DNA from: an uncultured Acidobacteriota bacterium | Lineage (GTDB): Bacteria; Acidobacteriota; UBA6911 | NCBI GenBank assembly: GCA_963843575.1 | Contig: CAWJKZ010000015.1 | Location: 64,001 to 128,000 of the forward strand | DNA length: 64,000 nucleotides | Direction: 5' to 3' | Shown: piece by piece, positions 1 through 64,000 of the stretch | Position numbering within the stretch: position 1 is the stretch's first letter | Layout: each line of letters begins with the position of its first letter | The notes under the pieces: generated by a model | Database searches by the model: none | Told to the model about the DNA's origin: nothing | Seen by the model: only the letters and a program-made list of their open reading frames with translations | Program-made: the position numbers and the translations under genes

Positions 1-64
1 AAAATTATCTGACGGCTGCTGGGGGTGTCAAGGTGCATGCAAGTCCCCTCGGGACTGCGCGTGT

Positions 65-201
65 CGGCAGGCGCGCGACTTGCCGGGTCTTCCCCGCTTA
101 AATGAAGAAAACAGGGCCAAAAATCGCGATTAAGGGCGCTTTTCGAGGGTGTTTTAGACGTAAGTCACTGATTCAGTTGTTTTTGTGCTGGTCCGTCCCG
201 T
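65..201. repeat. End of an inverted-repeat-bounded element (GGGGACGGACCA family), with IHF-like site
   Basis: Similar to the reverse complement of 11777-11905 (gaaaac[a/g]gggccaaaaa[t/g]cgcgattaaggg; tggtccgtccc). 161-173 read on the minus strand is AATCAGTGACTTA, matching the IHF consensus WATCARnnnnTTR. Confidence 0.55.
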
Positions 202-232
202 GTTAGTATCAGGCGATCCTGCGGAGGTTGCT

Positions 233-1234
233 GTGAAACGTCTCGCGACGTTTTTGCTGGCCACTTGTTGCTGTCTCGCTCAACAGAGGCAGGGAAGCCC
301 TCTCGAGCACCTGCCTGGCAACGTGGAGGTGCTTACACATTTCGGCGAGCGCGCCGATTTCTCCCCGGACGGCACCGAGGTCGCCTTCATGGCGAAGAGT
401 TTCGGCGACGCGTTCGTCGTAGACCTCAAGACCCGCGCAATCCGGTGCCTCACCTGCAACGTGCCGGGCGCGGCGTTCCTGCGTGTCATGCACCTCCGCA
501 ACGGCGACTACCTGCTGATCGGCCCGGAGAAGTTCACGGACATCCAGACCAGCCGGGGGCGCGACAACGAGCTCTGGTACCTGAGCCGGGCCAGGGGCTC
601 AAAGCCCGTGAAGCTCGCACAGAAGATGAGCGAGGGCGCCGCCGTGTCCAAGCAGTCGATGAGGATTGCCTTCTCCGTGACCAGCGGGCAGGACGCGGAA
701 ATGCGTCCGGGTTCTTCGAAGCTCGTTGTCGCCCGGATCGACGCGGCCGGTCCGGCCATTACGGAGCGTGAGGTGCTGCTGGAGAGCCCGGACAGGGGTT
801 GCGTGATCGAGGCGCAGGACTTCTTCGACCACGACCACTTCCTGACCTACAGCTGCTATGAACCGGAAGGCCTCGCCAGCGTGTGGACGATCAACCTCGA
901 AACGCACCGAAGGTTGAACCATTCTGAAACGATCGGCAGCTATAACGAGGTGGAAGGAATCCTGCCGGGGGGCGAATACACCCTGGTCGAAAGCGACAGG
1001 CAGGCGGTGCTCCGGGGCAAAACGGAACTCTTTCGCGACATCGACATCTGGAAGCTGAAGCTCGACGGCTCCGGCAAGGATTTCACGCGGCTCACGTTTT
1101 TCAACGACTACGTCGGGGGCAAAGCGTCAAACCCGGTCGCGTCTGCCGACGGCAGGTACATGGCGTTCCAACTCGCCAACACATCCGATGAAGCCGGCGT
1201 CGGGTACGGGATCCTGCTGTACCGGTTCAAGTGA
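233..1234 (+). CDS. Secreted TolB/PD40-like beta-propeller protein
   Basis: GTG at 233 after GGAGG; signal peptide; FSPDG and PVASADG propeller motifs. Confidence 0.7.
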   Translation: MKRLATFLLATCCCLAQQRQGSPLEHLPGNVEVLTHFGERADFSPDGTEVAFMAKSFGDAFVVDLKTRAIRCLTCNVPGAAFLRVMHLRNGDYLLIGPEKFTDIQTSRGRDNELWYLSRARGSKPVKLAQKMSEGAAVSKQSMRIAFSVTSGQDAEMRPGSSKLVVARIDAAGPAITEREVLLESPDRGCVIEAQDFFDHDHFLTYSCYEPEGLASVWTINLETHRRLNHSETIGSYNEVEGILPGGEYTLVESDRQAVLRGKTELFRDIDIWKLKLDGSGKDFTRLTFFNDYVGGKASNPVASADGRYMAFQLANTSDEAGVGYGILLYRFK

Positions 1235-1264
1235 ACCCCGGCGTGTGGTGACTCGAGGCACGAA

Positions 1265-2125
1265 ATGCGCTCATTCTGTTTGCTGGTGTTCTGTGCATCC
1301 CTCGCCTGGACACAGGAGAGGCCGATCGATCCGACTTTTCTGCACCGGTTCGTGCCCAGCCTGGCCCAGCGGGTGTCCGATGTGACCACTGCCGGGTGCG
1401 GATACACGCCGATCTTTGGCGCGGGCGACCCGGACGAAAAACTGCTTAAAGGAATTGCCCGCTTCGGCGAGATGGTCGTGCAACCCGGCGGCGCCAGCGC
1501 CAAGGTAAGCCGCCCGGACGAGGAGCAGGTCTATGTCGTTCTCGAGGGGGGCGGAGAACTGCTCTACGGGGCGGAGCGCCAGGCCATCCACAAGAACGAC
1601 TATTTCTATGTTTCCCCGGCCACGCCGCACGCGTTCAACAACACGACCGGTTCTCCCTGCCGTATCCTCGCCATGGGTTTTCGCGTGCCGCGCGACGGGC
1701 GGGCGTCCGCCCCGCCGCGCCTGCTCATCGCCAACGTCGGAGACGTGAAGAAGGAGACCGTCTCCGGACATCCGCCGTCGACCCTGTATCAGTTGCTGAT
1801 GGGAGATACGCGCAGCACCCGGGACAGGCTCGCGGCCGCGCAGATCCTGACCAGCCTGTTTACCATGGAGTTCGCCGCCGGCGGGACGAATCACCCGCAT
1901 CATCACGAAACCGAGGAGGAGATCTATCTCGTCCTGGACGGCCACGGTGAAATGGTTGCGGGCAGCGGCGCCGACGGCATCGAAGGTCGTTACCCTGCAA
2001 AGGTGGGGGACGCGTATTTCTTCCGCCTGAACTGCACGGTCGGGTTTTACGCGGGAAACAAGGAAGGCGAGCCCAGGGCCCGGATCCTCGCCGCCCGTTC
2101 CCTGTTCCCGTTCAGGGCCCGGTGA
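1265..2125 (+). CDS. Secreted double-cupin domain protein
   Basis: Two cupin motifs (EEQVYVVLEG; HPHHHETEEEIYLVLDG); signal peptide. Confidence 0.8.
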   Translation: MRSFCLLVFCASLAWTQERPIDPTFLHRFVPSLAQRVSDVTTAGCGYTPIFGAGDPDEKLLKGIARFGEMVVQPGGASAKVSRPDEEQVYVVLEGGGELLYGAERQAIHKNDYFYVSPATPHAFNNTTGSPCRILAMGFRVPRDGRASAPPRLLIANVGDVKKETVSGHPPSTLYQLLMGDTRSTRDRLAAAQILTSLFTMEFAAGGTNHPHHHETEEEIYLVLDGHGEMVAGSGADGIEGRYPAKVGDAYFFRLNCTVGFYAGNKEGEPRARILAARSLFPFRAR

Positions 2126-2148
2126 CCCAATCCCCGAAGGAGGAATGC

Positions 2149-3501
2149 ATGACTGCGAAAATCAGCAGGCGGAAGTGGCTCCACACGTCGGCAGGGATCG
2201 CCGGTCTCGGCGCGGGTCTGGCCGCCCCGGAAGTGACTCCACAGCCCCAGCGTGAGATCAACAGGTTGTCCGCGCCCAGCGGCTTGAAGATCACGGACAT
2301 GCGCGCATGCACCGTGGCGGCCAACTACGATTACCCGATCATCCGGATCGACACCAACGAGGGAGTGTACGGACTGGGTGAGGTGCGGGATGCGGGTGTA
2401 AAGGGGATTGCGCTGATCCTCAAGGCGCATGTCATGGGGAAAAACCCGCTCGAGATGGAATCGATCCTGGCAAACCTGCGCCAGTTCGCAGCGCACGGCC
2501 GGATGGGCGGAGGCTACAGCGCCGTCGACATGGCGCTTCACGACATCGCCGGCAAGGTCTATGGGGTTCCGGCCTGGCGCCTGGGAGGAACGAAGTACCG
2601 CGACCGGATCCGGGTTTACTGCGATACGACGGGGCACAAAGACCCGAAGGTCTACGGCGAGCGGATGCTGAAGCGAAAGAAACTGGGCTTCACCTTCTTC
2701 AAGATGGACCTCTACACGAGCCTCGTGGCGGATCGTCCGGGAGCCGTACACGAGAACGGCGCCGCGACCGACAAAGGGCTCAAGTACCTTTGCGAGCACA
2801 TCGAGGCCGTCCGCGAGGCCATCGGATGGGATGCTCCGCTCGGGGCCGATCACTTCGGCAGGCTTTCGGTCAAGGACAGCGTTCGCTATGCCCGGGCGTT
2901 CGAGCCGTATCAACTGGCCTGGGCCGAAGACTTCATTGCCTGGAACGACTGGCGCGGGTTCAAGACCATCACGGAGTCCACGACCACGCCGATCCTGACC
3001 GGAGAAGACATCTTCGGATACGAGGACGGTTTCCAGGACCTCATCGAAAACCGCGCCGTCGACCTCATCCAGCCCGATCCGGAGACATCGGGGGGGATCG
3101 CCGAGACCCGGCGCATCGCGGAGATGGCTGGTCTCAAGGGCATTCCGACCGTGCTCCACTTCGCGGGTTCGCCCGTAGGCTGCATGGCTTCGGTTCACCT
3201 CGCGGCGACGATCAAGAACTTCGTCGTGATGGAAAATCATGCCGTGGACATGCCCTGGTGGCAGGACCTTGTGACCGGCACGCCGAAACCGATCGTCCAG
3301 GACGGGTACATCCGGGTGCCCGATACGCCGGGGCTCGGAGTCGAGCTGAACGAAGCGGTGATCAAGGAGCACCTCAGGTACCCGGGGTATTTCGAGCCAA
3401 CCCCGTTTTTCGACGACTTCATCGTTTCCGGCTTTCGCAGGGTGGGGCCCTGGCCTCACTACGACGAGGACGGCAACTACGGGAACAAAGTCACCTACTG
3501 A
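2149..3501 (+). CDS. Mandelate racemase/muconate lactonizing enzyme family protein with Tat signal
   Basis: SRRKWL Tat-like motif; SAVDMALHDIAGK, KMD and PGLGVEL enolase-superfamily motifs; AGGAGG RBS. Confidence 0.88.
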   Translation: MTAKISRRKWLHTSAGIAGLGAGLAAPEVTPQPQREINRLSAPSGLKITDMRACTVAANYDYPIIRIDTNEGVYGLGEVRDAGVKGIALILKAHVMGKNPLEMESILANLRQFAAHGRMGGGYSAVDMALHDIAGKVYGVPAWRLGGTKYRDRIRVYCDTTGHKDPKVYGERMLKRKKLGFTFFKMDLYTSLVADRPGAVHENGAATDKGLKYLCEHIEAVREAIGWDAPLGADHFGRLSVKDSVRYARAFEPYQLAWAEDFIAWNDWRGFKTITESTTTPILTGEDIFGYEDGFQDLIENRAVDLIQPDPETSGGIAETRRIAEMAGLKGIPTVLHFAGSPVGCMASVHLAATIKNFVVMENHAVDMPWWQDLVTGTPKPIVQDGYIRVPDTPGLGVELNEAVIKEHLRYPGYFEPTPFFDDFIVSGFRRVGPWPHYDEDGNYGNKVTY

Positions 3502-3548
3502 TCCGGAACGCCCCGGGTTGCTGAGACTTGATCTGTGCGTGTGGGTGC

Positions 3549-3605
3549 ACGCGAATTGACGCGGATCCGCGTGAATCGATTAAATCGGCGGAAATCCGTG
3601 TTCTG
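3549..3605. repeat. ACGCGGAT/ATCCGCG palindromic intergenic repeat
   Basis: acgcggatccgcgt palindrome; related to 21165-21262, 54825-54846 and 61013-61280. Confidence 0.5.
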
Positions 3606-3623
3606 CTTTTGTCTTTCTTGGCC

Positions 3624-4871
3624 CTAATCGAGGCTCCACAGCGCCAGGGTGTCGGAGTCCTTGACGAGTATCGTCCGGCCGACCACGACGGGATGGGCCC
3701 AGGTCGGGCTCCGGGCGACCGTGTAGCGGCGCATCGGTTCGAGTCGCGCCGGGGAAACGCGCGCTACCGTGAGTTCGGCCGAATCGCTCAGGAGCAGGAC
3801 CGTGTCGCCGAGCAGGACCACCGCTGCGTATTCGGCTGCGCGGCCGTCCCCCGTCCAGCCTACCTTTCCCGTGCGCACGTCGAGGGACACGAACTGGCCG
3901 CGTTTCCTGTGCGAGAGGCCGATCAGGGAGTCGCCGTGCAGGACGGGCGTGCTCATGTAGAACGACACCTCCCGATTTTCCCAGGCTCTCTCGGCCGTCC
4001 AGAGGGGCGAGGCACGCCTCACTCTGAGCGCGAGAACGCCCTGTTCGAGGCCGGAGAAGATGAGAAGACCGTCGTGGTGGAGAGGCGTCACCGCGTTCTG
4101 ATCCCAAGGGGTCGAATAGGGCAGTTTCCACAGGAGGGTGCCGTCGGCGGCTGCAACGCCGACGAGGTGCTTCTGGGATTGTGTCACCAGCTGGCGCACC
4201 CCCTCGATTTCGACGACGATGGGGGAAGCATAGGCGGGCCCGTCGCCCTTCCATGACCAGCGCGGGCGGCCTGTTTCCGCGTCGTAAGACACAAGGGCCC
4301 CGCTGTCTTGCCCGCCGACGTGCGCGATGACGGCGGCACCGTCGACGAGCGGCGACATCGCGGTCCCGTAGAGCGGGGAAGACGATTTGAACGTCGCTCC
4401 GGTTTCCCTGCGCCAGCGCACGCGGCCGCTCATGGCGTCGTAGCACGTGAGTGTGCCCGCAATCCCCAGCGTATAGAGCTTTCCACCGGAAAGCGCTGGG
4501 GTCGATTTGGGGCCTTTCCCGTGGGCGGTGGCGGCCGGGTTCATCGTGTACGGAGCCGGGTAGCGATCGGTCCACAGGATTCGCCCGGAGGTCAGGTCGA
4601 GGCTGGTCACCACTTCCTGTCCCCCCTGACGGGTGTGCAGGTACGCGCGGCCGCCGCCGACGACCGGGGAGGAATGGCCCGATCCCACCTGGATCTGCCA
4701 CCTCTTTCGCAGTTGCTCCGGCCAGCTTGCGGGGGCGCTGGGCGCAGCCACCACGCCATCGCGGCCAGGCCCGCGCCATTGCGGCCAATCCTGTGCGGGG
4801 CATTCCGGGAATGCCAGGACAGCCAGCCACAGGATCGTACAACTGAGCCGAAGCGTCTGTTTTCTATCCAT
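3624..4871 (-). CDS. PQQ-binding-like beta-propeller repeat protein
   Basis: Signal peptide followed by DWPQWRGPGRDG; repeated D..TG..RW propeller motifs. Confidence 0.85.
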   Translation of the reverse strand: MDRKQTLRLSCTILWLAVLAFPECPAQDWPQWRGPGRDGVVAAPSAPASWPEQLRKRWQIQVGSGHSSPVVGGGRAYLHTRQGGQEVVTSLDLTSGRILWTDRYPAPYTMNPAATAHGKGPKSTPALSGGKLYTLGIAGTLTCYDAMSGRVRWRRETGATFKSSSPLYGTAMSPLVDGAAVIAHVGGQDSGALVSYDAETGRPRWSWKGDGPAYASPIVVEIEGVRQLVTQSQKHLVGVAAADGTLLWKLPYSTPWDQNAVTPLHHDGLLIFSGLEQGVLALRVRRASPLWTAERAWENREVSFYMSTPVLHGDSLIGLSHRKRGQFVSLDVRTGKVGWTGDGRAAEYAAVVLLGDTVLLLSDSAELTVARVSPARLEPMRRYTVARSPTWAHPVVVGRTILVKDSDTLALWSLD

Positions 4872-4982
4872 CCGGAGACTCCTTTTTCCCGGGCCTTCCC
4901 ACGACACCTTTGTTACCCCCGGTGGCCCGTGAGAGAACTCGAGAATGGGAGTAAACCATGATAATAAGGACTTTATGCTCCA

Positions 4983-5142
4983 GTAGGTCCGGGCTTCAGA
5001 GGCTGTCCAGCGGTCGATTGTGGAGTGCGGCGGCTCGACGCCGCTTTGGTGGCGGCGCCTAGGCGCCGCACTCCAGATTACTTCAGTTCGTCCGGATTGA
5101 AGGTCAACCGTTGGACAGCATCTGAAGCCCGGACCCACCTAC
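4983..5142. repeat. Composite REP cluster (GTRG-GTCCGGGCTTCAG pair enclosing a GGAGTGCGGCG pair)
   Basis: Inverted gtccgggcttcaga...tctgaagcccggac enclosing gtggagtgcggcg...cgccgcactcca. Confidence 0.8.
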
Positions 5143-5219
5143 TTGTCCTGTGTATGTTCGGGAAACAGGGCCGCGGCGGGGCCGCCGCGGCCCACTTCAC
5201 TCGTGGTGCGCTCCTAGCA

Positions 5220-5921
5220 TTAGCGCTTCGCCGGCTCTGTCGAGCCAAGCCAGCGGTACACGACCCCTGCGATGACGGCACCGATGAGCGGAGCGAGCCA
5301 GAAGAGCCACAACTGCGACAGGGCTTCGCCGCCGACGATCAACGCCGGTCCGGTGCTCCTGGCAGGGTTTACCGAGGTGTTTGTGACCGGGATGCTTATA
5401 AGGTGAATCAGGGTCAGACCAAGTCCGATGGCGATGGGGGCAAAGCCCTTCGGTGCACGCTCCTCCGTGGCGCCCAGAATGATCATCAAAAACATGAAGG
5501 TCATGACCACTTCGGTGGCGAACCCGGCGGCGAGCGAGTACCCGCCCGGAGAACGCCCGGCGTACCCGTTGGACGCGAGGCCGCCGCTCAGGTCGAAGCC
5601 CGCCTTGCCGCTCGCAATGAAATAGAGCAGCCCAGCGGCGACTATGGCCCCGAGAACCTGGGACAGCACATACGGGATGAGTTCGGAAGCCTTGAAGCGC
5701 CCGCCCGCCCAGAGACCGACAGACACTGCCGGGTTCAAGTGGCAGCCTGAAATGTGCCCGATCGCGTAGGCCATCGTAAGGACGGTCAATCCGAAAGCCA
5801 GGGCCACACCCAGCAGCCCGATTCCGACGTTCGGGAATGCCGCCGCAAGGACGGCGCTCCCGCAACCGCCGAGCACCAGCCAGAACGTCCCGATGAACTC
5901 CGCTGCGACTTTCTTCGTCAT
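5220..5921 (-). CDS. aqpZ: Aquaporin Z
   Basis: [22 protein letters not shown]-terminus; two NPA motifs (HLNPAVS, SVNPARS). Confidence 0.95.
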
Positions 5922-6560
5922 TGTGCAACCCTCCTTCTCATGATTCCGGGCAAGAGGATCCCGCGTTGGTCAACTGCGGTTCGCGACGACATTTCTCCGG
6001 CAGCGCCGCACCAATTCTTCGAAAGCGCCCGTGTGTCAACCTCAAGCGCCGGCCGCGCGTTCCGCACCAGATCCTCGTCCGGTCAGATCAGTTCACGGCA
6101 TCTCCAGACAGACACGGATGGTCACATTTTCACACTTGCGGATTGCGGCTCCGATGCTACACCATGGGCTTCCCCCCCCACAACAGCTGGCTCCCCTGGC
6201 TCTGCGATTCAGACACTGGGAGCCGCCCGTTGGGTCCCGGCTCAGGTTTTGGCAGGTCCGGCTGGTGAGTTTTTCATCACAGGAGCGACTTGTCCTCTTT
6301 GGGAAATCGAAAGGACACGGCTTCTTGTGATGTTGACGGACACCTCGGCGAGATCCTGGGGTTCGTATCGGCGGGAAAAGTTGGCGGAGTTTCCTTGCGG
6401 ATAATTACGAGAGCAATCAAGGTGCCCGGACAAGTTTGAGCTCTTGTTCGAGATCTCGTCTGAGCCTTCTGATCTTTTCGAGGATTTTCGTGCCGGCGTC
6501 TGCCGAGAGCGTCGGCAGAAGCTCGGTATGCTCCGCAGGGGTGAACAGAGCAAAGCGATT

Positions 6561-6726
6561 GCGGATCACGTACGGATACGCATGAAAACTGTGAACTCCG
6601 TGCAGTCGCATGGACAGATTGCTCGCCACGTACATCCATAGCGGCACCTCTTCCTTCTCGCGTGGCGAAGGATAGGTTTCGGCCAGCTTCCCCAGCACCT
6701 TCTTCGCTCCGATGTAACGGAAGAAC
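6561..6726 (-). pseudogene. Internal fragment of a putative transposase (copy of 9546-9711)
   Basis: 166-bp near-identical direct repeat (about 4 mismatches) encoding FFRYIGAKKVLGKLAETYPSPREKEEVPLW. Confidence 0.65.
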
Positions 6727-6974
6727 GCTCCACTGGATTCCGAAGCCATATCGGGTTTTCGCGGACCACGACTTGCAAAAACCAGTCGAGCCTGCCGTGT
6801 TATAGTGGCGCGTGTTTCCTGCCGCAATTCCCCGGTGACAGGAGCATGCGATTGTTTTACCTCTTTGGTTTCGGGTTCATAAATTCGATCCGGCATGGCA
6901 CTGCGGCTTGTGTGATGCGCCGGCGCCGAATCCTCAGGTTCTATGTTAGATAGCGCAGGCACGGGAGCAACTCG

Positions 6975-9161
6975 ATGTACTGCATACACTGTGGCTCGGA
7001 AAATCCCGACGTAGGAAATTTCTGCTCCAAATGCGGAAAGACCATGACCTCCACGCCGAGCCGAGCGCAAGGCGCCTCGGCCATGGATTTTGCCGAAACC
7101 GAGCTGGGTCTCTCTGCCGGGTATACCCTTGCGGGCCGCTACCGTATCGCGAGGGAGATCGGCAGCGGTGGGATGGGGCGGGTGTACCTCGGCCAGGATG
7201 GAAAGCTGAACAATATGCCGGTGGCCATTAAGGTTTTGCGAGACATGCTTAGCCGCGACGGCGGCTCGGTAAAGCGGCTCATCGTCGAAGCGCAACTTTC
7301 CATGCAGCTTTCTCACCCGAACGTCATCCGGGTGCACAATTTCGAAGATGATGGATTCACGAAGTTTCTGGTGATGGAGTATGTCGAGGGGGAGACGCTC
7401 AAGGATCGGATCGATCGCGAGAGCCGGCTTGCGGAGAGCGAGACGCGGCGCCTGGGAGCTGAAATCTGCAAGGGACTCGAGCACGCGCACGCGAAGAAAG
7501 TGATCCACCGCGATTTGAAACCAGGCAACATCCTGCTTGGGAAAGACGGTTCGGTGAAAATCGCGGACTTCGGAATTGCGCGGGTCTGCCGGGACTCGAT
7601 GTCACGGCTGACTTCACAGATGGATTCCGGGACGCTGCTGTACATGTCGCCGGAGCAGCTGGACGGGGAGAGTACGGAGGCGAGCGACGTGTATTCGCTG
7701 GGGGTTGTGCTGTATGAAATGCTAAGCGGGGATCCGCCCTTTCGAACCGGTGACATAGCCGGTCAGATCCGCACGAAGCAGCCAAAGTCGTTGGAGAATG
7801 TATCCGAGGAATTCAATACCCTGGTATCACGCTGTCTTGCGAAAAATGCGGCAGACCGTTTTACGAATGTCCGTGACCTGATGGAAGAACTTTCGGGGAG
7901 AGGCGAAGAGCGGCGAAAGGAGGCCGCCCGGCTTGCCGCCAAAATCGATGAGTTCAAGCGTCGAGGCACTCGGGCCTTCGATGACGGCAACTACTCTGAA
8001 GCGATTACGCAGTGGGCGGCTGCACTGGCACTAAAGCCGGAAGACCGGACATTAAACGAAGCCATCGATCGGGCGCGAAGAAAGAAAGTCGATGCAGAAA
8101 GAGCGGAAGCCGAGAGCCGGCGGGTCGAAGCTGAAAAAGTTGCCACGCTCCAAGAGCTGGAGAATGAACGTCAGCAGCGGCTCGTGGCAGCCAAGGACCA
8201 AGGCGAAACAGCCTTTCAGCAGGGGCAGTATGAGGCGGCAATCCAGCACTGGAATGCGGCGCTGGAGATTTCTCCGGGCAATACATGGATCAGCGAGGCG
8301 ATTGAGCGAGCCGCTGGTCGATTAGCGCAGCAGCAGGAGGCGCCACGCCGCTCATCTCCGGCGCCAATACCGACTAAGGGCGGTGTTGGCAATCAGATTA
8401 TCTTTGTCGCCCTGGGTGTACTACTAACCGTCGCTGTTGTCTGGATTTACCAGAACGCGACCCGGGATAGCGCTGCGGTCAAATCGCCGAGCGGCACCAA
8501 CAGCCTTGGTATGGTCTTTGTTCAGATTCCGGCGGGCTCGTTTGAAATGGGTTCGAATTCTGGTGATTCGGATGAGAAGCCGGTCCATCGGGTAACGATA
8601 AGCCGGGACTTTCAGATGCAGGCAACGGAGGTAACGCAGGGGCAGTGGGAATCGGTGATGGGAAGCAACCCAAGTAATTTCAAGAACTGCGGGAAGGATT
8701 GCCCTGTGGAGAGCGTGAGCTGGAATGAGGTCAAGGAATACATACGGAGGCTGAACGGGCGCAATGACGGGTGGGAGTATCGGTTGCCGACGGAGGCAGA
8801 ATGGGAGTATGCCTGCCGGGCGGGGACGACGGGGGATTATGCAGGGAATCTGGACAGCATGGGATGGTATGGTCCTAATTCGGGGAACACTACCCATCCA
8901 GTGGGGAAGAAAGAGAAGAACCGCTGGGGTTTGTATGACACGCACGGGAATGTATGGGAATGGGTAGAGGATTGGTACGGTCCTTATACTTCAGGGTCGG
9001 CTACTGATCCCAAGGGGCCATCCTCAGGCTCGGGCCGGGTGGACCGCGGCGGCAGCTGGTACGGCGTCGCCGGGGGCTGCCGGTCGGCCGATCGTAGCTA
9101 CGACTCGCCCGGCGACCGCAACGGCAGCCTCGGCTTCCGCCTTGTGGGGACGGCCCGCTGA
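6975..9161 (+). CDS. Zn-ribbon + Hanks-type Ser/Thr kinase + TPR + TM + C-terminal FGE-sulfatase (CLec-fold) protein; probable DGR target
   Basis: CIHC/CSKC ribbon; GSGGMGRVY, VAIK, HRDLKPGN, DFG and YMSPE kinase motifs; TPR-like helices; hydrophobic IIFVALGVLLTVAVVWIY; RLPTEAEWEYACRAG, GNVWEW and RGGSW..GFR FGE motifs. Confidence 0.92.
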   Translation: MYCIHCGSENPDVGNFCSKCGKTMTSTPSRAQGASAMDFAETELGLSAGYTLAGRYRIAREIGSGGMGRVYLGQDGKLNNMPVAIKVLRDMLSRDGGSVKRLIVEAQLSMQLSHPNVIRVHNFEDDGFTKFLVMEYVEGETLKDRIDRESRLAESETRRLGAEICKGLEHAHAKKVIHRDLKPGNILLGKDGSVKIADFGIARVCRDSMSRLTSQMDSGTLLYMSPEQLDGESTEASDVYSLGVVLYEMLSGDPPFRTGDIAGQIRTKQPKSLENVSEEFNTLVSRCLAKNAADRFTNVRDLMEELSGRGEERRKEAARLAAKIDEFKRRGTRAFDDGNYSEAITQWAAALALKPEDRTLNEAIDRARRKKVDAERAEAESRRVEAEKVATLQELENERQQRLVAAKDQGETAFQQGQYEAAIQHWNAALEISPGNTWISEAIERAAGRLAQQQEAPRRSSPAPIPTKGGVGNQIIFVALGVLLTVAVVWIYQNATRDSAAVKSPSGTNSLGMVFVQIPAGSFEMGSNSGDSDEKPVHRVTISRDFQMQATEVTQGQWESVMGSNPSNFKNCGKDCPVESVSWNEVKEYIRRLNGRNDGWEYRLPTEAEWEYACRAGTTGDYAGNLDSMGWYGPNSGNTTHPVGKKEKNRWGLYDTHGNVWEWVEDWYGPYTSGSATDPKGPSSGSGRVDRGGSWYGVAGGCRSADRSYDSPGDRNGSLGFRLVGTAR
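9027..9161 (+). other. Putative DGR variable region (VR)
   Basis: Abrupt switch to A-poor sequence. Variable positions of the RVxRGGSWxxxAxxCRSAxRxxxxPxxRxxxLGFR scaffold are almost all NNC codons, as expected from mutagenesis of AAC codons. Confidence 0.7.
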
Positions 9162-9280
9162 CGCTTTGCTCTTTTACCCTTTTACCCTTGGCATTTTCAA
9201 GGGAGCCGGGCGGCGGGACTGGCGAGGCGGAAAGGGGCGCATCTCAGCCCCTCCGCAGCGCCAGATCCCCTGCCCGGCTT
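9162..9280 (+). promoter_or_regulatory. Pyrimidine repeat plus long imperfect GC hairpin after the VR (putative IMH/target-recognition structure)
   Basis: cttttacccttttaccctt, then agccgggc..gggactggcg..gcgg..aggggc / gcccctccgc..cgccag.tccc..gcccggct. Confidence 0.55.
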
Positions 9281-9364
9281 CGGATTTTGGCGACGGCGCA
9301 GCATTACAAAAATGTTGCCTGAGGGTGGACGGCCTTGTGACTATGAACGTATGAGGTACCCGAG

Positions 9365-9481
9365 TTGTTACGCGCCCGAGTTTTGACAATCCGATTCGAC
9401 ACGCTGAATGAATCGTTCGACGATGCTCCGCTGCAGGAATTCATCAAGGACAAGGACGTGATCTCCATTCGTGACCATCTT
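9365..9481 (+). pseudogene. 5' fragment of an HRDC-domain DGR accessory-type gene
   Basis: LRARVLTIRFDTLNESFDDAPLQEFIKDKDVISIRDH resembles the N-terminus of DGR-associated HRDC proteins (recalled pattern). GAGG RBS. The frame then runs into antisense transposase sequence. Confidence 0.6.
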
Positions 9482-9815
9482 ATGAGCCAGGACCTTGTGG
9501 AAGCGCGCTATTCAGTGGCCCAAACGCGTTCAACATTCCACCGCAGCGGATCACGTACGGATACGCATGAAAACTGTGAACTTGGTGCAGTCGCATGGAC
9601 AGATTGCTCGCCACATACATCCATAGCGGCACCTCTTCCTTCTCGCGCGGCGAAGGATAGGTTTCGGCCAGCTTCCCCAGCACCTTCTTCGCTCCGATGT
9701 AACGGAAGAACTCCGTCTCGGCTACTTCGCTGACCCCGTCGACAAAATCGAATTCCCCACCGCGGAAGCATTCCAAGACATAGTTCTGATCGTATTCAAA
9801 TACGACAAGATCCAT
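9480..9815 (-). pseudogene. Truncated putative DDE transposase (N-terminal ~100 aa only)
   Basis: Directly downstream of a DUF6788-like gene, an arrangement typical of IS elements; partly duplicated at 6561-6726; no catalytic domain present. Confidence 0.6.
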
Positions 9816-9820
9816 GAGCC

Positions 9821-10198
9821 TCAGGATTCCTTTCGCCTGGCCGCTTCCAACTGATCGATGAGCTGGATCATCGCCTTATAGATTTGCCCCAGCCGAGCAC
9901 GGGCGCGCCGAAACTTCTGATACCGTTCCGTCAAAACCTGAAAGTCTTTCAACTCGCCGGAAGGAATGGTCATGAGCTTGGTCCTGCCGCCCTCGCTGCG
10001 GCTCAGCATCATCGAACTGTGATGCTCGCCGCCGGCACAGTAGCAATTCGGCTTGCCGCACTTGCGCCGCTGCTCATAGACGGTCCCCTTGATCATGGGC
10101 CGGCGGTCCGTGAAGGCAGGCACCAATTCTTGGATTTCCTCAGCAAGCTGAGAGAGAGATTGGCGGATTCGGCTGAGTCGGTCAGATTGTGGCTGCAT
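9821..10198 (-). CDS. DUF6788-like IS-associated small protein
   Basis: MIKGTVYEQRRKCGKPNCYC..H motif followed by a coiled helix. Confidence 0.75.
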   Translation of the reverse strand: MQPQSDRLSRIRQSLSQLAEEIQELVPAFTDRRPMIKGTVYEQRRKCGKPNCYCAGGEHHSSMMLSRSEGGRTKLMTIPSGELKDFQVLTERYQKFRRARARLGQIYKAMIQLIDQLEAARRKES

Positions 10199-10518
10199 GT
10201 CGCTATGCAGTATAACATGCAGACCGCCAAGCAAAGCAACCCCCAAAATCACGTTGTTGAAAAAATCATCGGTAAGCAGTCAAACGAAGGAAGTGGAATG
10301 TCCTGACACCCGCAACTGCAGCGGCTGTGGAATTATCCGGCGGCGGGCGGCTCCCAGTGTCTGAATCGCAGTCCCCTGGCTTTGCGCTTGGTATGGTCCT
10401 GGGCGGTGCTTCGGGTATATAGTAAGCGCGTCACGAACGGAAGCAGAGAGCCGCCCCGGCAGACCCGGAATCGCATTTCGCCCAGCCCCGGGGGCGGAAA
10501 ACTCCTTAGGAGGCCGTC

Positions 10519-11055
10519 ATGGATTTGTTGAGCATGCTGCTGAATCAGGGCGGTGGTGATACCGTTCGCCAGTTGGCCGGCAATTTCGGCCTGAACGAGG
10601 AGCAGGCGGTGTCCGCGATCTCCAACCTCGTGCCGGCGCTCGGTCAGGGACTGGCTCGTAACGCCGCGACACCTGGTGGGCTCGAGGGCCTGCTGGGCGC
10701 ACTGGGGGCAGGCGGGCACCAGCGGTACCTGGAAGATCCTTCGATTCTCGGCCAGGAAGAAACCGTCCGGGACGGCAACGGAATCCTCTCCCACATACTG
10801 GGCAGCAAAGACGTGAGCCGCCAGGTTGCCCAACAGGCGGCTGACAGGACCGGAGTCGGAGCCGACGTGCTGAAGAAAATGTTGCCGGTGGTCGCGGCGA
10901 TGATGATGGGGACTCTCAGCCGACAGAGCGCAGCGCCGACCAGTTCGCCGGCCGACGGCCTCATGGGCTTGCTGAGCGGGTTCCTGGACAGCAACCGCGA
11001 CGGCTCCGTCGTCGACGACGTCCTCGGGATCGCATCCCGGTTTTTTCAGAAATGA
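10519..11055 (+). CDS. DUF937 domain-containing protein
   Basis: DGNGILSHILG motif; C-terminal LDSNRDGSVVDD; AGGAGG RBS. Confidence 0.85.
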   Translation: MDLLSMLLNQGGGDTVRQLAGNFGLNEEQAVSAISNLVPALGQGLARNAATPGGLEGLLGALGAGGHQRYLEDPSILGQEETVRDGNGILSHILGSKDVSRQVAQQAADRTGVGADVLKKMLPVVAAMMMGTLSRQSAAPTSSPADGLMGLLSGFLDSNRDGSVVDDVLGIASRFFQK

Positions 11056-11102
11056 ACCGGGAACACTCAGACCGGATAGCTAACAATTTGGATGGAGGAA
11101 TT

Positions 11103-11501
11103 ATGGATCGCTTGGAAGAACTCAAGGGGAAGTACCAATCCGCACTGAAAGTCCTCGGACGGCCGGGTTTCCGGATCCACAACCTGCACGTGCAGGACAA
11201 CAAGCTCTTCCTCAAGGCCTCGGCCGGCACCCAGGAACTCAAGAACCTGGTGTGGGGAGAGATCAAGAGCGTCGATCGGGTCTTTGCCGATCTCACCTGC
11301 GATATCGCTGTCGATCCGAGCATCGCGCCGCCGCCGGAAGCGAAGACTCACAAGGTACAGCCCGGCGACACCCTCTCGAAAATCGCGAAGCAATTCTACG
11401 GGGACGCGAATAAGTACATGAAGATCTTCGAAGCCAACAAGGATCAGCTAAGCGATCCGAACATGATCAAGGTCGGACAAGTCCTGAAGATCCCAGAATA
11501 G
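11103..11501 (+). CDS. LysM peptidoglycan-binding protein (YgaU/Kbp-like)
   Basis: HKVQPGDTLSKIAKQFYGDANKYMKIFEAN...IKVGQVLKIP. Confidence 0.9.
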   Translation: MDRLEELKGKYQSALKVLGRPGFRIHNLHVQDNKLFLKASAGTQELKNLVWGEIKSVDRVFADLTCDIAVDPSIAPPPEAKTHKVQPGDTLSKIAKQFYGDANKYMKIFEANKDQLSDPNMIKVGQVLKIPE

Positions 11502-11514
11502 CGCGGAGGCAAGT

Positions 11515-11772
11515 ATGATGCATCTGCTGTGGACCATCATCATCGGCTTTATCGCCGGCGCTGTCGCGAAATTCATGATGCCGGGGAAGGACCCGGGAGG
11601 ATTCTTCATCACCACGGGGCTGGGAATAGGCGGAGCGCTGATCGCCACTTTCCTGGGGCGCTTCGTCGGCTGGTACCAGGAAGGGCAGTCGGCCGGCTTT
11701 ATCGCTGCCGTCGTGGGTGCCGTCCTTGTGCTGATCGTCTATCGCCTGATACGGAAGAGCCGCACCGCGTAA
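11515..11772 (+). CDS. GlsB/YeaQ/YmgE family membrane protein
   Basis: IIIGFIAGAVAKFMMPG...GIGGALI; three TM segments. Confidence 0.9.
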   Translation: MMHLLWTIIIGFIAGAVAKFMMPGKDPGGFFITTGLGIGGALIATFLGRFVGWYQEGQSAGFIAAVVGAVLVLIVYRLIRKSRTA

Positions 11773-11776
11773 CAAT

Positions 11777-12336
11777 CGGGGACGGACCAAGACAAGCGAT
11801 TTAGAATCAATTGCTTGACGTAATTTTGGCGCCCAAATCGCCCCTTAATCGCGCTTTTTGGCCCCGTTTTCCCGAAATAAGCCAGACAGGACAAGCCCGC
11901 GCAACCGGGGAGGTGAACAACCCTCCCCGCATTGTGCCGGTTGATGAAGCTGACGCGATCACAGCCATTCGGTGGACACGACAGGCGTGTGCGCCCTGGT
12001 TGTATTGAGCCCACTTAATCTGATCTTTATGCCCACATCCGCCTCCCCCCACGGGGCTGCTGTCGGGCCATAAGCGCCGCGCCAGCCGCTCGTCGATAAT
12101 CCCCTCGGGGGCGCCCAACCAGTGCCCTGCCGGCCGAGGGATGGCGCCGCGATGCCGAATGGTTCACGGTTGCCAGCGTCAAACTCACCACCCTGATCGA
12201 TCCGGACGAACGCGTCGGCGCAGATTACTGCGCTAATTCAAAAAAACGCTGGCAAAAGACGAAAATAGCGGGCTATTTTGAGGCAAAATATGCCATAAAG
12301 CATTAAAACAATTGGCTTTGCCTTGGTCCGTCCCCG
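11777..12336. mobile_element. 560-bp element bounded by 19-bp inverted repeats (CGGGGACGGACCAAG[A/G]CAA)
   Basis: 11777-11795 vs reverse complement of 12318-12336 match 18/19; IHF consensus AATCAATTGCTTG at 11805-11817; no TSD seen. Confidence 0.6.
12045..12118 (-). pseudogene. Fragment of a MacB/ADOP-type ABC permease
   Basis: IIDERLARRLWPDSSPVG matches the periplasmic motif (compare VINETMARQYWKDGDPL in 18561-21023). Confidence 0.5.
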
Positions 12337-13226
12337 TACTTGCGGGCGTGGGTGGCGTTTTCGGTGACCTGGTCGGTGAAGGCGGGGAGCATGCCGACGA
12401 TGACGCCGTCGGTCGGCTTGATGTTCTCGAAGGCGTATTTGAAGGCCTGCTCCGTCTGGGCTGGGTCTCCCGCACTCCAGCCGCCGGCCAGGATCTTGAA
12501 TCCGAAGCACGGCTTTCCCGTCCTGCGGATGGACTGGCACATCCGCTCTGGATCGGCCGGCCTGAACGTGCTCTGGATCGGCTTGAATCCCAGGATCTTT
12601 TTCCAGTCGGCCTCCTGCCGGCTCATCACGTAGAAGCATCCCATGAACAGGTCGTTCTCCCAGTTCTCGTCCGTGATCCTGTCGATGACCTCCGGTTCGT
12701 GGCAGGACACCCCTGCGAGCACCCCCACGTCCTTCACCTCCTTGACGAAGTCGTGGACGAGCTCGAATTTGTTGTTCCTCCAGTAATTGTCGGTCACCCC
12801 GCCATGGTGGACGATTGCGATCGGGCCGTAGCCGGCGGCCTCCTTCACGGTCACCTCTTTGGGATGGTACAGGATGACCAGCTGCATCTTCCCGCCCTCA
12901 TCCCGATAACGCTTCCAGGCGTTGGGAAAGCGTTTCGTGAAGTTCGTCTGGAAGGTGTTGATCCCCGCCCGTTCGGACTGGTGCAGGAGTTTGACGATGT
13001 TGTCGTCGTTGAAATACTGCACCATGAACTTGCTCATCAGTTCGCCCTGATAGCTATAACCCCACACGGGATTCGCGCCGAGCACGAGACGGGAAACGAG
13101 GAACTTGCCCAGCCGGATCTGCGGCATCGCGCCGGGGGTTGCGGAAGCAGGGAATCCGCCGGCCATCAGTCCCGCGGATATGCCGCACGCCGTTTTCAGA
13201 AACGCTCTCCTGGTGTCTGGACACAT
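12303..13226 (-). CDS. Tat-exported aldo/keto-reductase-like hypothetical protein
   Basis: TRRAFLK Tat motif; MPQIRLGKFLVSRLVLGANP; FKILAGG. Confidence 0.7.
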   Translation of the reverse strand: MCPDTRRAFLKTACGISAGLMAGGFPASATPGAMPQIRLGKFLVSRLVLGANPVWGYSYQGELMSKFMVQYFNDDNIVKLLHQSERAGINTFQTNFTKRFPNAWKRYRDEGGKMQLVILYHPKEVTVKEAAGYGPIAIVHHGGVTDNYWRNNKFELVHDFVKEVKDVGVLAGVSCHEPEVIDRITDENWENDLFMGCFYVMSRQEADWKKILGFKPIQSTFRPADPERMCQSIRRTGKPCFGFKILAGGWSAGDPAQTEQAFKYAFENIKPTDGVIVGMLPAFTDQVTENATHARKYGDGPRQSQLF

Positions 13227-13327
13227 TTCTAACGCTCCTTCCTGGAAGCCCGGGATTGCCTGGCCAGATTATTAGCACAACTTTCGCGGCAGGGGTGCAA
13301 CATATGAAGGGGAAGATGCCGGAACGT

Positions 13328-13726
13328 TCAGCGGGACGCCAACCGGGTGAGGTTTTTGGCCATCAGGGTCTTGATGAGCACGAGCGTGTCGGGTCGGGGG
13401 CTGTTGAAGCGCACGCCGTAGTCGACAACCTCGTTGGTTGTGTCGGACCTGGGGTGCGCTACCTGGACGATGAAGCCCTCCAGCGTGAGATTTTTCTTGA
13501 GCTCGGGCAGGCTGACCACGATCGACACCAGGCTCCCGTTGGGGAGAATCTGTCTGCATGAGATCGAGGCGCCGGTCAGGGAGACGTTCATAAGGAAGGC
13601 CTGGGAGGAAACGCCGTCCGACGTGATGCTGCAGCGAAGGCAGGTGCCCAGGCGATAGCAGGACCTCAGATCGTGATTTCCCCGCCGCCCCGCTTCGGTC
13701 CCCATGGGTCGCACCCCTATGCCCAA
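13328..13726 (-). CDS. PilZ domain-containing protein
   Basis: RxxxR (RSCYR) and NxSxxG (NVSLTG) motifs. Confidence 0.75.
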   Translation of the reverse strand: MGIGVRPMGTEAGRRGNHDLRSCYRLGTCLRCSITSDGVSSQAFLMNVSLTGASISCRQILPNGSLVSIVVSLPELKKNLTLEGFIVQVAHPRSDTTNEVVDYGVRFNSPRPDTLVLIKTLMAKNLTRLASR

Positions 13727-13803
13727 TTAATCGGAACACCACGGGAAAGCATTAGCCCTTTGCGAGGGCCGCGGCGGCTCGCCGCGGCCCGCTGCGCCTG
13801 GCG

Positions 13804-15079
13804 TTACGGGTAGATGCCCAGCCAGGAGACCGCCTCGGCCACGCGGCCGATCGACAGGATGTAGGCGGCGCGCCGCAGGTTGACCTTGTGGCGCTTTGAG
13901 GTCAGCAGCACCTGGTTGAAGGCGTCGACCATGATTTCCTTGAGCCGGGAGTTGACGTCGTCCTCTTTCCAGTAGTACCCCTGATTGTTCTGAACCCATT
14001 CAAAATAGGACACCGTCACCCCGCCGGCGTTGGCGAGGATGTCGGGCAGAACCCACACGCCCTTCTCGGCGAGCACCGTGTCCGCCTCGGGCAAGGTCGG
14101 GCCGTTGGCGGCTTCGGCGACGATGCGGGTGCGGATCTTCCCCGCCACTTCGGCTGTGATGACGTTTTCCAGGGCGGCCGGGATCAGGACCTCGCACTCG
14201 AGCGCCAGCAGCTCTTCGGGCGTGATCGCATCGGCGCCGGCGAAGCCCACGACCGAGCCGGTCCTCTCCTTGTGCTCGATGACGCGATGGGGGTCGAGAC
14301 CTTCCCTGCAGAAGATGGCTCCCTTCGAGTCGCTGACGGCAATGACCTTGGCGTCGTGCTCGTCGTGGATCAGCCGGGCGGCGATCGAACCGGCATTGCC
14401 GAACCCCTGGATTACGGTCCGAGCGTCCTTCAACTTCAAATCGAGGTGCTTCGCCGCCTCGGCGATCACGAACACGCACCCGCGGGCCGTGGCTTCCGTT
14501 CTCCCCTGGGATCCCCCGATGGAAATGGGTTTACCGGTCACGACGTCCGGGCGAGTAATAGCCTCGGTGCATGTTGTAGGTGTCGACCATCCAGGCCATG
14601 GTGCGGGAGCTGGTGTAGACGTCGGGGGCAGGGATGTCACGATCCGGACCGATGAAGATGGAGAGCTCGGAGGTAAAGCGCCGGGTGAGGTTCTCGAGTT
14701 CGTGCAAGTCCATCTCTTTCGGGTTGCAGACCACGCCCCCCTTGGCGCCGCCAAAAGGGATGTTCACGGTCGCGCACTTGTAGGTCATCCACGAAGCCAG
14801 CGCCTTGACTTCGTCCAGGGTGACGTCCGGGTGGTAGCGGATGCCCCCCTTGGCCGGGCCGCGGGCCGTGCTGTGCTGCACGCGGTAGCCGGTGAACATC
14901 GTGATCCTTCCCGTGCGCATCTTGACGGGGAAGTGCACGATGAGCTCACGTTCCGGCAGTCGGATGCGCGAGCGCACGGCGCCGTCAAGATCGAGCAGGT
15001 CCGCGGCGGCATCGAAGTTCTGCAGTGCAATGCTGTAAGTGTTCATGGTCTCAATCTGTCCGGCCATCTGTTCCTCCAT
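13804..15079 (-). pseudogene. gdhA: Glu/Leu/Phe/Val (glutamate) dehydrogenase, single frameshift near 14548
   Basis: [17 protein letters not shown] and DIPAPD in one frame; VVTGKP, GFGNAG and NAGGVTVSYFEW in another. One extra base, possibly an assembly error. Confidence 0.85.
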
Positions 15080-15298
15080 GGGTAAGTTCTAATGGCAAAG
15101 GAGGCGATTCTAAAGCAATACGCCAAACACGCAGAGGTTTTTGTCCGACCTCGACTCCGTGCGCATCACAAAACTGAAAACTTGCCACGGAGGATACGGA
15201 ATGGACTCGGCCTGGAATCGAGCCCACCCCGCAGCACTCCCCTGCTTCGCGATATCGTCAGCAAAGCGCTGTTCATCCGGCTCGGGTTGGGCTAGCTT

Positions 15299-15913
15299 AT
15301 GTCCATCATGAGCCCTCTCTCAAATAAGGACGAATTCCATTCGGTGCCTGCCGACGCCGGTCGCTGGAAAGACCTCGAGACGCTGTTCGGGGCGCGGGGC
15401 GCCTGCGGAGGCTGCTGGTGCATGGCCTGGCGGCGGACCCGAAAGGATTTCGATGCCGGCAAGGCCGGGGGGAACAAGCGCGCGCTCAAAAAGCTGACCG
15501 CCGGCCCCCGGGCTCCAGGCATCCTCCTGTACCGCAACGATGAGGCGGTGGGCTGGTGCTCGATCGCGCCGCGCGGGGACTTCGTCCGGCTGGAAGGCTC
15601 GCGGGTGTGGGCCCCGGTGGACGAAAGACCCGTCTGGTCGGTCTCGTGTTTCTTCGTCAAGAAAACCTATCGAAACCAGGGGCTGTCGGTAAAACTGCTC
15701 GAGGCCGCCGTCGAGTTCGCGCGGGAACACGGTGCGGAAATCGTCGAAGGTTATCCGCAGGAGACCGGCACCAGGCTGCCCGACGCGTTCGTGTGGACGG
15801 GGCTCGTCGCCAGTTACCGGGGTGCGGGCTTCGAGGAAGCGGCGCGTCGCTCGCGGGGCAAGCCGGTAATGCGGCGTTATGTGAAAAGCGCCGCCCGAGG
15901 CAAGTCAACATGA
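15299..15913 (+). CDS. GNAT family N-acetyltransferase
   Basis: GCWCM, VGWCSIAPR, CFFV..YRNQG and VEGYP motifs. Confidence 0.88.
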   Translation: MSIMSPLSNKDEFHSVPADAGRWKDLETLFGARGACGGCWCMAWRRTRKDFDAGKAGGNKRALKKLTAGPRAPGILLYRNDEAVGWCSIAPRGDFVRLEGSRVWAPVDERPVWSVSCFFVKKTYRNQGLSVKLLEAAVEFAREHGAEIVEGYPQETGTRLPDAFVWTGLVASYRGAGFEEAARRSRGKPVMRRYVKSAARGKST

Positions 15914-17007
15914 CGCGGTTGATCTGGTTGCCGGTGCTCGCCTGTGTCGCAGCCTGGGCCGTGCCTCAATCTCTTCCCGAGAGGCGGCCCTGGCTCGAGA
16001 TGCGCGGCATCTACGGGGGAGTGCCGCACGAAATAATGCAGGGGGGCAAGACCCTGCAGGGATATAGCGTCAACGCCGTGTTCATCGGCTCCGGCAGCGT
16101 CACCCCCGAACGGGTGCAAGCGCTGCGCGCCGCCGGGGCGCGCGTTTTCGCCGAATTCAACTCCATGCACCACGCCGAGTACCTGAAAAGCCACCCGGAC
16201 GCCGCGCCGGTCGGCGAGGACGGCCAGGTTTCGCCCCCGCCCGACGGCTGGCAGGGAGTCTGCCCGACGCACCCCGGCTATCGGAAGGACCGCATGGACG
16301 CGTTCCGGGCGGTGCTGGCCGACCACGCGGTCGACGGCGTCTGGCTGGATTATCACCACGGCCACGCCAGCTGGGAACAGGCGGTCCCCTCGTTGCCAAA
16401 CACCTGCTTCTGCCGGCGCTGCCTCCGGGTTTTCCAGGAGCAGACCGGGCTGCGGCTGCCAAGCGTGCCCGCCGCGGAGGTCTCACGGCTGCTGTTGGGC
16501 GAGTACAGGGAACGCTGGGTGCGGTGGCGCTGCGGGGTTTTCACCGACTGGGTGCGCGAGTACCGCGCCGTCCTGGACCGCACGAGGCCGGGTGCGCTGC
16601 TCGGCACTTACCACTGCCCCTGGACCGATACGGATTTCGGCGGCGCCCTCGAGGCCTGCCTGGCGATCGATCTGAAGGCGCAGGCGCGCTACGTCGACGT
16701 GTTCAGCCCGATGGCCTACCACGCCCGCTTCGGGCACGGCTCGGACCCCGGCTGGATTTCCCGGCAGGTGAGCTGGCTTGGGAAACACCTCGGCGTCCGG
16801 GGGGAACCCCGGGAGCGGCTGCGCATATGGCCGATCGTGCAGGCTTCGGACTGGGGTGAGGCGGTGCCGGTATCCCAACTGGCCTCTGTCCTCGACCACG
16901 GCACGAGGGCCCCCGCGACCGGCGTCATGATCTTCGCCTGGGGCGCCCTGCGGCAGCAGCCGGACAAAATCGAAGAGATCGGCCGGATCTACCGCGCCTT
17001 GCGGTGA
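15910..17007 (+). CDS. Secreted glycoside-hydrolase-like TIM-barrel protein (GHL10-like)
   Basis: Signal peptide; CPTHP, VDGVWLDY, CFCxxC and SPMAYH motifs; ATGA overlap with the GNAT gene. Confidence 0.65.
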   Translation: MTRLIWLPVLACVAAWAVPQSLPERRPWLEMRGIYGGVPHEIMQGGKTLQGYSVNAVFIGSGSVTPERVQALRAAGARVFAEFNSMHHAEYLKSHPDAAPVGEDGQVSPPPDGWQGVCPTHPGYRKDRMDAFRAVLADHAVDGVWLDYHHGHASWEQAVPSLPNTCFCRRCLRVFQEQTGLRLPSVPAAEVSRLLLGEYRERWVRWRCGVFTDWVREYRAVLDRTRPGALLGTYHCPWTDTDFGGALEACLAIDLKAQARYVDVFSPMAYHARFGHGSDPGWISRQVSWLGKHLGVRGEPRERLRIWPIVQASDWGEAVPVSQLASVLDHGTRAPATGVMIFAWGALRQQPDKIEEIGRIYRALR

Positions 17008-17055
17008 GTCCGTTCTTAAAACCGTACGTTGCGGCTTTTCGGAGGGATCTTCGCC

Positions 17056-18525
17056 ATGTCGGGAAAACTCCTGGTGGCATTACTTTTTGGAGCGACCACG
17101 CTCTTTGCGCAGCCCTACGAGCCGAAGTGGGAATCGCTCGACCGGCGTCCCACACCGGCCTGGTTCACGGACGCCAAGTTCGGCATTTTCATTCACTGGG
17201 GCGTCTACTCGGTCCCGTCCTACGCCCCGGTGCTGCCGGGCAAACTGGCGTATGCGGAGTGGTACTGGAACGCGATCACGGCCGGGCAGAAGAGCGAGGC
17301 AAACCCGGTCCAGGCGGGTTCCTGGGCCTTTCACCGGCGCGTCTACGGCGCAGACTTCCCCTACCAGGACTTCGCCCCGATGTTCCGGGCGGAGCTTTTC
17401 GACCCCGATCACTGGGCCGACGTGTTTCGCCGGTCCGGCGCCAGGTACGTCGCCCTGACCTCCAAGCACCACGAGGGTTTCGCGCTGTGGCCGAGCCGCG
17501 AGGCGTCCAAGACCTGGGGCCGCCCCTGGAACAGCGTCGACATCGGGCCGCGTCGCGATCTTGCCGGCGACCTTGCCGCGGCGGTGCGCGCCCAGGGCCT
17601 GAAGATGGGTTTCTACTACTCGCTCTACGAGTGGTACAACCCGCTCTGGCTCTCCGACAAATCGCGGTACATCGCCGAGCACATGACGCCGCAATTCAAA
17701 GACCTCGTCACACGCTACCGGCCCTCCCTCATCTTCAGCGACGGCGAGTGGGACCTCCCGTCGTCGGAGTGGAAGAGCCCCGAGCTGCTGGCCTGGCTCT
17801 TCAACGAGTCGCCCGTGAAGGACGAAGTCGTCGTCAACGACCGCTGGGGCAAGGATTCGCGGCACCGGCACGGAGGGTACTGGACGACCGAATACACCCC
17901 CGGGATGAGCGGCATGGACCACCCCTGGGAGGAGAGCCGGGGCATGGGCTTCTCCTACGGGTTCAACCGGGCCGAGCGCCTCGAGCACTACCACTCGGGC
18001 CGCGACCTCGTCATCATGCTCGCGGACCTCGTCAGCCGCGGCGGCAACCTGCTGCTGGACATCGGGCCCGCGGCCGACGGCACGATCCCGGGGGTGATGG
18101 AGGACCGGTTGCTGCAGATCGGCGCGTGGCTGAAGGTCAACGGCGAGGCCGTCTACGGGACGAAACCGTGGAAGGCCACCCGGCAATGGAGCGCCGGCGA
18201 GGTTCCGAAGATCGACTACAACAAGGAGTACATGTCGGCGTACGACGTCACCAAGCTGACGGAGAAGCAGGCGGCGGGCAAGGCGGCCATAGAGGCGTTT
18301 TTCACCGCGAAGGGAAGCGATCTTTTCGTCATCCTGCCGCGCTGGCCGGGACGGCGCTTCGTCGTCAGGGACGCCGGGTCAGGCCCCGTAAAGGCCGTGA
18401 CGCTGCTCGGGTCGCCCGCGCCGGTGCGCTTCAGCGCGCAGGGCGGAACGATCTCGATCGAACTGCCCGAAATGCCGGAGGCGCTGATGAGCCAGCCGGC
18501 GTGGACGCTGAAACTGGTGCGGTAG
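17056..18525 (+). CDS. Alpha-L-fucosidase (GH29)
   Basis: WFTDAKFGIFIHWGVYSVP, TSKHHEGF, VVNDRWG and GGNLLLDIGP motifs. Confidence 0.93.
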   Translation: MSGKLLVALLFGATTLFAQPYEPKWESLDRRPTPAWFTDAKFGIFIHWGVYSVPSYAPVLPGKLAYAEWYWNAITAGQKSEANPVQAGSWAFHRRVYGADFPYQDFAPMFRAELFDPDHWADVFRRSGARYVALTSKHHEGFALWPSREASKTWGRPWNSVDIGPRRDLAGDLAAAVRAQGLKMGFYYSLYEWYNPLWLSDKSRYIAEHMTPQFKDLVTRYRPSLIFSDGEWDLPSSEWKSPELLAWLFNESPVKDEVVVNDRWGKDSRHRHGGYWTTEYTPGMSGMDHPWEESRGMGFSYGFNRAERLEHYHSGRDLVIMLADLVSRGGNLLLDIGPAADGTIPGVMEDRLLQIGAWLKVNGEAVYGTKPWKATRQWSAGEVPKIDYNKEYMSAYDVTKLTEKQAAGKAAIEAFFTAKGSDLFVILPRWPGRRFVVRDAGSGPVKAVTLLGSPAPVRFSAQGGTISIELPEMPEALMSQPAWTLKLVR

Positions 18526-18560
18526 AGGTTGCTGCCCTCAAACTTCGAAATCTCGAAGCG

Positions 18561-21023
18561 CTATTCGCAGCGCAGCGCGACGACGGGGTCGACCCGGCTC
18601 GCCCGTTGAGCCGGGAACCACACGGCGGCAAGGGCGACGGCCGCCAGCAGGATCGGGATTCCGACAAACACCGTGCGGTCCCACGCGCCGACGCCGAACA
18701 GGAAGCCGGACAGCAACCGGGTCAGCCCGAACGCCGAGGCGAGCCCGAGGGCGATCCCCGCCCCGGCCAGGATCATCCCCTGCCGAACGACCATCCTCCT
18801 GACGGTCGTCGAGCCCGCCCCCATGGCGATGCGGATCCCGATCTCGCGGGTCCGCTGCTGGACCGAGAACGCGATCAGTCCGTAGACCCCGATCGCGGCG
18901 AGCAGGAGAGCGGAACCGCCGAAGATCGACATGAGCAACATGTTGAACCGTTCGCGCGAGGTGGAGAGCGAGACGATCTCGCTCATGCTCTGGATGTCGG
19001 ACACCGGCAGCCCGGTAGCCTGGCGCAGCTGCTCCTGGACTTTGGCGCTGAGCGAGTAGGGATCCATTCGGGTGCGGACGACCCACGCCATCGGGGAGAT
19101 TCCGACGTTCAAGGCATTCGCGGCGTCGGGAACCTGCGCCTGCGGGATGAACATGGTCGGCGCGGGCTCGTTGTTGAGCCCGCCGTCGCGGCTGTCTGCG
19201 ACGACGCCGATGATCTGGCGCGGCTGCTCGTCGGCGAATTCCCTCATGACGCCTTTGCCGATCAGTAGCCGGTCGTTCAGCGGATCGCCGTCCTTCCAGT
19301 ACTGCCGGGCCATGGTCTCGTTGATGACGACGACCCGGGGCGCCAGGCTGTCGTCGCGCTCGGTGAACGCCCGGCCCCGTTTGACCGGGATCTTGAACAC
19401 GTCGAAGTAGCCCGGCGACGCGGTCGTCCAGCCGCCGCCGCCGTGGAAGGGCCCGTCCTGCAGCGGCCGGCCGACGATGACGAAGGGGAGTCCGTAGCCG
19501 CCCTGCAGCGGCACGCAGCACGTCGCGCTCGCCGCTTCCACGCCGGGCAGCGCCCTCATCCGCTCAACCCCGTCGCGGATGATCTGGTCCACCGCAGCCG
19601 ACTTGGCGAAACGCGGGCCGGTGAGCGACATGCGCATCGTCAGGACGTTTCGGGCGTCGAAGCCGGGATCGACCGAGCGCAGCGCGACGAAGGTCCGGAT
19701 CAGCAGCGCGGACCCGACCAGCAACACCAGCGCAAGGGCCACCTCAGCGACGACCAGGATGGAGCGCGTCTTGTTGTGCCGGAACCCGGTGCCCGAGCGC
19801 CCGCCCCCTTCCTTGAGCGTCGTGCTCAGGTCAGGGCGCGACCCCTGCAGCGCCGGGATCAGCCCGAACAGCAGCCCGGTCCCCACCGAGAGGAGGGCGG
19901 CGAAACCGGCCACCCGCCAGTCCAGCCCGACCAGGGAACCATCCGGGCCCAGCCGCGGGAGGTCAGCCGTGTTTATGGCCAGGAGAGCCTTGATGCCCGC
20001 CAGCCCGAGGATCAGGCCCAATGCGCCCCCCGCGACCGACAGCACCACGCTTTCGGCCAGCAGCTGGCGGACGATGGATGCCCGGCCGGCCCCGATGGCC
20101 GCCCGGATGGCGATCTCGTGGCTGCGTCGCGTGGCGCGCACGAGCAGCAGGTTGGCCACGTTCGCGCACGCGATCAGCAGCACGCACCCCACCGCCCCCG
20201 CCATCACCCACAACGTCGGGCGCACGTTGGCTACAACCGCCTCCTGCAACGGCGTAACGGTAAACCCGTTGTTCGCCCCGAGCCCGTTCGGGAACTTCTT
20301 CCGGTATGTCTCGGTCGAGACCTGTAGCAGCGCCCGGGCCTTCCCGAGCGCGATCCCGGGTTTCAACCGGCCAGCCACCCTGAAGTAATGTCCCTGGTCG
20401 GTGCTTTCGGGATCGAGCTGGAAGGGAAGCCACACCTCCGGCGACGGGCCGAACTCCTCCGCCTTGAATCCCGGCTCCACGACCCCGATCACGACGTACG
20501 GCTCGCCGCTCAGCAGGATCGTCCGGCCGAGCACTTCCGGATCGGCGGCGAAGCGCCGCACCCAGAGGCCGTGGCTGAGCACGATCGTCTTTTCCCCGCC
20601 AGGGCGGTCCTCCTCCGCGGAGAAGCTGCGACCCCGGAGGATCGACGCCCCGAAAAGACGGAAGTAGTCCGCGCTCACCTGACCGCTGCGGAGCTGTTCG
20701 GGGAACGTTCCACCCGTGTAGTTGACGATGCCGTCCCGAAACGCGGAGACGTACTCGAAGGCTGCCGACTGTTGACGCCAGTGAGCGAATTTCGCCGGCG
20801 AGGCGGCGGAAGACGTGCCGCGAGGCCCCGTGTTCATGAACATCACGAGGCTGTCGGGTTTGGGGAACGGGATCGGTTTGAGCAGCACCGCGTTCACGAC
20901 CGAAAAGATCGCCGTGTTCGCCCCGATGCCCAGGGCGAAGGCCGCCACCGCAGCGAAGGAAAAGCCGGGTGCCTTGCGGAATTGCCGTAGCGCGTGCCTG
21001 AGGTCCCTCAGCCAATTCTCCAT
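18561..21023 (-). CDS. ADOP/MacB-family duplicated ABC transporter permease
   Basis: DLRHALR..PGF, GIGANTAIFS, LLIACANVANLLL, REIGIRIA and RASRVDP motifs. Confidence 0.92.
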   Translation of the reverse strand: MENWLRDLRHALRQFRKAPGFSFAAVAAFALGIGANTAIFSVVNAVLLKPIPFPKPDSLVMFMNTGPRGTSSAASPAKFAHWRQQSAAFEYVSAFRDGIVNYTGGTFPEQLRSGQVSADYFRLFGASILRGRSFSAEEDRPGGEKTIVLSHGLWVRRFAADPEVLGRTILLSGEPYVVIGVVEPGFKAEEFGPSPEVWLPFQLDPESTDQGHYFRVAGRLKPGIALGKARALLQVSTETYRKKFPNGLGANNGFTVTPLQEAVVANVRPTLWVMAGAVGCVLLIACANVANLLLVRATRRSHEIAIRAAIGAGRASIVRQLLAESVVLSVAGGALGLILGLAGIKALLAINTADLPRLGPDGSLVGLDWRVAGFAALLSVGTGLLFGLIPALQGSRPDLSTTLKEGGGRSGTGFRHNKTRSILVVAEVALALVLLVGSALLIRTFVALRSVDPGFDARNVLTMRMSLTGPRFAKSAAVDQIIRDGVERMRALPGVEAASATCCVPLQGGYGLPFVIVGRPLQDGPFHGGGGWTTASPGYFDVFKIPVKRGRAFTERDDSLAPRVVVINETMARQYWKDGDPLNDRLLIGKGVMREFADEQPRQIIGVVADSRDGGLNNEPAPTMFIPQAQVPDAANALNVGISPMAWVVRTRMDPYSLSAKVQEQLRQATGLPVSDIQSMSEIVSLSTSRERFNMLLMSIFGGSALLLAAIGVYGLIAFSVQQRTREIGIRIAMGAGSTTVRRMVVRQGMILAGAGIALGLASAFGLTRLLSGFLFGVGAWDRTVFVGIPILLAAVALAAVWFPAQRASRVDPVVALRCE

Positions 21024-21164
21024 GTCCACCCCCGGATCTTTCTATTAAGACGATACCAGAAGCCGGAAAGCCCGGAAAAAATATGGAAAATTCCCGTGGG
21101 ACGGATTTGGCAGGCATATTTTTCAGGACGCAGAACAACACGGGCGATGAAAAACAAAAGCCAA

Positions 21165-21330
21165 AACAGAACGCAGATTCCGCGGATCCAACGGATTCAC
21201 GCGGATCGACTGCCGCCTGTCGCCAGGTCGACCTGTGGGGATCCGCGCGCATCCGCGTCCTGACAAATACTTTGGCGTACTTGCGCCGCACTCCAGATTA
21301 GGACAGCCTCTGAAGCCCGGACCCACTTGA
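21165..21330. repeat. Composite REP cluster (three repeat families)
   Basis: acgcggat..atccgcgcgcatccgcgtcc, cgccgcactcca and tgaagcccggacccac units. Confidence 0.7.
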
Positions 21331-22761
21331 GTCCACTTTGGCGAGGCCGGAGAGGTGATCCAGGATGGCTTCGCCGTCTTCGAGACGGGTGCGCGGATTC
21401 ATGACGGTCATCCGCAAAACCTGGCGTCCCTCGAGCCTCGCCGTCGTGATCCAGCCGTGGCCGGAATCGTTGAGCCGCCGGCGCAGCTCCGCGTTGAGGG
21501 CGTCGAGCCGGGCGTCGTCGAGGGAGCGGTCGCCGACATATCGGAAGCAGAGGATGTTGCATTCGGGCTCCGGGCCGGCCTCGAAGTCTCCCCGGCGGCG
21601 CACCGCGTCGTGGATGGCGGCGGCCGTCGCGCACAGGTGATCGTAGAGTACCCCGAACGCGGCGGTGCCGTAGCGCTCGAGCGCCACCCAGAGTTTCAGT
21701 ACATCGGCCCGGCGCGAACACTGGAAACTGCGGACCCCCTGGTCCCACACGCGCTCTCCGCCGCCGCCGTGAAACAGGTAGGGGGCCCGCTGGGCGAAGG
21801 CCGCCTCCAGGAGCCGCTCTTCGCGCACGAGGACTACGCCCGTGGAGAGCGGCAGCAGCATCATCTTATGCGGATCCCACGAGAGGGAGCTGGCGAGGTG
21901 GAGCCCCGCCAGGCGGTGTCGGTGACGTGCGGAAAGCAGGGCCGAGGCGCCGTGGCAGCCGTCGACGTGCAGCCAGATCCCGCGCTCGGCGCAGAGTCGG
22001 CCGACCCGCTCGAGGTCGTCGAAGCGCCCGGTCGCGGTGGACCCGGCCGTCGCCACGACCGCCACGACGGTGCGCCCTTCGACGGCCAGGCGGTCGAGTT
22101 CGCGGGCGAGCCGGCCGGTGTCCTCCCGGAAGGATGCCGGGGGGAGCGAAAGGCAGTTGCGCGCCCCGAGCCCCAACTCGGCCGCGGCGCGCGAGACGGA
22201 ATAGTGGGACTGCTCTCCCGCGATTACGACGGCTCCGGCAGTGACGCCGGATTCCCAGGAGTCGGGGAAGGCGGCGGCTCGCGCCGCCAGCAGCGCTGTA
22301 AAGGTGGCCTCGGTCCCCCCGGAGGTAAACACCCCTCCCGCTCCCTCGCCGAACCCGGCCAGGCCCGACATCCAGCGTACGAGCCGGGTCTCGAGCGCAG
22401 TCGCCAGCGGCGACATCTCCGCCACCGCCATGGACTGGTTCAACGCGCCGATCACTGGCTCGGCCCAGATCGCCGCCGGAAGCGGGGGCGAAACCTGATG
22501 TCCGAGACAGCGCGGGTGATAGAGCCAATTGCTGTTGGGCAGCAGGTCCCGCTCGAGCCGTTCGACGACCTCCGCGGACGGGCTCCCCTGCTCCGGCGGA
22601 GCCTGCGCCAGCGCCAGGAGGCTCCCCGGTGCCCCTGGCACCGGCTTTCCCCCGCCCCGGCTGGTCTGCAGGTATCGGACGGCCATCCGGACGTACGGCC
22701 CGGCGGCGCCGGGCTGCATGTCCTCTTCCAGCATAAGAAGAACTTCGTCGAGGGTTGGCAT
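21298..22761 (-). CDS. Group II PLP-dependent decarboxylase
   Basis: GVFTSGGTEA, HYSV, ATAGST, WLHVDG and WDPHK (PLP lysine) motifs. Confidence 0.9.
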   Translation of the reverse strand: MPTLDEVLLMLEEDMQPGAAGPYVRMAVRYLQTSRGGGKPVPGAPGSLLALAQAPPEQGSPSAEVVERLERDLLPNSNWLYHPRCLGHQVSPPLPAAIWAEPVIGALNQSMAVAEMSPLATALETRLVRWMSGLAGFGEGAGGVFTSGGTEATFTALLAARAAAFPDSWESGVTAGAVVIAGEQSHYSVSRAAAELGLGARNCLSLPPASFREDTGRLARELDRLAVEGRTVVAVVATAGSTATGRFDDLERVGRLCAERGIWLHVDGCHGASALLSARHRHRLAGLHLASSLSWDPHKMMLLPLSTGVVLVREERLLEAAFAQRAPYLFHGGGGERVWDQGVRSFQCSRRADVLKLWVALERYGTAAFGVLYDHLCATAAAIHDAVRRRGDFEAGPEPECNILCFRYVGDRSLDDARLDALNAELRRRLNDSGHGWITTARLEGRQVLRMTVMNPRTRLEDGEAILDHLSGLAKVDSSGSGLQRLS

Positions 22762-22982
22762 GGGGGACTCTTGTACCGCAGCCTGATCCCGAATTACAGT
22801 CCAAGTTGGGTTGCGTTGTGCGGGACGGGAAAATTTCCCTGAAAAGGGCCGAGACACGATCCCGCCGGCGAGTTTCGGCTCAACGCCGGCGACACTCCGC
22901 GCTGTGGTCAGGATATTGCCTGTACCAGGAAGCCGTCTCCTGTGAGGGAGGGGGCCCGAAACTCACACAGGAGACCACGCGC

Positions 22983-23549
22983 GTGAAACTCTCCCGACTT
23001 TACCTCTTAGCGATCTCCGCCGCCCTGCTGGTCGGTTGCGCCCGCCAACAGGGCAAGCCCGGCGCAGACGGCGCTTCCAGACGGGGCGCGGCCGCCCGCA
23101 TCGATACCGTTCAGGATTCGGTTGACACACCCCGCCGCCTCGAATCGTTCTCGTGGAACCCGGTAAAACACCGGCTGACCTGGGATATTTCCCGGGGCGA
23201 GCACAAAACCGGGGAAAAGGAATACCACCCGGTCTCGACGGACCACTACGAGATCTACATGGACGACGCCACCATGACGTACAACGGTGAGACGCGTCGC
23301 TTCAACGAAAACGAGGCAACGAAGGTGCGGGTCGTCATGGACGTGATTTCACGGTACGCGGCCGATTCCACGGTATGGTGGGAGGAAGGCCAGGGGGACC
23401 CGGTCGACGGCAAGGGCAACACCCCGGCCACCCCGCGCACCAGGCGGAAGCCCCTAACGGTTGCGGCGCCCGCCCAGATAGTGAGCGTGCCGGGAGCGCT
23501 CTTTCATGTGGAGTGCGGCGCCTCGGCGCCGCTTTCCCGTACGTTCTAG
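22983..23549 (+). CDS. Hypothetical lipoprotein
   Basis: GTG after AGGAG; lipobox LLVGC; C-terminus runs into a REP. Confidence 0.65.
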   Translation: MKLSRLYLLAISAALLVGCARQQGKPGADGASRRGAAARIDTVQDSVDTPRRLESFSWNPVKHRLTWDISRGEHKTGEKEYHPVSTDHYEIYMDDATMTYNGETRRFNENEATKVRVVMDVISRYAADSTVWWEEGQGDPVDGKGNTPATPRTRRKPLTVAAPAQIVSVPGALFHVECGASAPLSRTF

Positions 23550-23660
23550 GGCCAAAATACCCGGCGCCTCGGAGCCATGCCGGATCCCGACATTGCGGTG
23601 AGCATGAAGGGGCGGCGCCCAGGCGCCGCCTGGAAAGCGGCGTCGAGCCGCCGCACTCCA
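23508..23660. repeat. GGAGTGCGGCG REP doublet
   Basis: gtggagtgcggcgcctcggcgccgc ... gcggcgtcgagccgccgcactcca. Confidence 0.8.
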
Positions 23661-23680
23661 GGTGCTATACTCATTTAAAT

Positions 23681-24970
23681 ATGCGCAAGATCGTGGCCGT
23701 GCTGCTGGCGGTTTGCGCTCTGGGACCGTTCGCGGTTGGGCAGGAGCGCAAGGACCGATCCTGGGTGCTGCAGCCGGCGCGTGTTTTTGACGCCACGGAC
23801 GGCAAGACGCGAGACGGGTGGATCGTGGTAGTCACGGGCAACCGTATCGCCGCCGTCGGACCCTCCCGCGAGACGCCCGTGCCGCCGGACGCCGAGAGGA
23901 TCGAGCTCCCCGGCATGACACTCCTGCCCGGGCTGATCGACGCACACTCGCACATCTTCCTCCACCCCTACAACGAAACGCTCTGGAACGACCAAGTCCT
24001 GAAGGAGGCGCCGGCATACCGGACCGTCAGGGCCGTCCAGCACGTGCGGGAAACGCTAATGGCAGGGTTCACGACCCTGCGCGATCTCGGCACCGAAGGG
24101 GCGGGCTATGCCGATCTCTCGATGCGGCAGGCCATCGAGGAGGGATTGATCCCGGGGCCGCGTCTGTCGGTGGCGACCCTGGCGATCGTCGCCACGGCGA
24201 GCTACGGGCCGGGGCCGCGCGGGTTCGCACCGGACTTGGTCCTGCCGCAGGGCGCGCAGCCCGCGAGCGGGGCCGCGGAGATCCTGAAAGCCGTGCGCGA
24301 ACAGGCAGGACACGGCGCCGACTGGATAAAAGTCTACGCCGATTACCGGCGCGGCCCCGGCGGCGTCGCCGCCCCGACTTTCAGCCTGGAAGAGCTGCGC
24401 GTCCTGGTCGACGAGGCCCACTCGTCGGGCAGGCCCGTGTCGGCTCACGCGACCACGCCCGAAGGGATGCGCCGCGCCGCACTCGCCGGGGTCGACTCGA
24501 TCGAACACGGTTACGGCGGCACCGACGAGGTGTTCCAGTTGATGGCCAAACAGGGGATCGCGTACCTCCCTACCCTGGCCGCGGACGAAGCCTACGCCGA
24601 GTACTTCGACGGCTACAGGCAGGGGCAGCCGCCGACACCGGCCATGAAGGACGCGATCGCCGCCTTCGGCCGCGCCCTGAAGGCGGGCGTGACGATCGGG
24701 CTCGGGAGCGACGTCGGCGTGTTTGCGCACGGCACCAACTGCCGGGAACTCGAGCTGATGGTGCGCTACGGGATGACTGCGACCCAGGGGCTGATGGCGG
24801 CTACCGCGGTAAACGCGAAAATCCTCCGCATGCAGGACCGCATCGGCCAGATCCGCCCCGGGATGCTCGCCGACGTCATCGCCGTCGCCGGGGACCCGTC
24901 CGCGCGCATCGAGGCGGCACGCGACGTGCGCCTCGTCATGAAGAACGGTGTCCTCTACCGGCGCCCGTGA
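23681..24970 (+). CDS. Amidohydrolase family protein (Xaa-Pro dipeptidase-like)
   Basis: PGLIDAHSH, GFTTLRDLG, SIEHG and GSD motifs; signal peptide. Confidence 0.9.
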   Translation: MRKIVAVLLAVCALGPFAVGQERKDRSWVLQPARVFDATDGKTRDGWIVVVTGNRIAAVGPSRETPVPPDAERIELPGMTLLPGLIDAHSHIFLHPYNETLWNDQVLKEAPAYRTVRAVQHVRETLMAGFTTLRDLGTEGAGYADLSMRQAIEEGLIPGPRLSVATLAIVATASYGPGPRGFAPDLVLPQGAQPASGAAEILKAVREQAGHGADWIKVYADYRRGPGGVAAPTFSLEELRVLVDEAHSSGRPVSAHATTPEGMRRAALAGVDSIEHGYGGTDEVFQLMAKQGIAYLPTLAADEAYAEYFDGYRQGQPPTPAMKDAIAAFGRALKAGVTIGLGSDVGVFAHGTNCRELELMVRYGMTATQGLMAATAVNAKILRMQDRIGQIRPGMLADVIAVAGDPSARIEAARDVRLVMKNGVLYRRP

Positions 24971-25143
24971 CGCCGGCGTCATTCCGGTTTTTTCCTTTTC
25001 ATTATCTTTTCTTTTGTGTTAAAGAGGTCGCGGGGGCAGCAACCCTCGGTTGCAGGCCCCGGCGGACGCGCGCCTTCCGGCAACGGCCGGCGGAGGCGCC
25101 AAAAAGGCGTCCAGTGCCGGATTATTGATGGAGGTCAAAATAC

Positions 25144-25986
25144 ATGCTTAATCGGTACAGAATCGCTCTGTGTGTCATTCTGACGCTGGTTGCCGTGATG
25201 GTGGTCTGGGCACAGGCCCCGCGGGGAACCCCCGCGAACCCCGAAGACATCACGACCTGGCGCGGCAAGACGATTATTATGTTCGCCCCGCACGAGGACG
25301 ACGATCTGGCGTCTGCGGGCACGATGGCCATATTGAGGAAGAACGGGAACACCGTCTACATCGTCATGTACACCAGCGGTAACAAGGGCTCCCGCGACCT
25401 GGACATGACCGCCGAGCGGCTCGCCCAGATCCGCAGGCAGGAAGACCTGGCCGCGAACAAGGTCGTGGGGATTCCGCCGGAAAACATCTTTTACCTGGGC
25501 TACGACGACGGGATGCTCGAATATGTCCCTCAGAAGGAGATCGTGGAAAAGGTCTGCTGGTTCATCCGCAAGTACCGGCCCGACGCACTGTTCAGCATGG
25601 ACCCGGGCGACAAGTGGGTGAAGTGGTACAAGACCGACCACCGCGCCTCCGCCCTGCTGACGGCCGACGGCGCCCGCGCCGCGGCCTACCACCTCTATTT
25701 CCCGCAACACCGGATCAACGACGGGCTCCAGCCCTTCACGGTCCGCGACTGGTTCTTCTGGAGCTCCCACGAGCCGAACTTCAAGGTCGACATCTCCAGC
25801 GTGGCCGAACTGAAGTGGGAAGCCGCCACCAAGCACACCAGCCAGTTCGGGAAAGGGAACCTGAAGTACACCGGCCCCGAGATGGATCCGGAAACCAAGG
25901 AACAAATGCGTAACCGGGTGCGCAAGGACCCCGACGGCAAGGTGTACGAGCGCTTCCGCAGGCTGCAGGAATCCCTGTCGTTCTGA
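25144..25986 (+). CDS. PIG-L family deacetylase
   Basis: APHEDDD, TSGNKG, DH and HTSQF motifs. Confidence 0.88.
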   Translation: MLNRYRIALCVILTLVAVMVVWAQAPRGTPANPEDITTWRGKTIIMFAPHEDDDLASAGTMAILRKNGNTVYIVMYTSGNKGSRDLDMTAERLAQIRRQEDLAANKVVGIPPENIFYLGYDDGMLEYVPQKEIVEKVCWFIRKYRPDALFSMDPGDKWVKWYKTDHRASALLTADGARAAAYHLYFPQHRINDGLQPFTVRDWFFWSSHEPNFKVDISSVAELKWEAATKHTSQFGKGNLKYTGPEMDPETKEQMRNRVRKDPDGKVYERFRRLQESLSF

Positions 25987-26012
25987 TCGGGTTTTTCCGG
26001 CTGGCAGCAAAC

Positions 26013-26043
26013 GGGGCCCGGTACGCCGGGCCCCTCCCTTTTG
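26013..26043 (+). terminator. Possible intrinsic terminator
   Basis: ggggcccgg-tacg-ccgggcccc hairpin followed by a short pyrimidine/T tract. Confidence 0.45.
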
Positions 26044-26062
26044 ATGACGAGGTGGCACCGAG

Positions 26063-26971
26063 ATGAGCAATCCCAAGGTTGATGAGAGCAGGAAAGATCC
26101 CGCACCCGCCACGTTCAAGAGGCTCTGGCTCGTCTTCGCCGTGGTCACCACGGTTTTCTGGGGCATCTGGGGCGCCTTCATCGAGATACCCGAGAAGGCC
26201 GGATTCCCGGCGACGCTGGGCTACACCGTCTGGGCGCTCGTAATGATCCCGCCGGCACTCGTCGCCCTGGCCGTCATCCGTTTCAAGCTGGAGTACAACC
26301 TGCGCGCCGTGGCGCTCGGATCCGCCGTCGGCCTGCTCGGCGCCGGCGGTCAGCTGATCCTGTTCGAAGCGTTGCGCACCGGCCCGGCCTACCTCGTGTT
26401 TCCCATCATCTCGATGTACCCCGTCATCACCGTCCTGATGTCGACGACCCTGCTGCACGAGCGCGCGTCGCGCCGCTCCTGGATCGGGATCGGGCTGGCG
26501 CTGCCGGCCGTCGTAATGCTTTCCTACGTCCCCCCGGGGAACACCGCCGTCCACGGCTACGGCTGGCTCGCGCTCGCGGCCCTCGTCTCGCTGGCCTGGG
26601 GGCTGCAGGCCTACGTGATGAAGTTCGCGACCAACACGATCAGGGCGGAAAGCGTCTTCTTCTACATGATGCTGACCGCCGTCCTGCTCATCCCCTTCGC
26701 CATCGCGATGACCGATTTCTCGCGCCCGATCGAGTGGGGATTCCGCGGCCCTTACCTGGCCGCCCTGATCCAGGCGCTGAACTCCATCGGGGCCCTGACG
26801 CTCGTTTACGCCCTGCGCTACGGCAAGGCGATCATCGTGGTGCCGATGACGGCGCTCGCCCCCGTCCTGACCGTCGTCCTCTCGCTCATCCTCTACCAGG
26901 TCGTGCCGACCCCCGTCGTCGCCGCCGGCATCGTCTTCGCATCCATCGCCATGGTCCTGATGGCCGAGTAA
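26063..26971 (+). CDS. DMT/EamA family transporter
   Basis: About 10 TM helices in two EamA repeats (FWGIWG; LLHER). Confidence 0.88.
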   Translation: MSNPKVDESRKDPAPATFKRLWLVFAVVTTVFWGIWGAFIEIPEKAGFPATLGYTVWALVMIPPALVALAVIRFKLEYNLRAVALGSAVGLLGAGGQLILFEALRTGPAYLVFPIISMYPVITVLMSTTLLHERASRRSWIGIGLALPAVVMLSYVPPGNTAVHGYGWLALAALVSLAWGLQAYVMKFATNTIRAESVFFYMMLTAVLLIPFAIAMTDFSRPIEWGFRGPYLAALIQALNSIGALTLVYALRYGKAIIVVPMTALAPVLTVVLSLILYQVVPTPVVAAGIVFASIAMVLMAE

Positions 26972-27323
26972 TGGAGTGCGGCGCCTCGGCCTGCCTCGGC
27001 GCCGATGCGCCCACCCCAAAGCGGCGTCGAGCCGCCGCACTCCACAGGCTGTCCAACGTTTGAACCACCGGCCCTACCCGCAGAACAAGTCTGCATTCAG
27101 TAGCGACAGCAAACTCGAAGCGGTGGGCGCCGATGCGCCCACCCCAAAGCGGCGTCGAGCCGCCGCGCTCCACAGGCTGTCCAACGATTGAACCACCGGC
27201 CCTACCCGCAGAACAAGTGGGTCCGGGCTTCAGCCCGGACGTCTTTGGGTCCGCCCTGTTTGGCGATAGTTGCGTTCAACAGCGACAGCAAACTGCGTCC
27301 GGGCTGAAGCCCGGACCCACTTG
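26972..27323. repeat. BIME-like REP mosaic with a 93-bp direct duplication
   Basis: 26998-27090 vs 27126-27218 (2 mismatches), plus an inverted gtccgggcttcagcccggac pair. Confidence 0.8.
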
Positions 27324-27402
27324 TCTTTGCCGTCACACAAACAAACGAAATTGGGAAGATCTGCGTTACGCACGATTGTGGCTTGTTATTGTTTATTTAT
27401 CT

Positions 27403-27431
27403 TTGCTGTTGCTTTGCCATTGTGCTATAAA
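27403..27431 (+). promoter_or_regulatory. Putative sigma70 promoter with no downstream sense gene
   Basis: TTGCTG-17-TATAAA with extended -10 TG and an AT-rich upstream tract. Confidence 0.4.
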
Positions 27432-27634
27432 CGGCGGCGTTAGGTTGGCCCCGCCCGGGGAGCGGCATAGTGCGCGGGACGTCGGCGGAAAAGATCGCCC
27501 CCGGGTCGGGTCCGGCCCGATGCTTGGATCGCGGGATCTTTGCGAGTTTTCCATCGGGACGCGACCGTGGATGCGGGAATCGTCGGGGTGCTCTCAAGCG
27601 GAGCGCCGCATTGCGCATCGCGTTCCGGCCCTTC

Positions 27635-27670
27635 GAGGGGCAGGCCCAGCCTGCCCCTCTTTCTTTTTTC
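27635..27670 (+). terminator. Intrinsic terminator
   Basis: gaggggcaggc-cca-gcctgcccctc followed by tttcttttttc. Confidence 0.7.
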
Positions 27671-27678
27671 TTTCCCTT

Positions 27679-29862
27679 TCAATTCTCTTCCGGTTCGACG
27701 ACCAGGTGGACGCGCCCGGGTTCCGGGTCGCGCAGGGTCTGGCGCGCGCCGGAGGGCCAGCGGACGACGGCCTGGCGGACGCGCCGGGCGGGTCCCAGGC
27801 CGAAGTGCACGGTGGGTTCGCTCGAGCCGGCGTAACCGACGGAGGTGGTGACGCGGTTCCACTGGCGGCCGGAGTCGGTCTCGATCTCGATCCATGCGCC
27901 GATGGCGTCGCGGTTGCTGCGGGTGCCGCGCAGGCGGAATCGGATCCAGCCGCCCGAAGGGTCGGAGCGGTTGCAGAGGACGACGGGGGCCTCGTTGAGC
28001 CGGGTTACGACGGCGTCGATGCGGCCGTCCCCGTCGAAGTCCGCGAAGGCGGCGCCGCGGTGCAGGGCCGATCCGGCGATCTGGACGGGGCGGAAGGAGC
28101 CGTCGTCCTGGTTGAGGAAGACCACGTTGGGCTGGCGGGCGGAGCGGTTTGAGATCATGTCGATGTTGTCGACGGCGTGGCCGTTGGCGGCGAAGAAGTC
28201 CTTGCGGCCGTCGTTGTTGAAGTCGTAGGAGCCGTTTCCCCAGCCGCTCCAGGGCATGCTGGCGGCGGCGATCCGGACGGGTCCGGAGACGTCGACGAAG
28301 GTGCCGTCCCCCTGGTTGCGGAAGAGCGGGAACATTTCGTTGGTCAGGGCGGTGACGAACAGGTCTTCCCAGCCGTCGTTGTCGAAGTCCCGGAAATCGC
28401 CTCCCATCGACGAGATGGCGACCCCGTAGTTGTTGTAGGCGACCCCGGCCTTGAGCGCGGTGTCGCGGAAGGTGCCGTTCCCCTCGTTGTGAAACAGGAA
28501 GTTGGCGACCGTGTCGTTGGCGACGAAGACATCGATGCGGCCGTCGTGGTCGTAGTCGCCGAAGGCGAGCCCCATCCCTTTCCCCTGGAGTGCGGCGACG
28601 CCGGAGGCCGCGGAGACGTCCTGGAAGGAGCCGTTTCCGAGGTTGCGGTAGAGGGAATTGGGCAGGGTCCCGTAGTACTTGGGGTGGCAGTAGGAGCGGT
28701 GTCCTTCCTGGCTGACGCCGCAGTAGATTTCGCGTCCCGGGTCCCACTGGACGTAGTTGACGACGAACAGGTCGAGCCGGCCGTCGCCGTCGTAGTCGAA
28801 CCACCCGGCCGCGACGGACCAGGTGCCGTTGCCGGCGACGCCGGCGTCGCGGGTGACGTCGGCGAAGGTGCCGTCGCCGCGGTTGCGGTACAGGGTGTTG
28901 CCGCGGACCCCGGCGACGAAGAGGTCGGTCCAGCCGTCGTTGTCGAAGTCGGCGGCGGCGGCCCCCATGCAATAGCCTGTGCCCCGCATGCCCGCGCGTT
29001 CGGTCGTGTCGCTGAAGCGCCCTCCGCCGTCGTTGTGGAAGAGCCGGTTCCAGAATTCCGGGCCGGTCTTCTCGAGCGAGGGAATCTCGGCACCGTTGCT
29101 GACGAAGACGTCCGGCCTGCCGTCGTTGTCGTAATCCAGGACTGCGACGCCCGCCACCATGGTTTCGATCAGGTGTTTCTTTCCGGCGGCGCCGTTGCGG
29201 ACCACCATCCCGAGCGGGGTCGGTTCGAACCGGACGGATGCCGTCTCGTTGGGGGGCGGGGCGGCCCCGAGGTGCGCCCCCTCGACGGAGCGGCGGATGT
29301 TCTCCAATTCCTCCGGAGCCCCGGCGTCCTTGAGGGCGTCGATGGCCTCGCGCCCGCGCCCGTTGCGGTGCAGGAACAGCCCGTAGTCGACCCGCGCGCG
29401 CCGCTCGCCGGCGGCGATCGCGTCGCGGTAGTGCTGTTCGGCGGCGGCCGACTGCCCGAGCGCCTCGAACGCCTGGGCGAGTCCGAGCAGCGCGCGGCCT
29501 CGCCCTTGCCCGCTCCGGAGCGCGAGGTCGTAGGCCTTGCGGGCGTCCTCGTAACGGCTGAGGCTGTAGAGGGTCCTGCCGAGGTAGTAGCAGGCGTTTT
29601 CCTCGGCCGGGTCGATGGCGCAGGCGCGCTGGAACGGGGCGAGCGCCTGCCGGTAATCCTCGCGGGCCGCGAAGGTCATGCCGAGCAGCTTGTACGGAAG
29701 GGCGCGGCCCGGCTGCTCGGCGACCGCCTGCCGGAAGTACTCTTCCGCCTTCACGAAATCCTTCCGGCCGAAGGCGGCGAGGCCCAGGTTGAGCGCGTCT
29801 CCGGTGTTCTGGGCCGCGCAGGCCGCCCACGCCAGCAGCAGGATCAACCGGAAGTTGCCCAT
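27679..29862 (-). CDS. TPR + FG-GAP repeat + ASPIC/UnbV (CRTAC1-like) protein
   Basis: N-terminal TPRs; repeated DYDNDG..D motifs; SNRDAIGA...HFGLG...VRWPSG. Confidence 0.92.
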   Translation of the reverse strand: MGNFRLILLLAWAACAAQNTGDALNLGLAAFGRKDFVKAEEYFRQAVAEQPGRALPYKLLGMTFAAREDYRQALAPFQRACAIDPAEENACYYLGRTLYSLSRYEDARKAYDLALRSGQGRGRALLGLAQAFEALGQSAAAEQHYRDAIAAGERRARVDYGLFLHRNGRGREAIDALKDAGAPEELENIRRSVEGAHLGAAPPPNETASVRFEPTPLGMVVRNGAAGKKHLIETMVAGVAVLDYDNDGRPDVFVSNGAEIPSLEKTGPEFWNRLFHNDGGGRFSDTTERAGMRGTGYCMGAAAADFDNDGWTDLFVAGVRGNTLYRNRGDGTFADVTRDAGVAGNGTWSVAAGWFDYDGDGRLDLFVVNYVQWDPGREIYCGVSQEGHRSYCHPKYYGTLPNSLYRNLGNGSFQDVSAASGVAALQGKGMGLAFGDYDHDGRIDVFVANDTVANFLFHNEGNGTFRDTALKAGVAYNNYGVAISSMGGDFRDFDNDGWEDLFVTALTNEMFPLFRNQGDGTFVDVSGPVRIAAASMPWSGWGNGSYDFNNDGRKDFFAANGHAVDNIDMISNRSARQPNVVFLNQDDGSFRPVQIAGSALHRGAAFADFDGDGRIDAVVTRLNEAPVVLCNRSDPSGGWIRFRLRGTRSNRDAIGAWIEIETDSGRQWNRVTTSVGYAGSSEPTVHFGLGPARRVRQAVVRWPSGARQTLRDPEPGRVHLVVEPEEN

Positions 29863-29983
29863 ATTGCGGGAAGCGTAACACAACTCGAGGTGGGCGGGGG
29901 CGGCCCGCCTCGCGCCCTTCGTCGAGGCCGCGTCGAGACCGCCGCGGCCCGACCCCGCAGGCGGTCGGCGCTGTTTTGCGATC

Positions 29984-30045
29984 TTGACAAGGGTCTGTGC
30001 CCTACTTTAATTACTGTCAGTTCTGATACGCGGAATGCGTTTCGA
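29984..30045 (+). promoter_or_regulatory. Putative sigma70 promoter with IclR-like operator
   Basis: TTGACA-16-TTTAAT; downstream imperfect palindrome TTCTGATACGCGGAA. Confidence 0.45.
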
Positions 30046-30248
30046 AATTTGCTAAAAGCGGCAAACGACACGGCAGGTGGGGCGTCTCCCTGGCGGCCCC
30101 GATGTCAGCCTTCGTGGCGCGACCTGACTTTAGCCTCTCCCATCACCCCCGCCGCCGGCGGGGACTCACACACCACGGGAAAATTGCGTCGATCGTTGAT
30201 CAGGTTCGCAACGAAGAAAGGCGGATATGACTAGACTCGTCCGTGTTT

Positions 30249-30320
30249 GTGGAGTGCGGCGCCTCGGCGCTGCCCACAAAGCCGCGTCGAGGCCGCCGCG
30301 GCCCACCGCCGCACTCCACA
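30249..30320. repeat. GGAGTGCGGCG REP doublet
   Basis: gtggagtgcggcg ... cgccgcactccac. Confidence 0.75.
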
Positions 30321-30339
30321 CGGAAATCCCCAAAAAAGC

Positions 30340-30405
30340 TTGACAGTTGCGCCGCATCTCCATATTAATGGAGCAGTTTCTGGAACCCATTCTGAAGACT
30401 GGAAT
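30340..30405 (+). promoter_or_regulatory. Putative sigma70 promoter with IclR-like operator
   Basis: TTGACA-17-TATTAA; downstream TTCTGAAGACTGGAA. Confidence 0.5.
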
Positions 30406-30408
30406 CGT

Positions 30409-31210
30409 GTGACCCACGACCACTACATAGAGTTGGTGGGAAAAGTCGTTCGTGTTGCAGACACTCTGCAGAACGAACCGACCGGTTTGAGTCTCAAGGA
30501 ACTGTCCCGTCGCACGGGATACGCCAAAAGCTCGCTCCACAGGATTCTGCACAGCCTGAGGCGGCACGGCTACATCGAGCAGGACATCACGGGCGGCCAT
30601 ATCGCCTGGGCCTGCAGTTTCTGATCGTGGCGAGCGGCCTCACATTCCAGGATCGGATTGGTCAAGATGGCGCGTCCGTGCCTGCACGAGCTGGTGGAGC
30701 GTTTCAGGGAGAGCGCCTACCTGGCGGTCATGCGGGGGGGCAGGGCTGTATTCGTCGATTCCGAGGAGGCCCCGGGCGAGTTGCGGCTCACGGGCAACCT
30801 TGGAGAGGAAGTGCGTTTTCACGCGACAGCCGCGGGGAAAGCGATGGCGGCGTATTTCAGCGAGAAGGAGCGCGCCGCGATATCTGTGCAGTAATCGTCA
30901 TGATGCGCCGACGGCCCACACCAAGACCAAGCCCTCAGACATTGCGCGGGACTGGGAGCGGGTGCGCCGCCGGGGGTATGCGGTCAACAACGAGGAGACG
31001 ATTCTGGGGGCGGTGTACCTGGCAGCGCCCCTGTTCGACTCGAGGGAGCGGGTCTGCGCGAGCATCTCGGTCGGGTTGCCGAAGGTGCGTTATTCGCCGC
31101 AGATCTCGAAGCGGATCGCCGCCCAGCTTGTGGATTCCTGCCGCCGGCTCTCGGAAGAGCTGCTGGCGACGGGGTACGTGCACCTCACGGGGAGTTGCGC
31201 CGATCGTTGA
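30409..31210 (+). pseudogene. IclR family transcriptional regulator, frameshifted (about 30600, 30645, 30885)
   Basis: HTH LSLKELSRRTGYAKSSLHRIL; YRLG, HATAAGKA and VRRRGYAVNNEE distributed over different frames. Confidence 0.85.
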
Positions 31211-31239
31211 CTGTACATCTTCACCGAAGAAAGGTTGAT

Positions 31240-34200
31240 ATGACAAAACTCGCCCGAGTAACGTTCTGCGTCAGCGCGGTGCTGACGCTTTGCCTCTTGC
31301 CTCTGTCCTTGATGGCGCAGAGCGGCCGCGGAAACATCACGGGGGTGGTCAAGGACTCCACCGGCGCGCTGGTTCCGGGAGCCGAGATAGTGCTCACCAA
31401 CATTGAGACCGGCGTCGAAACGAACACGCAGAGCACGGATGCCGGTGTTTACCGCATTCCCTATGTTCCGGCGGGCAGGTACAAGGTTGCCGCCTCGCTG
31501 ACTGGATTCAAGACGGCTGTGCAGGAGAACGTCGAGATTCACGTCACTGGTACGGCGACCGTCGACTTCGTGATGGAAGTCGGCCAGATCGCGGAGACGG
31601 TCCTGGTTTCCGGCGAAGCGCCGATGCTCGAGAGGGCGTCGGCTGAAATCGGTACCGTGACCACTCAAAAGGAGATGGCAAACTGGCCCATTCAGATTGG
31701 CGATGGCACCCGCGGGATCCAGACCTTCATCTTCACCAGCATGCCCGGCACCGAGGGCGGTGAATGGCAAGGTTCGATCAACGGCGGCCAGCAGTTTTCC
31801 CACGAGATTCTGATCGACGGAATTTCGCTCGGCCGGTTTGACCTGAATGGCGGCAGCACGGGCGAATTCACCGTGACGATGGATGCCGTCAGCGAGTCCA
31901 AACTGCAGACAGGGGCGCTCGGCGCGCAGTATGGCAACACCCAGACCGGCCTAGCTAACTTCGGCATGAGGTCGGGCACGAACGAGTTCCATGGCAGTGC
32001 CTTCTGGTTCCACCAGAATTCGGCCCTCAATGCCAACAGTTGGGGAGCCAACAACAACGGCAGGCTTGATCCCGAAACCGGTAAGGCCTACAAGGCCAAG
32101 ACCAAGCTCAACAATTATGGCGCTACGTTCGGCGGGCCTATCCGCAAGGACAGATCGTTCTTCTTCTTCTCGTTTGAGGAAAACCGCCAGGCGAACTACA
32201 ACCCCAGCACCACCTACAACAACTCTCCGACCGCGCAAATGAAGAAGGGTGATTTTTCGCAACTCCTGGATCCCGCCTTCACCGAGAACGCGAGCTCGGG
32301 GAAGGTCGTCGGCACGGATGCCCTGGGGCGCCCGATTGTTTTCGGACAGATCTACGATCCGCTCACCACCCGTCAAGCTCCCAACGGTGCATATGTGCGG
32401 GACCCCTTCCCCGGCAACATCATTCCGTCGAGCCGGTTCAGCGCCGTGACCAAGAGGATGCTTGATCCCGGTTACGCGCTGCCGGATCCCACCTTCCCAC
32501 TGGTAGGTCAGCTTGGCGAGACGCTGCGAAGAAACACCATTCGCATCAGCGGTTGCTGCCCGGAACTGTACATCAAGAACTACAGTATCAAGGTAGACAA
32601 CGTTCTTACGGCGCAGCACAGGCTTTCAGGGTCCTACACCAGGAACGACAGGTACCGCCTTCGCTACGGGGGTGGTAGTTACTATGCCTTGCCGGGCAAT
32701 ATACCTAACGTGCCCGCTGCGGGAGACAAGAAGCAGAGCACGCCCGGGACTCTGGTCCGTGTGGCCGAAGACTGGACGATCAGTCCGACCATGCTGAACC
32801 ACTTCGGGTTTGGCTACAACCGCTTCGTTAATGCGAACGTATCCAACTCCTTCTACTCCGGCAAAGACTGGGCGAAGGAACTGGGTTTTGTCAATGTCGG
32901 AGGAGCGTCAACGCCGACAGTGACCTTTAACGGTCCCACAGTTTGGCAGAGCGGCACATACCTGCGCTGGGGGTATAGTTACAACGGCGTCTCACCGAAC
33001 GGCAGCAGTATCGTGCAGAACGATTTCACCTGGATCAGGGGAAAACACAGCCTGAGAATGGGTGTCGAGCACAGACGCTACTACAATAACGTCACGCAAG
33101 CGGATCATGTCGGCACCTACAACTTCGATGGCAACCAGACAGCCCTTTCCAGTTTTGACCGGCAAACCGGCTTCGCCTTCGCAAGTTTTTTGCTGGGGGC
33201 CGTTCGCAACTCGAGCGCACCTGTCTACGGCATAACCCAGGGAACTCGATCCAGGACGACCGCGATGTACGTCCAGGATGACTGGAAGGTGAGCCAGAAG
33301 CTGACGCTTAACCTGGGGCTGCGTTGGGATATACCGACCGGATATACCAACCCCAACAATTTCATGTCGGGACTGGATCCGAACGCTCCCAACCCGGGCG
33401 CTGACGGCTATCCCGGTGCGCTGGTCTTTCTCGGTACTTGCCCCCAGTGCAACGGTAAGACCCGTTGGACGGATCTCTACTACGGCGAGTGGGCACCAAG
33501 GATTGGTGTCGCCTACGCGGTGAACAACAAACTGATTCTCCGCGGGGGATATGGAATCAACTATGCCCCGCCACTTGCTGACGGTTTTGGAGCGCAGTTT
33601 TTTGATGGATTCGACGGGACCAACTTTATCTCGGCCAAAACGGGGCGCAAAGGGAACGCTAACGATCCGGCGTATTGGTGGGATAACCCGTATCCCGTAT
33701 ATACGGCCAGCCTGCCGAACTACGACCCCGCCCAGCTAAACGATGGAGGTATCGGGTACTATCCGAAAGACCTTAACAAGTACCCCAAGGTCCAGAACTG
33801 GAACATCGGCGTTCAGTTTGAGCTTCCCTGGCAAACACGGTTGGAGGCCAACTACGTCGGATCCAAGGGGACCCGGTTAAGCGACGGCTACTCATCGCAA
33901 CATCCAGCAGTTGAATCCATCGTATCTGTCACTCGGCGATACTCTGCTCGAAGACATCGCTGATCATCCGGAAATCAAGATGCCCTATCCCAGCTTCTCC
34001 GGGACAGTCGGCCAGGCCTTGCTGCCATTCCCGCAATACCGCGGAATTTCCACGCCTCGCCAGAACTCGGGCTGGTCCAATTACCATTCGTTGCAGATAA
34101 CTGCGACGAAGCGCGTGTCCACGGGCTTGAGTTTCCTGGTTGCTTACACCTTCTCCAAGAGTCTTGGGAGCGCCGATGATTCTCTTGGGTATTATGGCGG

Positions 34201-34855
34201 TTACGGACAGACGATTTATAACCGTAGACTCGATTACTCTGTCACCTCGCTGAACGTGCCCCAGGACCTGAAGGTCACCTGGATTTATGACCTGCCCTTT
34301 GGTGCGCAGGGGCATTGGTTGAAGTCCGGGCCTCTCAGTTATCTCCTGGGCGGATTGACCATCAGCGGGATCAACAATTGGCGTTCCGGCGCCCCGCTCA
34401 GCATCAGCAACGGCAGCGGCCCGGATACGGGCGCGCTATCCAACCCCGGCTTCTATGTCGACACCCTGTTGGCGCGAGATCAGCAGATCATCGGTTCGAA
34501 ACCCAGCGATCCGGATCGTGGTCTGGGGACCCCTTATCTGAATCCGGCAGCCTGGGGACCGGTGCCGGTTACTGACAACAGTGTGCCCTTGAGACTGCCT
34601 AATGGCGTGCGCTGGCAGCCAAACCTGCGCGGCTTTGCTCAAAACGGCGAGCAGCTGTCGATCATCAAACGGACGAGGCTGCCGTTCAGGGAGAGCGGTA
34701 CCTTCGAGCTCAGAGCGGATATGACCAATCCCCTAAATCGCACCTGGATTTCCGATCCGAATACGGATATTAGCGATCAAGAAACTTTCGGCCGTATCTT
34801 TAGCAAGTATGGCGGCGGCCGAACCATTCAGCTTGGCGTTCGCATCACCTTCTAG
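31240..34855 (+). CDS. TonB-dependent receptor with carboxypeptidase-regulatory-like N-domain; one frameshift near 33897
   Basis: ITGVVKDSTGALVPGA, SGTNEFHGS and YVQDDWKVSQKLTLNLGLRWD motifs; C-terminal RTIQLGVRITF; split over two frames. Confidence 0.88.
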
Positions 34856-34879
34856 GTAAGACTCGTCCACAAACGCAAG

Positions 34880-34913
34880 GGGGCGGATCCTCCGGGATCC
34901 GCCCCTTTCTTTT
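34880..34913 (+). terminator. Intrinsic terminator
   Basis: ggggcggatcc-tccg-ggatccgcccc followed by tttctttt. Confidence 0.8.
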
Positions 34914-35069
34914 GGTGTGCCGAGCATGTTCGACGGCCGGTTATCTCTACGCTCACAAGATTCGCATCTTCGATTCCCCCCGGGTTTGCTGAACCGTTTC
35001 GCGACGAAATCCGGGAAAACGCGCATGATTTCGGTACTCTGATTCGGCCTCACGTTCAATGCCGGCCGA

Positions 35070-35315
35070 ATGTCCATTTTCGGTCTTGAAGCGTGTGTAC
35101 GGCGCAGGCTATGGTCTGTGATCTGGAAGCAGTGGAAACGAGGATCAGTGCGGTTCGCTGAACTGCGTCAACGTGGTGTGGGTGAAGATCTCGCGGCCCA
35201 AACCGCGGGCAGCGCCCACGGCCCGCGGCGTCCTTCCAACAGCCCCGCCCTCAATATGTCTCTGCCCAATGCTTACATCGTCTCGCTTGGGATTCCGAGG
35301 TTGACTGGCGGATGA
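35070..35315 (+). pseudogene. C-terminal fragment of a group II intron RT/maturase
   Basis: VRRRLWSVIWKQWKRG...AAQTAGS...SPAL...LPNAY..SLG matches the maturase X-domain tail; no RT core and no domain V/VI seen. Confidence 0.75.
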
Positions 35316-35377
35316 TGGAGGTGAAGTCATAGTCGCCGTGAGGTGGGGCTTGAAGGAAGGAAGTGAGGAGCAAGCAC

Positions 35378-35788
35378 TCAAAGAATCTCGAACAACTCCA
35401 GCCCGCAGTGGGGAGCCATCCGCAGGAAATCCTCGTCAGTGGTCAGGAGCTGCGATTTGCATTCGACTGCAGTGGCCGCAATCAGGCAATCCACGGCCGA
35501 CGCGGCTACGCCCGAGTGGCGGCAGGCATTGGCGATCCTTGCCGCAGCAACATGATGCTCGCGCGCTGCGAGGATCACCGGGAATCCCTCCATGAGGTCC
35601 CGCAGCCGTTCGAAGTCGATTTCGGTTCGCACACCCGAGAGCAATTCCTGCAATACAATTCCGGGGACGGATACGGACTGGTCTTCTTCCACCATCCTGC
35701 GGAAGACTCGCACAATGGGCGCTTCGGGGCTTCCGCCGACTCTGCGGCGGAAAGTGAGCGACAAGACGGAGGTGTCGACGACGATCAT
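35378..35788 (-). CDS. vapC: PIN-domain VapC toxin
   Basis: MIVVDTSV, IVLQELLSG, VDCLIAATA and LLTTDEDF motifs. Confidence 0.88.
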   Translation of the reverse strand: MIVVDTSVLSLTFRRRVGGSPEAPIVRVFRRMVEEDQSVSVPGIVLQELLSGVRTEIDFERLRDLMEGFPVILAAREHHVAAARIANACRHSGVAASAVDCLIAATAVECKSQLLTTDEDFLRMAPHCGLELFEIL

Positions 35789-35985
35789 CGCTTCCTCCGC
35801 AGCTTCTTGTAGTCATAGGAGGGGTCCATAGCGACCGTCCCGAACGCCTCCAGCGCCTTCAGTCGCTTGCGACGTTGGATGTACTCGCGCAGCGCCTCGT
35901 TAACTGTCTCCCGTTTGGTTGGTCGGCCCCCTATTTTCAGGGCCTCTTCGAGCAACTGATCGTCGATTGCAAGATTGGTCGGCAT
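35785..35985 (-). CDS. vapB: VapB-type antitoxin
   Basis: MPTNLAIDDQLLEEAL..TKRETVNEALREYI; ATGA overlap with vapC. Confidence 0.85.
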   Translation of the reverse strand: MPTNLAIDDQLLEEALKIGGRPTKRETVNEALREYIQRRKRLKALEAFGTVAMDPSYDYKKLRRKR

Positions 35986-36237
35986 GCAGATGCTCCCTTC
36001 TACACATAATCTAACACAACGTATTTGCTGCGGACAATTCCTTGAATTGCGTAGTATCCCGACGGCAGTGTGCTGCGTTTTTGGGGCGCAGGCCTCGGCC
36101 GCCTCGGTACCGCTCTACGCGGGTATTGGATCGGTAACGTGGGTCCATGAGCGGTGCCTGGACGCCACCCACGACTTGAATTCCGGAACTTTTCCGGGGG
36201 CGGATCTCGTACTGGAGGTCAAATGGGAGGATAGGCC

Positions 36238-36972
36238 ATGGCTACGTGGGCTCGCTGGTTGCTGCCGCTGGTTTCGCTGGCGTTCTGCGGTTGTGAAGGG
36301 TTTGATTTCGACGCAATTCAACTTCAAGGCTCCGGCAAGATGGCGACGGAGCAGCGGCCCGTGTCCGGTTTTAACGCTGTCGTTCTAACCGGGACCGGCG
36401 ACCTGAGGATCGAGACGGGCAATCCGGAGTCGCTGAAAATAGAGGCCGACGACAACATCATCCCCAAGATCCGCAGCGACATCGAAGGGGGGAAGCTCAG
36501 GATCGGGTTCGAGCGCGGGTATTCGGTGCGAGCCCGCGTCCCGATTCGCTACCTGCTGGTGGTTAAAGACCTGAAGGAAGTCGGGCTCTCCGGGTCGGGC
36601 ACCGTCAGCACGGCGGCGCTGCGCGCCGACGACATGGACGTGCACCTGTCCGGGTCCGGCGAGATCCGGTTCGACGAGTTGTCTGCGACCAAGCTGGTCG
36701 CGCACATCAGCGGGTCGGGCGACATCAAGATACCGGGAACCGTGGAGAGCCAGGAGATCCACATCTCGGGATCGGGCGACTACGACGCCCAGGATTTGCA
36801 GAGCCGCACCGCCTCGGTGTCGATCAGCGGGTCGGGAGGCTCAAAGCTGTGGGTGACCGAGGCGCTGTCCGCGAGTATCTCCGGGTCCGGGGACGTCGAG
36901 TATTACGGTGAACCCAAGCTGACGAAGAGCGTCTCTGGTTCCGGCGAACTCATCGGCCGCGGCAAGAGGTAA
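36238..36972 (+). CDS. DUF2807/GIN-domain putative lipoprotein
   Basis: GSGKMATEQR, IEADDNIIP and repeated ISGSG motifs. Confidence 0.85.
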   Translation: MATWARWLLPLVSLAFCGCEGFDFDAIQLQGSGKMATEQRPVSGFNAVVLTGTGDLRIETGNPESLKIEADDNIIPKIRSDIEGGKLRIGFERGYSVRARVPIRYLLVVKDLKEVGLSGSGTVSTAALRADDMDVHLSGSGEIRFDELSATKLVAHISGSGDIKIPGTVESQEIHISGSGDYDAQDLQSRTASVSISGSGGSKLWVTEALSASISGSGDVEYYGEPKLTKSVSGSGELIGRGKR

Positions 36973-36980
36973 CGAAAGCC

Positions 36981-37090
36981 AAGTGGGTCCGGGCTTCAGC
37001 CCGGACGTCTTTAAAACCGTGCCATACAGCTACGCTTGCGCCGCATAGCGACCGCAACAAGCGTCCGGGCTGAAGCCCGGACCCACTTGC
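36981..37090. repeat. GTGG-GTCCGGGCTTCAGCCCGGAC REP doublet
   Basis: Two inverted copies between convergent genes. Confidence 0.85.
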
Positions 37091-37096
37091 ACTTGA

Positions 37097-38995
37097 TTAA
37101 GTTCTCCGGATGGCGCGGTAGATGGCGACGGGGAGCGCGATCAGGACGGCGACCGACAGCAGGTCGCGCAGCCAGCCCCATGGGATCGCCGGCAACGGTA
37201 GCGCGACATCGAAGCCGATCGGCACCGCGAGGAAAATGCCCGTCAGCGCCTCGCCTGCGACGAGCCCGGCGCACAGGACCGTCCCGTTCTGGATCGCGGC
37301 CGCGAGCTTGGCTTCGTCCCTGGTCCGGGTGGTGATCATCAGGTGCACGAGCCCGCCGAGGAGGATCGGCAGCGTCGTCGTGAACGGCAGGTAGATCCCG
37401 ACGGCAACCGCCATCGGGCTGATCCCGAAACTCGAGCCGCGCCGCTTCAGTTCCTGCCCGACCAGGATCAGGATCACCGACAGCCCGGCACCCATCCCCA
37501 CCATTCCCCACGGCAAGCTGGAGCCCTGCATGAACAGCCCGCGCGCCATAGCCGAAAACATGCTTGCCTGCGGCGCAAGGAGCCGCTCGGAGCCGATCCC
37601 GAACGCCTTGTCGAGAAACGCCATCAGGGGCGCCGCCAGAAACGAGGTGACCACGACCGCGACGATGAGCCCCGCCTGGACCGACCTCGGAGTGCCGCCG
37701 ACGATCAGGGCGGTCTTGAAGTTCTGGGAGGCCGTCCCCGAGAGGCAGGCGGCGAGGCACACGACGCCGGAGATCAGCAGCACGGTCCGCACGGCCTCGG
37801 CGTCGGTGACGCGGCCGGCGAAAAGGAAGAGCGCCGCCAGGAGGAAGGTGCAGATCGTGATCCCCGAAACAGGCTGATTGGTGCTTCCGATCAACCCGAC
37901 GATGTAGACCGAGATCGCGACGAAGAAGAACACGGCGAGCAATGTGTACAGGGTGGCGATCGAAGCGCCCACTACCCCGACATTGAAGAAGTACACCCCG
38001 GACGCGAGCACCATCCCGAGAACGATCAGGGTCCAGATGACGCCGCGCGAGAGGTCGACGTCGCGCGGATCGGATCCCGCCGACTCCTGCGCGGTGGCAC
38101 TCGACAGGCCGGCGACGGCCGACCGTATCCCCGCCAGGAGCTGCTTGCGGATCTGGACGATGGACCAGATCCCGCCGACCGTCATACCGCCGACCCCGAT
38201 GTAGCGCACGCGGTCCGCCCACATCGTCTGGGCCGCCTCCGCGGCGGGGCCGGGCGCCGGGTAGAGCCACGTAAAAAGAGGGATGAAGACGAGCCAGGCC
38301 AGGGCTCCGCCCAGGGCGACCAGCGCGGCGCCGTTGAACTCGATGATGAAACCGACCCCGACCAGGGCGGCCGAAACATCCGAGCCTAGCCGGAACGCAG
38401 CGTTGCCGGCCCGGAACGCCCCGGAGACCGTCTCCTGCAGCACGGCGAATCCGGATGAAAACACCTTCACCGCCAGCCCGGCGCAGAAGGCCCCCACCAC
38501 ACCGGCGATCCCTTCGCGGCGTCCGCCGCCGAATGCGGCCATGCCGGTCTTCAGGATCTCGGCCGTCGCGACCCCTTCGGGGTACTTCAACTCGGTCGAT
38601 TCCACGACCATCGGGCGCCGGAGGAACCCCGTCAGGACCACTCCGAGGATGCTGCCGGCCAGCACCGCGACCGTGACGGTGGTGTATTCCCTCGCGCCCC
38701 ACTCCGCGAGAGGCTTCATGGCCCCGGACAGGACGAGGGCGGGGAAGACGAAGATCACGCCGGCGGCCATTCCCTCGCCCACCGAACCCGTGGCCTGGGA
38801 CAGGTTCACCTCGGCGACCGAGCGCGTTTTCATGATCGTGTGGAACAGGATCAGCGCGATGACGCTCGCCGGGATGTTGGCCGAGATCGTGATCCCGACC
38901 TTCAGCCCGAGGTACATGTTGGCCGCCGCCATCGCGAGGCTGAGCACGATCCCCACCACCACGGCCCGCAACGTGAATTCCCGCCCATCGGTCAT
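37097..38995 (-). CDS. OPT family oligopeptide transporter
   Basis: EFTLRAVVVG, YLGLKVG, YPEGVA, APQA and GLVAGEAL motifs. Confidence 0.92.
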   Translation of the reverse strand: MTDGREFTLRAVVVGIVLSLAMAAANMYLGLKVGITISANIPASVIALILFHTIMKTRSVAEVNLSQATGSVGEGMAAGVIFVFPALVLSGAMKPLAEWGAREYTTVTVAVLAGSILGVVLTGFLRRPMVVESTELKYPEGVATAEILKTGMAAFGGGRREGIAGVVGAFCAGLAVKVFSSGFAVLQETVSGAFRAGNAAFRLGSDVSAALVGVGFIIEFNGAALVALGGALAWLVFIPLFTWLYPAPGPAAEAAQTMWADRVRYIGVGGMTVGGIWSIVQIRKQLLAGIRSAVAGLSSATAQESAGSDPRDVDLSRGVIWTLIVLGMVLASGVYFFNVGVVGASIATLYTLLAVFFFVAISVYIVGLIGSTNQPVSGITICTFLLAALFLFAGRVTDAEAVRTVLLISGVVCLAACLSGTASQNFKTALIVGGTPRSVQAGLIVAVVVTSFLAAPLMAFLDKAFGIGSERLLAPQASMFSAMARGLFMQGSSLPWGMVGMGAGLSVILILVGQELKRRGSSFGISPMAVAVGIYLPFTTTLPILLGGLVHLMITTRTRDEAKLAAAIQNGTVLCAGLVAGEALTGIFLAVPIGFDVALPLPAIPWGWLRDLLSVAVLIALPVAIYRAIRRT

Positions 38996-39026
38996 CTGCA
39001 GCCCCTCCCGCCTGTGAATATACACC

Positions 39027-39133
39027 TGGAGTGCGGCGCCTCGGCGCCGCTTTCCCGTTGCATCCTAAGGCCGGAATGCCCGGCGCCTCGGCGCCATCTC
39101 GAAATGCGGCGGCGTCGAGCCGCCGCACTCCAC
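39027..39133. repeat. GGAGTGCGGCG REP doublet
   Basis: Same units as 23508-23660. Confidence 0.8.
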
Positions 39134-39218
39134 AAATGCCGCCCCACCTGTGAAAATCTGGTCTGCGGCTCTGCCGTGGTGGTACATTGTGAATGTACTT
39201 TGAATCCAGGAGGAAATT

Positions 39219-40160
39219 GTGAGTCTGCCCAATTATGCATTCTTCAGAGGACGCATCGTTCCGTACGGCGAGGCCAAACTCGGCATTCTTACCCATACCC
39301 TCAACTATGGCACCGGGCTTTTCGGTGGCGTCCGCGGCTACTGGAACGAGGAGGAGCAACAGCTGTTTGTCTTCCGTCCCCACGACCACTTCCGGCGTTT
39401 CCTGGATTCGGCCAAGCTTCTCTGCATGGAGCTTCCCTACTCGGAAGACGACCTCGTCCAGGGTGTGTACGATCTCGTCCGGGCCGAGAACTTCCGCACG
39501 GACTGCTATGTCCGCCCCATCGCGTACTTCGCCGACGAGATCATCGGGGTGCGCCTGCACGACCTGCACGCGGACGTCGCGATGGCTTCGGTGCCATTCG
39601 GGGGGTATGTCGACAACGAAGAAGGGATCCACGTCACGGTGTCGTCCTGGCGCCGGGTGGACGACAACATGGTTCCGGCCCGCGGCAAGATCTCCGGCTC
39701 ATACGTGAACTCCGCGCTGATCAAGACCGACGCGCAGCGCGCGGGCTTCGACGAGGCGATCGTGCTCAACCAGGACGGCCACGTCGCCGAAGGCTCGGCC
39801 GAAAACATCTTCGTTTTGCGCCGGGGTGTCCTCAGTACTCCGCCGGTGACCGACAACATCCTCGAAGGGATCACCCGCCGCACCGTGATGATGCTCTTGC
39901 GCGACGAACTGGGCGTCGAGGTGGTGGAGCGCTCGATCGACCGGACCGAGCTCTACCTGGCCGACGAAATATTCTTCTGCGGCACCGGGGTGCAGATCGC
40001 CGCAATCACCCAGATCGACCACCGGCTCATCGGCACCGGGCGCCTCGGCTCGCTGACGGCCGACCTGCGGAAGCTGTACTTCGACGTCGTGCGCGGCCGC
40101 GTCACGAAATACCGCGACCTGTGCGCCCCCGTGTACCAGCGCACCGAAGTGAAGGCGTGA
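39219..40160 (+). CDS. ilvE: Branched-chain amino acid aminotransferase
   Basis: LNYGTGLF, AEGSAENIF, ILEGITR and ADEIFFCGT motifs. Confidence 0.9.
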   Translation: MSLPNYAFFRGRIVPYGEAKLGILTHTLNYGTGLFGGVRGYWNEEEQQLFVFRPHDHFRRFLDSAKLLCMELPYSEDDLVQGVYDLVRAENFRTDCYVRPIAYFADEIIGVRLHDLHADVAMASVPFGGYVDNEEGIHVTVSSWRRVDDNMVPARGKISGSYVNSALIKTDAQRAGFDEAIVLNQDGHVAEGSAENIFVLRRGVLSTPPVTDNILEGITRRTVMMLLRDELGVEVVERSIDRTELYLADEIFFCGTGVQIAAITQIDHRLIGTGRLGSLTADLRKLYFDVVRGRVTKYRDLCAPVYQRTEVKA

Positions 40161-40166
40161 CGGGCT

Positions 40167-40222
40167 GTGGAGTGCGGCGGCTCGACGCCGCTTTGGGGTC
40201 GGCGCCTGGGCGCCGCCCGCTC
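40167..40222. repeat. GGAGTGCGGCG REP
   Basis: gtggagtgcggcggctcgacgccgctttgggg. Confidence 0.7.
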
Positions 40223-40233
40223 CGCCAGCCGAC

Positions 40234-41736
40234 TCAGCGCGTCGCGTCGCGGCCTGTTCGGCCGTAGGTGCGGGCGAGCTCGCGAAGCCTCTCGCTCAAT
40301 CCGGGCGCCAAATCCTCCTCTGCGCACCTCCAGATCCAGTTGTTTCCTATGGTCGCGGGCAGGTTCATGCGCGCCTCGGATCCGAGCCCCAGGACATCCT
40401 GCATCGGGTACACCGCGGTCGCGGCGACCGACGAGATGGCCAGCCGGATGAAGTCCCAGTGGATCTGGCTGCCGTCGCTCTGCACGTAGCGCAGCGCGAA
40501 CTCCCTTTCGTCCTGGAGTTGCGCGGCGGTCTGCGTGTTGTTGCTGCCCGGGGGCGTGTGGAGCCACCCCTGGGTGGTGTCGTTGTCGTGGGTTCCGGTG
40601 TACACGACGCAGTTTTGGATGAAGTTGTACGGCTTGAAAGGGTCGTCGACGTCCCGGCTGCCGAATGCGAACTGCAGCACCCTCATCCCGGGCAGTTCCC
40701 AGCGGTTGCGCAGGGCGTGCACCTCGTCGGTGATCAGCCCCAGGTCCTCGGCGACAAACGGCAGCGCGCCGAACACTTCCTTCAGCCGGGAGAAGAAACG
40801 GTCTCCCGGTCCTTCGACCCAGCGGCCGTGCACGGCGGTCTTGGAGCCGCCCGGTATTTCGTAATACTTCTCAAACCCGCGGAAGTGGTCGAGCCGGACG
40901 AGATCGACCTGCTCCAGGATCGAGCGCACCCTCTGGAACCACCACTCGTAGCCGTCTTCGGCCATGACGTCCCAGCGGTACAGCGGGTTGCCCCAGCACT
41001 GCCCGGTGGCGCTGAAATAGTCAGGGGGAACCCCGGCGATGATGCGGGGGTAGCCGAGCTCGTCGAGGTCGAACAGGTGGGGGTGCCCCCAGACGTCGGC
41101 GCTGTTGTGGGCTATGAAGATGGGGATGTCCCCCATGATCGCGATCCCGCGCTCGTTGCAGTAGCGGCGCAGTGCGGTCCACTGGCGCCAGAACTCGAAC
41201 TGCACGAATTTCTGCACCTCGATCTCGTGCGGGTCCGGTTCGGGTTGCGGGCCCCACTCGGGCCAGGTGGTGCCCGGGTTCCGTTCCATGAGCGCGGCGA
41301 AGCGAGAGAACGTGTCGAGCCAGTAACGCTTCTCAACGCAGAACCGGTCGAATTCGCGGCGCGCGTCCTCCCGGGCCGAGGCCAGGAAGGTCTCCGCGGC
41401 CTGGCGCAGCAGTTTCCATTTGAAGAGGGTCACCGCCTCAAAATCGACCCGGTCGCGTGGGAAGGCCGGTACCGCATCCAGCGCATGGGGCGGGACGTAC
41501 CCCTGGTCGGCGAGGAGTTCGAGGCTGATCAGGAGCGGGTTTCCCGCCATGCTCGAGTGGGCCTGGTACGGCGAGCTGCCGTAGCCCGGCGGGCCGAGCG
41601 GGAGGATTTGCCAGAGGCTCTGGCCGCCGTCGGCCAGCCAATCGGCGAAACGGTAAGCCCAGGGGCCGAGGTCGCCGATCCCGAACCGGCCCGGAAGCGA
41701 TGTGGGATGCAGCAAAACCCCGCACGTTCGTCTCAT
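40234..41736 (-). CDS. malQ: 4-alpha-glucanotransferase (GH77)
   Basis: GVLLHPTSLPG, GVPPDYFSATGQ, RLDHFRGF, AEDLG and YTGTHDNDT motifs. Confidence 0.95.
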   Translation of the reverse strand: MRRTCGVLLHPTSLPGRFGIGDLGPWAYRFADWLADGGQSLWQILPLGPPGYGSSPYQAHSSMAGNPLLISLELLADQGYVPPHALDAVPAFPRDRVDFEAVTLFKWKLLRQAAETFLASAREDARREFDRFCVEKRYWLDTFSRFAALMERNPGTTWPEWGPQPEPDPHEIEVQKFVQFEFWRQWTALRRYCNERGIAIMGDIPIFIAHNSADVWGHPHLFDLDELGYPRIIAGVPPDYFSATGQCWGNPLYRWDVMAEDGYEWWFQRVRSILEQVDLVRLDHFRGFEKYYEIPGGSKTAVHGRWVEGPGDRFFSRLKEVFGALPFVAEDLGLITDEVHALRNRWELPGMRVLQFAFGSRDVDDPFKPYNFIQNCVVYTGTHDNDTTQGWLHTPPGSNNTQTAAQLQDEREFALRYVQSDGSQIHWDFIRLAISSVAATAVYPMQDVLGLGSEARMNLPATIGNNWIWRCAEEDLAPGLSERLRELARTYGRTGRDATR

Positions 41737-41825
41737 GGAAGCATGATAGCAGATCGACGCCAAAGCCTTGCGCGGGGTTGCATGCCGCCGTGGAGTGTAG
41801 TTCAATTCGTACAACGGGGGTTGCG

Positions 41826-42707
41826 ATGACACGCAAAGGAACGTGCACTTCTGTGACTTTGGCGCTGATGCTCTCGGCGATCTCGGCAGGAGCCGCGGAC
41901 AAAAAGCCGTGGAAGGACGCGAGCGTCCAGGTGGGGGATATCAAGATCCACTACATCGAGGCGGGGGTGGGCGACCGCGCTCTTGTCCTGATCCCCGGGC
42001 TGAGCATGCCTGCGGAGGTCTGGAAAGAGCAGATGACCTACTTCTCGGCGCGGAATTACCGCGTCCTGGCGTACGACCCGCGCAGCCAGGGACTGACGAC
42101 GAAGACGGACCAGGGCAACACCTATCAGCAGCACGCCGCGGACCTGCACGCGTTTCTGCAGGCGCTCAAGGTCGAGCACGCAGCCCTGGTCGGCTGGTCG
42201 GCCGCCGTCCCGGTGCTGCTCGAGTTCCTGGCAAGCCCCGAAGCGATGCCGCCGGACAAGGTGGTGCTCGTCGACGGCTTCCCCTGCGGGTACAAGGACG
42301 GCGATTACCCCGGCGGCTTCACCCCCCAGCAGGCGCGCTCGCTGGCGCTGGCGTTCCAGGAGGACCGCGCCAAGGCCACCGACAAGTTCGTCCGCGGCAT
42401 GTTCAAGAACAAACAGGCCGAGATCCTCTACCGGGAACTGAGCGACGCGTCGCTCAAGACACCGACCGGCACGCTGATCTCGTTGTTCTTCGACCTCTAC
42501 ACGGGAGACCGGCGGCCGCTGCTGGCGCGCGTGTCGGTGCCGACCCTGGTCGTCATCTCGCCCGACAGCCGCCTGCTCGGCGAATACATGCAGTCCAAAA
42601 TCCCGCGCGCGAAGCTGGAGGCGATCCCCGAAGCCGGCCACGCGGTTTTCCTCGACAGGCCACAGACTTTCAACCAGGTGCTGGAGGCCTTCCTGGCGGA
42701 ACCGTAA
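41826..42707 (+). CDS. Secreted alpha/beta hydrolase
   Basis: YDPRSQG, LVGWS nucleophile elbow and AGHAVFLD motifs. Confidence 0.88.
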   Translation: MTRKGTCTSVTLALMLSAISAGAADKKPWKDASVQVGDIKIHYIEAGVGDRALVLIPGLSMPAEVWKEQMTYFSARNYRVLAYDPRSQGLTTKTDQGNTYQQHAADLHAFLQALKVEHAALVGWSAAVPVLLEFLASPEAMPPDKVVLVDGFPCGYKDGDYPGGFTPQQARSLALAFQEDRAKATDKFVRGMFKNKQAEILYRELSDASLKTPTGTLISLFFDLYTGDRRPLLARVSVPTLVVISPDSRLLGEYMQSKIPRAKLEAIPEAGHAVFLDRPQTFNQVLEAFLAEP

Positions 42708-42731
42708 TCAAACAACAAAAGCAATCAACCA

Positions 42732-42866
42732 GTGGGTCGGGGCTTCAGCCAAGTGCGGCTCCCATGGGCGGCTTCAGCCCGGACGCAGTTGGCAGTCGCT
42801 ATTGAGTACAATTGTTGCTAAATAGCGCAGATCAAAAGACGTCCGGGCTTCAGCCCGACCCACTTA
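42732..42866. repeat. Degenerate GTCCGGGCTTCAGCCCGGAC REP cluster
   Basis: Three partial copies between convergent genes. Confidence 0.7.
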
Positions 42867-42877
42867 TCGTACTGGGT

Positions 42878-43192
42878 CTATTTCTCGGAGCTGCGGACCG
42901 GGAACAGGAGCAGCACCTGGATGCCGCCCAGGCGTGCTGCCAGGAGGTTGTACACCAGGGCGCCCAGCCCGACCATCAGCGACCCCACGATGCCGTAGAA
43001 GAGCGGGATCGCGACAATCGCGATCGGTCCCCAGATCATCGACGGCCGGTCCGCGCCGGCCATCCCCGAAAACGGCGTCAGCACCATCGTAAAGACGATC
43101 ATGACCAGTGCGGCCAAAAACCCGACGACAAGGTTGACTACAAAGCTGATCTTCATCACCGAGAGCACCCCGACCTTCCGCAGTTCCGCCAT
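42878..43192 (-). CDS. Small membrane protein (DUF3566-like)
   Basis: LRKVGVLSVMKIS...VYNLLAARLGGI; two TM segments. Confidence 0.7.
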   Translation of the reverse strand: MAELRKVGVLSVMKISFVVNLVVGFLAALVMIVFTMVLTPFSGMAGADRPSMIWGPIAIVAIPLFYGIVGSLMVGLGALVYNLLAARLGGIQVLLLFPVRSSEK

Positions 43193-43209
43193 TTCAGCTC
43201 CTCGCGTGC

Positions 43210-43236
43210 AAAAAAAAGGGGGGCAGACGCCCCCCT
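43210..43236 (-). terminator. Intrinsic terminator
   Basis: Minus strand ggggggc-gtct-gcccccc followed by T8. Confidence 0.75.
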
Positions 43237-43259
43237 GGACATTGGGTCGTACTCTTCTG

Positions 43260-43592
43260 CTATTGCCCCTTGATGCTTTCGATCGTGACGGCCTTGCCGT
43301 CCTGGCTCATCGTGCCGGTCACGGTAACATTCTTGCCGGCGTACTTGGTGAGTTCGGCGTTGATCTTCGCGTCCTTCTGGTTCTGGATGTCCAGGATCTT
43401 GTCCTTGCTCACCACGAAGATAAACGGGCTGCCGTGCTTCACACAGTCGAGCGTGCAGGTCACCGGGTCCTGTCCCTTGTGGTCCGCGCCGCACATTTTG
43501 TCGCTGATGGATCCCTTCCAGGTTTCCGCCGCGGATGCGGCGACCGCACAGGCGAGCGCAAGCACCGCAACCAGGCACAATACTCTCTTCAT
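43260..43592 (-). CDS. Small secreted Cys-containing protein (DUF5818-like)
   Basis: Signal peptide; ISDKMCGADH..CTLDCVKHG..VTVTG. Confidence 0.7.
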   Translation of the reverse strand: MKRVLCLVAVLALACAVAASAAETWKGSISDKMCGADHKGQDPVTCTLDCVKHGSPFIFVVSKDKILDIQNQKDAKINAELTKYAGKNVTVTGTMSQDGKAVTIESIKGQ

Positions 43593-43655
43593 CTGTCCCC
43601 TCCATTGAAGCGATTTCAAACTAAATGCTTCCGGCACTCGGATTGTACCATCAGT

Positions 43656-44393
43656 TTACTGCGGGCGGCGCTTGACGGTGCCCTTGGCGGTCAGGTAGAA
43701 CGGCTCGGCGATTGCCTCTTCCACCCGCTTCCGGTAGCCCTTCACGGGCCACTCGCGCTCGCAGAACAGGTCGAGGATGCGGCCCCTTACCCGCGGCCGC
43801 CCCTCGGCCTCCAGGAACGTCTCGATCAGCTTCTCGCGGCTCTCCTCCTCGCCGTTGCGCGCGAGGTACTCGGCCGTGGCGATGCAGACGTCGTCGTCTT
43901 CGTCTTTGAGGAATCTCAGGACGGCGTCGCGCATCAGCGGGAAGGCGTCGTCGGGGATGTGGTTGATCAGGACGGTCTTGGCCTCGGGCCAGCGCGTGTA
44001 GCCGCTGCCCAGTTCCTCCATGATCTTCTTGAGTTCTCCCCGGTACTCCTCCGGCGACAGGAGTTCGCGCAGGGCACGCACCGGCCAGGTGACTTCGCTC
44101 TCGGTGCGCAGGTACTTCAGGATCGGGTCGACGGCGACCCGTCCCATCTGCGCGAGCAGACGGGTGGTGTACTGTCTTTCCTCCAGGTCCATGCTGGCCT
44201 GGGGGACCTGGATGGTGAAGCGCCGCAGCAGCGCGGCCGCGGCGGCCGGGGTTTTCCACGAGGCCAGCCGCTCCATGGCGCCGACACGCGTGCCGGCGTC
44301 GCCGTGCGGCTGGGTAGCCTGCTTGAGGGCGCGGCGCACCTGCCGTTCCGATGGTCCGCTCTCGGCGGAGAAGAGCTTCCGGATCAATCCCAT
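43656..44393 (-). CDS. HEAT-repeat protein
   Basis: Helical repeats (LRFLKDEDDDVCIATAEYL). Confidence 0.7.
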   Translation of the reverse strand: MGLIRKLFSAESGPSERQVRRALKQATQPHGDAGTRVGAMERLASWKTPAAAAALLRRFTIQVPQASMDLEERQYTTRLLAQMGRVAVDPILKYLRTESEVTWPVRALRELLSPEEYRGELKKIMEELGSGYTRWPEAKTVLINHIPDDAFPLMRDAVLRFLKDEDDDVCIATAEYLARNGEEESREKLIETFLEAEGRPRVRGRILDLFCEREWPVKGYRKRVEEAIAEPFYLTAKGTVKRRPQ

Positions 44394-44510
44394 ATCGTAT
44401 TGATCTTACATCAATGGCTGTCCCGGGGACCGGAAATACGCCGCCAGTGGTGACTGGCAGCGCGTTTCCACCTATAATCTGCCGGAAACCAAAGGACGGG
44501 GGTTACCGGT

Positions 44511-44783
44511 ATGGAAGAGCGGGATTTTTTCATTGAGAAGGACGAGTCGGTCCCCGCACAGATCTACTGTCCGAAGTGCCGCGTGACGGGAGAGTACCAG
44601 ATCAAGTGGCGGCGGCGCACGAAGAAGGGGTCTCTGCCGCCCCGGGCCGACGAGCGGGACCGCGCGCGCTTTGCCAAGGCGCGCAACTACCGCATCCGCC
44701 TCGACGACAAGATCCGCTGCAACAACCCGCGCTGCGGCAAGACCATCGAGATCACGACGCTTCAGACGGTCGTTTTCGATTGA
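44511..44783 (+). CDS. Small basic Zn-finger-like hypothetical protein
   Basis: CPKC and CNNPRC pairs. Confidence 0.65.
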   Translation: MEERDFFIEKDESVPAQIYCPKCRVTGEYQIKWRRRTKKGSLPPRADERDRARFAKARNYRIRLDDKIRCNNPRCGKTIEITTLQTVVFD

Positions 44784-45802
44784 CCGTGCACGAAGTCGAT
44801 GAGGGCGCGCACGGCGTCCTCCGGCGTGGACGGCAGGATTCCGTGCCCGAGGTTGAAGATGTGGCCGGGACGCCCGGCGGCGCGATCCAGCACGTCCTGC
44901 GCCCGCTCCCTTAGCAGGTCCGTCGGAGCCATCAGGAGCACCGGGTCGAGATTGCCCTGGACGGCGGCCGTGTGGCCGATCCTGGCCCAGGCCTCGTCCA
45001 GCGGCGTCCGCCAGTCGACTCCCAGGACGTCTCCACCCGCTTCGCGCATGAGCGGCAGCAGGTCCCCAGTCCCGGTGCCGAAGTGAATCGACGGCACCCC
45101 CGCCTCCTTCAGGCCGCGGAAGACCTCCGCAGTGTGCGGCAGCACGTATTCGCGGTAGTCGTCCGGGCTCAGGCACCCGACCCAGGAGTCGAACAGCTGG
45201 AGCGCCTGGGCCCCGGCCGCGGCCTGGGCCAGGAGGTAAGCGCGTATGGTCTCGGCGAGTTTGCTCATCAGGACGTTCCACGATTCGCGCTCGTGATACA
45301 TCATCTTCTTGGTGAGCACGTAGTTTTTCGATGCGCCCCCCTCGATCGCGTAACTCGCCAGCGTGAAGGGCGCGCCGGCGAAGCCGATCAGGGGCACGCG
45401 GCCGTTCAGCTCGTCCCGGACCGCGCGGAGGCTCGCCGACACATAAGCCAGATCCCTCTCCGGGTCCGCCACACGCAGCGCCCGGGCGTCGGCCGGGCTC
45501 CGGACGGGGTTGCGGATCACGGGTCCTTCGCCTTCGGCGAACTCGAGCCGGATCCCCATTCCCTCGAGCGGCAACAGAATGTCCGCGAAAATAATGGCGG
45601 CGTCCACTTCGAAGGCCCGCACGGGTTGCAGGGTCACTTCGGTTGCGATTTCAGGAGTCTTGAACATCGTGAGGAGGGGATAGCGGGCGCGGATGTCGCG
45701 GTACTCCCGCATGTAGCGTCCCGCCTGCCGCATCAGCCAGATCGGCGTGCAGTCCGCCGTGCGCCTCCTGCAGGCGTCCAGGAACCTGTCGTTCCGCGCC
45801 AT
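44762..45802 (-). CDS. hemE: Uroporphyrinogen decarboxylase
   Basis: PIWLMRQAGRYM, GFAGAPFTLASY, QGNLDP and IFNLGHGI motifs. Confidence 0.96.
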   Translation of the reverse strand: MARNDRFLDACRRRTADCTPIWLMRQAGRYMREYRDIRARYPLLTMFKTPEIATEVTLQPVRAFEVDAAIIFADILLPLEGMGIRLEFAEGEGPVIRNPVRSPADARALRVADPERDLAYVSASLRAVRDELNGRVPLIGFAGAPFTLASYAIEGGASKNYVLTKKMMYHERESWNVLMSKLAETIRAYLLAQAAAGAQALQLFDSWVGCLSPDDYREYVLPHTAEVFRGLKEAGVPSIHFGTGTGDLLPLMREAGGDVLGVDWRTPLDEAWARIGHTAAVQGNLDPVLLMAPTDLLRERAQDVLDRAAGRPGHIFNLGHGILPSTPEDAVRALIDFVHGQSKTTV

Positions 45803-45828
45803 CGGTTGTCCTCCTGCACTGAAGCAAT

Positions 45829-45962
45829 GTGGAGTGCGGCGCCTCGGCGCCGCTTTCACTTGTGCCGACGGCAGAAATGCCCGGCGCCTCTGGCGCCGAT
45901 GCTGGAGCGGCGGGCGCCGAGGCGCCCACCCCAAAGCGGCGTCGAGCCGGACGCACTCCACA
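45829..45962. repeat. GGAGTGCGGCG REP doublet
   Basis: gtggagtgcggcgcctcggcgccgc ... gcggcgtcgagccggacgcactccac. Confidence 0.75.
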
Positions 45963-46055
45963 AACAAGACAATCTATCACGTGTCGGCTCTCACAAGAAC
46001 CGGGCAGGGAATTCTGTTAGTATCAGGCGCGGACCTTCCTCGAGAGGAGACCCCC

Positions 46056-47519
46056 ATGCGTTCGATGATGCGTTTTGCCCTGCTGGCGCTGTTGTCCGTT
46101 TCAGCGGTTTCGTGGCTCCCGGCTCAGACGAGTGAGTGCATCTGCAACGGGTTCAACGGTGCGCGCACCGGCAACGAGTGGTCGTTCGTGGAGGGGGCGC
46201 ATTTCAGCCGGGCGCGGGCCAACCTGGTCGACCCGGCGTTTTTCGGGACACGCGGCGTGGTGGCCCGGCCGGTCCGCGTCGGATCGGGCATGGAGACCGC
46301 TGCGGAGGCGACGCTGGGCGGCACCCACGTCTTTTTCACGGGGTGGACCGAGGCCTCCAGCTACACGCCTTCCGAGCGGAGCGCCCTCCAGAGCATGGTC
46401 AGCCGCGGGATGAACCTCGTGCTCACATCGGACGACATCGGCCACAGCATCGCGGACCTCTTCGAGACCACCCTGGTGCAGGCGAACAACGAGCCCGAGA
46501 CGAACACGGCCGTCGCGGCCGAGCACCCGATTTTCGCCGGACCCTTCGGGCGCATCACCGAATTCCGGGGCGCCGGCCAGATCGGGCATTTCCGCGGATG
46601 GCCGGAGGGCGCCGTCCTGCTGGCCGCCAACAGCATGGGGCCGACGATGGTCCTCATCCCGCGCGGGGTGCTCAGCTCGGGGTCGGGCGCCGTGCTGCTG
46701 ATTTCCGACACCGACCAGTTGACCACCTACAACCGGACGGTCGACCCGAACGGGTCCGAGCCGAGCGTGCCGGTCACCGACGCGCTGGTAATGAACATCG
46801 TGGCCTTCCTGTGCAACCCCACGGCGCCGGCCTCCGCGCCCCACCTCGTCTTCCCGCAGTTTGCCAACGGCCAGAACAACGTCTCGTCGCTGAACCTCAC
46901 CAATACCGACATCCTGTCGTCCGTGGCGACCGTCAAGCTCTTCGGCGACGACGGCTCCCCCTTCAGCCCCAATCTCGTCGGGCACGGCGCGGCATCCACC
47001 TTCGCAACCTCCGCCATGCCCGCGAACCAGACCCTGACGTTTACGACCGACGGCGTCGGTACCCTGAAGTCCGGCACCGTCACGGTGCGTGCTTCCTCGC
47101 CAAACATTACGGGAAACGTCATCTTTTACGCGCCCGGGCTCGGGACGACCGGGGTCAGCCCGAGCGAAGTGGCCGGCGGCTTCGTGCTCCCCGTCGTGCA
47201 GCAGCCGACCGGGACCACACCCATCGAGGTCTACACCGGGCTGGCGATCAGCAACATGACCGCGAAAACCGCGGTGATCCGCCTCGAGCTGTGGGACGAT
47301 GTCGGCCGGCGCGGCGACGGGATCCTCCGCCTGGAACTGCCGCCCAACGGCCACCAGGCGGCCTTCCTCTACCAGTTGATGCCGAGCTTCGATTTCCGCG
47401 GCTTCAAGGGAACCCTGCGGATCGTCAGCACCAACGCCCTGATTTCCGTCACCGGGCTGCAGCTGGGGAGCGCCCCCGGCCAGTTCACGGCTCTGCCCAT
47501 CAAGGCCGTCTATCGGTAA
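46056..47519 (+). CDS. Secreted two-domain hypothetical protein
   Basis: Signal peptide; GATase-like N-half; HLVFPQFANG beta-sandwich C-half. Confidence 0.7.
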   Translation: MRSMMRFALLALLSVSAVSWLPAQTSECICNGFNGARTGNEWSFVEGAHFSRARANLVDPAFFGTRGVVARPVRVGSGMETAAEATLGGTHVFFTGWTEASSYTPSERSALQSMVSRGMNLVLTSDDIGHSIADLFETTLVQANNEPETNTAVAAEHPIFAGPFGRITEFRGAGQIGHFRGWPEGAVLLAANSMGPTMVLIPRGVLSSGSGAVLLISDTDQLTTYNRTVDPNGSEPSVPVTDALVMNIVAFLCNPTAPASAPHLVFPQFANGQNNVSSLNLTNTDILSSVATVKLFGDDGSPFSPNLVGHGAASTFATSAMPANQTLTFTTDGVGTLKSGTVTVRASSPNITGNVIFYAPGLGTTGVSPSEVAGGFVLPVVQQPTGTTPIEVYTGLAISNMTAKTAVIRLELWDDVGRRGDGILRLELPPNGHQAAFLYQLMPSFDFRGFKGTLRIVSTNALISVTGLQLGSAPGQFTALPIKAVYR

Positions 47520-47529
47520 CGAGCCGGCA

Positions 47530-47695
47530 AGTGGGTCCGGGTCTCAGCGGCTGTCCAACGATTGAACCACCCGCCCCGCCCGTAAAACAAGTGGGTCCGG
47601 GCTTCAGCCCGGACGTCTTTAGACCTGCCCTGTTTGGAGACAGACGAACTCAATAGCGACCGCAAACAGCGTCCGGGCTGAAGCCCGGACCCACT
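47530..47695. repeat. GTCCGGGCTTCAGCCCGGAC REP cluster
   Basis: Shares the ggctgtccaacgattgaaccacc spacer with 27175-27245. Confidence 0.8.
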
Positions 47696-47704
47696 GCTTT
47701 CGGG

Positions 47705-48865
47705 TCAGAGGTGGATGTCGGCGAAGATGGGGCGGTGATCCGAAATCCTGCCAGGGCCGGCGTTCTCGACGTCCCGCGTGCCGGAGCCGAGGGACTCCTC
47801 CCCGGAACCCGCGTCGCGCACCTCGCCCGCGCGCGCGGGCGAAATCCCTCTGCCGAGAATCCAGTCCAGCTTGAACCTCAGATAGCCCCGGTAGGCGGCC
47901 AGCCTGCGCTGGGCGAAGCGTGCCAGCGGTCCGGGGAGCAGGGAAGAATCCTCCAGGGATCCCAGCGGCGTGCAGGCGGTCGGTTCGTGCGTGTTCAGCC
48001 CCTCCCACTCGAAGCCCGCGGAACGAGCGAGGCGGAAAAGCGGTTCCGAACCCCGCTCGGGATGGCACATCCGCTCCTGCATGAACGCGGGTGAGCGGGC
48101 CAGCAGGAGGGCGACGGACCGCAGCGTGCGCCCGCGCGTCCCGCGGGCGAAGCCGCCCGTGTTGAAGTCGCCCGCCAGGATGTGCGGTTCGCCGCGGCCG
48201 CCGGGGAGGTGCGCCAGCACGTGGCCCATCTGGGAAGCCCGGCACCCGGGGGTGTTGCGGACCTCGAAGTGGACCGCCCCCAGCCAGAGGGTCCTCGTCC
48301 CCAGGTCGGCCCGCGCCCAGAGACAGGTGCGCGTACCGTAGCGCTTCTCGTGGAATTCGAACGGCTCAAAACAGGCGGGCAGCGGGACGACACGCGACTC
48401 GGACAGCGGGTAGCGGCTCAGGATGGCGTTTCCCTGCAGGCTTTCGCGGTTGTCGCCGGGCGCGTCGAGGTCGTCGTCGGTCCCCTTGGTCAGCTCCAGG
48501 TGTGCCGGCCCGAAGGTCATGTGCATGCCCAGCTCGCGGGCCAGGGTCAGGGCGATGTCCAGGTTTCCTGACCGCGCCATCCCCAGATCAACTTCGTTCA
48601 GGAGGATGACGTCGGCCCGGCGGAGTACCGGGTCGGACCGCAAGGTCTCCACGATCTGGGGCAGGCGCTTCCCCTTTTCGATGTTCCAGGTTGCGATGCG
48701 CAGGAACGACCGCAGACAGGGCCTGGCATCCGGCGAGCAGAAGTTCCGGGGTGTGCCGAGCAACTCCCTCAGCCCCGGTCCCGCCTCGGCAAAAAAGGGG
48801 GAGCGGTGCAACTCGCGCAGGGTCGGGTAGCGGCGCAGGTTGAGCAGCAGCGCGTCGTCGTGCAT
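47705..48865 (-). CDS. Endonuclease/exonuclease/phosphatase family protein
   Basis: ATWNIEKG, LNEVD, GNAILSRYP, AGDFN, KLDWI and SDHRP motifs. Confidence 0.9.
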   Translation of the reverse strand: MHDDALLLNLRRYPTLRELHRSPFFAEAGPGLRELLGTPRNFCSPDARPCLRSFLRIATWNIEKGKRLPQIVETLRSDPVLRRADVILLNEVDLGMARSGNLDIALTLARELGMHMTFGPAHLELTKGTDDDLDAPGDNRESLQGNAILSRYPLSESRVVPLPACFEPFEFHEKRYGTRTCLWARADLGTRTLWLGAVHFEVRNTPGCRASQMGHVLAHLPGGRGEPHILAGDFNTGGFARGTRGRTLRSVALLLARSPAFMQERMCHPERGSEPLFRLARSAGFEWEGLNTHEPTACTPLGSLEDSSLLPGPLARFAQRRLAAYRGYLRFKLDWILGRGISPARAGEVRDAGSGEESLGSGTRDVENAGPGRISDHRPIFADIHL

Positions 48866-48945
48866 GACACCGGCATTCTAACCCGGGACGCTCGGGGTTC
48901 CCAATCACCTCCAAGGCAGCGGCTGGGTCGCGTCAAGGTGCTGAG

Positions 48946-49028
48946 GTGGAGTGCGGCGCCTCGGCGCCAACCCGAATCGCGGTGATCTTGAAGTGGTGGG
49001 CGGCGCCCGACCCGGCGCCGCACTCCAA
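48946..49028. repeat. GGAGTGCGGCG REP doublet
   Basis: gtggagtgcggcgcc ... ggcgccgcactcca. Confidence 0.7.
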
Positions 49029-49095
49029 ATTCGTTGCCCACGCCGGGGGCATTGTTCTATTCTGAATGATTGTCTCTGTTGGAGGGAGATCAGTC

Positions 49096-51288
49096 ATGAT
49101 AGTTCTGCGTAAATCGTTTCTTGTAGCCGTTCTGCTCGTGCCGCTGTCGGCGCTCCGCGCCGAGGAGGGGATGTGGATGCCGCAGCAGATCCCGGCGCTC
49201 GCGTCGCGGCTCCAGGCGCTGGGTTTCAAGGGCGACTCCAAGGAGTTCGCCGACCTCACCGGGCAGCCGATGGGGGCCATCGTTTCGCTGGGCGGGTGCA
49301 CGGCGTCGTTCGTTTCACCCGACGGGCTCATCGCGACCAACCACCACTGCGTGACCGGCGGGCTGCAGTTCAACTCCACACCGCAGCGCGACCTGCTGCG
49401 CGACGGCTATCTCGCCGGGACCCGCGAGGACGAACTTTCCAACGGGCCCGGGTCGCGCGTCTATGTCACCACCTCGGTCAAGGAAGTCACCGACGCCATC
49501 ACCGGCGGCATCGACCCGAAGTCCGCCGACCGGCAGCGTTACGACACGATCGAGCGGCGCATCAAGGAGCGGGTGGCTGCGTGTGAAAAGGGCGGCCTGC
49601 GCTGCACCGTCGCCTCCTTTTTCGAGGGGCTGAAGTACTTCGAGATCGCGCAGCTGGAGATCAGGGACGTACGGCTCGTCTACGCCCCGGCCGAGGGGAT
49701 CGGCGTCTTCGGCGGCGAGACCGACAACTGGCGTTGGCCCCGCCAGACGGGCGACTGGAGCTTCCTGCGGGCCTACATTGGCAAGGACGGCAAACCGGCC
49801 CCCTTCGCCAAGGACAACGTTTCGTACAAACCGGCGCACTGGCTCAAGGTCTCTACCGAAGGGGCGAAGGCCGGCGAACTCGTGTTCGTCGTCGGGTACC
49901 CCGGCCGCACGCAGCGCCACCAGACGTACGGCGAGGTGCGGGAAACCACCGAGTGGGCCTTCCCGCGGGCGATACGCCTCGCCCAGGAGCAACTGGCCAT
50001 CATCGATACCCTGACCCGGGACAACAAGGCGCTCGCGCTCAAGCTGGCCGGGCGCATCCAGGGGCTGAACAACGGGCTGACCAACCAGAAAGGCATGCTC
50101 GAAGGCCTCGTCAAGGGCGGCAGCCTGGCCCTCAAGGAAGCGCAGGAGAAGGAACTGACGGCCTGGATCGCCGCCGATCCCGCCCGGCAGAAGAAGTACG
50201 GCGACATCCTGCCGGCGCTCAATGCCCTGCAGGCCGAGGGGGAGAAGACGCGGGAACGCGATGCCGCGCTGGGAACCCTGTCCGGCTCCTCCTCGTACCT
50301 GGGCGCGGCGCAGACGCTGTACCGGCTGTCGATCCAGCGGCCGAAAAACGATCTCGACCGCGACCCCGGGTACCAGGAGCGCGACTGGGGACGCCTGCGG
50401 GAGGCACAGGAACGCCTCCAGCGCACGATAGACCCCGTCGCCGACCGCGCCCTGCTCCGCTGGGCCCTGCTCGCGGCTGCCGCGCTCCCTGCCGACCAGA
50501 GGATTGAGCCGCTCGACGGCGCTGCCGGCTTGTCGGCGGGAATGGCCGGGGCTGACGCCCAGAAGGCCGTCGATGCTTTCCTCGACGGGCTGTACGCGTC
50601 GACGAAGCTCGGGGACCGGGAATTCCGGTTGAGCCTCATGGACAAGAGCACGGCCGAGCTCGACGCCACCCGCGACCCGTTCATCGAGCTGGCCCGCAAG
50701 TTCGAGCCGTTGAACGAGAGCCTGCGGGAGCGGGCCAAGAACCGCGCGGGCGCCTACGCGCGTCTGCGCCCCCGGTACATGGAGGCGCTCCTCGCCCGGG
50801 CCGGCGGCCTCGTCGCCCCCGATGCCAACAGCACCCTGCGCGTGACCTACGGCCAGGTCAAGGGCGTCGACGCCCGCGACGGGCTGTTCTACAAGCCCCA
50901 CACGACGCTCGAGGGGATCGTCGAGAAGAACACCGGCGAAGGGGAATTCAACGCCCCTCCGAAACAGCTGGAGGCCATCAAGACGCTGCGCGCCGGGAAG
51001 AAGACGCCTTATCTCGACCCCGCGCTCAAGGATGTCCCGGTGAACTTCCTGTCCACGGTCGACACGACCGGAGGAAACTCAGGCTCACCGACCCTGAACG
51101 GCAAGGGCGAACTGGTCGGGCTGCTCTTCGACGGCACCTACGAGTCGGTCGCCTCCAATTTCCTCTTCGACCAGGTCAAGACGCGATCGATCCACGTCGA
51201 CAGTCGCTACATGCTCTGGAACATGACGGAAGTCGACGGCGCCGGCCGGCTGCTCAAGGAAATGGGGATCGGCACCGCCGCGCGCTGA
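49096..51288 (+). CDS. S46 family dipeptidyl peptidase
   Basis: AEEGMWMP, TNHHC, NWRWPR, PDANSTLR and TTGGNSGSP motifs. Confidence 0.93.
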   Translation: MIVLRKSFLVAVLLVPLSALRAEEGMWMPQQIPALASRLQALGFKGDSKEFADLTGQPMGAIVSLGGCTASFVSPDGLIATNHHCVTGGLQFNSTPQRDLLRDGYLAGTREDELSNGPGSRVYVTTSVKEVTDAITGGIDPKSADRQRYDTIERRIKERVAACEKGGLRCTVASFFEGLKYFEIAQLEIRDVRLVYAPAEGIGVFGGETDNWRWPRQTGDWSFLRAYIGKDGKPAPFAKDNVSYKPAHWLKVSTEGAKAGELVFVVGYPGRTQRHQTYGEVRETTEWAFPRAIRLAQEQLAIIDTLTRDNKALALKLAGRIQGLNNGLTNQKGMLEGLVKGGSLALKEAQEKELTAWIAADPARQKKYGDILPALNALQAEGEKTRERDAALGTLSGSSSYLGAAQTLYRLSIQRPKNDLDRDPGYQERDWGRLREAQERLQRTIDPVADRALLRWALLAAAALPADQRIEPLDGAAGLSAGMAGADAQKAVDAFLDGLYASTKLGDREFRLSLMDKSTAELDATRDPFIELARKFEPLNESLRERAKNRAGAYARLRPRYMEALLARAGGLVAPDANSTLRVTYGQVKGVDARDGLFYKPHTTLEGIVEKNTGEGEFNAPPKQLEAIKTLRAGKKTPYLDPALKDVPVNFLSTVDTTGGNSGSPTLNGKGELVGLLFDGTYESVASNFLFDQVKTRSIHVDSRYMLWNMTEVDGAGRLLKEMGIGTAAR

Positions 51289-51314
51289 TTCTGGGGGACC
51301 CCTGTAAACTGCAC

Positions 51315-51420
51315 AAGTGGGTTCGGGCTTCAGCCCGGACGCTGTGCTCGCATCGGGCAGGTGAACTCTATGGAACGGACTTAAAGACGTCCGGGCTTGG
51401 CAGAGCCCGGACCCACTTGT
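51315..51420. repeat. GTCCGGGCTTCAGCCCGGAC REP doublet
   Basis: Inverted copies between convergent genes. Confidence 0.75.
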
Positions 51421-51441
51421 TCTGTACATGAGAGGGGGCGC

Positions 51442-52059
51442 TCAGTTCGTGGGGGCGGCTGTCTTCACGAAGGTGCGGGCCACGCGGAACTCCCGCTGCG
51501 GACCGAAACGGTAGGACACCGCCCAGGAGCCCAGCCGGTCGCTTCGCTTCAGCAGCGGGCCCGATTGCGGATTCCACTTCCCGCCGGAGTGAAACAACCC
51601 GTTGGAAATGCCCAGCTCCCAGCGGCGTCCCAAGGTGCGGCTGAAGTCCAGCGTGTCCAGGACCTGGTAGCGGCCGACTGCGCCGGACAGCGGAGCAAAG
51701 TGCGCGAGGAAGGAATTCAGCTTCCAGCCGTCCTTGTCCAGAGTGAACAGGAGGGCGGTCTTGATGCCGCGCTCGCCGTCCTCCTTCGCCAGCGTCGCGT
51801 AGAGGAGCGGCGCCAGGGTCAGCCACGGCCGGACTCTGAACCCATAGCCTCCCCCGACGTTGATTTCGTTGTTGCCCGGTACGCCGACGTAGAACACGTC
51901 GACCAGTGCGGCGTTTGGAAAGGTGTAGTTCCAATCGACGAAGCGGTACTTCGTGTCCGCTCCGCGCAGCTCGATGTAGTGCTGTGCCCGGGCGACGGCG
52001 GCGCAGCCGAGGAATGCCAGGGTGCAGAGGGCCAGACCATTCGTCCGGATGCGGCGCAT
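51442..52059 (-). CDS. Hypothetical secreted protein, probable outer-membrane beta-barrel
   Basis: Signal peptide; alternating aromatic beta-strand pattern. Confidence 0.6.
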   Translation of the reverse strand: MRRIRTNGLALCTLAFLGCAAVARAQHYIELRGADTKYRFVDWNYTFPNAALVDVFYVGVPGNNEINVGGGYGFRVRPWLTLAPLLYATLAKEDGERGIKTALLFTLDKDGWKLNSFLAHFAPLSGAVGRYQVLDTLDFSRTLGRRWELGISNGLFHSGGKWNPQSGPLLKRSDRLGSWAVSYRFGPQREFRVARTFVKTAAPTN

Positions 52060-52155
52060 AGTTTCCTCTTCGGCCAATGCGGCCGAAATGTGCCGATTAT
52101 AAGATCAGCCGCGTTATCCGATATACACCGGAGGCAACTGTTTTATGCTGTGGGA

Positions 52156-52890
52156 GTGCCAGAAGGGATTGTCTACGTCGACGAGCGCATCGTGGTGCTC
52201 GACAAACCGCCCGGGGTCAGCCTTCAGACCCGCAGGGCGGAGCCGGGGGCCGCGGTGGAGCGGTTGCTCGGGGCGCTTCCGCCCGATCAGGTTGCGGCTC
52301 ACGGCCTGGACGCCCGCGACCTGCTGCTGGTGCATCGTCTCGATGTGGGCACGTCCGGCCTGGTCCTGCTGGCCCGCGATCCGGAAGCGCACCGCGAGCT
52401 CTCCCGCGCCATGGGCGGCCACGCGGTCGAACGGGTGTACCTCGCGGTGGTGTGGGGACACCCGTCGCCAGCGGCGGGCCTGTACGGTTCGCCGATCGGG
52501 CCGGACCGCCGGGACCGGCGACGCATGGCCGTCGACCTTGCCGGCCGACGGGCGCTGACGCGGTACCGCAGCCTGGCCGCCGCGCTTCACGTCTCGCTCG
52601 TCGAATTGCGTCCGGAGACCGGCCGGACGCACCAGATCCGGGTGCATCTCGCCGCCGCCGGGCACTGGATCGTCGGCGACGACCTCTATGCCGGCGCACG
52701 GCACAGGGCCGTCCGGGACCCGCATCTCCGTTTGCTGCTCTCCGCTCCCCACACGCTCCTTCACGCGTGGCGCCTGGCGCTTCCCGAAAGCCGGCTGACG
52801 CCGGTGCGCTTTTTCGAGGCCCCGCCCCCGCCCGCTTTCCTGGCCGCTCTCGACGGGCTGGGCATCGAGCTCCCACTTGACGCGTACTAG
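52156..52890 (+). CDS. RluA family pseudouridine synthase
   Basis: DKPPG, HRLDVGTSG, TGRTHQIRVH, IVGDDLY and LHA motifs. Confidence 0.92.
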   Translation: MPEGIVYVDERIVVLDKPPGVSLQTRRAEPGAAVERLLGALPPDQVAAHGLDARDLLLVHRLDVGTSGLVLLARDPEAHRELSRAMGGHAVERVYLAVVWGHPSPAAGLYGSPIGPDRRDRRRMAVDLAGRRALTRYRSLAAALHVSLVELRPETGRTHQIRVHLAAAGHWIVGDDLYAGARHRAVRDPHLRLLLSAPHTLLHAWRLALPESRLTPVRFFEAPPPPAFLAALDGLGIELPLDAY

Positions 52891-53027
52891 AAGTGTGGGA
52901 TGGAGAGCCTCAGGCCGGACGTGGGCGGGGGCGGCCCGACCCCCCCCCGAGCTGCCGGCGGCCGCGTCGGGCCGCCGCGGCCCACAGTCACTTGCCTGCG
53001 GTGGGGGCGCTCGGCTAACCTATCGCT

Positions 53028-54692
<1,665 letters not shown>

Positions 54693-54714
54693 CAGCCGCT
54701 TTCGTAAGAAGACA

Positions 54715-54875
54715 AGTGGGTCCGGGCTGTAAGCCCGGACCCGCTGTCGCTATGCGGGCAGGTGGAACTCTATGGAACGGACTTAGCGTCGGGCGAGCCC
54801 GGACCCAGCCTGCCGATCCGTGGGGATCCGCGCGCATCCGCGTCCTAAAAAATACGTTGGCGTATTTGTGAACAT
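54715..54875. repeat. Composite REP cluster
   Basis: gtgggtccgggctgtaagcccggac plus ggggatccgcgcgcatccgcgtcct...tggcgta, as at 21237-21280. Confidence 0.7.
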
Positions 54876-54881
54876 CAGTAC

Positions 54882-55433
54882 TTAGGCCAGGTCCTCGCGG
54901 AGGGCCGCCTGCTGATCCGGGGTGAGACGGGTCTCGCTTTCGAGCCCCGGCAGGTCGATTCCCACCGCGGCCGGAACGCGGCCCCCCACCGGGAAGCGGA
55001 CGTACTGGACGGAGGAAAGTCGGCCGCCTTCGTGCTGCCGCCCGTCGAACCTGCCACGCACGCGGCTTCCGTCCTCGAGCGCCGCGTAGATGTGGGCGGG
55101 CAGGTCGATCCAGTCGCGCAGCTTGGAGGGACGCTCGGCGGCGTCCTCTATCTCGATCAGGAGTGTCGCCCCGAGTTCCCCGTCCTCTCCCAGCAGCTCG
55201 TTGTAGGTGGCCAGCTCGTGCAGGATCTCACGCTCGCGGACGATACGCTCGGCCCGCATCATTTCCTGCACCTGGTAGCGGACGGTGAGCCGGTTTTCGA
55301 ACAGGAACGTGAAGTGGGCACCGACGTGAACCCTGCGGCGCTCCTTTTCCCGCAGCACCTGGGCTCGGAAGGCGTCGCGCGTCTCCTCGTAGGTCTGGTA
55401 ATCGACGATTTGGCTCCGTTGGACGGCGTTCAT
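54882..55433 (-). CDS. DUF3501 family protein
   Basis: RRVHVG..TFLFENR.TVRYQVQEM...LSSVQYVRF; gene context next to rubrerythrin. Confidence 0.85.
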   Translation of the reverse strand: MNAVQRSQIVDYQTYEETRDAFRAQVLREKERRRVHVGAHFTFLFENRLTVRYQVQEMMRAERIVREREILHELATYNELLGEDGELGATLLIEIEDAAERPSKLRDWIDLPAHIYAALEDGSRVRGRFDGRQHEGGRLSSVQYVRFPVGGRVPAAVGIDLPGLESETRLTPDQQAALREDLA

Positions 55434-56797
55434 GACTGTGTCCCTCCCAGGGCAGGCGGAAGTTTGCGTTCGAAGCCGTCCTCGCGATAAGCGCGAGCGA
55501 GGATGGACATCGGGTGCATTGGCTTGACCCCGGCGTGCTGCTGGAACTGCAGCGCCGCCAGCGGGCAGTCCGTGGACCAAAGGTCCGCCTTGGCCTCCTT
55601 CATCCCGTCGAACGCCCGTTTCCCGATGCGCTGCGACGGGCCGAAGCCGTCGACCGTCATGGCGTACGTGCCGTTGTGGCCGCAGCACTCCTGCACGAGC
55701 ACGGGTTTTACCCCCGGTATCTTGCGCAGCAGGTCCCGCGCGCGGAATCCGACTGCCTGCGCGCGCAGGTGGCAGGGCGTGTGATAGGCGACGGGCCCCG
55801 CGGGTGCGCTCTTGAAGTTGGTGTTAAACCGCGGCTGGTCGCGAATGGACCAGAGGTACTCGCTCGGGTCCATGGTGGCGGCCGCGAGTTTCGCGGCTGC
55901 GTCGCGCAGTTGCGGCGCGACCAGCTCGGGGTATTCGCGCCGGAACATCATCGAACAGGTGGGATTGATGACGATGACCTTGGCCCCTTTCTCCACGAAC
56001 GGGAGGAGGCGCCGGATGTTGTCCCGCGCCTGGGCCTGGAGCGATCCGAGGTCGCCCTTTTCCCAGGCGGGCATGCCGCAGCAACGCAGGCCGGCGACGC
56101 ACCGGACGTCGACGCCGTTCTGCTCGAGCACGGAGATCGTGTCTCGCCCGATCTCCGGCTCGTTGTGCTGAACGAAGCAGGTCTGGAAGAGCACGGCCTC
56201 GCATCCCCCCCCGGGTGCCGCCATCCGACCGGTCTTCTCGGCCCAGCGCTCGAACGTGCTGGAGGCGAAATCGGGGAGCAGCTTGTGCCGGTGGATGCCG
56301 ATGGCCTTCTCCATCAGCCAGCGGTTCAGGGGAATGCGGTTGGCGACGTTGGCCAGCCCGAAGCTGGCACGGGCGAACCGTGCCGTCGCGTCCGGGTCCG
56401 CCAGCACGCGGTCGCGCAACTTCACCCCCTCGGCTCGCGCCCGCACGGCGCGGTGCCGGTGGACCAGTTTGGGGAAATCGAGCTGGTAGGGGTGCCGGTC
56501 ACGGGGTGTGTAGGGGCAGTTGACCTCGCACAGCTTGCATTGGAAACAGGTGTCGAAGACCTTCCGCGTCTCCGCAGCGCTGATTTTGCGCACGTCTCCG
56601 TCGTGTTGGTTGTCTATGAGGGAAAAAAGATCGGGAAAAGTATCGCAGAACTTGAAACAAAGCCTGCAGCCGTGACAGACCTCGAAGACGCGCCGAATTT
56701 CCTTGTCGAGCGCGGCTGGGTCCCAGTATTTCTCTTCCGTGGGATCGTACGAGAGCCCGTCCGTCGGCTGGTATGAGATATTTCCGCCTTCGGCCAT
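55430..56797 (-). CDS. Rubrerythrin-associated Fe-S oxidoreductase (CCG domains)
   Basis: CHGCRLC, CFQCKLC...CPY, CCGMP and ECCGH motifs. Confidence 0.88.
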
Positions 56798-56866
56798 CGG
56801 ACCTCCTTGTGGTGAGCCGTATCCAGGGGGATGGGGGCGCGGTCGTCGCGCCCCCCCTCGGGTTGA

Positions 56867-57286
56867 TCAGCTGATGCTCTGCAGCATGTGGGAAAACCTG
56901 CCGGCGTGCGATTTTTCCGCCTTGGCCAGCGTTTCGAACCAGTCCGCGATCTCGGCGAAGCCCTCCGCCCGGGCCGTTTTCGCCATCCCGGGGTACATGT
57001 CGGTGTATTCGTGGGTCTCGCCCTCGATGGCCGCCTTCAGGTTGTCCTCGGTGCCGCCCATAGGCAGGCCGGTCGCGGGGTCGCCCACCTTGCGCAGGTA
57101 GTCCAGGTGGCCGTGGGCGTGGCCCGTTTCGCCTTCGGCGGTCTCGCGAAAATTGCCGGCGACCTCGGGGTAGCCCTCGACGTCGGCGATCTTGGCGAAA
57201 TAGAGGTAGCGGCGGTTCGCCTGCGACTCGCCGGCGAACGCGGCCTTGAGGTTCTCGTGGGTCTTGGTGTTTTTCAGTTCAGCCAT
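56867..57286 (-). CDS. Short rubrerythrin lacking a rubredoxin domain
   Basis: [32 protein letters not shown] and EKSHA motifs. Confidence 0.93.
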
Positions 57287-57341
57287 GATGTTTCTCTCCG
57301 TGGTTGTGGGGAGACCTGCTCCCCGGGTTGTATCCTCGGGC

Positions 57342-57803
57342 TCAGCGACTGCGCCCGCTTCTTCGCAAGCCGCGCCGGCACGACTCGCATATCCCGAGAA
57401 TGCGGATGTCGAGTTCCTCGGCCTGAAATCCTCCGGGCAAGGTCCGGGGCAGCCCGACCCGCGACAGCGCCGCGTCCTCCAGGTCGCTCATCGTCCCGCA
57501 TTTCCTGCAGACGGCGTGCTGGTGGGGGGAGACGTTGGCGTCGAAGCGGCTTACGCTGTCGGTGGTGCTGACGCGGCGCACCAGCCCCTCGCGCTCCAGC
57601 GCGTCGAGAATGCGGTAGACCGTCGCCAGCGAGAGCGACGACATGCCGTCGCGGAGACGGTCGTGCACCGACTCGGCCGTGGGATGGCTCGTGTCGCGCG
57701 CGAGGGCCCGGTAGACCGCCAGGCGCTGTGGCGTCACCCGCATCCCCTGGGCGCGACAGCGCTCGATGAAGTGCTCGTGCTCGGACATCGCTGAATCCTT
57801 CAT
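57342..57803 (-). CDS. Fur family repressor (PerR-like)
   Basis: TPQR, HPTAE, SLATVYR, H.HAVCRKC and CESC motifs. Confidence 0.9.
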   Translation of the reverse strand: MKDSAMSEHEHFIERCRAQGMRVTPQRLAVYRALARDTSHPTAESVHDRLRDGMSSLSLATVYRILDALEREGLVRRVSTTDSVSRFDANVSPHQHAVCRKCGTMSDLEDAALSRVGLPRTLPGGFQAEELDIRILGICESCRRGLRRSGRSR

Positions 57804-57871
57804 AGCAATTAACTACAGGTGCGAAAGATTACCAGAAACAGAAGCCGGAAGCAAGAAGCCGGAAGCCAAAA

Positions 57872-58248
57872 CTGCGATTCAGACACTGGGGATCCTGCAA
57901 ACTTCCTGGAACGCGGATTCTCGCGGATTTGCGTTGTAGCTCGGCTTAGGGTTCGCGCCAAAATGTGAACTCATTCTTGTGCGAACTCTAAGTTTGCTTT
58001 GATCCGTGTGCAAAGCTCGACGGGGCGCTCTGGATGTGGTTCTCCGGGGTGGGCTGGCGGCAAACGCTCTCGTGCCAGGCCGGACCCGCGCTCCGAGCTC
58101 CAGTGCGCTTGCCGCAAGCCCACCCCGGAGAACCAACCGGCGCTTTGCGCCGGCCGCCGTGCGGCATCCAGGGCGCCCCGTCGAGCTTTGCCGGCGTTCG
58201 TCCGCGTTCGAGGGATTTTGAGTCGCCTGCGCACTGTTTGAATCGCAG
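57872..58248. mobile_element. 377-bp MITE with CTGCGATTCA[G/A]ACA[C/G]TG ends and 9-bp TSD
   Basis: Left end matches the first 19 bp of the 6202 TIR; right end matches 15/17; AAGCCAAAA at 57863-57871 and 58249-58257; nested internal inverted repeats. Confidence 0.82.
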
Positions 58249-58260
58249 AAGCCAAAAGCA

Positions 58261-59191
58261 CTAGAGGCGGGCGAGGGTGACCTGGGGGAGGAGGTGCTCG
58301 ACGTCGGTGAGGACGATGGTGCCGGAGGTCTCGGTCAGGGCGTTGGCGGCTCCGCAGGCCACCGCGAGGCGGGCGGCTTCCGGGAACGGTGTGCCGCGCA
58401 CGATGCCGGCGGCGAATCCGGCCGCGGCCGCGTCTCCGGAGCCGATCGGGTTGACGGCCTCGATGCGTGGCGCCGCCGCGCGCCAGCAGCGGGAGCCGTC
58501 GGATACGGCGATGCCGGCGGCGCCCAGGGTCACGCAGCCCCACCGCGCGCCGGCCTCGACCAGCAGGCGCAGGGCCGACCGCAGCGCCTCGTCGGTGTCG
58601 GCCGGCGCGTGGGTCAGTTCCTGCAGCTCCAGGCGGTTGGGCTTGACGACCCAGGGGCCAGCCGGGAGGGCCAGGCTCAGCGGCTCCCGGGACGCGTCGA
58701 GCACGACGGGGACGGCGGCGCGCTGCGCGAGCTCCACGCAGTCGCGGTAAAACGCCGGGCGAGCCGCCGGGGGCGAGGGAGCCCGAGAGGACGAGGGCCC
58801 GCGCGCCGGGGAGCAGCCTCGAGAGTTTTGCGGCGAGCGCTTCCCAGGCCTCTGCTGCGACGGGCCGCGGCTCCTCGACCAGTTCGGTGGCCGTGCCGCT
58901 GCCTCGGTCGAGCAGGGTCGTGCAGGTGCGGGTCGTCGCGGTGGTGGTGACGAAATCGTGCGCGATCCCCGCCCGGTCGAGTTCCGCCCTCAAAAAGTCC
59001 GAAACCGGGCCGCCGACGAAGCCGAGGGCGAGGGCGTCCTCGCCGAGCGAGTGCAGGACGCGGGCCACGTTGATCGACTTGCCCGAGGCGGTCTCGCGCA
59101 ACTCGACGACGCGGTTGACGGCGTCGACAGTCAGCCGAGGGAAGACCATCGTCCTTTGCAGGGCCGGCGTCGTGCCGAGGCAAATGATCAT
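58261..59191 (-). pseudogene. PfkB/1-phosphofructokinase-family sugar kinase, one frameshift near 58760
   Basis: GKSINVAR and LSGSL in one frame; KPNRLEL and NPIGSGDA in another. Confidence 0.85.
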
Positions 59192-59224
59192 TCCGGGCTA
59201 TTCCCCGATTCGGGTGTCGACATA

Positions 59225-59989
59225 TTACTGCGCCGCGGGCTTGGCGAACTTCGACTCATCGATCTCGACGTTGTGCTTGACCTCGTCGAGCTTGATCGTG
59301 ATTTCCATACCGGGCAGGACCTGCCGCAGCCCGAAGGGAAGCTTCACGCCGTCGACCTCCCGGTAGTCCAGGAAGAACATCTGCAGCTCGACGCTCCCCT
59401 GCGGGCTCTCGCGCTGCACGTCCTGGCGGAGGAGCAGGCCGTTATCGACGTCGAAATACCACTTTTCCACCGTGCCCGAGGCGGGCTCGGCCTCGATGAG
59501 CCACGCGTCCCGCTCGCCGACCTTCTGCCTGCCCTTCACGGTTCGAGCCGGGTAGAGCTCTTTCAGGTGCAGGGGCCGGTAGAAATCCAAGTCGAGCTTC
59601 TTGGCCTCCAGTTCGGCGCCGGCGAGGTCGCGCACGCCGGCCTGGGGCATTTGATCCCAACCGTTCGTGCCGTCGAACCCTTGCCGGATGACCCCGAATT
59701 TCGGCACGTCCAAGACCATGACCGCTTTCCCCGGGGCCTTGACCAGCATGAGGATGGTGCCGCTTGAGCCGAGGGCGGGGACCTCGAAAGTCCCCTTCGA
59801 CTCGCGGCTGGTCAGTTTCTCCAGCGCGGTCCTGCCCCCTATGCTTTCGACGTACTTGTCGAGTATCTGTTCGGATGCCGGGAGCGCCGGGGTAGCTTCC
59901 TCGGCCTTGATTTCTGGTTTCGGCTGGGGTTCCTGGGCCGCCAGCGGGACGGCTCCAAGGAGGAGCATGAGCAACACCTGGTCTTTCAT
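59225..59989 (-). CDS. Secreted hypothetical protein (LolA-like/lipoprotein-sorting-like fold)
   Basis: Signal peptide; ILDKYVESIGG...DYREVDGVKLPF. Confidence 0.7.
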   Translation of the reverse strand: MKDQVLLMLLLGAVPLAAQEPQPKPEIKAEEATPALPASEQILDKYVESIGGRTALEKLTSRESKGTFEVPALGSSGTILMLVKAPGKAVMVLDVPKFGVIRQGFDGTNGWDQMPQAGVRDLAGAELEAKKLDLDFYRPLHLKELYPARTVKGRQKVGERDAWLIEAEPASGTVEKWYFDVDNGLLLRQDVQRESPQGSVELQMFFLDYREVDGVKLPFGLRQVLPGMEITIKLDEVKHNVEIDESKFAKPAAQ

Positions 59990-60141
59990 GCGAAATTCCT
60001 TTCTCTCCCGGGTGGGGCCAAGGCGTTCCATCCCTGTCGGAACGCGACCATCATAGCGTAACGGCCTTGCTGCGGGCGTGGTAATATTCCACTCCCGCAG
60101 CAGATCCGGAAGCGACATCGACGAGTGGGGAAGGGGGCGAA

Positions 60142-60945
60142 TTGAGCAAGGCAGTCAAGCTCTGGGTTCTGGCGTTTGTGGTGACGGCGGCTTCGGCGGT
60201 GTATCAGAGGATCACCGGCCCAACCCACCCGGTCTCCGGGTACGTGACGCTTTCCGGGAGGCCGATCGCGTACAAGCTGGCCAGGAGCCACGGCGGCAAC
60301 ACCAACCAGCCCGTGTCGGTCGAGACCCGGGACCCGCAGATCAAGGGGGACCTGCTGTGGCGCAGGTATCGTGCCGGGGGAGAGTGGACGCGCGTCCCCA
60401 TGGAATTCCGCGACGGCTTCCTTTCGGGCGAACTGCCGTGGCAGCCACCGGCGGGGAAGCTGGAATACCGCGTGGAACTCACCGCCGCGGGGGAGCGGGC
60501 CGCGCTGCCCGAGGGGGGCCCCATCGTGACGCGTTTCAAGGGGGACGTGCCCGTTTCGGTCCTGGTCCTGCACATCATCACGATGTTCGGCGGGATGCTG
60601 CTGTCCACGCGGGCCGGCCTGGAGTTCCTGCAGCCGACCATCAACCTGCGCCGGCTCGCGCTGTGGACCATCGTGTTCCTGGCCATCGGCGGAGCCGTGC
60701 TCGGCCCGATCGTCCAGAAGTACGCCTTCGGAGCCTATTGGACCGGGTGGCCGTTCGGCACGGACTTGACCGACAACAAGACGGCGGTAGCGCTTGCCGG
60801 GTGGGTGGGGGCCTATTTTGCCCTGAACCGCTCACGGCGGCCGCGCCTCTGGGCCGCGCTCGCGGCAGTCCTGCTGCTGGCCGTGTTCCTGATCCCTCAC
60901 AGCCTGTTCGGGTCGGAGTTCGATTACGGACAGAAGGGGCCCTAA
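60142..60945 (+). CDS. Hypothetical membrane protein
   Basis: Multiple TM segments; YQRITGPTHP and WTGWPFGTDLTDNKT. Confidence 0.75.
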   Translation: MSKAVKLWVLAFVVTAASAVYQRITGPTHPVSGYVTLSGRPIAYKLARSHGGNTNQPVSVETRDPQIKGDLLWRRYRAGGEWTRVPMEFRDGFLSGELPWQPPAGKLEYRVELTAAGERAALPEGGPIVTRFKGDVPVSVLVLHIITMFGGMLLSTRAGLEFLQPTINLRRLALWTIVFLAIGGAVLGPIVQKYAFGAYWTGWPFGTDLTDNKTAVALAGWVGAYFALNRSRRPRLWAALAAVLLLAVFLIPHSLFGSEFDYGQKGP

Positions 60946-61012
60946 GCACCCCAATTCGCAAGTACGCTCACGTATTCTTTGGATGGAGCTGGTCACCGAT
61001 TGACCACAGCAG

Positions 61013-61280
61013 AACGCGGATCTTCGCGGATTTTACGGATTCACGCGGATCGGCCGCGCCCGGCATTCCTCCCCGAGGGCCGGCGCTTCGCGCCGAGGCA
61101 TCAAAGCCCGGCTCCCGCAGGAAAGCGCGCGGTTGGAAGGATGCCGCTTCGATTCAAGGTCCACGTTTTCCTGCGGGAGCCGGGCTTTGATGCATGCCAA
61201 AGGGCAGCCCTCGGGGAGGAATGCCGGGCGCGGCCTGCCGCCGGGTCGATCCGTGGCGATCCGCGCGCATCCGCGTCCTG
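61013..61280. repeat. Nested long inverted-repeat element (REPIN-like)
   Basis: Perfect 29-bp (61052-61080/61207-61235) and 27-bp (61098-61124/61167-61193) inverted repeats inside ACGCGGAT-family ends. Confidence 0.8.
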
Positions 61281-61319
61281 ATAAATACATTGTTTCCGTT
61301 CGGCTTGTCTGCGCTGCCG

Positions 61320-62633
61320 TCACATCATCCCGCGACGCGCGACCCCGTCCATGACTTCGCAGAAGCGGTCCAGCTCGGGAAGGGTCGTGTAGACGTTCGG
61401 GGTGATCCGGATCCCTCTGAACTCGTCGTGCACGATGGGAGTTGTGTATATCTTGTGTTTGTCCATCAGGTAGCCGACCAGCTTGACCGGGTCGGTTCCC
61501 TCGATCTCGACGTTGGCGATCCCGCAGGACTGCCGGTCGTCGAACGAGGTGTTGAAGCGCACGTTCGGCGCATCCTTCAAACGGTTCATCCAGTACCGGG
61601 CCAGATAACGGAGGCGCGCCTCCTTGCGTTGCGGTCCGATCCCGTCGTGGAAGAGTATGGCTTCCCCGATGGCCAGCCGCGGGGCGGCGGAATGGGTGCC
61701 CACCTCTTCGAACTTGCGGATGTCGGCGGCGTTTTTCCGCTCCGCCGCCATGAGCGGCCAGATTTTCGGGATGCGCTCGCGCTTTACGTACAGGAGCCCG
61801 GTGCCTTTGGGTGCATAAAGCCACTTGTGCAGGCTCGTGCCGAAGTAATCGCAACCCAGGTCGGCCTGTTTGAAATCGAAGTGGGCGAACGAGTGCGCGC
61901 CGTCGACGATGACCTCGATGCCCCGCGCGCGCGCCAGGTCGCAGATCGCTTTGACCGGCGTGATCTGTCCCGTGATATTCACGACGTGCGAGATCAGGAT
62001 GACGCGGGTCCGCGGCGTTATCCCGCGCGCGAACGCGTCGGTGATCTCGTCGAGGTCCTTGGGCGGCACCGGGATTTTGACCATCTTCAAGGCGATCCCC
62101 TCGCGGGCCTCGCGCTGCCTCAGGGTCGTGAGCATCCGGGGGTAGTCCTGGGTCGTCGTGAGGATCTCGTCGCCGGACTTGAGGTCCATACCCATGAGCA
62201 GGATCTCCAGCGACTCGGATGCGTTCCGGGTTATGGCGATCTCCTCCGGGTCGCAGCCGAACAGCCGGGCGAGGCCGCTTCGGACCGTCTCCGACTGGGG
62301 CTCGAGGATCTGCCACATGGTATAGGCGGTGACGTCCTCCTGTTCCCAGATGTAGCGGATGAGCGATTCGGTCACGATGCGGGGCGATGGGGAGACCCCC
62401 CCGTTGTTGAGGTTGGTGATGCCGCGCGTGACCGTGAAGGCGCGCTGAATGTCGAACCAGAAATCTTCGTCCAGCGCAGCCTGATCCGGGGCGAGATGCT
62501 CTACGCGGCGCGCCGCCGCGCGAATCTCGCCGAGCAATGAGGCGACCGTGGCGGAGGAGAGGGCTGCCAGCCCGATCCCCGTGCCCGCCATCGATAGGAA
62601 CTGCCTTCGACCGGATGCACCTGCTGCCGTCAT
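61320..62633 (-). CDS. Class V PLP aminotransferase (isopenicillin N epimerase-like) with Tat signal
   Basis: GRRQFL; NLNNGGVSPSP, VDGAH and SLHKWL motifs. Confidence 0.88.
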   Translation of the reverse strand: MTAAGASGRRQFLSMAGTGIGLAALSSATVASLLGEIRAAARRVEHLAPDQAALDEDFWFDIQRAFTVTRGITNLNNGGVSPSPRIVTESLIRYIWEQEDVTAYTMWQILEPQSETVRSGLARLFGCDPEEIAITRNASESLEILLMGMDLKSGDEILTTTQDYPRMLTTLRQREAREGIALKMVKIPVPPKDLDEITDAFARGITPRTRVILISHVVNITGQITPVKAICDLARARGIEVIVDGAHSFAHFDFKQADLGCDYFGTSLHKWLYAPKGTGLLYVKRERIPKIWPLMAAERKNAADIRKFEEVGTHSAAPRLAIGEAILFHDGIGPQRKEARLRYLARYWMNRLKDAPNVRFNTSFDDRQSCGIANVEIEGTDPVKLVGYLMDKHKIYTTPIVHDEFRGIRITPNVYTTLPELDRFCEVMDGVARRGMM

Positions 62634-63188
62634 AGCGACCTCCGGGATTGGTTTGAGAATGCGTCATTGTAACGCGGGCTGGGGTTTTTTCGGATGCAGA
62701 TTGACGTGGATCGAGGAACGGCACCTGGTGACGGGCCGCAGCCGATCCGTCGAGTGTTGGAAGGAGGCCGGGGGTAAACTCCCGGCCCCCTGGTGGGCTA
62801 GTTCACCATTTACTCACGAGCGAAAGACCGGGGAGATGCGGACGATCCTGGAAGGAGCAAACCGCATACCATCCGGGCGCGCCCCGTCGGATCGACTCAA
62901 CTCACTCTAATGGTGTGAATTGCCTGGATCCGACCCGACAAGGCGATTCAGCAGGTGAATGTGGGTATTCGTAAAGTATTCCGACGCGCGAAGGGCCCGA
63001 GGCAGCAGCCGGCGGCTGTAATCTGTTTTGCACTAATACTTTGCAGGCCCGTAATCCCGCGCGACCAACCGCGCCGACACTGACGGAAGGTTTTACAGCA
63101 CCGGCGGCACGGGTTGCCCGCGATCGGGGCTACAAAATGATTGCATCGGATCGCGGAACCCTTTATCTTCAGAGAGCTACGAACCGTT

Positions 63189-64000
63189 ATGGAATTGGTG
63201 TGCCGGCATCGTCTGGGTTGGTCCTTGCTCTTTCTCGCGCTTCTTTGCGTGGTGCAGGGACTGGCGGCGAAGACCCGCAAGACGTCTCTCAAGCCATACG
63301 AGTTTGCACTTGCCCGCATGGGCACCATGTTTCGAATCGTGGCGTACGATTCGGAACAGTCCAGGGCAGCGAGTGCGGCGACGGCTGCGTTCGAGCGCAT
63401 CGAGGAGCTCGAGGCTGTCCTGAGCGATTATCGCGAGGACAGCGAGGTTACCAGCCTTTGTCGTGACGGGAACAATGCGCCCCGCGGGGTGAGTCCGGAA
63501 CTGTTCTCGGTGCTGGAGCAATCGCTCCGGATTTCGCGGCTGAGCGGGGGGGCTTTCGACGTCACGGTCGGCCCCGTCGTGCGGCTCTGGCGGGAGGCGC
63601 GCAGGAGCGGCCGCGTCCCGGACACCGACGCGCTGAAGAAGGCCCGCGCCGCCGTAGGATATGGCAACGTTGAGTTGAACCCGGATGCGCGGACCGTTTG
63701 GCTCAAGCTTCCGGGGATGCAGCTGGACTTCGGCGGGATCGGCAAGGGGTACGCCGCCGACCAGGCGCTGGCGCTGCTGCGCGAGCGGGGTATCGCGTGC
63801 GCGCTGGTGGATGCCGGAGGTGATTTGACGCTGGGTGCCTCGCCTCCGGGGACGCCGGGGTGGAGGATCGTGCTCCGCAACCCGGACACGGCGCGGGGTG
63901 CCGAGCCTGGCGTCATGTTCCTGCACGACGTGGGCGTCGCGACCTCCGGGGATGCCTTCCAGTATCTGGAGGTCGACGGGCGGCGCTACTCGCACATCGT
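63189..64000 (+). CDS. apbE: FAD:protein FMN transferase, partial (runs off the window end)
   Basis: MGT, GAFDVTVGP, LDFGGIGKGYAAD, GVATSGD and YSHI motifs translated from the + strand. Confidence 0.9.
   Translation, partial: MELVCRHRLGWSLLFLALLCVVQGLAAKTRKTSLKPYEFALARMGTMFRIVAYDSEQSRAASAATAAFERIEELEAVLSDYREDSEVTSLCRDGNNAPRGVSPELFSVLEQSLRISRLSGGAFDVTVGPVVRLWREARRSGRVPDTDALKKARAAVGYGNVELNPDARTVWLKLPGMQLDFGGIGKGYAADQALALLRERGIACALVDAGGDLTLGASPPGTPGWRIVLRNPDTARGAEPGVMFLHDVGVATSGDAFQYLEVDGRRYSHI

What the first reader, a model, noticed from the sequence alone, without database searches (positions are those of the whole stretch)
6192..10381. Non-autonomous transposon carrying a DGR target cassette
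Seen: perfect 28-bp terminal inverted repeats (6202-6229, 10344-10371) flanked by an exact 10-bp direct repeat TCCCCTGGCT, the signature of a DDE transposition event. Inside are no intact transposase, a complete receptor-like kinase gene ending in a DGR-like VR with its downstream cis structure, an HRDC fragment and transposase debris. The DUF6788-transposase pair reads inward from the right TIR. Established: DGRs can diversify remote targets in trans, and IS-derived elements can carry passenger genes. Inference: an internally deleted IS captured the target half of a DGR and moved it as a portable hypervariable-sensor module. It would depend on a transposase and a TR/RT encoded elsewhere. The ends (CTG...ACAC) loosely resemble IS4-family IS50-type ends, which is also an inference.
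Basis: partly seen in the sequence, partly recalled or inferred. Interest (0 to 1): 0.9.

Follow-up and report, generated by a model that had tools for sequence, protein, structure and literature searches.

The report
Dead transposon carrying a frozen hypervariable kinase
A broken insertion sequence with intact ends encloses a complete receptor kinase gene that was once diversified by a retroelement, but neither the machinery to move it nor the machinery to mutate it was found in this genome.

Summary
Perfect 28-bp inverted repeats (6202-6229, 10344-10371) sit inside an exact 10-bp duplication, TCCCCTGGCT. A 2,438-bp full-length relative in another genome of the same family has the same ends, a 10-bp duplication, a DUF6788 gene and a 556-aa DDE transposase with the IS4 YREK motif.

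In the window the transposase is split by 2,790 bp of foreign DNA (6727-9516). This block holds:
- the last 44 nt of an IS481-like element;
- an intact Zn-ribbon/Ser-Thr-kinase/TPR/TM/FGE-lectin gene ending in a DGR-type variable region;
- a post-VR motif shared with proven DGRs, and a hairpin;
- stubs of the HRDC and bAvd accessory genes.

The block joins internal IS positions (856 and 662), not IS ends, which leaves a 166-bp direct repeat.

The assembly is 88% complete. It holds no DGR reverse transcriptase, template repeat, bAvd, intact transposase or second copy of the ends. No other cargo-bearing copy and no empty site were found.

The "portable module served in trans" idea is unsupported; the element is most likely a fossil. 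Published work already links IS elements to the dispersal of DGR targets. Interest is modest.

The parts
6192..6201 (.). Left copy of the 10-bp target-site duplication TCCCCTGGCT
6202..6229 (+). Left 28-bp terminal inverted repeat (the IS 3' end, IS position 2438 downward)
   Evidence: Same TIR as the full-length IS in L019.
6202..6562 (-). IS left arm, part 1. Equals IS positions 2083-2438 (82% identical to the G025 copy). Holds transposase codons about 510-556 with the stop at 6417-6419, then the non-coding tail.
6561..6726 (-). IS left arm, part 2. Equals IS positions 662-827 (transposase aa about 36-90). Fused to part 1 by an internal 1,255-bp deletion (IS 828-2082). Left copy of the 166-bp direct repeat.
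6727..6770 (+). Last 44 nt of an unrelated IS481-like (rve) insertion sequence, 'element X'. Left edge of the cargo.
   Evidence: 98% identical to a copy in the same-genus genome G001.
6975..9161 (+). Intact 728-aa receptor-type Ser/Thr kinase: Zn-ribbon, Pkinase, TPR, one TM helix, C-terminal FGE-sulfatase (C-type-lectin fold) domain
   Evidence: GxGxxG, VAIK, HRDLKPGN and DFG motifs are visible in the translation.
9027..9152 (+). DGR-type variable region (last about 42 codons of the kinase)
   Evidence: Aligns with the VR/TR pairs of two proven DGRs. The window has TAC, GGC, GTC, AGC and GAC codons where the templates have AAC or AAT (TRs established).
9169..9186 (+). Post-VR motif CTCTTTTACCCTTTTACC, shared with DGR targets in three other organisms
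   Evidence: The only copy in the own genome that lies downstream of an FGE-domain C-terminus.
9204..9279 (+). Long imperfect hairpin followed by a T-rich run. Either a DGR cis structure or an intrinsic terminator.
   Evidence: spurious miRNA-precursor hits. (-43.3 kcal/mol, z -3.9, 0 of 200 shuffles as stable). A comparable hairpin occurs in L089 but not in L055.
9365..9481 (+). First 38-39 codons of an HRDC-domain DGR accessory gene. The HRDC domain itself is deleted.
   Evidence: tblastn to L055, L089, L083 and L080 at E 1e-5 to 2e-7. Reverse hit E 5e-5. The L055 protein carries Pfam HRDC.
9482..9516 (+). About 11 codons resembling the middle of bAvd (DLVEARYS), fused in frame to the HRDC stub. 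Tentative.
   Evidence: 9 of 11 identical to the L055 bAvd ORF, E 0.5; same position in L089 and L080. bAvd identity of that ORF.
9517..10371 (-). IS right arm. Equals IS positions 1-856 (90% identical to the G025 copy). Holds the right TIR, the intact DUF6788 ORF (9821-10252), transposase codons 1-100 (9516-9815) and the right copy of the 166-bp repeat (9546-9711).
   Evidence: In two other metagenome runs, IS relatives run on past 9517 into IS 857+ sequence.
10344..10371 (-). Right 28-bp terminal inverted repeat
10372..10381 (.). Right copy of the 10-bp target-site duplication

Best explanation
The element is 4,170 bp long. It is a non-autonomous remnant of an IS4-like insertion sequence whose family carries a DUF6788 gene plus a 556-aa DDE transposase, about 2.4 kb in all. 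It inserted between aqpZ and a DUF937 gene and made a 10-bp duplication.

Its transposase gene is destroyed. A 2,790-bp block sits between IS positions 856 and 662, and a further 1,255 bp of the IS is deleted.

The block is the front end of a decayed diversity-generating retroelement. It holds an intact transmembrane Ser/Thr kinase whose outer FGE/C-type-lectin domain ends in a variable region. After that come the post-VR recognition motif, a hairpin, and stubs of the HRDC and bAvd accessory genes. The block begins with the last 44 nt of an IS481-like element.

The junctions lie at internal IS positions. The cargo therefore entered by illegitimate recombination, template switching, or decay of a two-IS composite, not by transposase action. 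This step is inferred.

Most likely the already loaded unit then transposed here once, using a transposase supplied in trans. This step rests on the perfect TIRs and TSD and on the absence of any donor copy in the genome.

Today it is a fossil. It has no transposase to move it and no template repeat or reverse transcriptase to rewrite the VR. The kinase probably works as a fixed-specificity receptor kinase.
For: Ends and duplication:
- 28/28 TIRs and a 10/10 TSD.

Full-length relative, G025:C2:101854-104291:
- 2,438 bp, same TIR, 10-bp TSD GCCGAAGCGT, DUF6788 of 140 aa, DDE_Tnp_1 transposase of 556 aa.
- The YREK motif YRLRTGIEERHRQLK is visible.

Arm mapping:
- Window 10371-9517 = IS 1-856; 6726-6561 = IS 662-827; 6562-6202 = IS 2083-2438.

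The family is real:
- 37 metagenome contigs carry the 21-nt TIR core.
- 8 of them carry a full-length transposase with DUF6788 upstream, and a ninth is cut by its contig end.
- Short TIR-bounded derivatives of 191-318 bp exist.
- Of 10 two-ended elements, 3 have a perfect 10-bp TSD, 1 has 9 bp, 4 have none and 2 are cut by contig ends.
- 3,445 homologues at E<=1e-20 among 8,000 scored.

Cargo identity:
- Pfam Pkinase, TPR and FGE-sulfatase.
- The HRDC stub matches accessory genes of loci that hold HRDC, bAvd, an RT with IGxxxSQ/YMDD, and a TR whose mismatches to the VR fall on template adenines (21 of 22 in L055, 12 of 14 in L089).
- VR alignment. Post-VR motif.

Fossil status, in the own genome:
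- The TIR occurs only at this pair.
- No second copy of the cargo.
- No TR-like match to the VR.
- The 5 RVT_1 hits are group-II-intron type: QGG..SP motifs, and a GIIM domain in one.
- bAvd: 0 hits.
- No intact transposase. There is one 134-149-nt relic on C23.

Composition:
- GC is 55-62% inside the element and 62-66% to its left.
Against: - The assembly is only 88% complete, in 27 contigs. Multi-copy ISs and TR/VR pairs often fail to assemble, so absence of the transposase, RT and TR is not proven.
- The source reads were not available. The two runs found hold only relatives of the IS. Junctions and VR heterogeneity could not be checked.
- The VR's flanking cis elements look intact. Trans diversification by a cognate DGR remains physically possible.
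- The order of events, loading before or after insertion, is not resolved. No second loaded copy and no empty site were found.
- The bAvd stub rests on 11 residues (E 0.5).
Confidence: 0.68

Rival explanations
1. One reading: an active, portable hypervariable-sensor cassette. The TIR-bounded unit is mobilised by a transposase encoded elsewhere. Its VR is rewritten in trans by a TR/RT encoded elsewhere, either in the unassembled 12% of the genome or on a phage or plasmid.
For: - Perfect TIRs and TSD.
- Intact kinase ORF.
- Intact post-VR motif and hairpin.
- The DUF6788 ORF is still open.
- The assembly is incomplete.
- Short TIR-bounded transposase-less derivatives of this IS family exist, which fits mobilisation in trans as a family habit.
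Against: - No TR, DGR RT, bAvd, transposase or extra TIR in 6.68 Mb.
- The accessory genes next to the VR are deleted down to stubs. This is what decay looks like, not modular design.
- No other cargo-bearing copy in 50 relatives of the family, in 37 metagenome contigs with the TIR core, or in 80 loci encoding relatives of the kinase.
- The only other DGR-like kinase paralogue in the genome (C10) has a VR only about 56% identical. Its template, if one exists, would not be cognate.
Confidence: 0.08
2. In-situ loading. An IS (intact or already deleted) landed here and made the TSD. The DGR fragment was copied or recombined into it afterwards. Two routes are possible: replication template switching (out at IS 856, back at IS 662), or Campbell-type integration of a circle through the 166-bp homology. 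On this reading the DGR target never travelled by transposition.
For: - The cargo is flanked by a 166-bp direct repeat of IS 662-827 (originally up to 856). That is the footprint expected from a single crossover or a two-step template switch.
- Recombination between the repeats would leave exactly a 1,183-bp deletion derivative.
- A similar internal-deletion derivative exists in G072 (IS 554-1062 joined to 1878-2229).
Against: - A donor copy of the kinase, HRDC and X block should exist or have existed in the same cell. None is in the assembly.
- The two repeat copies differ at 4 of 166 positions. They are either old or come from different IS copies.
Confidence: 0.2
3. Resident locus. The kinase/DGR cassette is ancestral beside aqpZ and the IS pieces merely landed around it.
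For: In G010 (same family, another genus) a 715-aa kinase/FGE gene lies divergently beside aqpZ. It has the post-VR motif, a bAvd gene and a truncated DGR RT (aa 10-126), and no TIRs.
Against: - That kinase is 71-73% identical (aa) to the G000 paralogue at C10:74-2555 but only 50% identical to the cargo. It is therefore a different paralogue.
- It has bAvd directly after the target, without an HRDC gene.
- Only 1 of 28 aqpZ loci in relatives has a kinase within 1.5 kb.
- Two independent IS insertions would not give identical 10-bp flanks.
Confidence: 0.03
4. Assembly artefact. The contig is chimeric across the 166-bp repeat or across the IS arms.
For: Repeats of 166 bp can mis-join short-read assemblies. 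I could not lay the source reads.
Against: - The perfect TIR and TSD geometry around the whole unit is not what a chimera produces.
- The element lies 70 kb into a 316-kb contig of a 27-contig assembly.
- Both IS arms are single-copy in the assembly.
Confidence: 0.02

Closest known systems
IS4-family insertion sequences (IS50/IS10/IS231 groups) as defined in De Palmenaer et al. 2008, 'IS4 family goes genomic' (PMC2266710; passages read)
   Same: - DDE_Tnp_1 transposase with a complete Y(2)R(3)E(6)K motif in the full-length relative.
- Target duplication of about one helix turn (10 bp).
- 5'-CT ends as in the IS10 and IS50 subgroups. By my own count, 5 of the 7 conserved IS50-subgroup end positions match.
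   Different: - 2.4 kb long, against the 1.35-1.55 kb given for IS50.
- A second conserved ORF (DUF6788) lies upstream of the transposase, whereas the family is described as single-ORF.
- NCBIfam IS4, IS701 and IS1380 models score far below their cut-offs (27-28 bits against 115-180).
- No paper in the library mentions DUF6788.
Mobile insertion cassettes (MICs, e.g. MIC231 bounded by IS231 ends) and passenger-carrying 'transporter' ISs. Recalled from memory; only the listing was seen.
   Same: IS ends plus a TSD enclose passenger genes without a working transposase. Mobility would need the cognate transposase in trans.
   Different: - Here the passenger is wedged between internal IS positions and has a 166-bp duplication.
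- Transposase debris and an intact accessory ORF are retained.
- No trans-mobilisation has been shown and no second copy is known.
Composite transposons of the IS4 family (Tn5, Tn10). Recalled.
   Same: Two IS-derived arms bracket a cargo, and the outermost ends are the active ones.
   Different: - The arms are directly oriented fragments of what reads as one split IS.
- Both inner ends are missing.
- Neither arm encodes a transposase.
DGR targets of the kinase + C-type-lectin (FGE-sulfatase) type, and remote or degraded DGR components near transposases. Sources: Vallota-Eastman et al. 2020 (PMC7517822) and Dore et al. 2023 (10.1101/2023.09.22.558884); passages read.
   Same: - An N-terminal Ser/Thr kinase with a C-terminal CLec VR is the commonest multidomain target reported in cyanobacteria.
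- Both papers report transposases, IS elements or MITE-like repeats in DGR loci and propose that they disperse or duplicate targets.
- Degraded cassettes are reported.
   Different: - This case is in an Acidobacteriota genome. The phylum is inferred from the nearest named records.
- It has an explicit TIR+TSD boundary around the target.
- The DGR belongs to a clade with target, HRDC, bAvd, RT and TR in that order.
- No TR or RT is left at all.

Membership tests
IS4 family (sensu De Palmenaer 2008) | DDE transposase with a complete Y(2)R(3)E(6)K signature | tested here: met
   The full-length relative (L019 2612-4282) has Pfam DDE_Tnp_1 at E 1.7e-14. YRLRTGIEERHRQLK is visible. The window copy itself retains only aa 1-100, 36-90 and 510-556, so it lacks the motif.
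IS4 family (sensu De Palmenaer 2008) | Target duplication of about 10 bp | tested here: met
   10 bp in the window, L019 and L162; 9 bp in L133.
IS4 family (sensu De Palmenaer 2008) | Single-ORF transposase; D(60-110)D(100-150)E spacing | tested here: inconclusive
   The transposase is one ORF, but a conserved DUF6788 ORF precedes it in 9 of 9 contigs that hold both regions. D-D-E spacing was not measured.
IS4 family (sensu De Palmenaer 2008) | Score above the curated NCBIfam IS4 model cut-offs | tested here: not met
   Best scores: IS1380 28.1 bits (cut-off 180), IS701_3 26.9 (170), IS4_1 27.0 (115).
Non-autonomous IS derivative / mobile insertion cassette | Cognate TIRs and a TSD, with no functional transposase inside | tested here: met
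Non-autonomous IS derivative / mobile insertion cassette | Mobilised in trans; more than one copy or site | tested here: not met
   One copy only in the own genome. No identical loaded unit in 50 relatives or in 37 TIR-bearing metagenome contigs. No transposase in the assembly. A mobilisation assay is not possible with these tools.
Composite transposon | Two separate IS copies flanking the cargo | tested here: inconclusive
   The arms overlap by IS 662-827 and differ there at 4 of 166 nt. This fits two copies, but it also fits a duplication within one.
Diversity-generating retroelement (complete) | DGR-type reverse transcriptase | tested here: not met
   The RVT_1 hits in the own genome are group-II-intron type. 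tblastn with a DGR RT gives only 26-30% identity to those.
Diversity-generating retroelement (complete) | Template repeat matching the VR except at adenines | tested here: not met
   No TR-like match in 6.68 Mb. The same method found the TRs in L055 and L089.
Diversity-generating retroelement (complete) | Accessory gene (bAvd and/or HRDC) | tested here: not met
   Only a 38-codon HRDC-protein stub and an 11-codon bAvd-like stub remain. PF22296 gives 0 hits in the genome.
DGR target gene (VR-bearing) | C-terminal CLec/FGE-sulfatase domain ending in a VR, with NNC codons at the template's AAC sites and clade-specific downstream cis elements | tested here: met
   Pfam FGE-sulfatase at E 5.7e-44. 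Alignment to two VR/TR pairs. Post-VR motif shared with L055, L089 and G010. The adenine-specific pattern itself cannot be shown without the cognate TR.

The most novel reading that the evidence does not exclude
The unit is a working mobile insertion cassette of an undescribed DUF6788-associated IS4-like family. It ferries a DGR target, with its recognition signals intact, between genomes. Any resident or incoming DGR of the HRDC/bAvd clade could then adopt the receptor kinase as a remote target. On this reading, transposition and retro-mutagenesis cooperate to spread hypervariable sensors.
Probability: 0.06. Interest if true: 0.7.

Novelty: new member of a known kind. Interest (0 to 1): 0.33.

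Why it matters
Two papers (PMC7517822 and 10.1101/2023.09.22.558884) propose that transposable elements scatter DGR targets and components around genomes. In the passages I read, they base this on nearby transposases and MITE-like repeats.

This locus is a concrete, base-resolved example. A DGR target lies inside intact IS ends with a target-site duplication. It therefore shows one physical route by which a once-hypervariable receptor kinase can be cut loose from its retroelement and relocated.

It also shows the usual end state: the specificity is frozen and the vehicle is dead.

As a by-product it defines an abundant IS family that is unnamed in the literature searched. The family has a conserved 21-nt end, a 10-bp duplication and a DUF6788 accessory ORF.

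None of this changes how DGRs or ISs are thought to work.

Tried and rejected
1. Empty site.
- In the same-genus genome G001 (about 75% nt identity), aqpZ and DUF937 lie on different contigs.
- 0 of 20 DUF937 loci in relatives have aqpZ within 1.5 kb.
- The flanks of aqpZ are not alignable even within one genus.
- No empty site could be found, so this test is uninformative.

2. Resident-locus idea from G010. Rejected, because that kinase is the orthologue of the C10 paralogue. Intergenic regions showed no convincing similarity.

3. Reads.
- The only 2 runs found (one study) hold 6% of the sampled words.
- Laid, they carry relatives of the IS and of conserved kinase/FGE parts, not this organism.
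- Junction spanning and VR heterogeneity could not be tested. Uncovered parts are not evidence.
- Complex prediction, structure prediction and fold search were not used. No claim needs them.

4. Rfam. Nothing real was found at 5900-10600 (only miRNA-precursor look-alikes on the hairpin). Nothing was found for element X.

5. An exact 28-mer scan of genome contigs found nothing.

6. Relatives of the kinase.
- The HRDC stub was not found in 50 family genomes. Two hits at E 0.07-0.09 were dismissed.
- The closest FGE-domain relatives (L052, L053, L054, L076; 57-64% identity) lack a kinase, DGR parts and the post-VR motif.
- TR detection was run on 26 of the 80 loci only.
- The L080 hit there (0 of 15 mismatches at subject A) was not counted as a TR.

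7. A weak VR-like hit at window 28824-28909 is an unrelated FG-GAP/TPR protein.

8. Four contigs (L132, L140, L165, L011) share one TIR-like end and the same flank, with no partner within 9 kb. This is either a solo end or a very large element. It was not resolved.

9. Literature. Supplements of PMC7517822 (Tables S4 and S5, transposases near variable proteins) and of the 2023 preprint (SI Dataset S4) are closed. They may list comparable TIR/TSD-bounded cases. "Not in print" claims rest only.

Full report
**Observation**

- The arms 6202-6229 and 10344-10371 are 28/28 complementary. They are the only matches in the window at up to 3 mismatches, and none of 100 shuffles gave a match.
- TCCCCTGGCT occurs twice in the window, at 6192-6201 and 10372-10381, each directly outside a TIR.
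- Between the TIRs lie the following:
  - an open 728-aa ORF at 6975-9161 with Zn-ribbon, Pkinase, TPR and FGE-sulfatase domains;
  - a DUF6788 ORF on the minus strand at 9821-10252;
  - short ORFs that are pieces of a transposase.

**What the vehicle is**

The TIR occurs nowhere else in the window's own genome. That assembly is 6.68 Mb in 27 contigs and 88% complete.

Among 60 other genomes, 6 carry the TIR at up to 3 mismatches. One of them, G025, holds an inverted pair 2,438 bp apart. That copy (L019 2055-4492) has:
- a 10-bp duplication, GCCGAAGCGT;
- a 140-aa DUF6788 gene;
- a 556-aa ORF with Pfam DDE_Tnp_1.

The transposase contains YRLRTGIEERHRQLK, a complete Y(2)R(3)E(6)K signature. 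That signature and a duplication of about 10 bp are the hallmarks of the IS4 family in De Palmenaer et al. 2008 (PMC2266710, passages). Curated NCBIfam IS4, IS701 and IS1380 models score far below their cut-offs. No paper in the library mentions DUF6788. I therefore call it an IS4-like, unclassified family.

The family is common.
- 37 metagenome contigs hold the 21-nt TIR core.
- 8 of them hold a full-length transposase preceded by DUF6788, and a ninth is cut by its contig end.
- Transposase-less, TIR-bounded derivatives of 191, 234 and 318 bp exist.
- 3,445 homologues at E<=1e-20 were found among 8,000 scored, mostly on contigs of 2.3-2.7 kb.
- Of 10 two-ended elements examined, 3 have a perfect 10-bp duplication (window, L019, L162), 1 has 9 bp, 4 have none and 2 are cut by contig ends. 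Two of the four without a TSD share their flanks crosswise with other contigs, so they are probably chimeric assemblies.

**How the window copy is broken**

Alignment to the full-length IS gives this map:

| Window | IS positions | Identity |
|---|---|---|
| 10371 down to 9517 | 1-856 | 90% |
| 6726 down to 6561 | 662-827 | 93% |
| 6562 down to 6202 | 2083-2438 | 82% |

- The right arm keeps the TIR, DUF6788 and transposase codons 1-100.
- The left arm keeps codons about 36-90, fused by a 1,255-bp internal deletion to codons 510-556, and then the tail and TIR.
- Both arms contain IS 662-827. This is the 166-bp direct repeat (98%, 4 differences).
- The cargo is therefore 6727-9516. It is joined to internal IS positions, not to IS ends.
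- In two unrelated metagenome runs, contigs of IS relatives run on past 9517 into sequence that matches IS 857 onward. This independently marks 9517 as the break.

**What the cargo is**

- *6727-6770.* This is the last 44 nt of a different repeat that ends sharply at ...TTTTCGCGGACCACG in many genomes of the family. In G019 two copies of it are 1,374 bp long and 97% identical. They encode a 371-aa rve-type transposase, so it is an IS481-like IS.
- *The kinase.* It has the GxGxxG, VAIK, HRDLKPGN and DFG motifs and one hydrophobic span before the FGE domain. It reads as a transmembrane receptor kinase.
- *The variable region.* The last 42 codons or so align with the VR/TR pairs of two proven DGRs. 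Where the templates carry AAC or AAT, the window carries TAC, GGC, GTC, AGC and GAC.
- *Proof of those two DGRs.* Their VR-TR mismatches fall on template adenines: 21 of 22 in L055 and 12 of 14 in L089. L055 carries, in order, target, HRDC protein, bAvd, RT and TR.
- *Downstream of the stop.* The window shares an 18-nt motif (9169-9186) with L055, L089 and a family relative, G010. A long hairpin follows at 9204-9279 (-43.3 kcal/mol, z -3.9). A comparable hairpin is in L089 but not in L055, and it is followed by a T-rich run. It may simply be a terminator.
- *HRDC stub.* The ORF starting at 9365 matches the first 38 residues of the HRDC accessory proteins of four DGR loci (E 2e-7 to 1e-5; reverse search E 5e-5).
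- *bAvd stub.* The HRDC stub then jumps in frame to 11 residues resembling the middle of bAvd (E 0.5, tentative). After that it hits the IS at 9517.

In short, the cargo is the front of a DGR whose back (HRDC domain, bAvd, RT, TR) has been deleted away.

**Is anything still working?**

In the own assembly:
- The VR has no TR-like partner.
- The five RVT_1 hits are group-II-intron enzymes, some broken.
- bAvd gives no hit.
- The transposase query finds only the window fragments and a small relic on C23.
- The cargo has no second copy.

The family genomes do not hold this cassette either.
- The best nucleotide match to the kinase is 74%.
- The HRDC stub is absent from 50 relatives.
- A DGR RT query finds one truncated DGR RT in G010 and one 27%-identical RT in G027.

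I conclude that the element is most likely inert for both movement and mutagenesis. The caveat is that 12% of the genome is missing, and repeats are the part most likely to be missing.

**History (inferred)**

The perfect TIRs and duplication say that a two-ended unit was inserted here once by a transposase. The internal junctions say that the cargo did not enter by transposition. Three routes fit:
- decay of a two-IS composite, with both inner halves deleted;
- a two-step template switch, out of the IS at 856 and back at 662;
- a single crossover of a circle through the 166-bp homology.

No donor copy of the block is in the genome, and the element is slightly GC-poorer than its left flank. 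I therefore favour loading elsewhere followed by transposition of the loaded unit. In-situ loading keeps about 0.2.

G010 carries a kinase/FGE gene divergently beside aqpZ. It has the post-VR motif, bAvd and a truncated RT, and no TIRs or IS sequence.

However, that kinase is 71-73% identical to the G000 paralogue at the start of contig C10 and only 50% identical to the cargo. It also lacks the HRDC gene. Only 1 of 28 aqpZ loci in relatives has any kinase nearby. I treat the shared neighbour as coincidence. It does show that kinase-type DGR cassettes, also decayed, occur in this bacterial family.

**Comparison with what is known, and novelty**

Mechanistically this is a mobile-insertion-cassette or composite-like remnant of an IS4-like IS (the MIC concept is recalled; only the listing was seen).

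Kinase+CLec proteins are already described as the commonest multidomain DGR targets in cyanobacteria. Transposases, IS elements and MITE-like repeats have been proposed to disperse and duplicate DGR targets (PMC7517822 and 10.1101/2023.09.22.558884, passages).

What is added here is one explicit TIR+TSD-bounded case and a description of the IS family. I rate it a new member of a known kind, interest 0.33.

The boldest reading still open is a working cassette adopted in trans by a cognate DGR. I give it about 0.06.

Noticed in passing
window 5019-5085 (also near 3650-3700): A palindromic repeat of about 50-60 nt. It translates as ...WTASEART... in two window ORFs. It matches more than 100 places in the same-genus genome G001, often in tandem arrays spaced 90-160 bp apart. 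It looks like a REP-like element.
   Followed up: no
L190 35-1407 (G019:C27) and L191 29-1402; window 6727-6770: An IS481-like (rve_3) insertion sequence of about 1.37 kb with a conserved end ...GGATTCSGAAGCCRTATCGGRTTTTCGCGGACCACG. It is multi-copy in several genera of the family. Solo ends of about 40 nt also occur, e.g. in G019:C23 about 3 kb from aqpZ.
   Followed up: partly
L019 2055-4492; L147, L153-L158, L162, L163: An abundant IS4-like IS family that is unnamed in the literature searched. It always carries a DUF6788 ORF (with a KCGKPNCYC...GEHH Cys/His cluster) upstream of the transposase. It has a conserved 21-nt end and a 10-bp duplication, and short transposase-less derivatives of 191-318 bp.
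   Followed up: partly
L196 (G010:C24:228000-239000, reverse strand 2768-5692): A second decayed DGR in the family: aqpZ, then kinase/FGE with the post-VR motif, then bAvd, then the RT truncated after residue 126. No TR is present.
   Followed up: yes
G000:C10:74-2555 (L004): A paralogous kinase (587 aa) and FGE domain (252 aa) sit in two overlapping frames, so the gene is split. They end 73 nt from the contig start. This is the orthologue of the G010 DGR target, but it lacks the post-VR motif.
   Followed up: partly
window 9169-9186; L055 about 3186-3205; L089 about 6733-6752; L196 reverse strand about 4920-4945: A post-VR motif of about 18 nt (CTCTTTTMCCCTKTTMCC). It is conserved downstream of DGR targets in Acidobacteriota, Rhodothermales and Bdellovibrionales records. 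It may be a clade-specific target-recognition element.
   Followed up: partly
G000:C17:1-1654, C9:75655-76953, C24:402335-403350: Group-II-intron reverse transcriptases. On C17 one is interrupted and a second lies at the contig end. The C24 copy is broken into pieces.
   Followed up: partly
L132 9051-9071, L140, L165, L011 (G027:C26:7614-7641): The same TIR-like end with the same outside flank (CAAGGGTCCCAC) occurs in four records. No partner end lies within up to 9 kb. It is either a conserved solo end or a very large element.
   Followed up: no
G072:C85:17766-18610: Another internal-deletion derivative of the same IS (positions 554-1062 joined to 1878-2229). Such deletions recur in this family.
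   Followed up: no
G020:C20:15309-19757; G061:C137:18390-26271: In another genus of the family, DUF937 and aqpZ lie 3-7 kb apart on one contig in convergent orientation. There is thus a loose neighbourhood link between the two genes that flank the element here.
   Followed up: no

What the first reader, a model, noticed from the sequence alone, without database searches (positions are those of the whole stretch)
9027..9161. Probable DGR variable region at the C-terminus of a membrane Ser/Thr kinase, with no TR or RT in the window
Seen: the last 45 codons contain only about 13 adenines and none at third positions of sense codons, unlike the A/G-rich sequence just upstream. Variable residues are GAC, TAC-GGC-GTC, GGC, GAT, AGC-TAC-GAC, GAC, AAC-GGC-AGC, nearly all NNC/NNT. 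Established: DGR RTs mutate template adenines, so AAC/AAT codons become NNC/NNT in FGE/CLec-fold VRs. Inference: a template like ggctcgAACcgggtgAACcgcggcggcagctggAACAACAACgccAggAACtgccggtcggccAATcgtAACAACAACtcgcccggcAACcgcAACAACAACctcggcttccgc exists or existed. The topology (cytoplasmic kinase, TM, external CLec) would make a receptor kinase with diversifiable ligand specificity.
Basis: partly seen in the sequence, partly recalled or inferred. Interest (0 to 1): 0.85.

Follow-up and report, generated by a model that had tools for sequence, protein, structure and literature searches.

The report
Orphaned DGR hypervariable tip, receptor kinase
The end of this membrane kinase gene was written by a mutagenic retroelement (a DGR), but that element is now reduced to two small gene scraps cut off by insertion-sequence DNA, so this is a known system that has very likely lost its engine.

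Summary
Window 9027-9161 has 13 A (one of them in the stop codon) and GC 0.77, against 0.50-0.63 in the rest of the gene. It has 30 C-ending codons of 44, where the gene's own synonymous usage predicts 14±3 (0 of 5000 simulations reach 30).

It is a real DGR variable region (VR) at the C-terminus of a 728-aa Zn-ribbon / Ser-Thr kinase / TPR / TM / FGE-lectin protein.
- It aligns codon for codon with TR/VR pairs of intact DGRs from other phyla, and differs from their templates mainly at template adenines.
- It is followed by a 21-nt element that occurs once in this genome and, in a subset of its hits elsewhere, directly follows the stop of FGE-type genes, several of them DGR targets, then by a GC-rich inverted repeat.
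- Next come the first 37 codons of a DGR HRDC accessory gene and an 11-codon Avd scrap.
- Insertion-sequence DNA starts at 9517.

No DGR reverse transcriptase, Avd or template repeat was found in the 88%-complete assembly. The gene and the scraps lie in a 4.17-kb low-GC unit with 28-nt inverted ends and a 10-bp target duplication.

Verdict: an orphaned, probably frozen VR; a new member of a known kind; modest interest.

The parts
6192..6201 (.). Left copy of the 10-bp target-site duplication, TCCCCTGGCT
   Evidence: Identical 10-mer at 10372-10381, directly outside the two inverted ends
6202..6229 (.). Terminal inverted repeat (28 nt) of the 4.17-kb IS-bounded unit
   Evidence: 100% complementary to 10344-10371
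6561..6726 (-). 166-nt duplicate of an internal piece of the IS transposase gene (about residues 50-104)
   Evidence: 98% identical to 9546-9711. 84% aa identity to the 413-aa transposase frame of G016
6975..9161 (+). 728-aa receptor-type Ser/Thr kinase. Zn-ribbon at residues 2-22, Pkinase 56-299, TPR about 409-440, one TM helix 475-492, FGE-sulfatase/CLec domain 515-724
   Evidence: Pfam: Pkinase 5.6e-56, FGE-sulfatase 5.7e-44, TPR, Zn_Ribbon_1. Kinase motifs GSGGMGRVY, VAIK, HRDLKPGN, DFG and SPE are present, and the single strongest hydrophobic 19-mer starts at residue 474-475
9027..9146 (+). DGR variable region proper, from the start of TR/VR homology to the VR/TR divergence point (CTTGTG-GGG|AC)
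   Evidence: Aligns with the TR/VR pairs of L090, L116 and L126. Mismatch to those templates is 0.68-0.73 at template A and 0.22-0.31 elsewhere. Composition tests
9129..9161 (+). IMH-like 3' end of the VR (CTCGGCTTCCGCCTTGTGGGGACGGCCCGC, then the stop)
   Evidence: Nearly identical to the VR ends of L116 and L126 (GGTTTCCGCCTTGTGAGGAC), whereas their TRs read GAGTAC. Assigning it as the IMH is inference
9162..9192 (+). Conserved post-stop element, core CTCTTTTACCCTTTTACCCTT at 9169-9189
   Evidence: One hit with up to 4 substitutions in the 6.68-Mb assembly. Found after the FGE match end in 7 of 81 loci. 19 of 79 metagenome loci examined have an FGE match by tblastn: 17 end 11-49 nt before the element, L246 ends 156 nt before it, and L265's lies 1.7 kb downstream on the opposite strand, beside a second copy
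9204..9279 (.). GC-rich imperfect inverted repeat downstream of the VR
   Evidence: DNA fold of 9140-9270: -33.8 kcal/mol, z = -3.2. Only hairpin-type (miRNA-like) sub-threshold Rfam matches. A GC-rich inverted repeat after the IMH is a described DGR feature (PMC5758913, passages read)
9368..9478 (+). Remnant: the first 37 codons or so of a DGR HRDC accessory gene
   Evidence: 16 of 38 identical to the start of the L090 HRDC protein, E=2e-10. tblastx also hits L116 and L126. The L090 and L116 proteins carry Pfam HRDC, about 1e-20
9482..9514 (+). Remnant: 11-codon scrap of avd (MSQDLVEARYS)
   Evidence: 9 of 11 identical to residues 62-72 of L090 Avd, E=2e-4 for the single comparison. 23 nt at 87%. 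Short, so only probable
9517..10343 (-). IS remnant: DUF6788 ORF (10252-9821) and the first 114 codons or so of a transposase (9851-9516)
   Evidence: 73% DNA identity to G016 contig L179 over 9517-10220, with the transposase matched for residues 9-114 only. DUF6788 7e-14
10344..10371 (.). Second terminal inverted repeat
10372..10381 (.). Right copy of the 10-bp target-site duplication

Best explanation
Window 9027-9161 is a variable region written by a diversity-generating retroelement (DGR). It forms the ligand-binding tip of the extracytoplasmic FGE-type C-lectin domain of a single-pass Hanks-type Ser/Thr kinase.

The DGR was encoded directly downstream, in the order target, conserved post-stop element, HRDC, avd, RT, TR. 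That is the order seen in related intact cassettes. It copied an adenine-rich template RNA into the gene with random bases opposite the template adenines.

The cassette has since been destroyed. Only about 37 codons of HRDC and about 11 codons of avd remain, joined in frame and abutting truncated insertion-sequence DNA at 9517.

The kinase gene, the scraps and the IS pieces form a 4.17-kb low-GC unit. It has 28-nt inverted ends and a 10-bp target duplication, and it inserted as a block between aqpZ and a DUF937 gene.

The VR is therefore most likely frozen, and the protein now works as a receptor kinase of fixed specificity.

Shown: the composition break, the homology to real TR/VR pairs, the flanking element, the remnants, the IS junction, the inverted ends and target duplication, and that no RT, Avd or TR was found in the assembly.

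Inferred: the topology (kinase inside the cell, lectin domain outside), that the lost cassette was the writer, and that diversification has stopped.
For: 1. Composition. See the observation check.

2. Homology to intact DGRs. Of 81 loci examined (80 from genome contigs plus the G010 locus L085), three have TR/VR pairs: L090, L116 and L126, with 22, 15 and 12 mismatches, of which 95%, 93% and 92% sit at template A. Those three and L115 also carry Avd and RT. The window tract aligns with them without frame problems. Against the three foreign templates it mismatches at 23 of 34, 22 of 30 and 24 of 34 template-A columns, but at only 26 of 90, 29 of 94 and 20 of 90 other columns. Real VRs against foreign templates give the same ranges (0.41-0.77 and 0.19-0.33).

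3. Post-stop element. The 21-mer occurs once in the genome at up to 4 substitutions. In the metagenome scan, 19 of 79 loci examined have an FGE match by tblastn; 17 of these end 11-49 nt before the element. Of 14 such loci with at least 850 nt downstream, 8 carry Avd and/or RT.

4. GC-rich inverted repeat at 9204-9279.

5. Cassette remnants. HRDC start, E=2e-10. Avd scrap, 9 of 11 identical, E=2e-4. The intact gene order is seen in L090 and L116.

6. The best solved-structure relative is the Treponema DGR variable protein TvpA (2Y3C), E=1.9e-35. True FGE enzymes score 6.7e-21 or worse. The window protein has a 3-residue gap and one Cys where those enzymes have a Cys pair.

7. A paralogue's orthologue in a sister genus (G010) is followed by an Avd above the NCBIfam cut-off (86.5 bits) and by a DGR-type RT reduced to about 117 matching residues.

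8. Loss of the engine. The RVT_1 and phrog_1423 searches find only three group-II-intron-type loci and one 732-aa Abi-like RT. No Avd was found. No TR was found by BLAST, by an adenine-tolerant ungapped scan whose best other hit has 30 non-A mismatches, by BLAST with foreign TRs, or by an AAY-codon density scan.

9. Mobile unit. Inverted ends and target duplication. GC is 0.572, against 0.63-0.64 in the flanks. The transposase is matched for residues 9-114 only.
Against: - The assembly is only 88% complete, in 27 contigs. An RT and TR on an unassembled piece, plasmid or phage cannot be excluded.
- The VR looks fresh. It is as template-like as active VRs, and its jump in GC and C3 is larger than in the four active controls. 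A frozen relic does not require that.
- The Avd scrap is only 11 residues long.
- No cognate TR was found anywhere. A strict pattern gave 0 hits in genome contigs and 0 in metagenome contigs. The adenine-specific TR/VR difference that defines a DGR target is therefore inferred from foreign templates, not shown.
Uniform A-to-N mutagenesis would rarely give no C. Selection or a biased RT may explain it.
- Five of the 14 FGE-linked metagenome loci with the element and 2.4-8 kb downstream, and one more with 1.2 kb, show no Avd or RT. The element alone does not prove an adjacent cassette.
Confidence: 0.8

Rival explanations
1. The VR is still being rewritten, in trans, by a DGR that lies in the unassembled 12% of the genome or on an unbinned plasmid or prophage. 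The dead cis cassette would then be irrelevant.
For: DGRs are reported to act on remote targets, some more than 100 kb away, and avd-TR-brt works from a plasmid (PMC5758913, passages read). One Bdellovibrionales MAG has 7 loci that match one TR with 14-24 mismatches, nearly all at template A. The window's IMH-like end, post-stop element and inverted repeat are intact. The VR's constant codons are richer in GC and C3 than the unit that carries it, and richer than in the active controls.
Against: No DGR-type RT, Avd or TR-like sequence was found in 6.68 Mb. Among 60 relatives, only G010 gave a DGR-type RT match, and that one is truncated. The same-genus genome G001 has none.
Confidence: 0.12
2. 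The tract is not DGR-related. It is the ordinary conserved C-terminus of an FGE-family domain whose GC-rich look comes from its Gly/Arg/Ser-rich sequence, or from a gene-conversion patch copied from a host paralogue.
For: The RGGSW...CRSA.R....P..R....GFRL pattern is common in FGE-domain homologues, including proteins with two or more such domains. The residues at the 'variable' sites (D, Y, G, S, N) also occur in the non-DGR paralogues of this genome.
Against: The break is synonymous as well as at the amino-acid level. No paralogue in the assembly could have donated the patch. None of the 9 other FGE genes shows the break. The tract is followed by a DGR-linked element, an inverted repeat and remnants of HRDC and Avd.
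Confidence: 0.03
3. The VR was last written not by the cassette whose scraps follow it, but by a different DGR of the same clade in a GC-rich host. That DGR would have homed into a compatible IMH after the unit arrived.
For: By my hand count, excluding the first two positions of the 13 AAY-type codons, the constant positions of the VR are about 0.83 GC. The adjacent remnants and the gene body are 0.56-0.57. The jump exceeds that of the four active controls.
Against: TRs are generally richer in GC and C3 than their target genes. No such DGR was found in this genome or in the same-genus genome G001.
Confidence: 0.05

Closest known systems
Treponema denticola DGR and its variable protein TvpA (PDB 2Y3C); 'Architecture C' (HRDC-containing) DGRs of Wu et al. 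2018 (PMC5758913, passages read)
   Same: The VR lies at the C-terminus of an FGE-type C-lectin fold. TvpA is the best solved-structure match, E=1.9e-35, and aligns through the VR. An HRDC accessory gene sits beside avd. Like TvpA, the domain lacks the catalytic Cys pair of FGE enzymes.
   Different: Here the cassette is dead: no RT and no TR. The target is a 728-aa transmembrane kinase, not a lipoprotein-type surface protein. The host is an Acidobacteriota-like genome; that placement rests only on the titles of the nearest loci.
Ser/Thr-kinase-CLec DGR targets and their paralogues in cyanobacteria (Vallota-Eastman et al. 2020, PMC7517822, passages read)
   Same: An N-terminal Hanks-type kinase fused to a C-terminal CLec domain that bears the VR. 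That paper also reports paralogues with leftover TR-VR homology but no nearby RT, transposases near variable proteins, and the idea that the diversifier is removed once a variant is selected.
   Different: Different phylum. Here a Zn-ribbon, TPR repeats and one TM helix place the lectin domain outside the cell, whereas most cyanobacterial examples are predicted to be cytosolic. The gene rides in an IS-bounded unit with a target duplication. The death of the cassette can be read directly from the HRDC and Avd scraps.
Intact cassettes found here: L090 (Rhodothermales MAG), L116 and L126 (Bdellovibrionales MAGs), L273 (metagenome contig)
   Same: The same VR backbone, the same VR/TR divergence point, and the same post-stop element. 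The gene order is target, HRDC, avd, RT, TR.
   Different: Those have full HRDC, Avd and RT genes. L090, L116 and L126 also have TRs with 12-22 adenine-specific mismatches; L273 was not tested for a TR. Their targets are not Zn-ribbon kinases; L090's is a 954-aa protein with a different N-terminus.
Decayed DGR in G010 (same family, another genus): STK-FGE gene, then Avd, then an RT stub
   Same: The same protein architecture, 50% aa identity. aqpZ lies divergently upstream. A dead DGR lies directly downstream.
   Different: No HRDC. The post-stop element is degenerate. Its tail is less template-like, with 0.46-0.52 mismatch at non-A columns. Its true orthologue in this genome is the split gene on contig C10 (71-73% aa), not the window gene.

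Membership tests
Active DGR target (variable region) | A template repeat in the same genome that differs from the VR only, or almost only, at template adenines | tested here: not met
   No TR in the 88%-complete assembly, by four methods. 0 hits for a strict pattern in genome contigs and in metagenome contigs. Only foreign templates could be compared.
Active DGR target (variable region) | A DGR-type reverse transcriptase in the genome | tested here: not met
   Only group-II-intron-type RTs (C9, C17, C24) and one 732-aa Abi-like RT (C14) were found. Absence is not proven, because the assembly is incomplete.
DGR-written variable region (past or present) | The VR lies at the C-terminus of a C-lectin/FGE fold, with variable codons of the NNC/NNT type at the positions of template AAC/AAT | tested here: met
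   Pfam FGE-sulfatase 5.7e-44. TvpA 1.9e-35. Codon table. Alignment with three real TRs.
DGR-written variable region (past or present) | An IMH-like 3' boundary followed by a GC-rich inverted repeat | tested here: met
   The VR end matches those of L116 and L126 up to the VR/TR divergence point. Inverted repeat at 9204-9279, z = -3.2. Function not tested.
DGR cassette, Architecture C (HRDC-containing) | HRDC accessory gene, with or without avd, beside the RT and TR | tested here: inconclusive
   Only the first 37 codons or so of HRDC (E=2e-10) and 11 codons of avd (E=2e-4) remain. The HRDC domain itself, the RT and the TR are gone.
Hanks-type Ser/Thr protein kinase | Gly-rich loop, VAIK Lys, HRD catalytic loop, DFG, and APE/SPE | tested here: met
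   Pkinase 5.6e-56. All five motifs located. That these motifs define the family is recalled knowledge.
Formylglycine-generating enzyme (catalytic FGE) | The pair of active-site cysteines in the C-terminal segment | tested here: not met
   In the alignments to bacterial FGE structures (6MUJ, 2Q17), the window protein has a 3-residue gap and a single Cys where the enzymes read C..SYC. That these are the catalytic cysteines is recalled knowledge.
Insertion sequence / transposon | Terminal inverted repeats flanked by a target-site duplication | tested here: met
   28-nt perfect inverted repeats. 10-bp direct repeat TCCCCTGGCT on both outer sides.
Insertion sequence / transposon | An intact transposase gene | tested here: not met
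   Only residues 9-114 of a frame that is 413 aa long in G016 are matched, plus a 55-residue duplicate. No other copy in the assembly.

The most novel reading that the evidence does not exclude
The roughly 31-nt sequence just after the stop codon has the consensus (T)AACCCTTTG-CTCTTTTACCCTTTTACCCTT-TG, and is usually followed by a GC-rich hairpin. It may be an undescribed cis-acting element of the TvpA-type DGR clade.

It is kept almost letter for letter behind FGE-type genes, several of them DGR targets, in loci whose target genes range from 0.43 to 0.57 GC where measured (window, L090, L116, L126) and which come from several phyla (Acidobacteriota-like, Rhodothermales, Bdellovibrionales, and many metagenome contigs). 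It is absent from the template-repeat side.

It could mark the cassette-proximal target for cDNA integration, or be the start of the accessory-gene/RT/TR transcript. The window keeps it intact although the engine is gone.
Probability: 0.3. Interest if true: 0.55.

Novelty: new member of a known kind. Interest (0 to 1): 0.3.

Why it matters
This is a clear case of how a DGR dies while its product stays in use. The hypervariable tip, its landing signals and two gene scraps survive, and insertion-sequence DNA replaces the reverse transcriptase and template. The frozen receptor-kinase gene has also been moved as a block into a new genome site.

It extends kinase-lectin DGR targets, described mainly in cyanobacteria, to an Acidobacteriota-like lineage with a clearly transmembrane design. 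It also shows that a composition and codon break at the 3' end of an FGE-domain gene detects DGR history reliably, even with no RT or TR in view.

The conserved post-stop element is a testable lead on how this DGR clade recognises its targets.

Tried and rejected
- Cognate TR. A strict IUPAC pattern built from the constant VR bases gave 0 hits in genome contigs and 0 in metagenome contigs.
- Population variation. The look-up of sequencing runs gave one freshwater-sediment run holding 0.07 of the sampled words. Laying it showed only two 151-nt contigs at 98-99% identity inside the gene (8042-8192 and 8272-8422), plus short low-identity pieces on the conserved FGE core. The VR was not covered, so nothing can be said about variation there.
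- Close alleles. In the 5.8-billion-protein search restricted to residues 490-728, no listed hit other than the window's own protein exceeded 62% identity. Only the 8000 best candidates were scored and 120 were listed.
- Orthologue in relatives. The DNA search of 60 relatives gave no match above 74% over more than 200 nt.
- Viral scan for the element. None of the 27 hits lay near an FGE, HRDC, Avd or RT gene. They are chance matches in AT-rich contigs.
- Metagenome scan for the element. About 57 of the 79 loci examined are unrelated T-rich tandem repeats.
- Empty-site test for the unit. In the same-genus genome G001, aqpZ and the DUF937 gene lie on different contigs, so no empty site could be shown.
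- aqpZ synteny with G010. I first read this as orthology of the window gene. I rejected that because the G010 gene is 71-73% identical to the C10 paralogue and only 50% to the window gene, and the upstream regions share no DNA similarity.
- Rfam. Only sub-threshold miRNA-like hairpin matches.
- phrog_1423 as a DGR-specific RT model. It also scores group II intron RTs highly, so it is not specific.
- Literature on the element. One full-text search for a 15-letter core of it found 0 papers. That one search does not show it is unpublished.
- Not done: structure prediction, complex prediction, and the protein-representative search. The TvpA match made them unnecessary.
Full report
**1. The observation.**
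The ORF at 6975-9161 (+) encodes 728 aa. Its last 135 nt (9027-9161) hold 13 A, 48 C, 56 G and 18 T. GC is 0.77, and no sense codon ends in A.

The fifteen preceding 135-nt blocks of the same gene hold 25-43 A each. Their GC is 0.50-0.63, and they have 7-19 C-ending codons, against 30 here.

I redrew the 44 tail codons 5000 times from the gene's own synonymous usage. This gave 14.1±3.0 C-ending codons and 89.5±3.3 G+C. The observed 30 and 103 were never reached. For A-ending codons P=0.003, and for total A P=0.022. The break is therefore synonymous, not just an effect of Gly/Arg-rich protein sequence.

None of the nine other FGE-domain genes of this genome shows the break. Four real DGR targets found later show the same break in the same direction, though smaller.

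**2. The gene.**
Pfam finds these domains:
- Zn-ribbon, residues 2-22
- Pkinase, residues 56-299 (5.6e-56)
- TPR, about residues 409-440
- FGE-sulfatase, residues 515-724 (5.7e-44)

All Hanks-type kinase motifs are present. One strongly hydrophobic segment, residues 475-492, separates the two halves. A cytoplasmic kinase with an external lectin domain is inferred from this layout.

The best solved-structure relative of the C-terminal domain is TvpA, the Treponema denticola DGR variable protein (2Y3C, E=1.9e-35), aligned through the tail. True FGE enzymes score 6.7e-21 or worse. They carry a Cys pair where the window protein has a gap and one Cys. The domain is a binding module, not an enzyme.

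**3. No engine in the genome.**
The window is G000:C15:64001-128000. The assembly is 6.68 Mb in 27 contigs, 88% complete.
- BLAST with the tract finds only the tract itself.
- An ungapped scan that forgives mismatches where the genome has A gives, as its best other hit, 30 non-A mismatches.
- Three foreign TRs hit only the window's VR, and an AAY-codon density scan finds nothing FGE-like.
- RVT_1 and phrog_1423 find three loci with group-II-intron-type RTs (C9, C17, C24) and one 732-aa Abi-like RT (C14).
- The Avd model NF033474 finds nothing.
- tblastn with BPP-1 Brt and Avd and with the G010 Avd and RT adds nothing.

**4. Relatives with intact DGRs.**
The search for related loci returned 80 loci similar to the FGE domain, at 37-64% identity. 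The titles of the nearest ones name Acidobacteriota, Bryobacterales and Terriglobia MAGs.

A script looked for repeat pairs whose mismatches sit at A in one copy, and for RT and Avd. L090 (Rhodothermales), L116 and L126 (Bdellovibrionales) have TR/VR pairs with 22, 15 and 12 mismatches, of which 95%, 93% and 92% sit at template A. These three loci and L115 have Avd and RT.

In L090 and L116 the gene order is target, a roughly 170-aa HRDC protein, Avd, RT, TR. Wu et al. 2018 call HRDC-containing DGRs 'Architecture C', represented by the Treponema DGR (PMC5758913, passages read).

The window tract aligns with these pairs from GGCTCG (9027) to CTTGTG-GGG|AC. Against the three foreign templates:

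| Columns | Window VR mismatch | Real VRs vs foreign templates |
|---|---|---|
| Template-A | 0.68-0.73 | 0.41-0.77 |
| Other | 0.22-0.31 | 0.19-0.33 |

**5. What follows the stop codon.**
The 21-mer CTCTTTTACCCTTTTACCCTT (9169-9189) occurs once in the genome at up to 4 substitutions. It follows the FGE match end in 7 of the 81 loci: L086, L090, L108, L115, L116, L126 and L129.

In one Bdellovibrionales MAG, seven loci match one TR. Only two of them carry the element, so it is not required of every target.

An exact-pattern scan of metagenome contigs stopped at 120 hits. Of the 79 loci with DNA, 19 have an FGE match by tblastn. In 17 the match ends 11-49 nt before the element. In L246 it ends 156 nt before it, and in L265 it lies 1.7 kb downstream on the opposite strand, beside a second copy of the element. 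Three more loci look the same by eye. Of 14 FGE-linked loci with at least 850 nt downstream, 8 carry Avd and/or RT. The remaining loci are unrelated T-rich repeats.

After the element comes a GC-rich inverted repeat at 9204-9279. The fold is -33.8 kcal/mol, z = -3.2. This kind of repeat is described downstream of the IMH (PMC5758913).

**6. Remnants of the cassette.**
tblastx of 9150-9600 against the target-to-avd intervals of L090, L116 and L126 found two pieces.
- Window 9368-9478 encodes the first 37 residues or so of the HRDC accessory protein: 16 of 38 identical to L090, E=2e-10, and 14 of 35 identical to L116.
- In the same frame, MSQDLVEARYS (9482-9514) matches Avd residues 62-72 of L090: 9 of 11 identical, E=2e-4.

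From 9517 the DNA is 73% identical to an IS copy in G016. That copy's transposase frame is 413 aa, and the window matches only residues 9-114 of it. The rest of HRDC, most of avd, the RT and the TR are therefore gone.

**7. The mobile unit.**
- 28-nt perfect inverted repeats at 6202-6229 and 10344-10371.
- A 10-bp direct repeat, TCCCCTGGCT, on both outer sides.
- A 166-nt internal duplication, 6561-6726 and 9546-9711.
- A DUF6788 ORF.
- The unit's GC is 0.572 throughout except in the VR. The flanks are 0.63-0.64.
- The IS sequences occur nowhere else in the assembly, apart from a 149-nt piece on C23.

I read this as a defective IS-derived element that carried the kinase gene and the cassette stub into this site. 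How the internal junctions arose is not resolved.

**8. Family context.**
The genome has three paralogous Zn-ribbon/STK/TPR/TM/FGE genes: the window gene, a split gene at the start of contig C10, and one on C14.

In G010, a genome of the same family but another genus, the orthologue of the C10 gene (71-73% aa) is followed by an Avd (86.5 bits, above the cut-off) and by a DGR-type RT reduced to about 117 matching residues. No TR is present.

Among 60 relatives, no other DGR-type RT was found with the L090 RT as query. The other matches are 26-31% identical; most lie in frames of about 400-480 aa, and I read them as group II intron RTs. These tallies include the unpublished genome G046, and no positive claim rests on it.

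**9. Comparison and novelty.**
- Kinase-CLec DGR targets, paralogues with leftover TR-VR homology but no RT, and transposases beside variable proteins are described for cyanobacteria (PMC7517822, passages read).
- A kinase domain in a target is listed by Wu et al. (PMC5758913).
- Pkinase appears among the target domains in PMC10907252 (passages read).
- Earlier notes of this scan report several orphaned DGR tips.

This is therefore a new member of a known kind. The points specific to this case are:
- the transmembrane design of the target;
- the Acidobacteriota-like host;
- the readable wreck of an HRDC/Avd cassette;
- carriage in a unit with a target-site duplication;
- the conserved post-stop element, for which one string search found no paper.

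**10. Verdict.**

| Statement | Probability |
|---|---|
| Written by a DGR | about 0.95 |
| Cis cassette dead | about 0.9 |
| VR now frozen | about 0.8 |
| Still served in trans from unassembled DNA | about 0.12 |

Interest: 0.3.

Noticed in passing
window 9162-9192; L090:3177-3208; L116:10780-10812; L218-L293 (metagenome loci): A post-stop element of about 31 nt, (T)AACCCTTTG-CTCTTTTACCCTTTTACCCTT-TG, usually followed by a GC-rich hairpin. It is conserved nearly letter for letter behind FGE-type genes, several of them DGR targets, from several phyla and over a range of GC contents. It is absent from the TR side. One literature string search found nothing.
   Followed up: partly
window 6192-10381: A 4.17-kb low-GC (0.572) unit with 28-nt perfect inverted ends and a 10-bp target duplication. 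It carries the kinase gene, the DGR scraps, a DUF6788 ORF and a truncated transposase. It also has an unexplained 166-nt internal direct duplication (6561-6726 and 9546-9711).
   Followed up: partly
window 5220-5921 and L085 (G010:C24) 12509-13222: aqpZ lies divergently upstream of an STK-FGE gene in both G000 and G010. Yet the two kinase genes are paralogues (50% aa), the window gene arrived inside a mobile unit, and the same-genus genome G001 has no kinase beside aqpZ. The shared position is unexplained.
   Followed up: partly
G000:C10:74-2588 (locus L025): A second Zn-ribbon/STK/TPR/TM/FGE gene, split into a kinase ORF and an FGE ORF. It sits 73 nt from the start of its contig, so whatever followed it (Avd and an RT stub follow its G010 orthologue) is not assembled.
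   Followed up: partly
L085 (G010:C24:224000-243900) 9184-12234: A decayed DGR in a sister genus: an STK-FGE target, an intact-looking Avd (86.5 bits), and an RT cut to about 117 matching residues directly against a pyruvate dehydrogenase E1 gene. No TR.
   Followed up: yes
L105, L108, L110, L112, L119, L126, L130 (one Bdellovibrionales MAG contig, CBDCLX010000002.1): Seven dispersed FGE-type genes all match a single TR with 14-24 mismatches, nearly all at template adenines. This is a multi-target DGR spread over about 2.6 Mb.
   Followed up: partly
window 5021-5075: A palindromic element of about 50 nt (arms 5021-5044 and 5052-5075). It has more than 100 copies at 84-98% identity, often in tandem arrays, in the same-genus genome G001. 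It looks like a REP-type repeat.
   Followed up: no
G000:C14:756309-758507 (locus L063 943-3141): A 732-aa ORF with a weak RT match (E=3e-11 to phrog_1423) and a WGDD-like motif, which I read as an Abi- or defence-type RT. It lies about 5 kb from the third STK-FGE paralogue (C14:749940-752087).
   Followed up: no
G000:C9:75700-76933, C17:1-1654, C24:402536-403518: Group-II-intron-type RT genes. Two are frameshifted or carry stop codons, and one lies at a contig end. Such repeats may explain some of the contig breaks.
   Followed up: no
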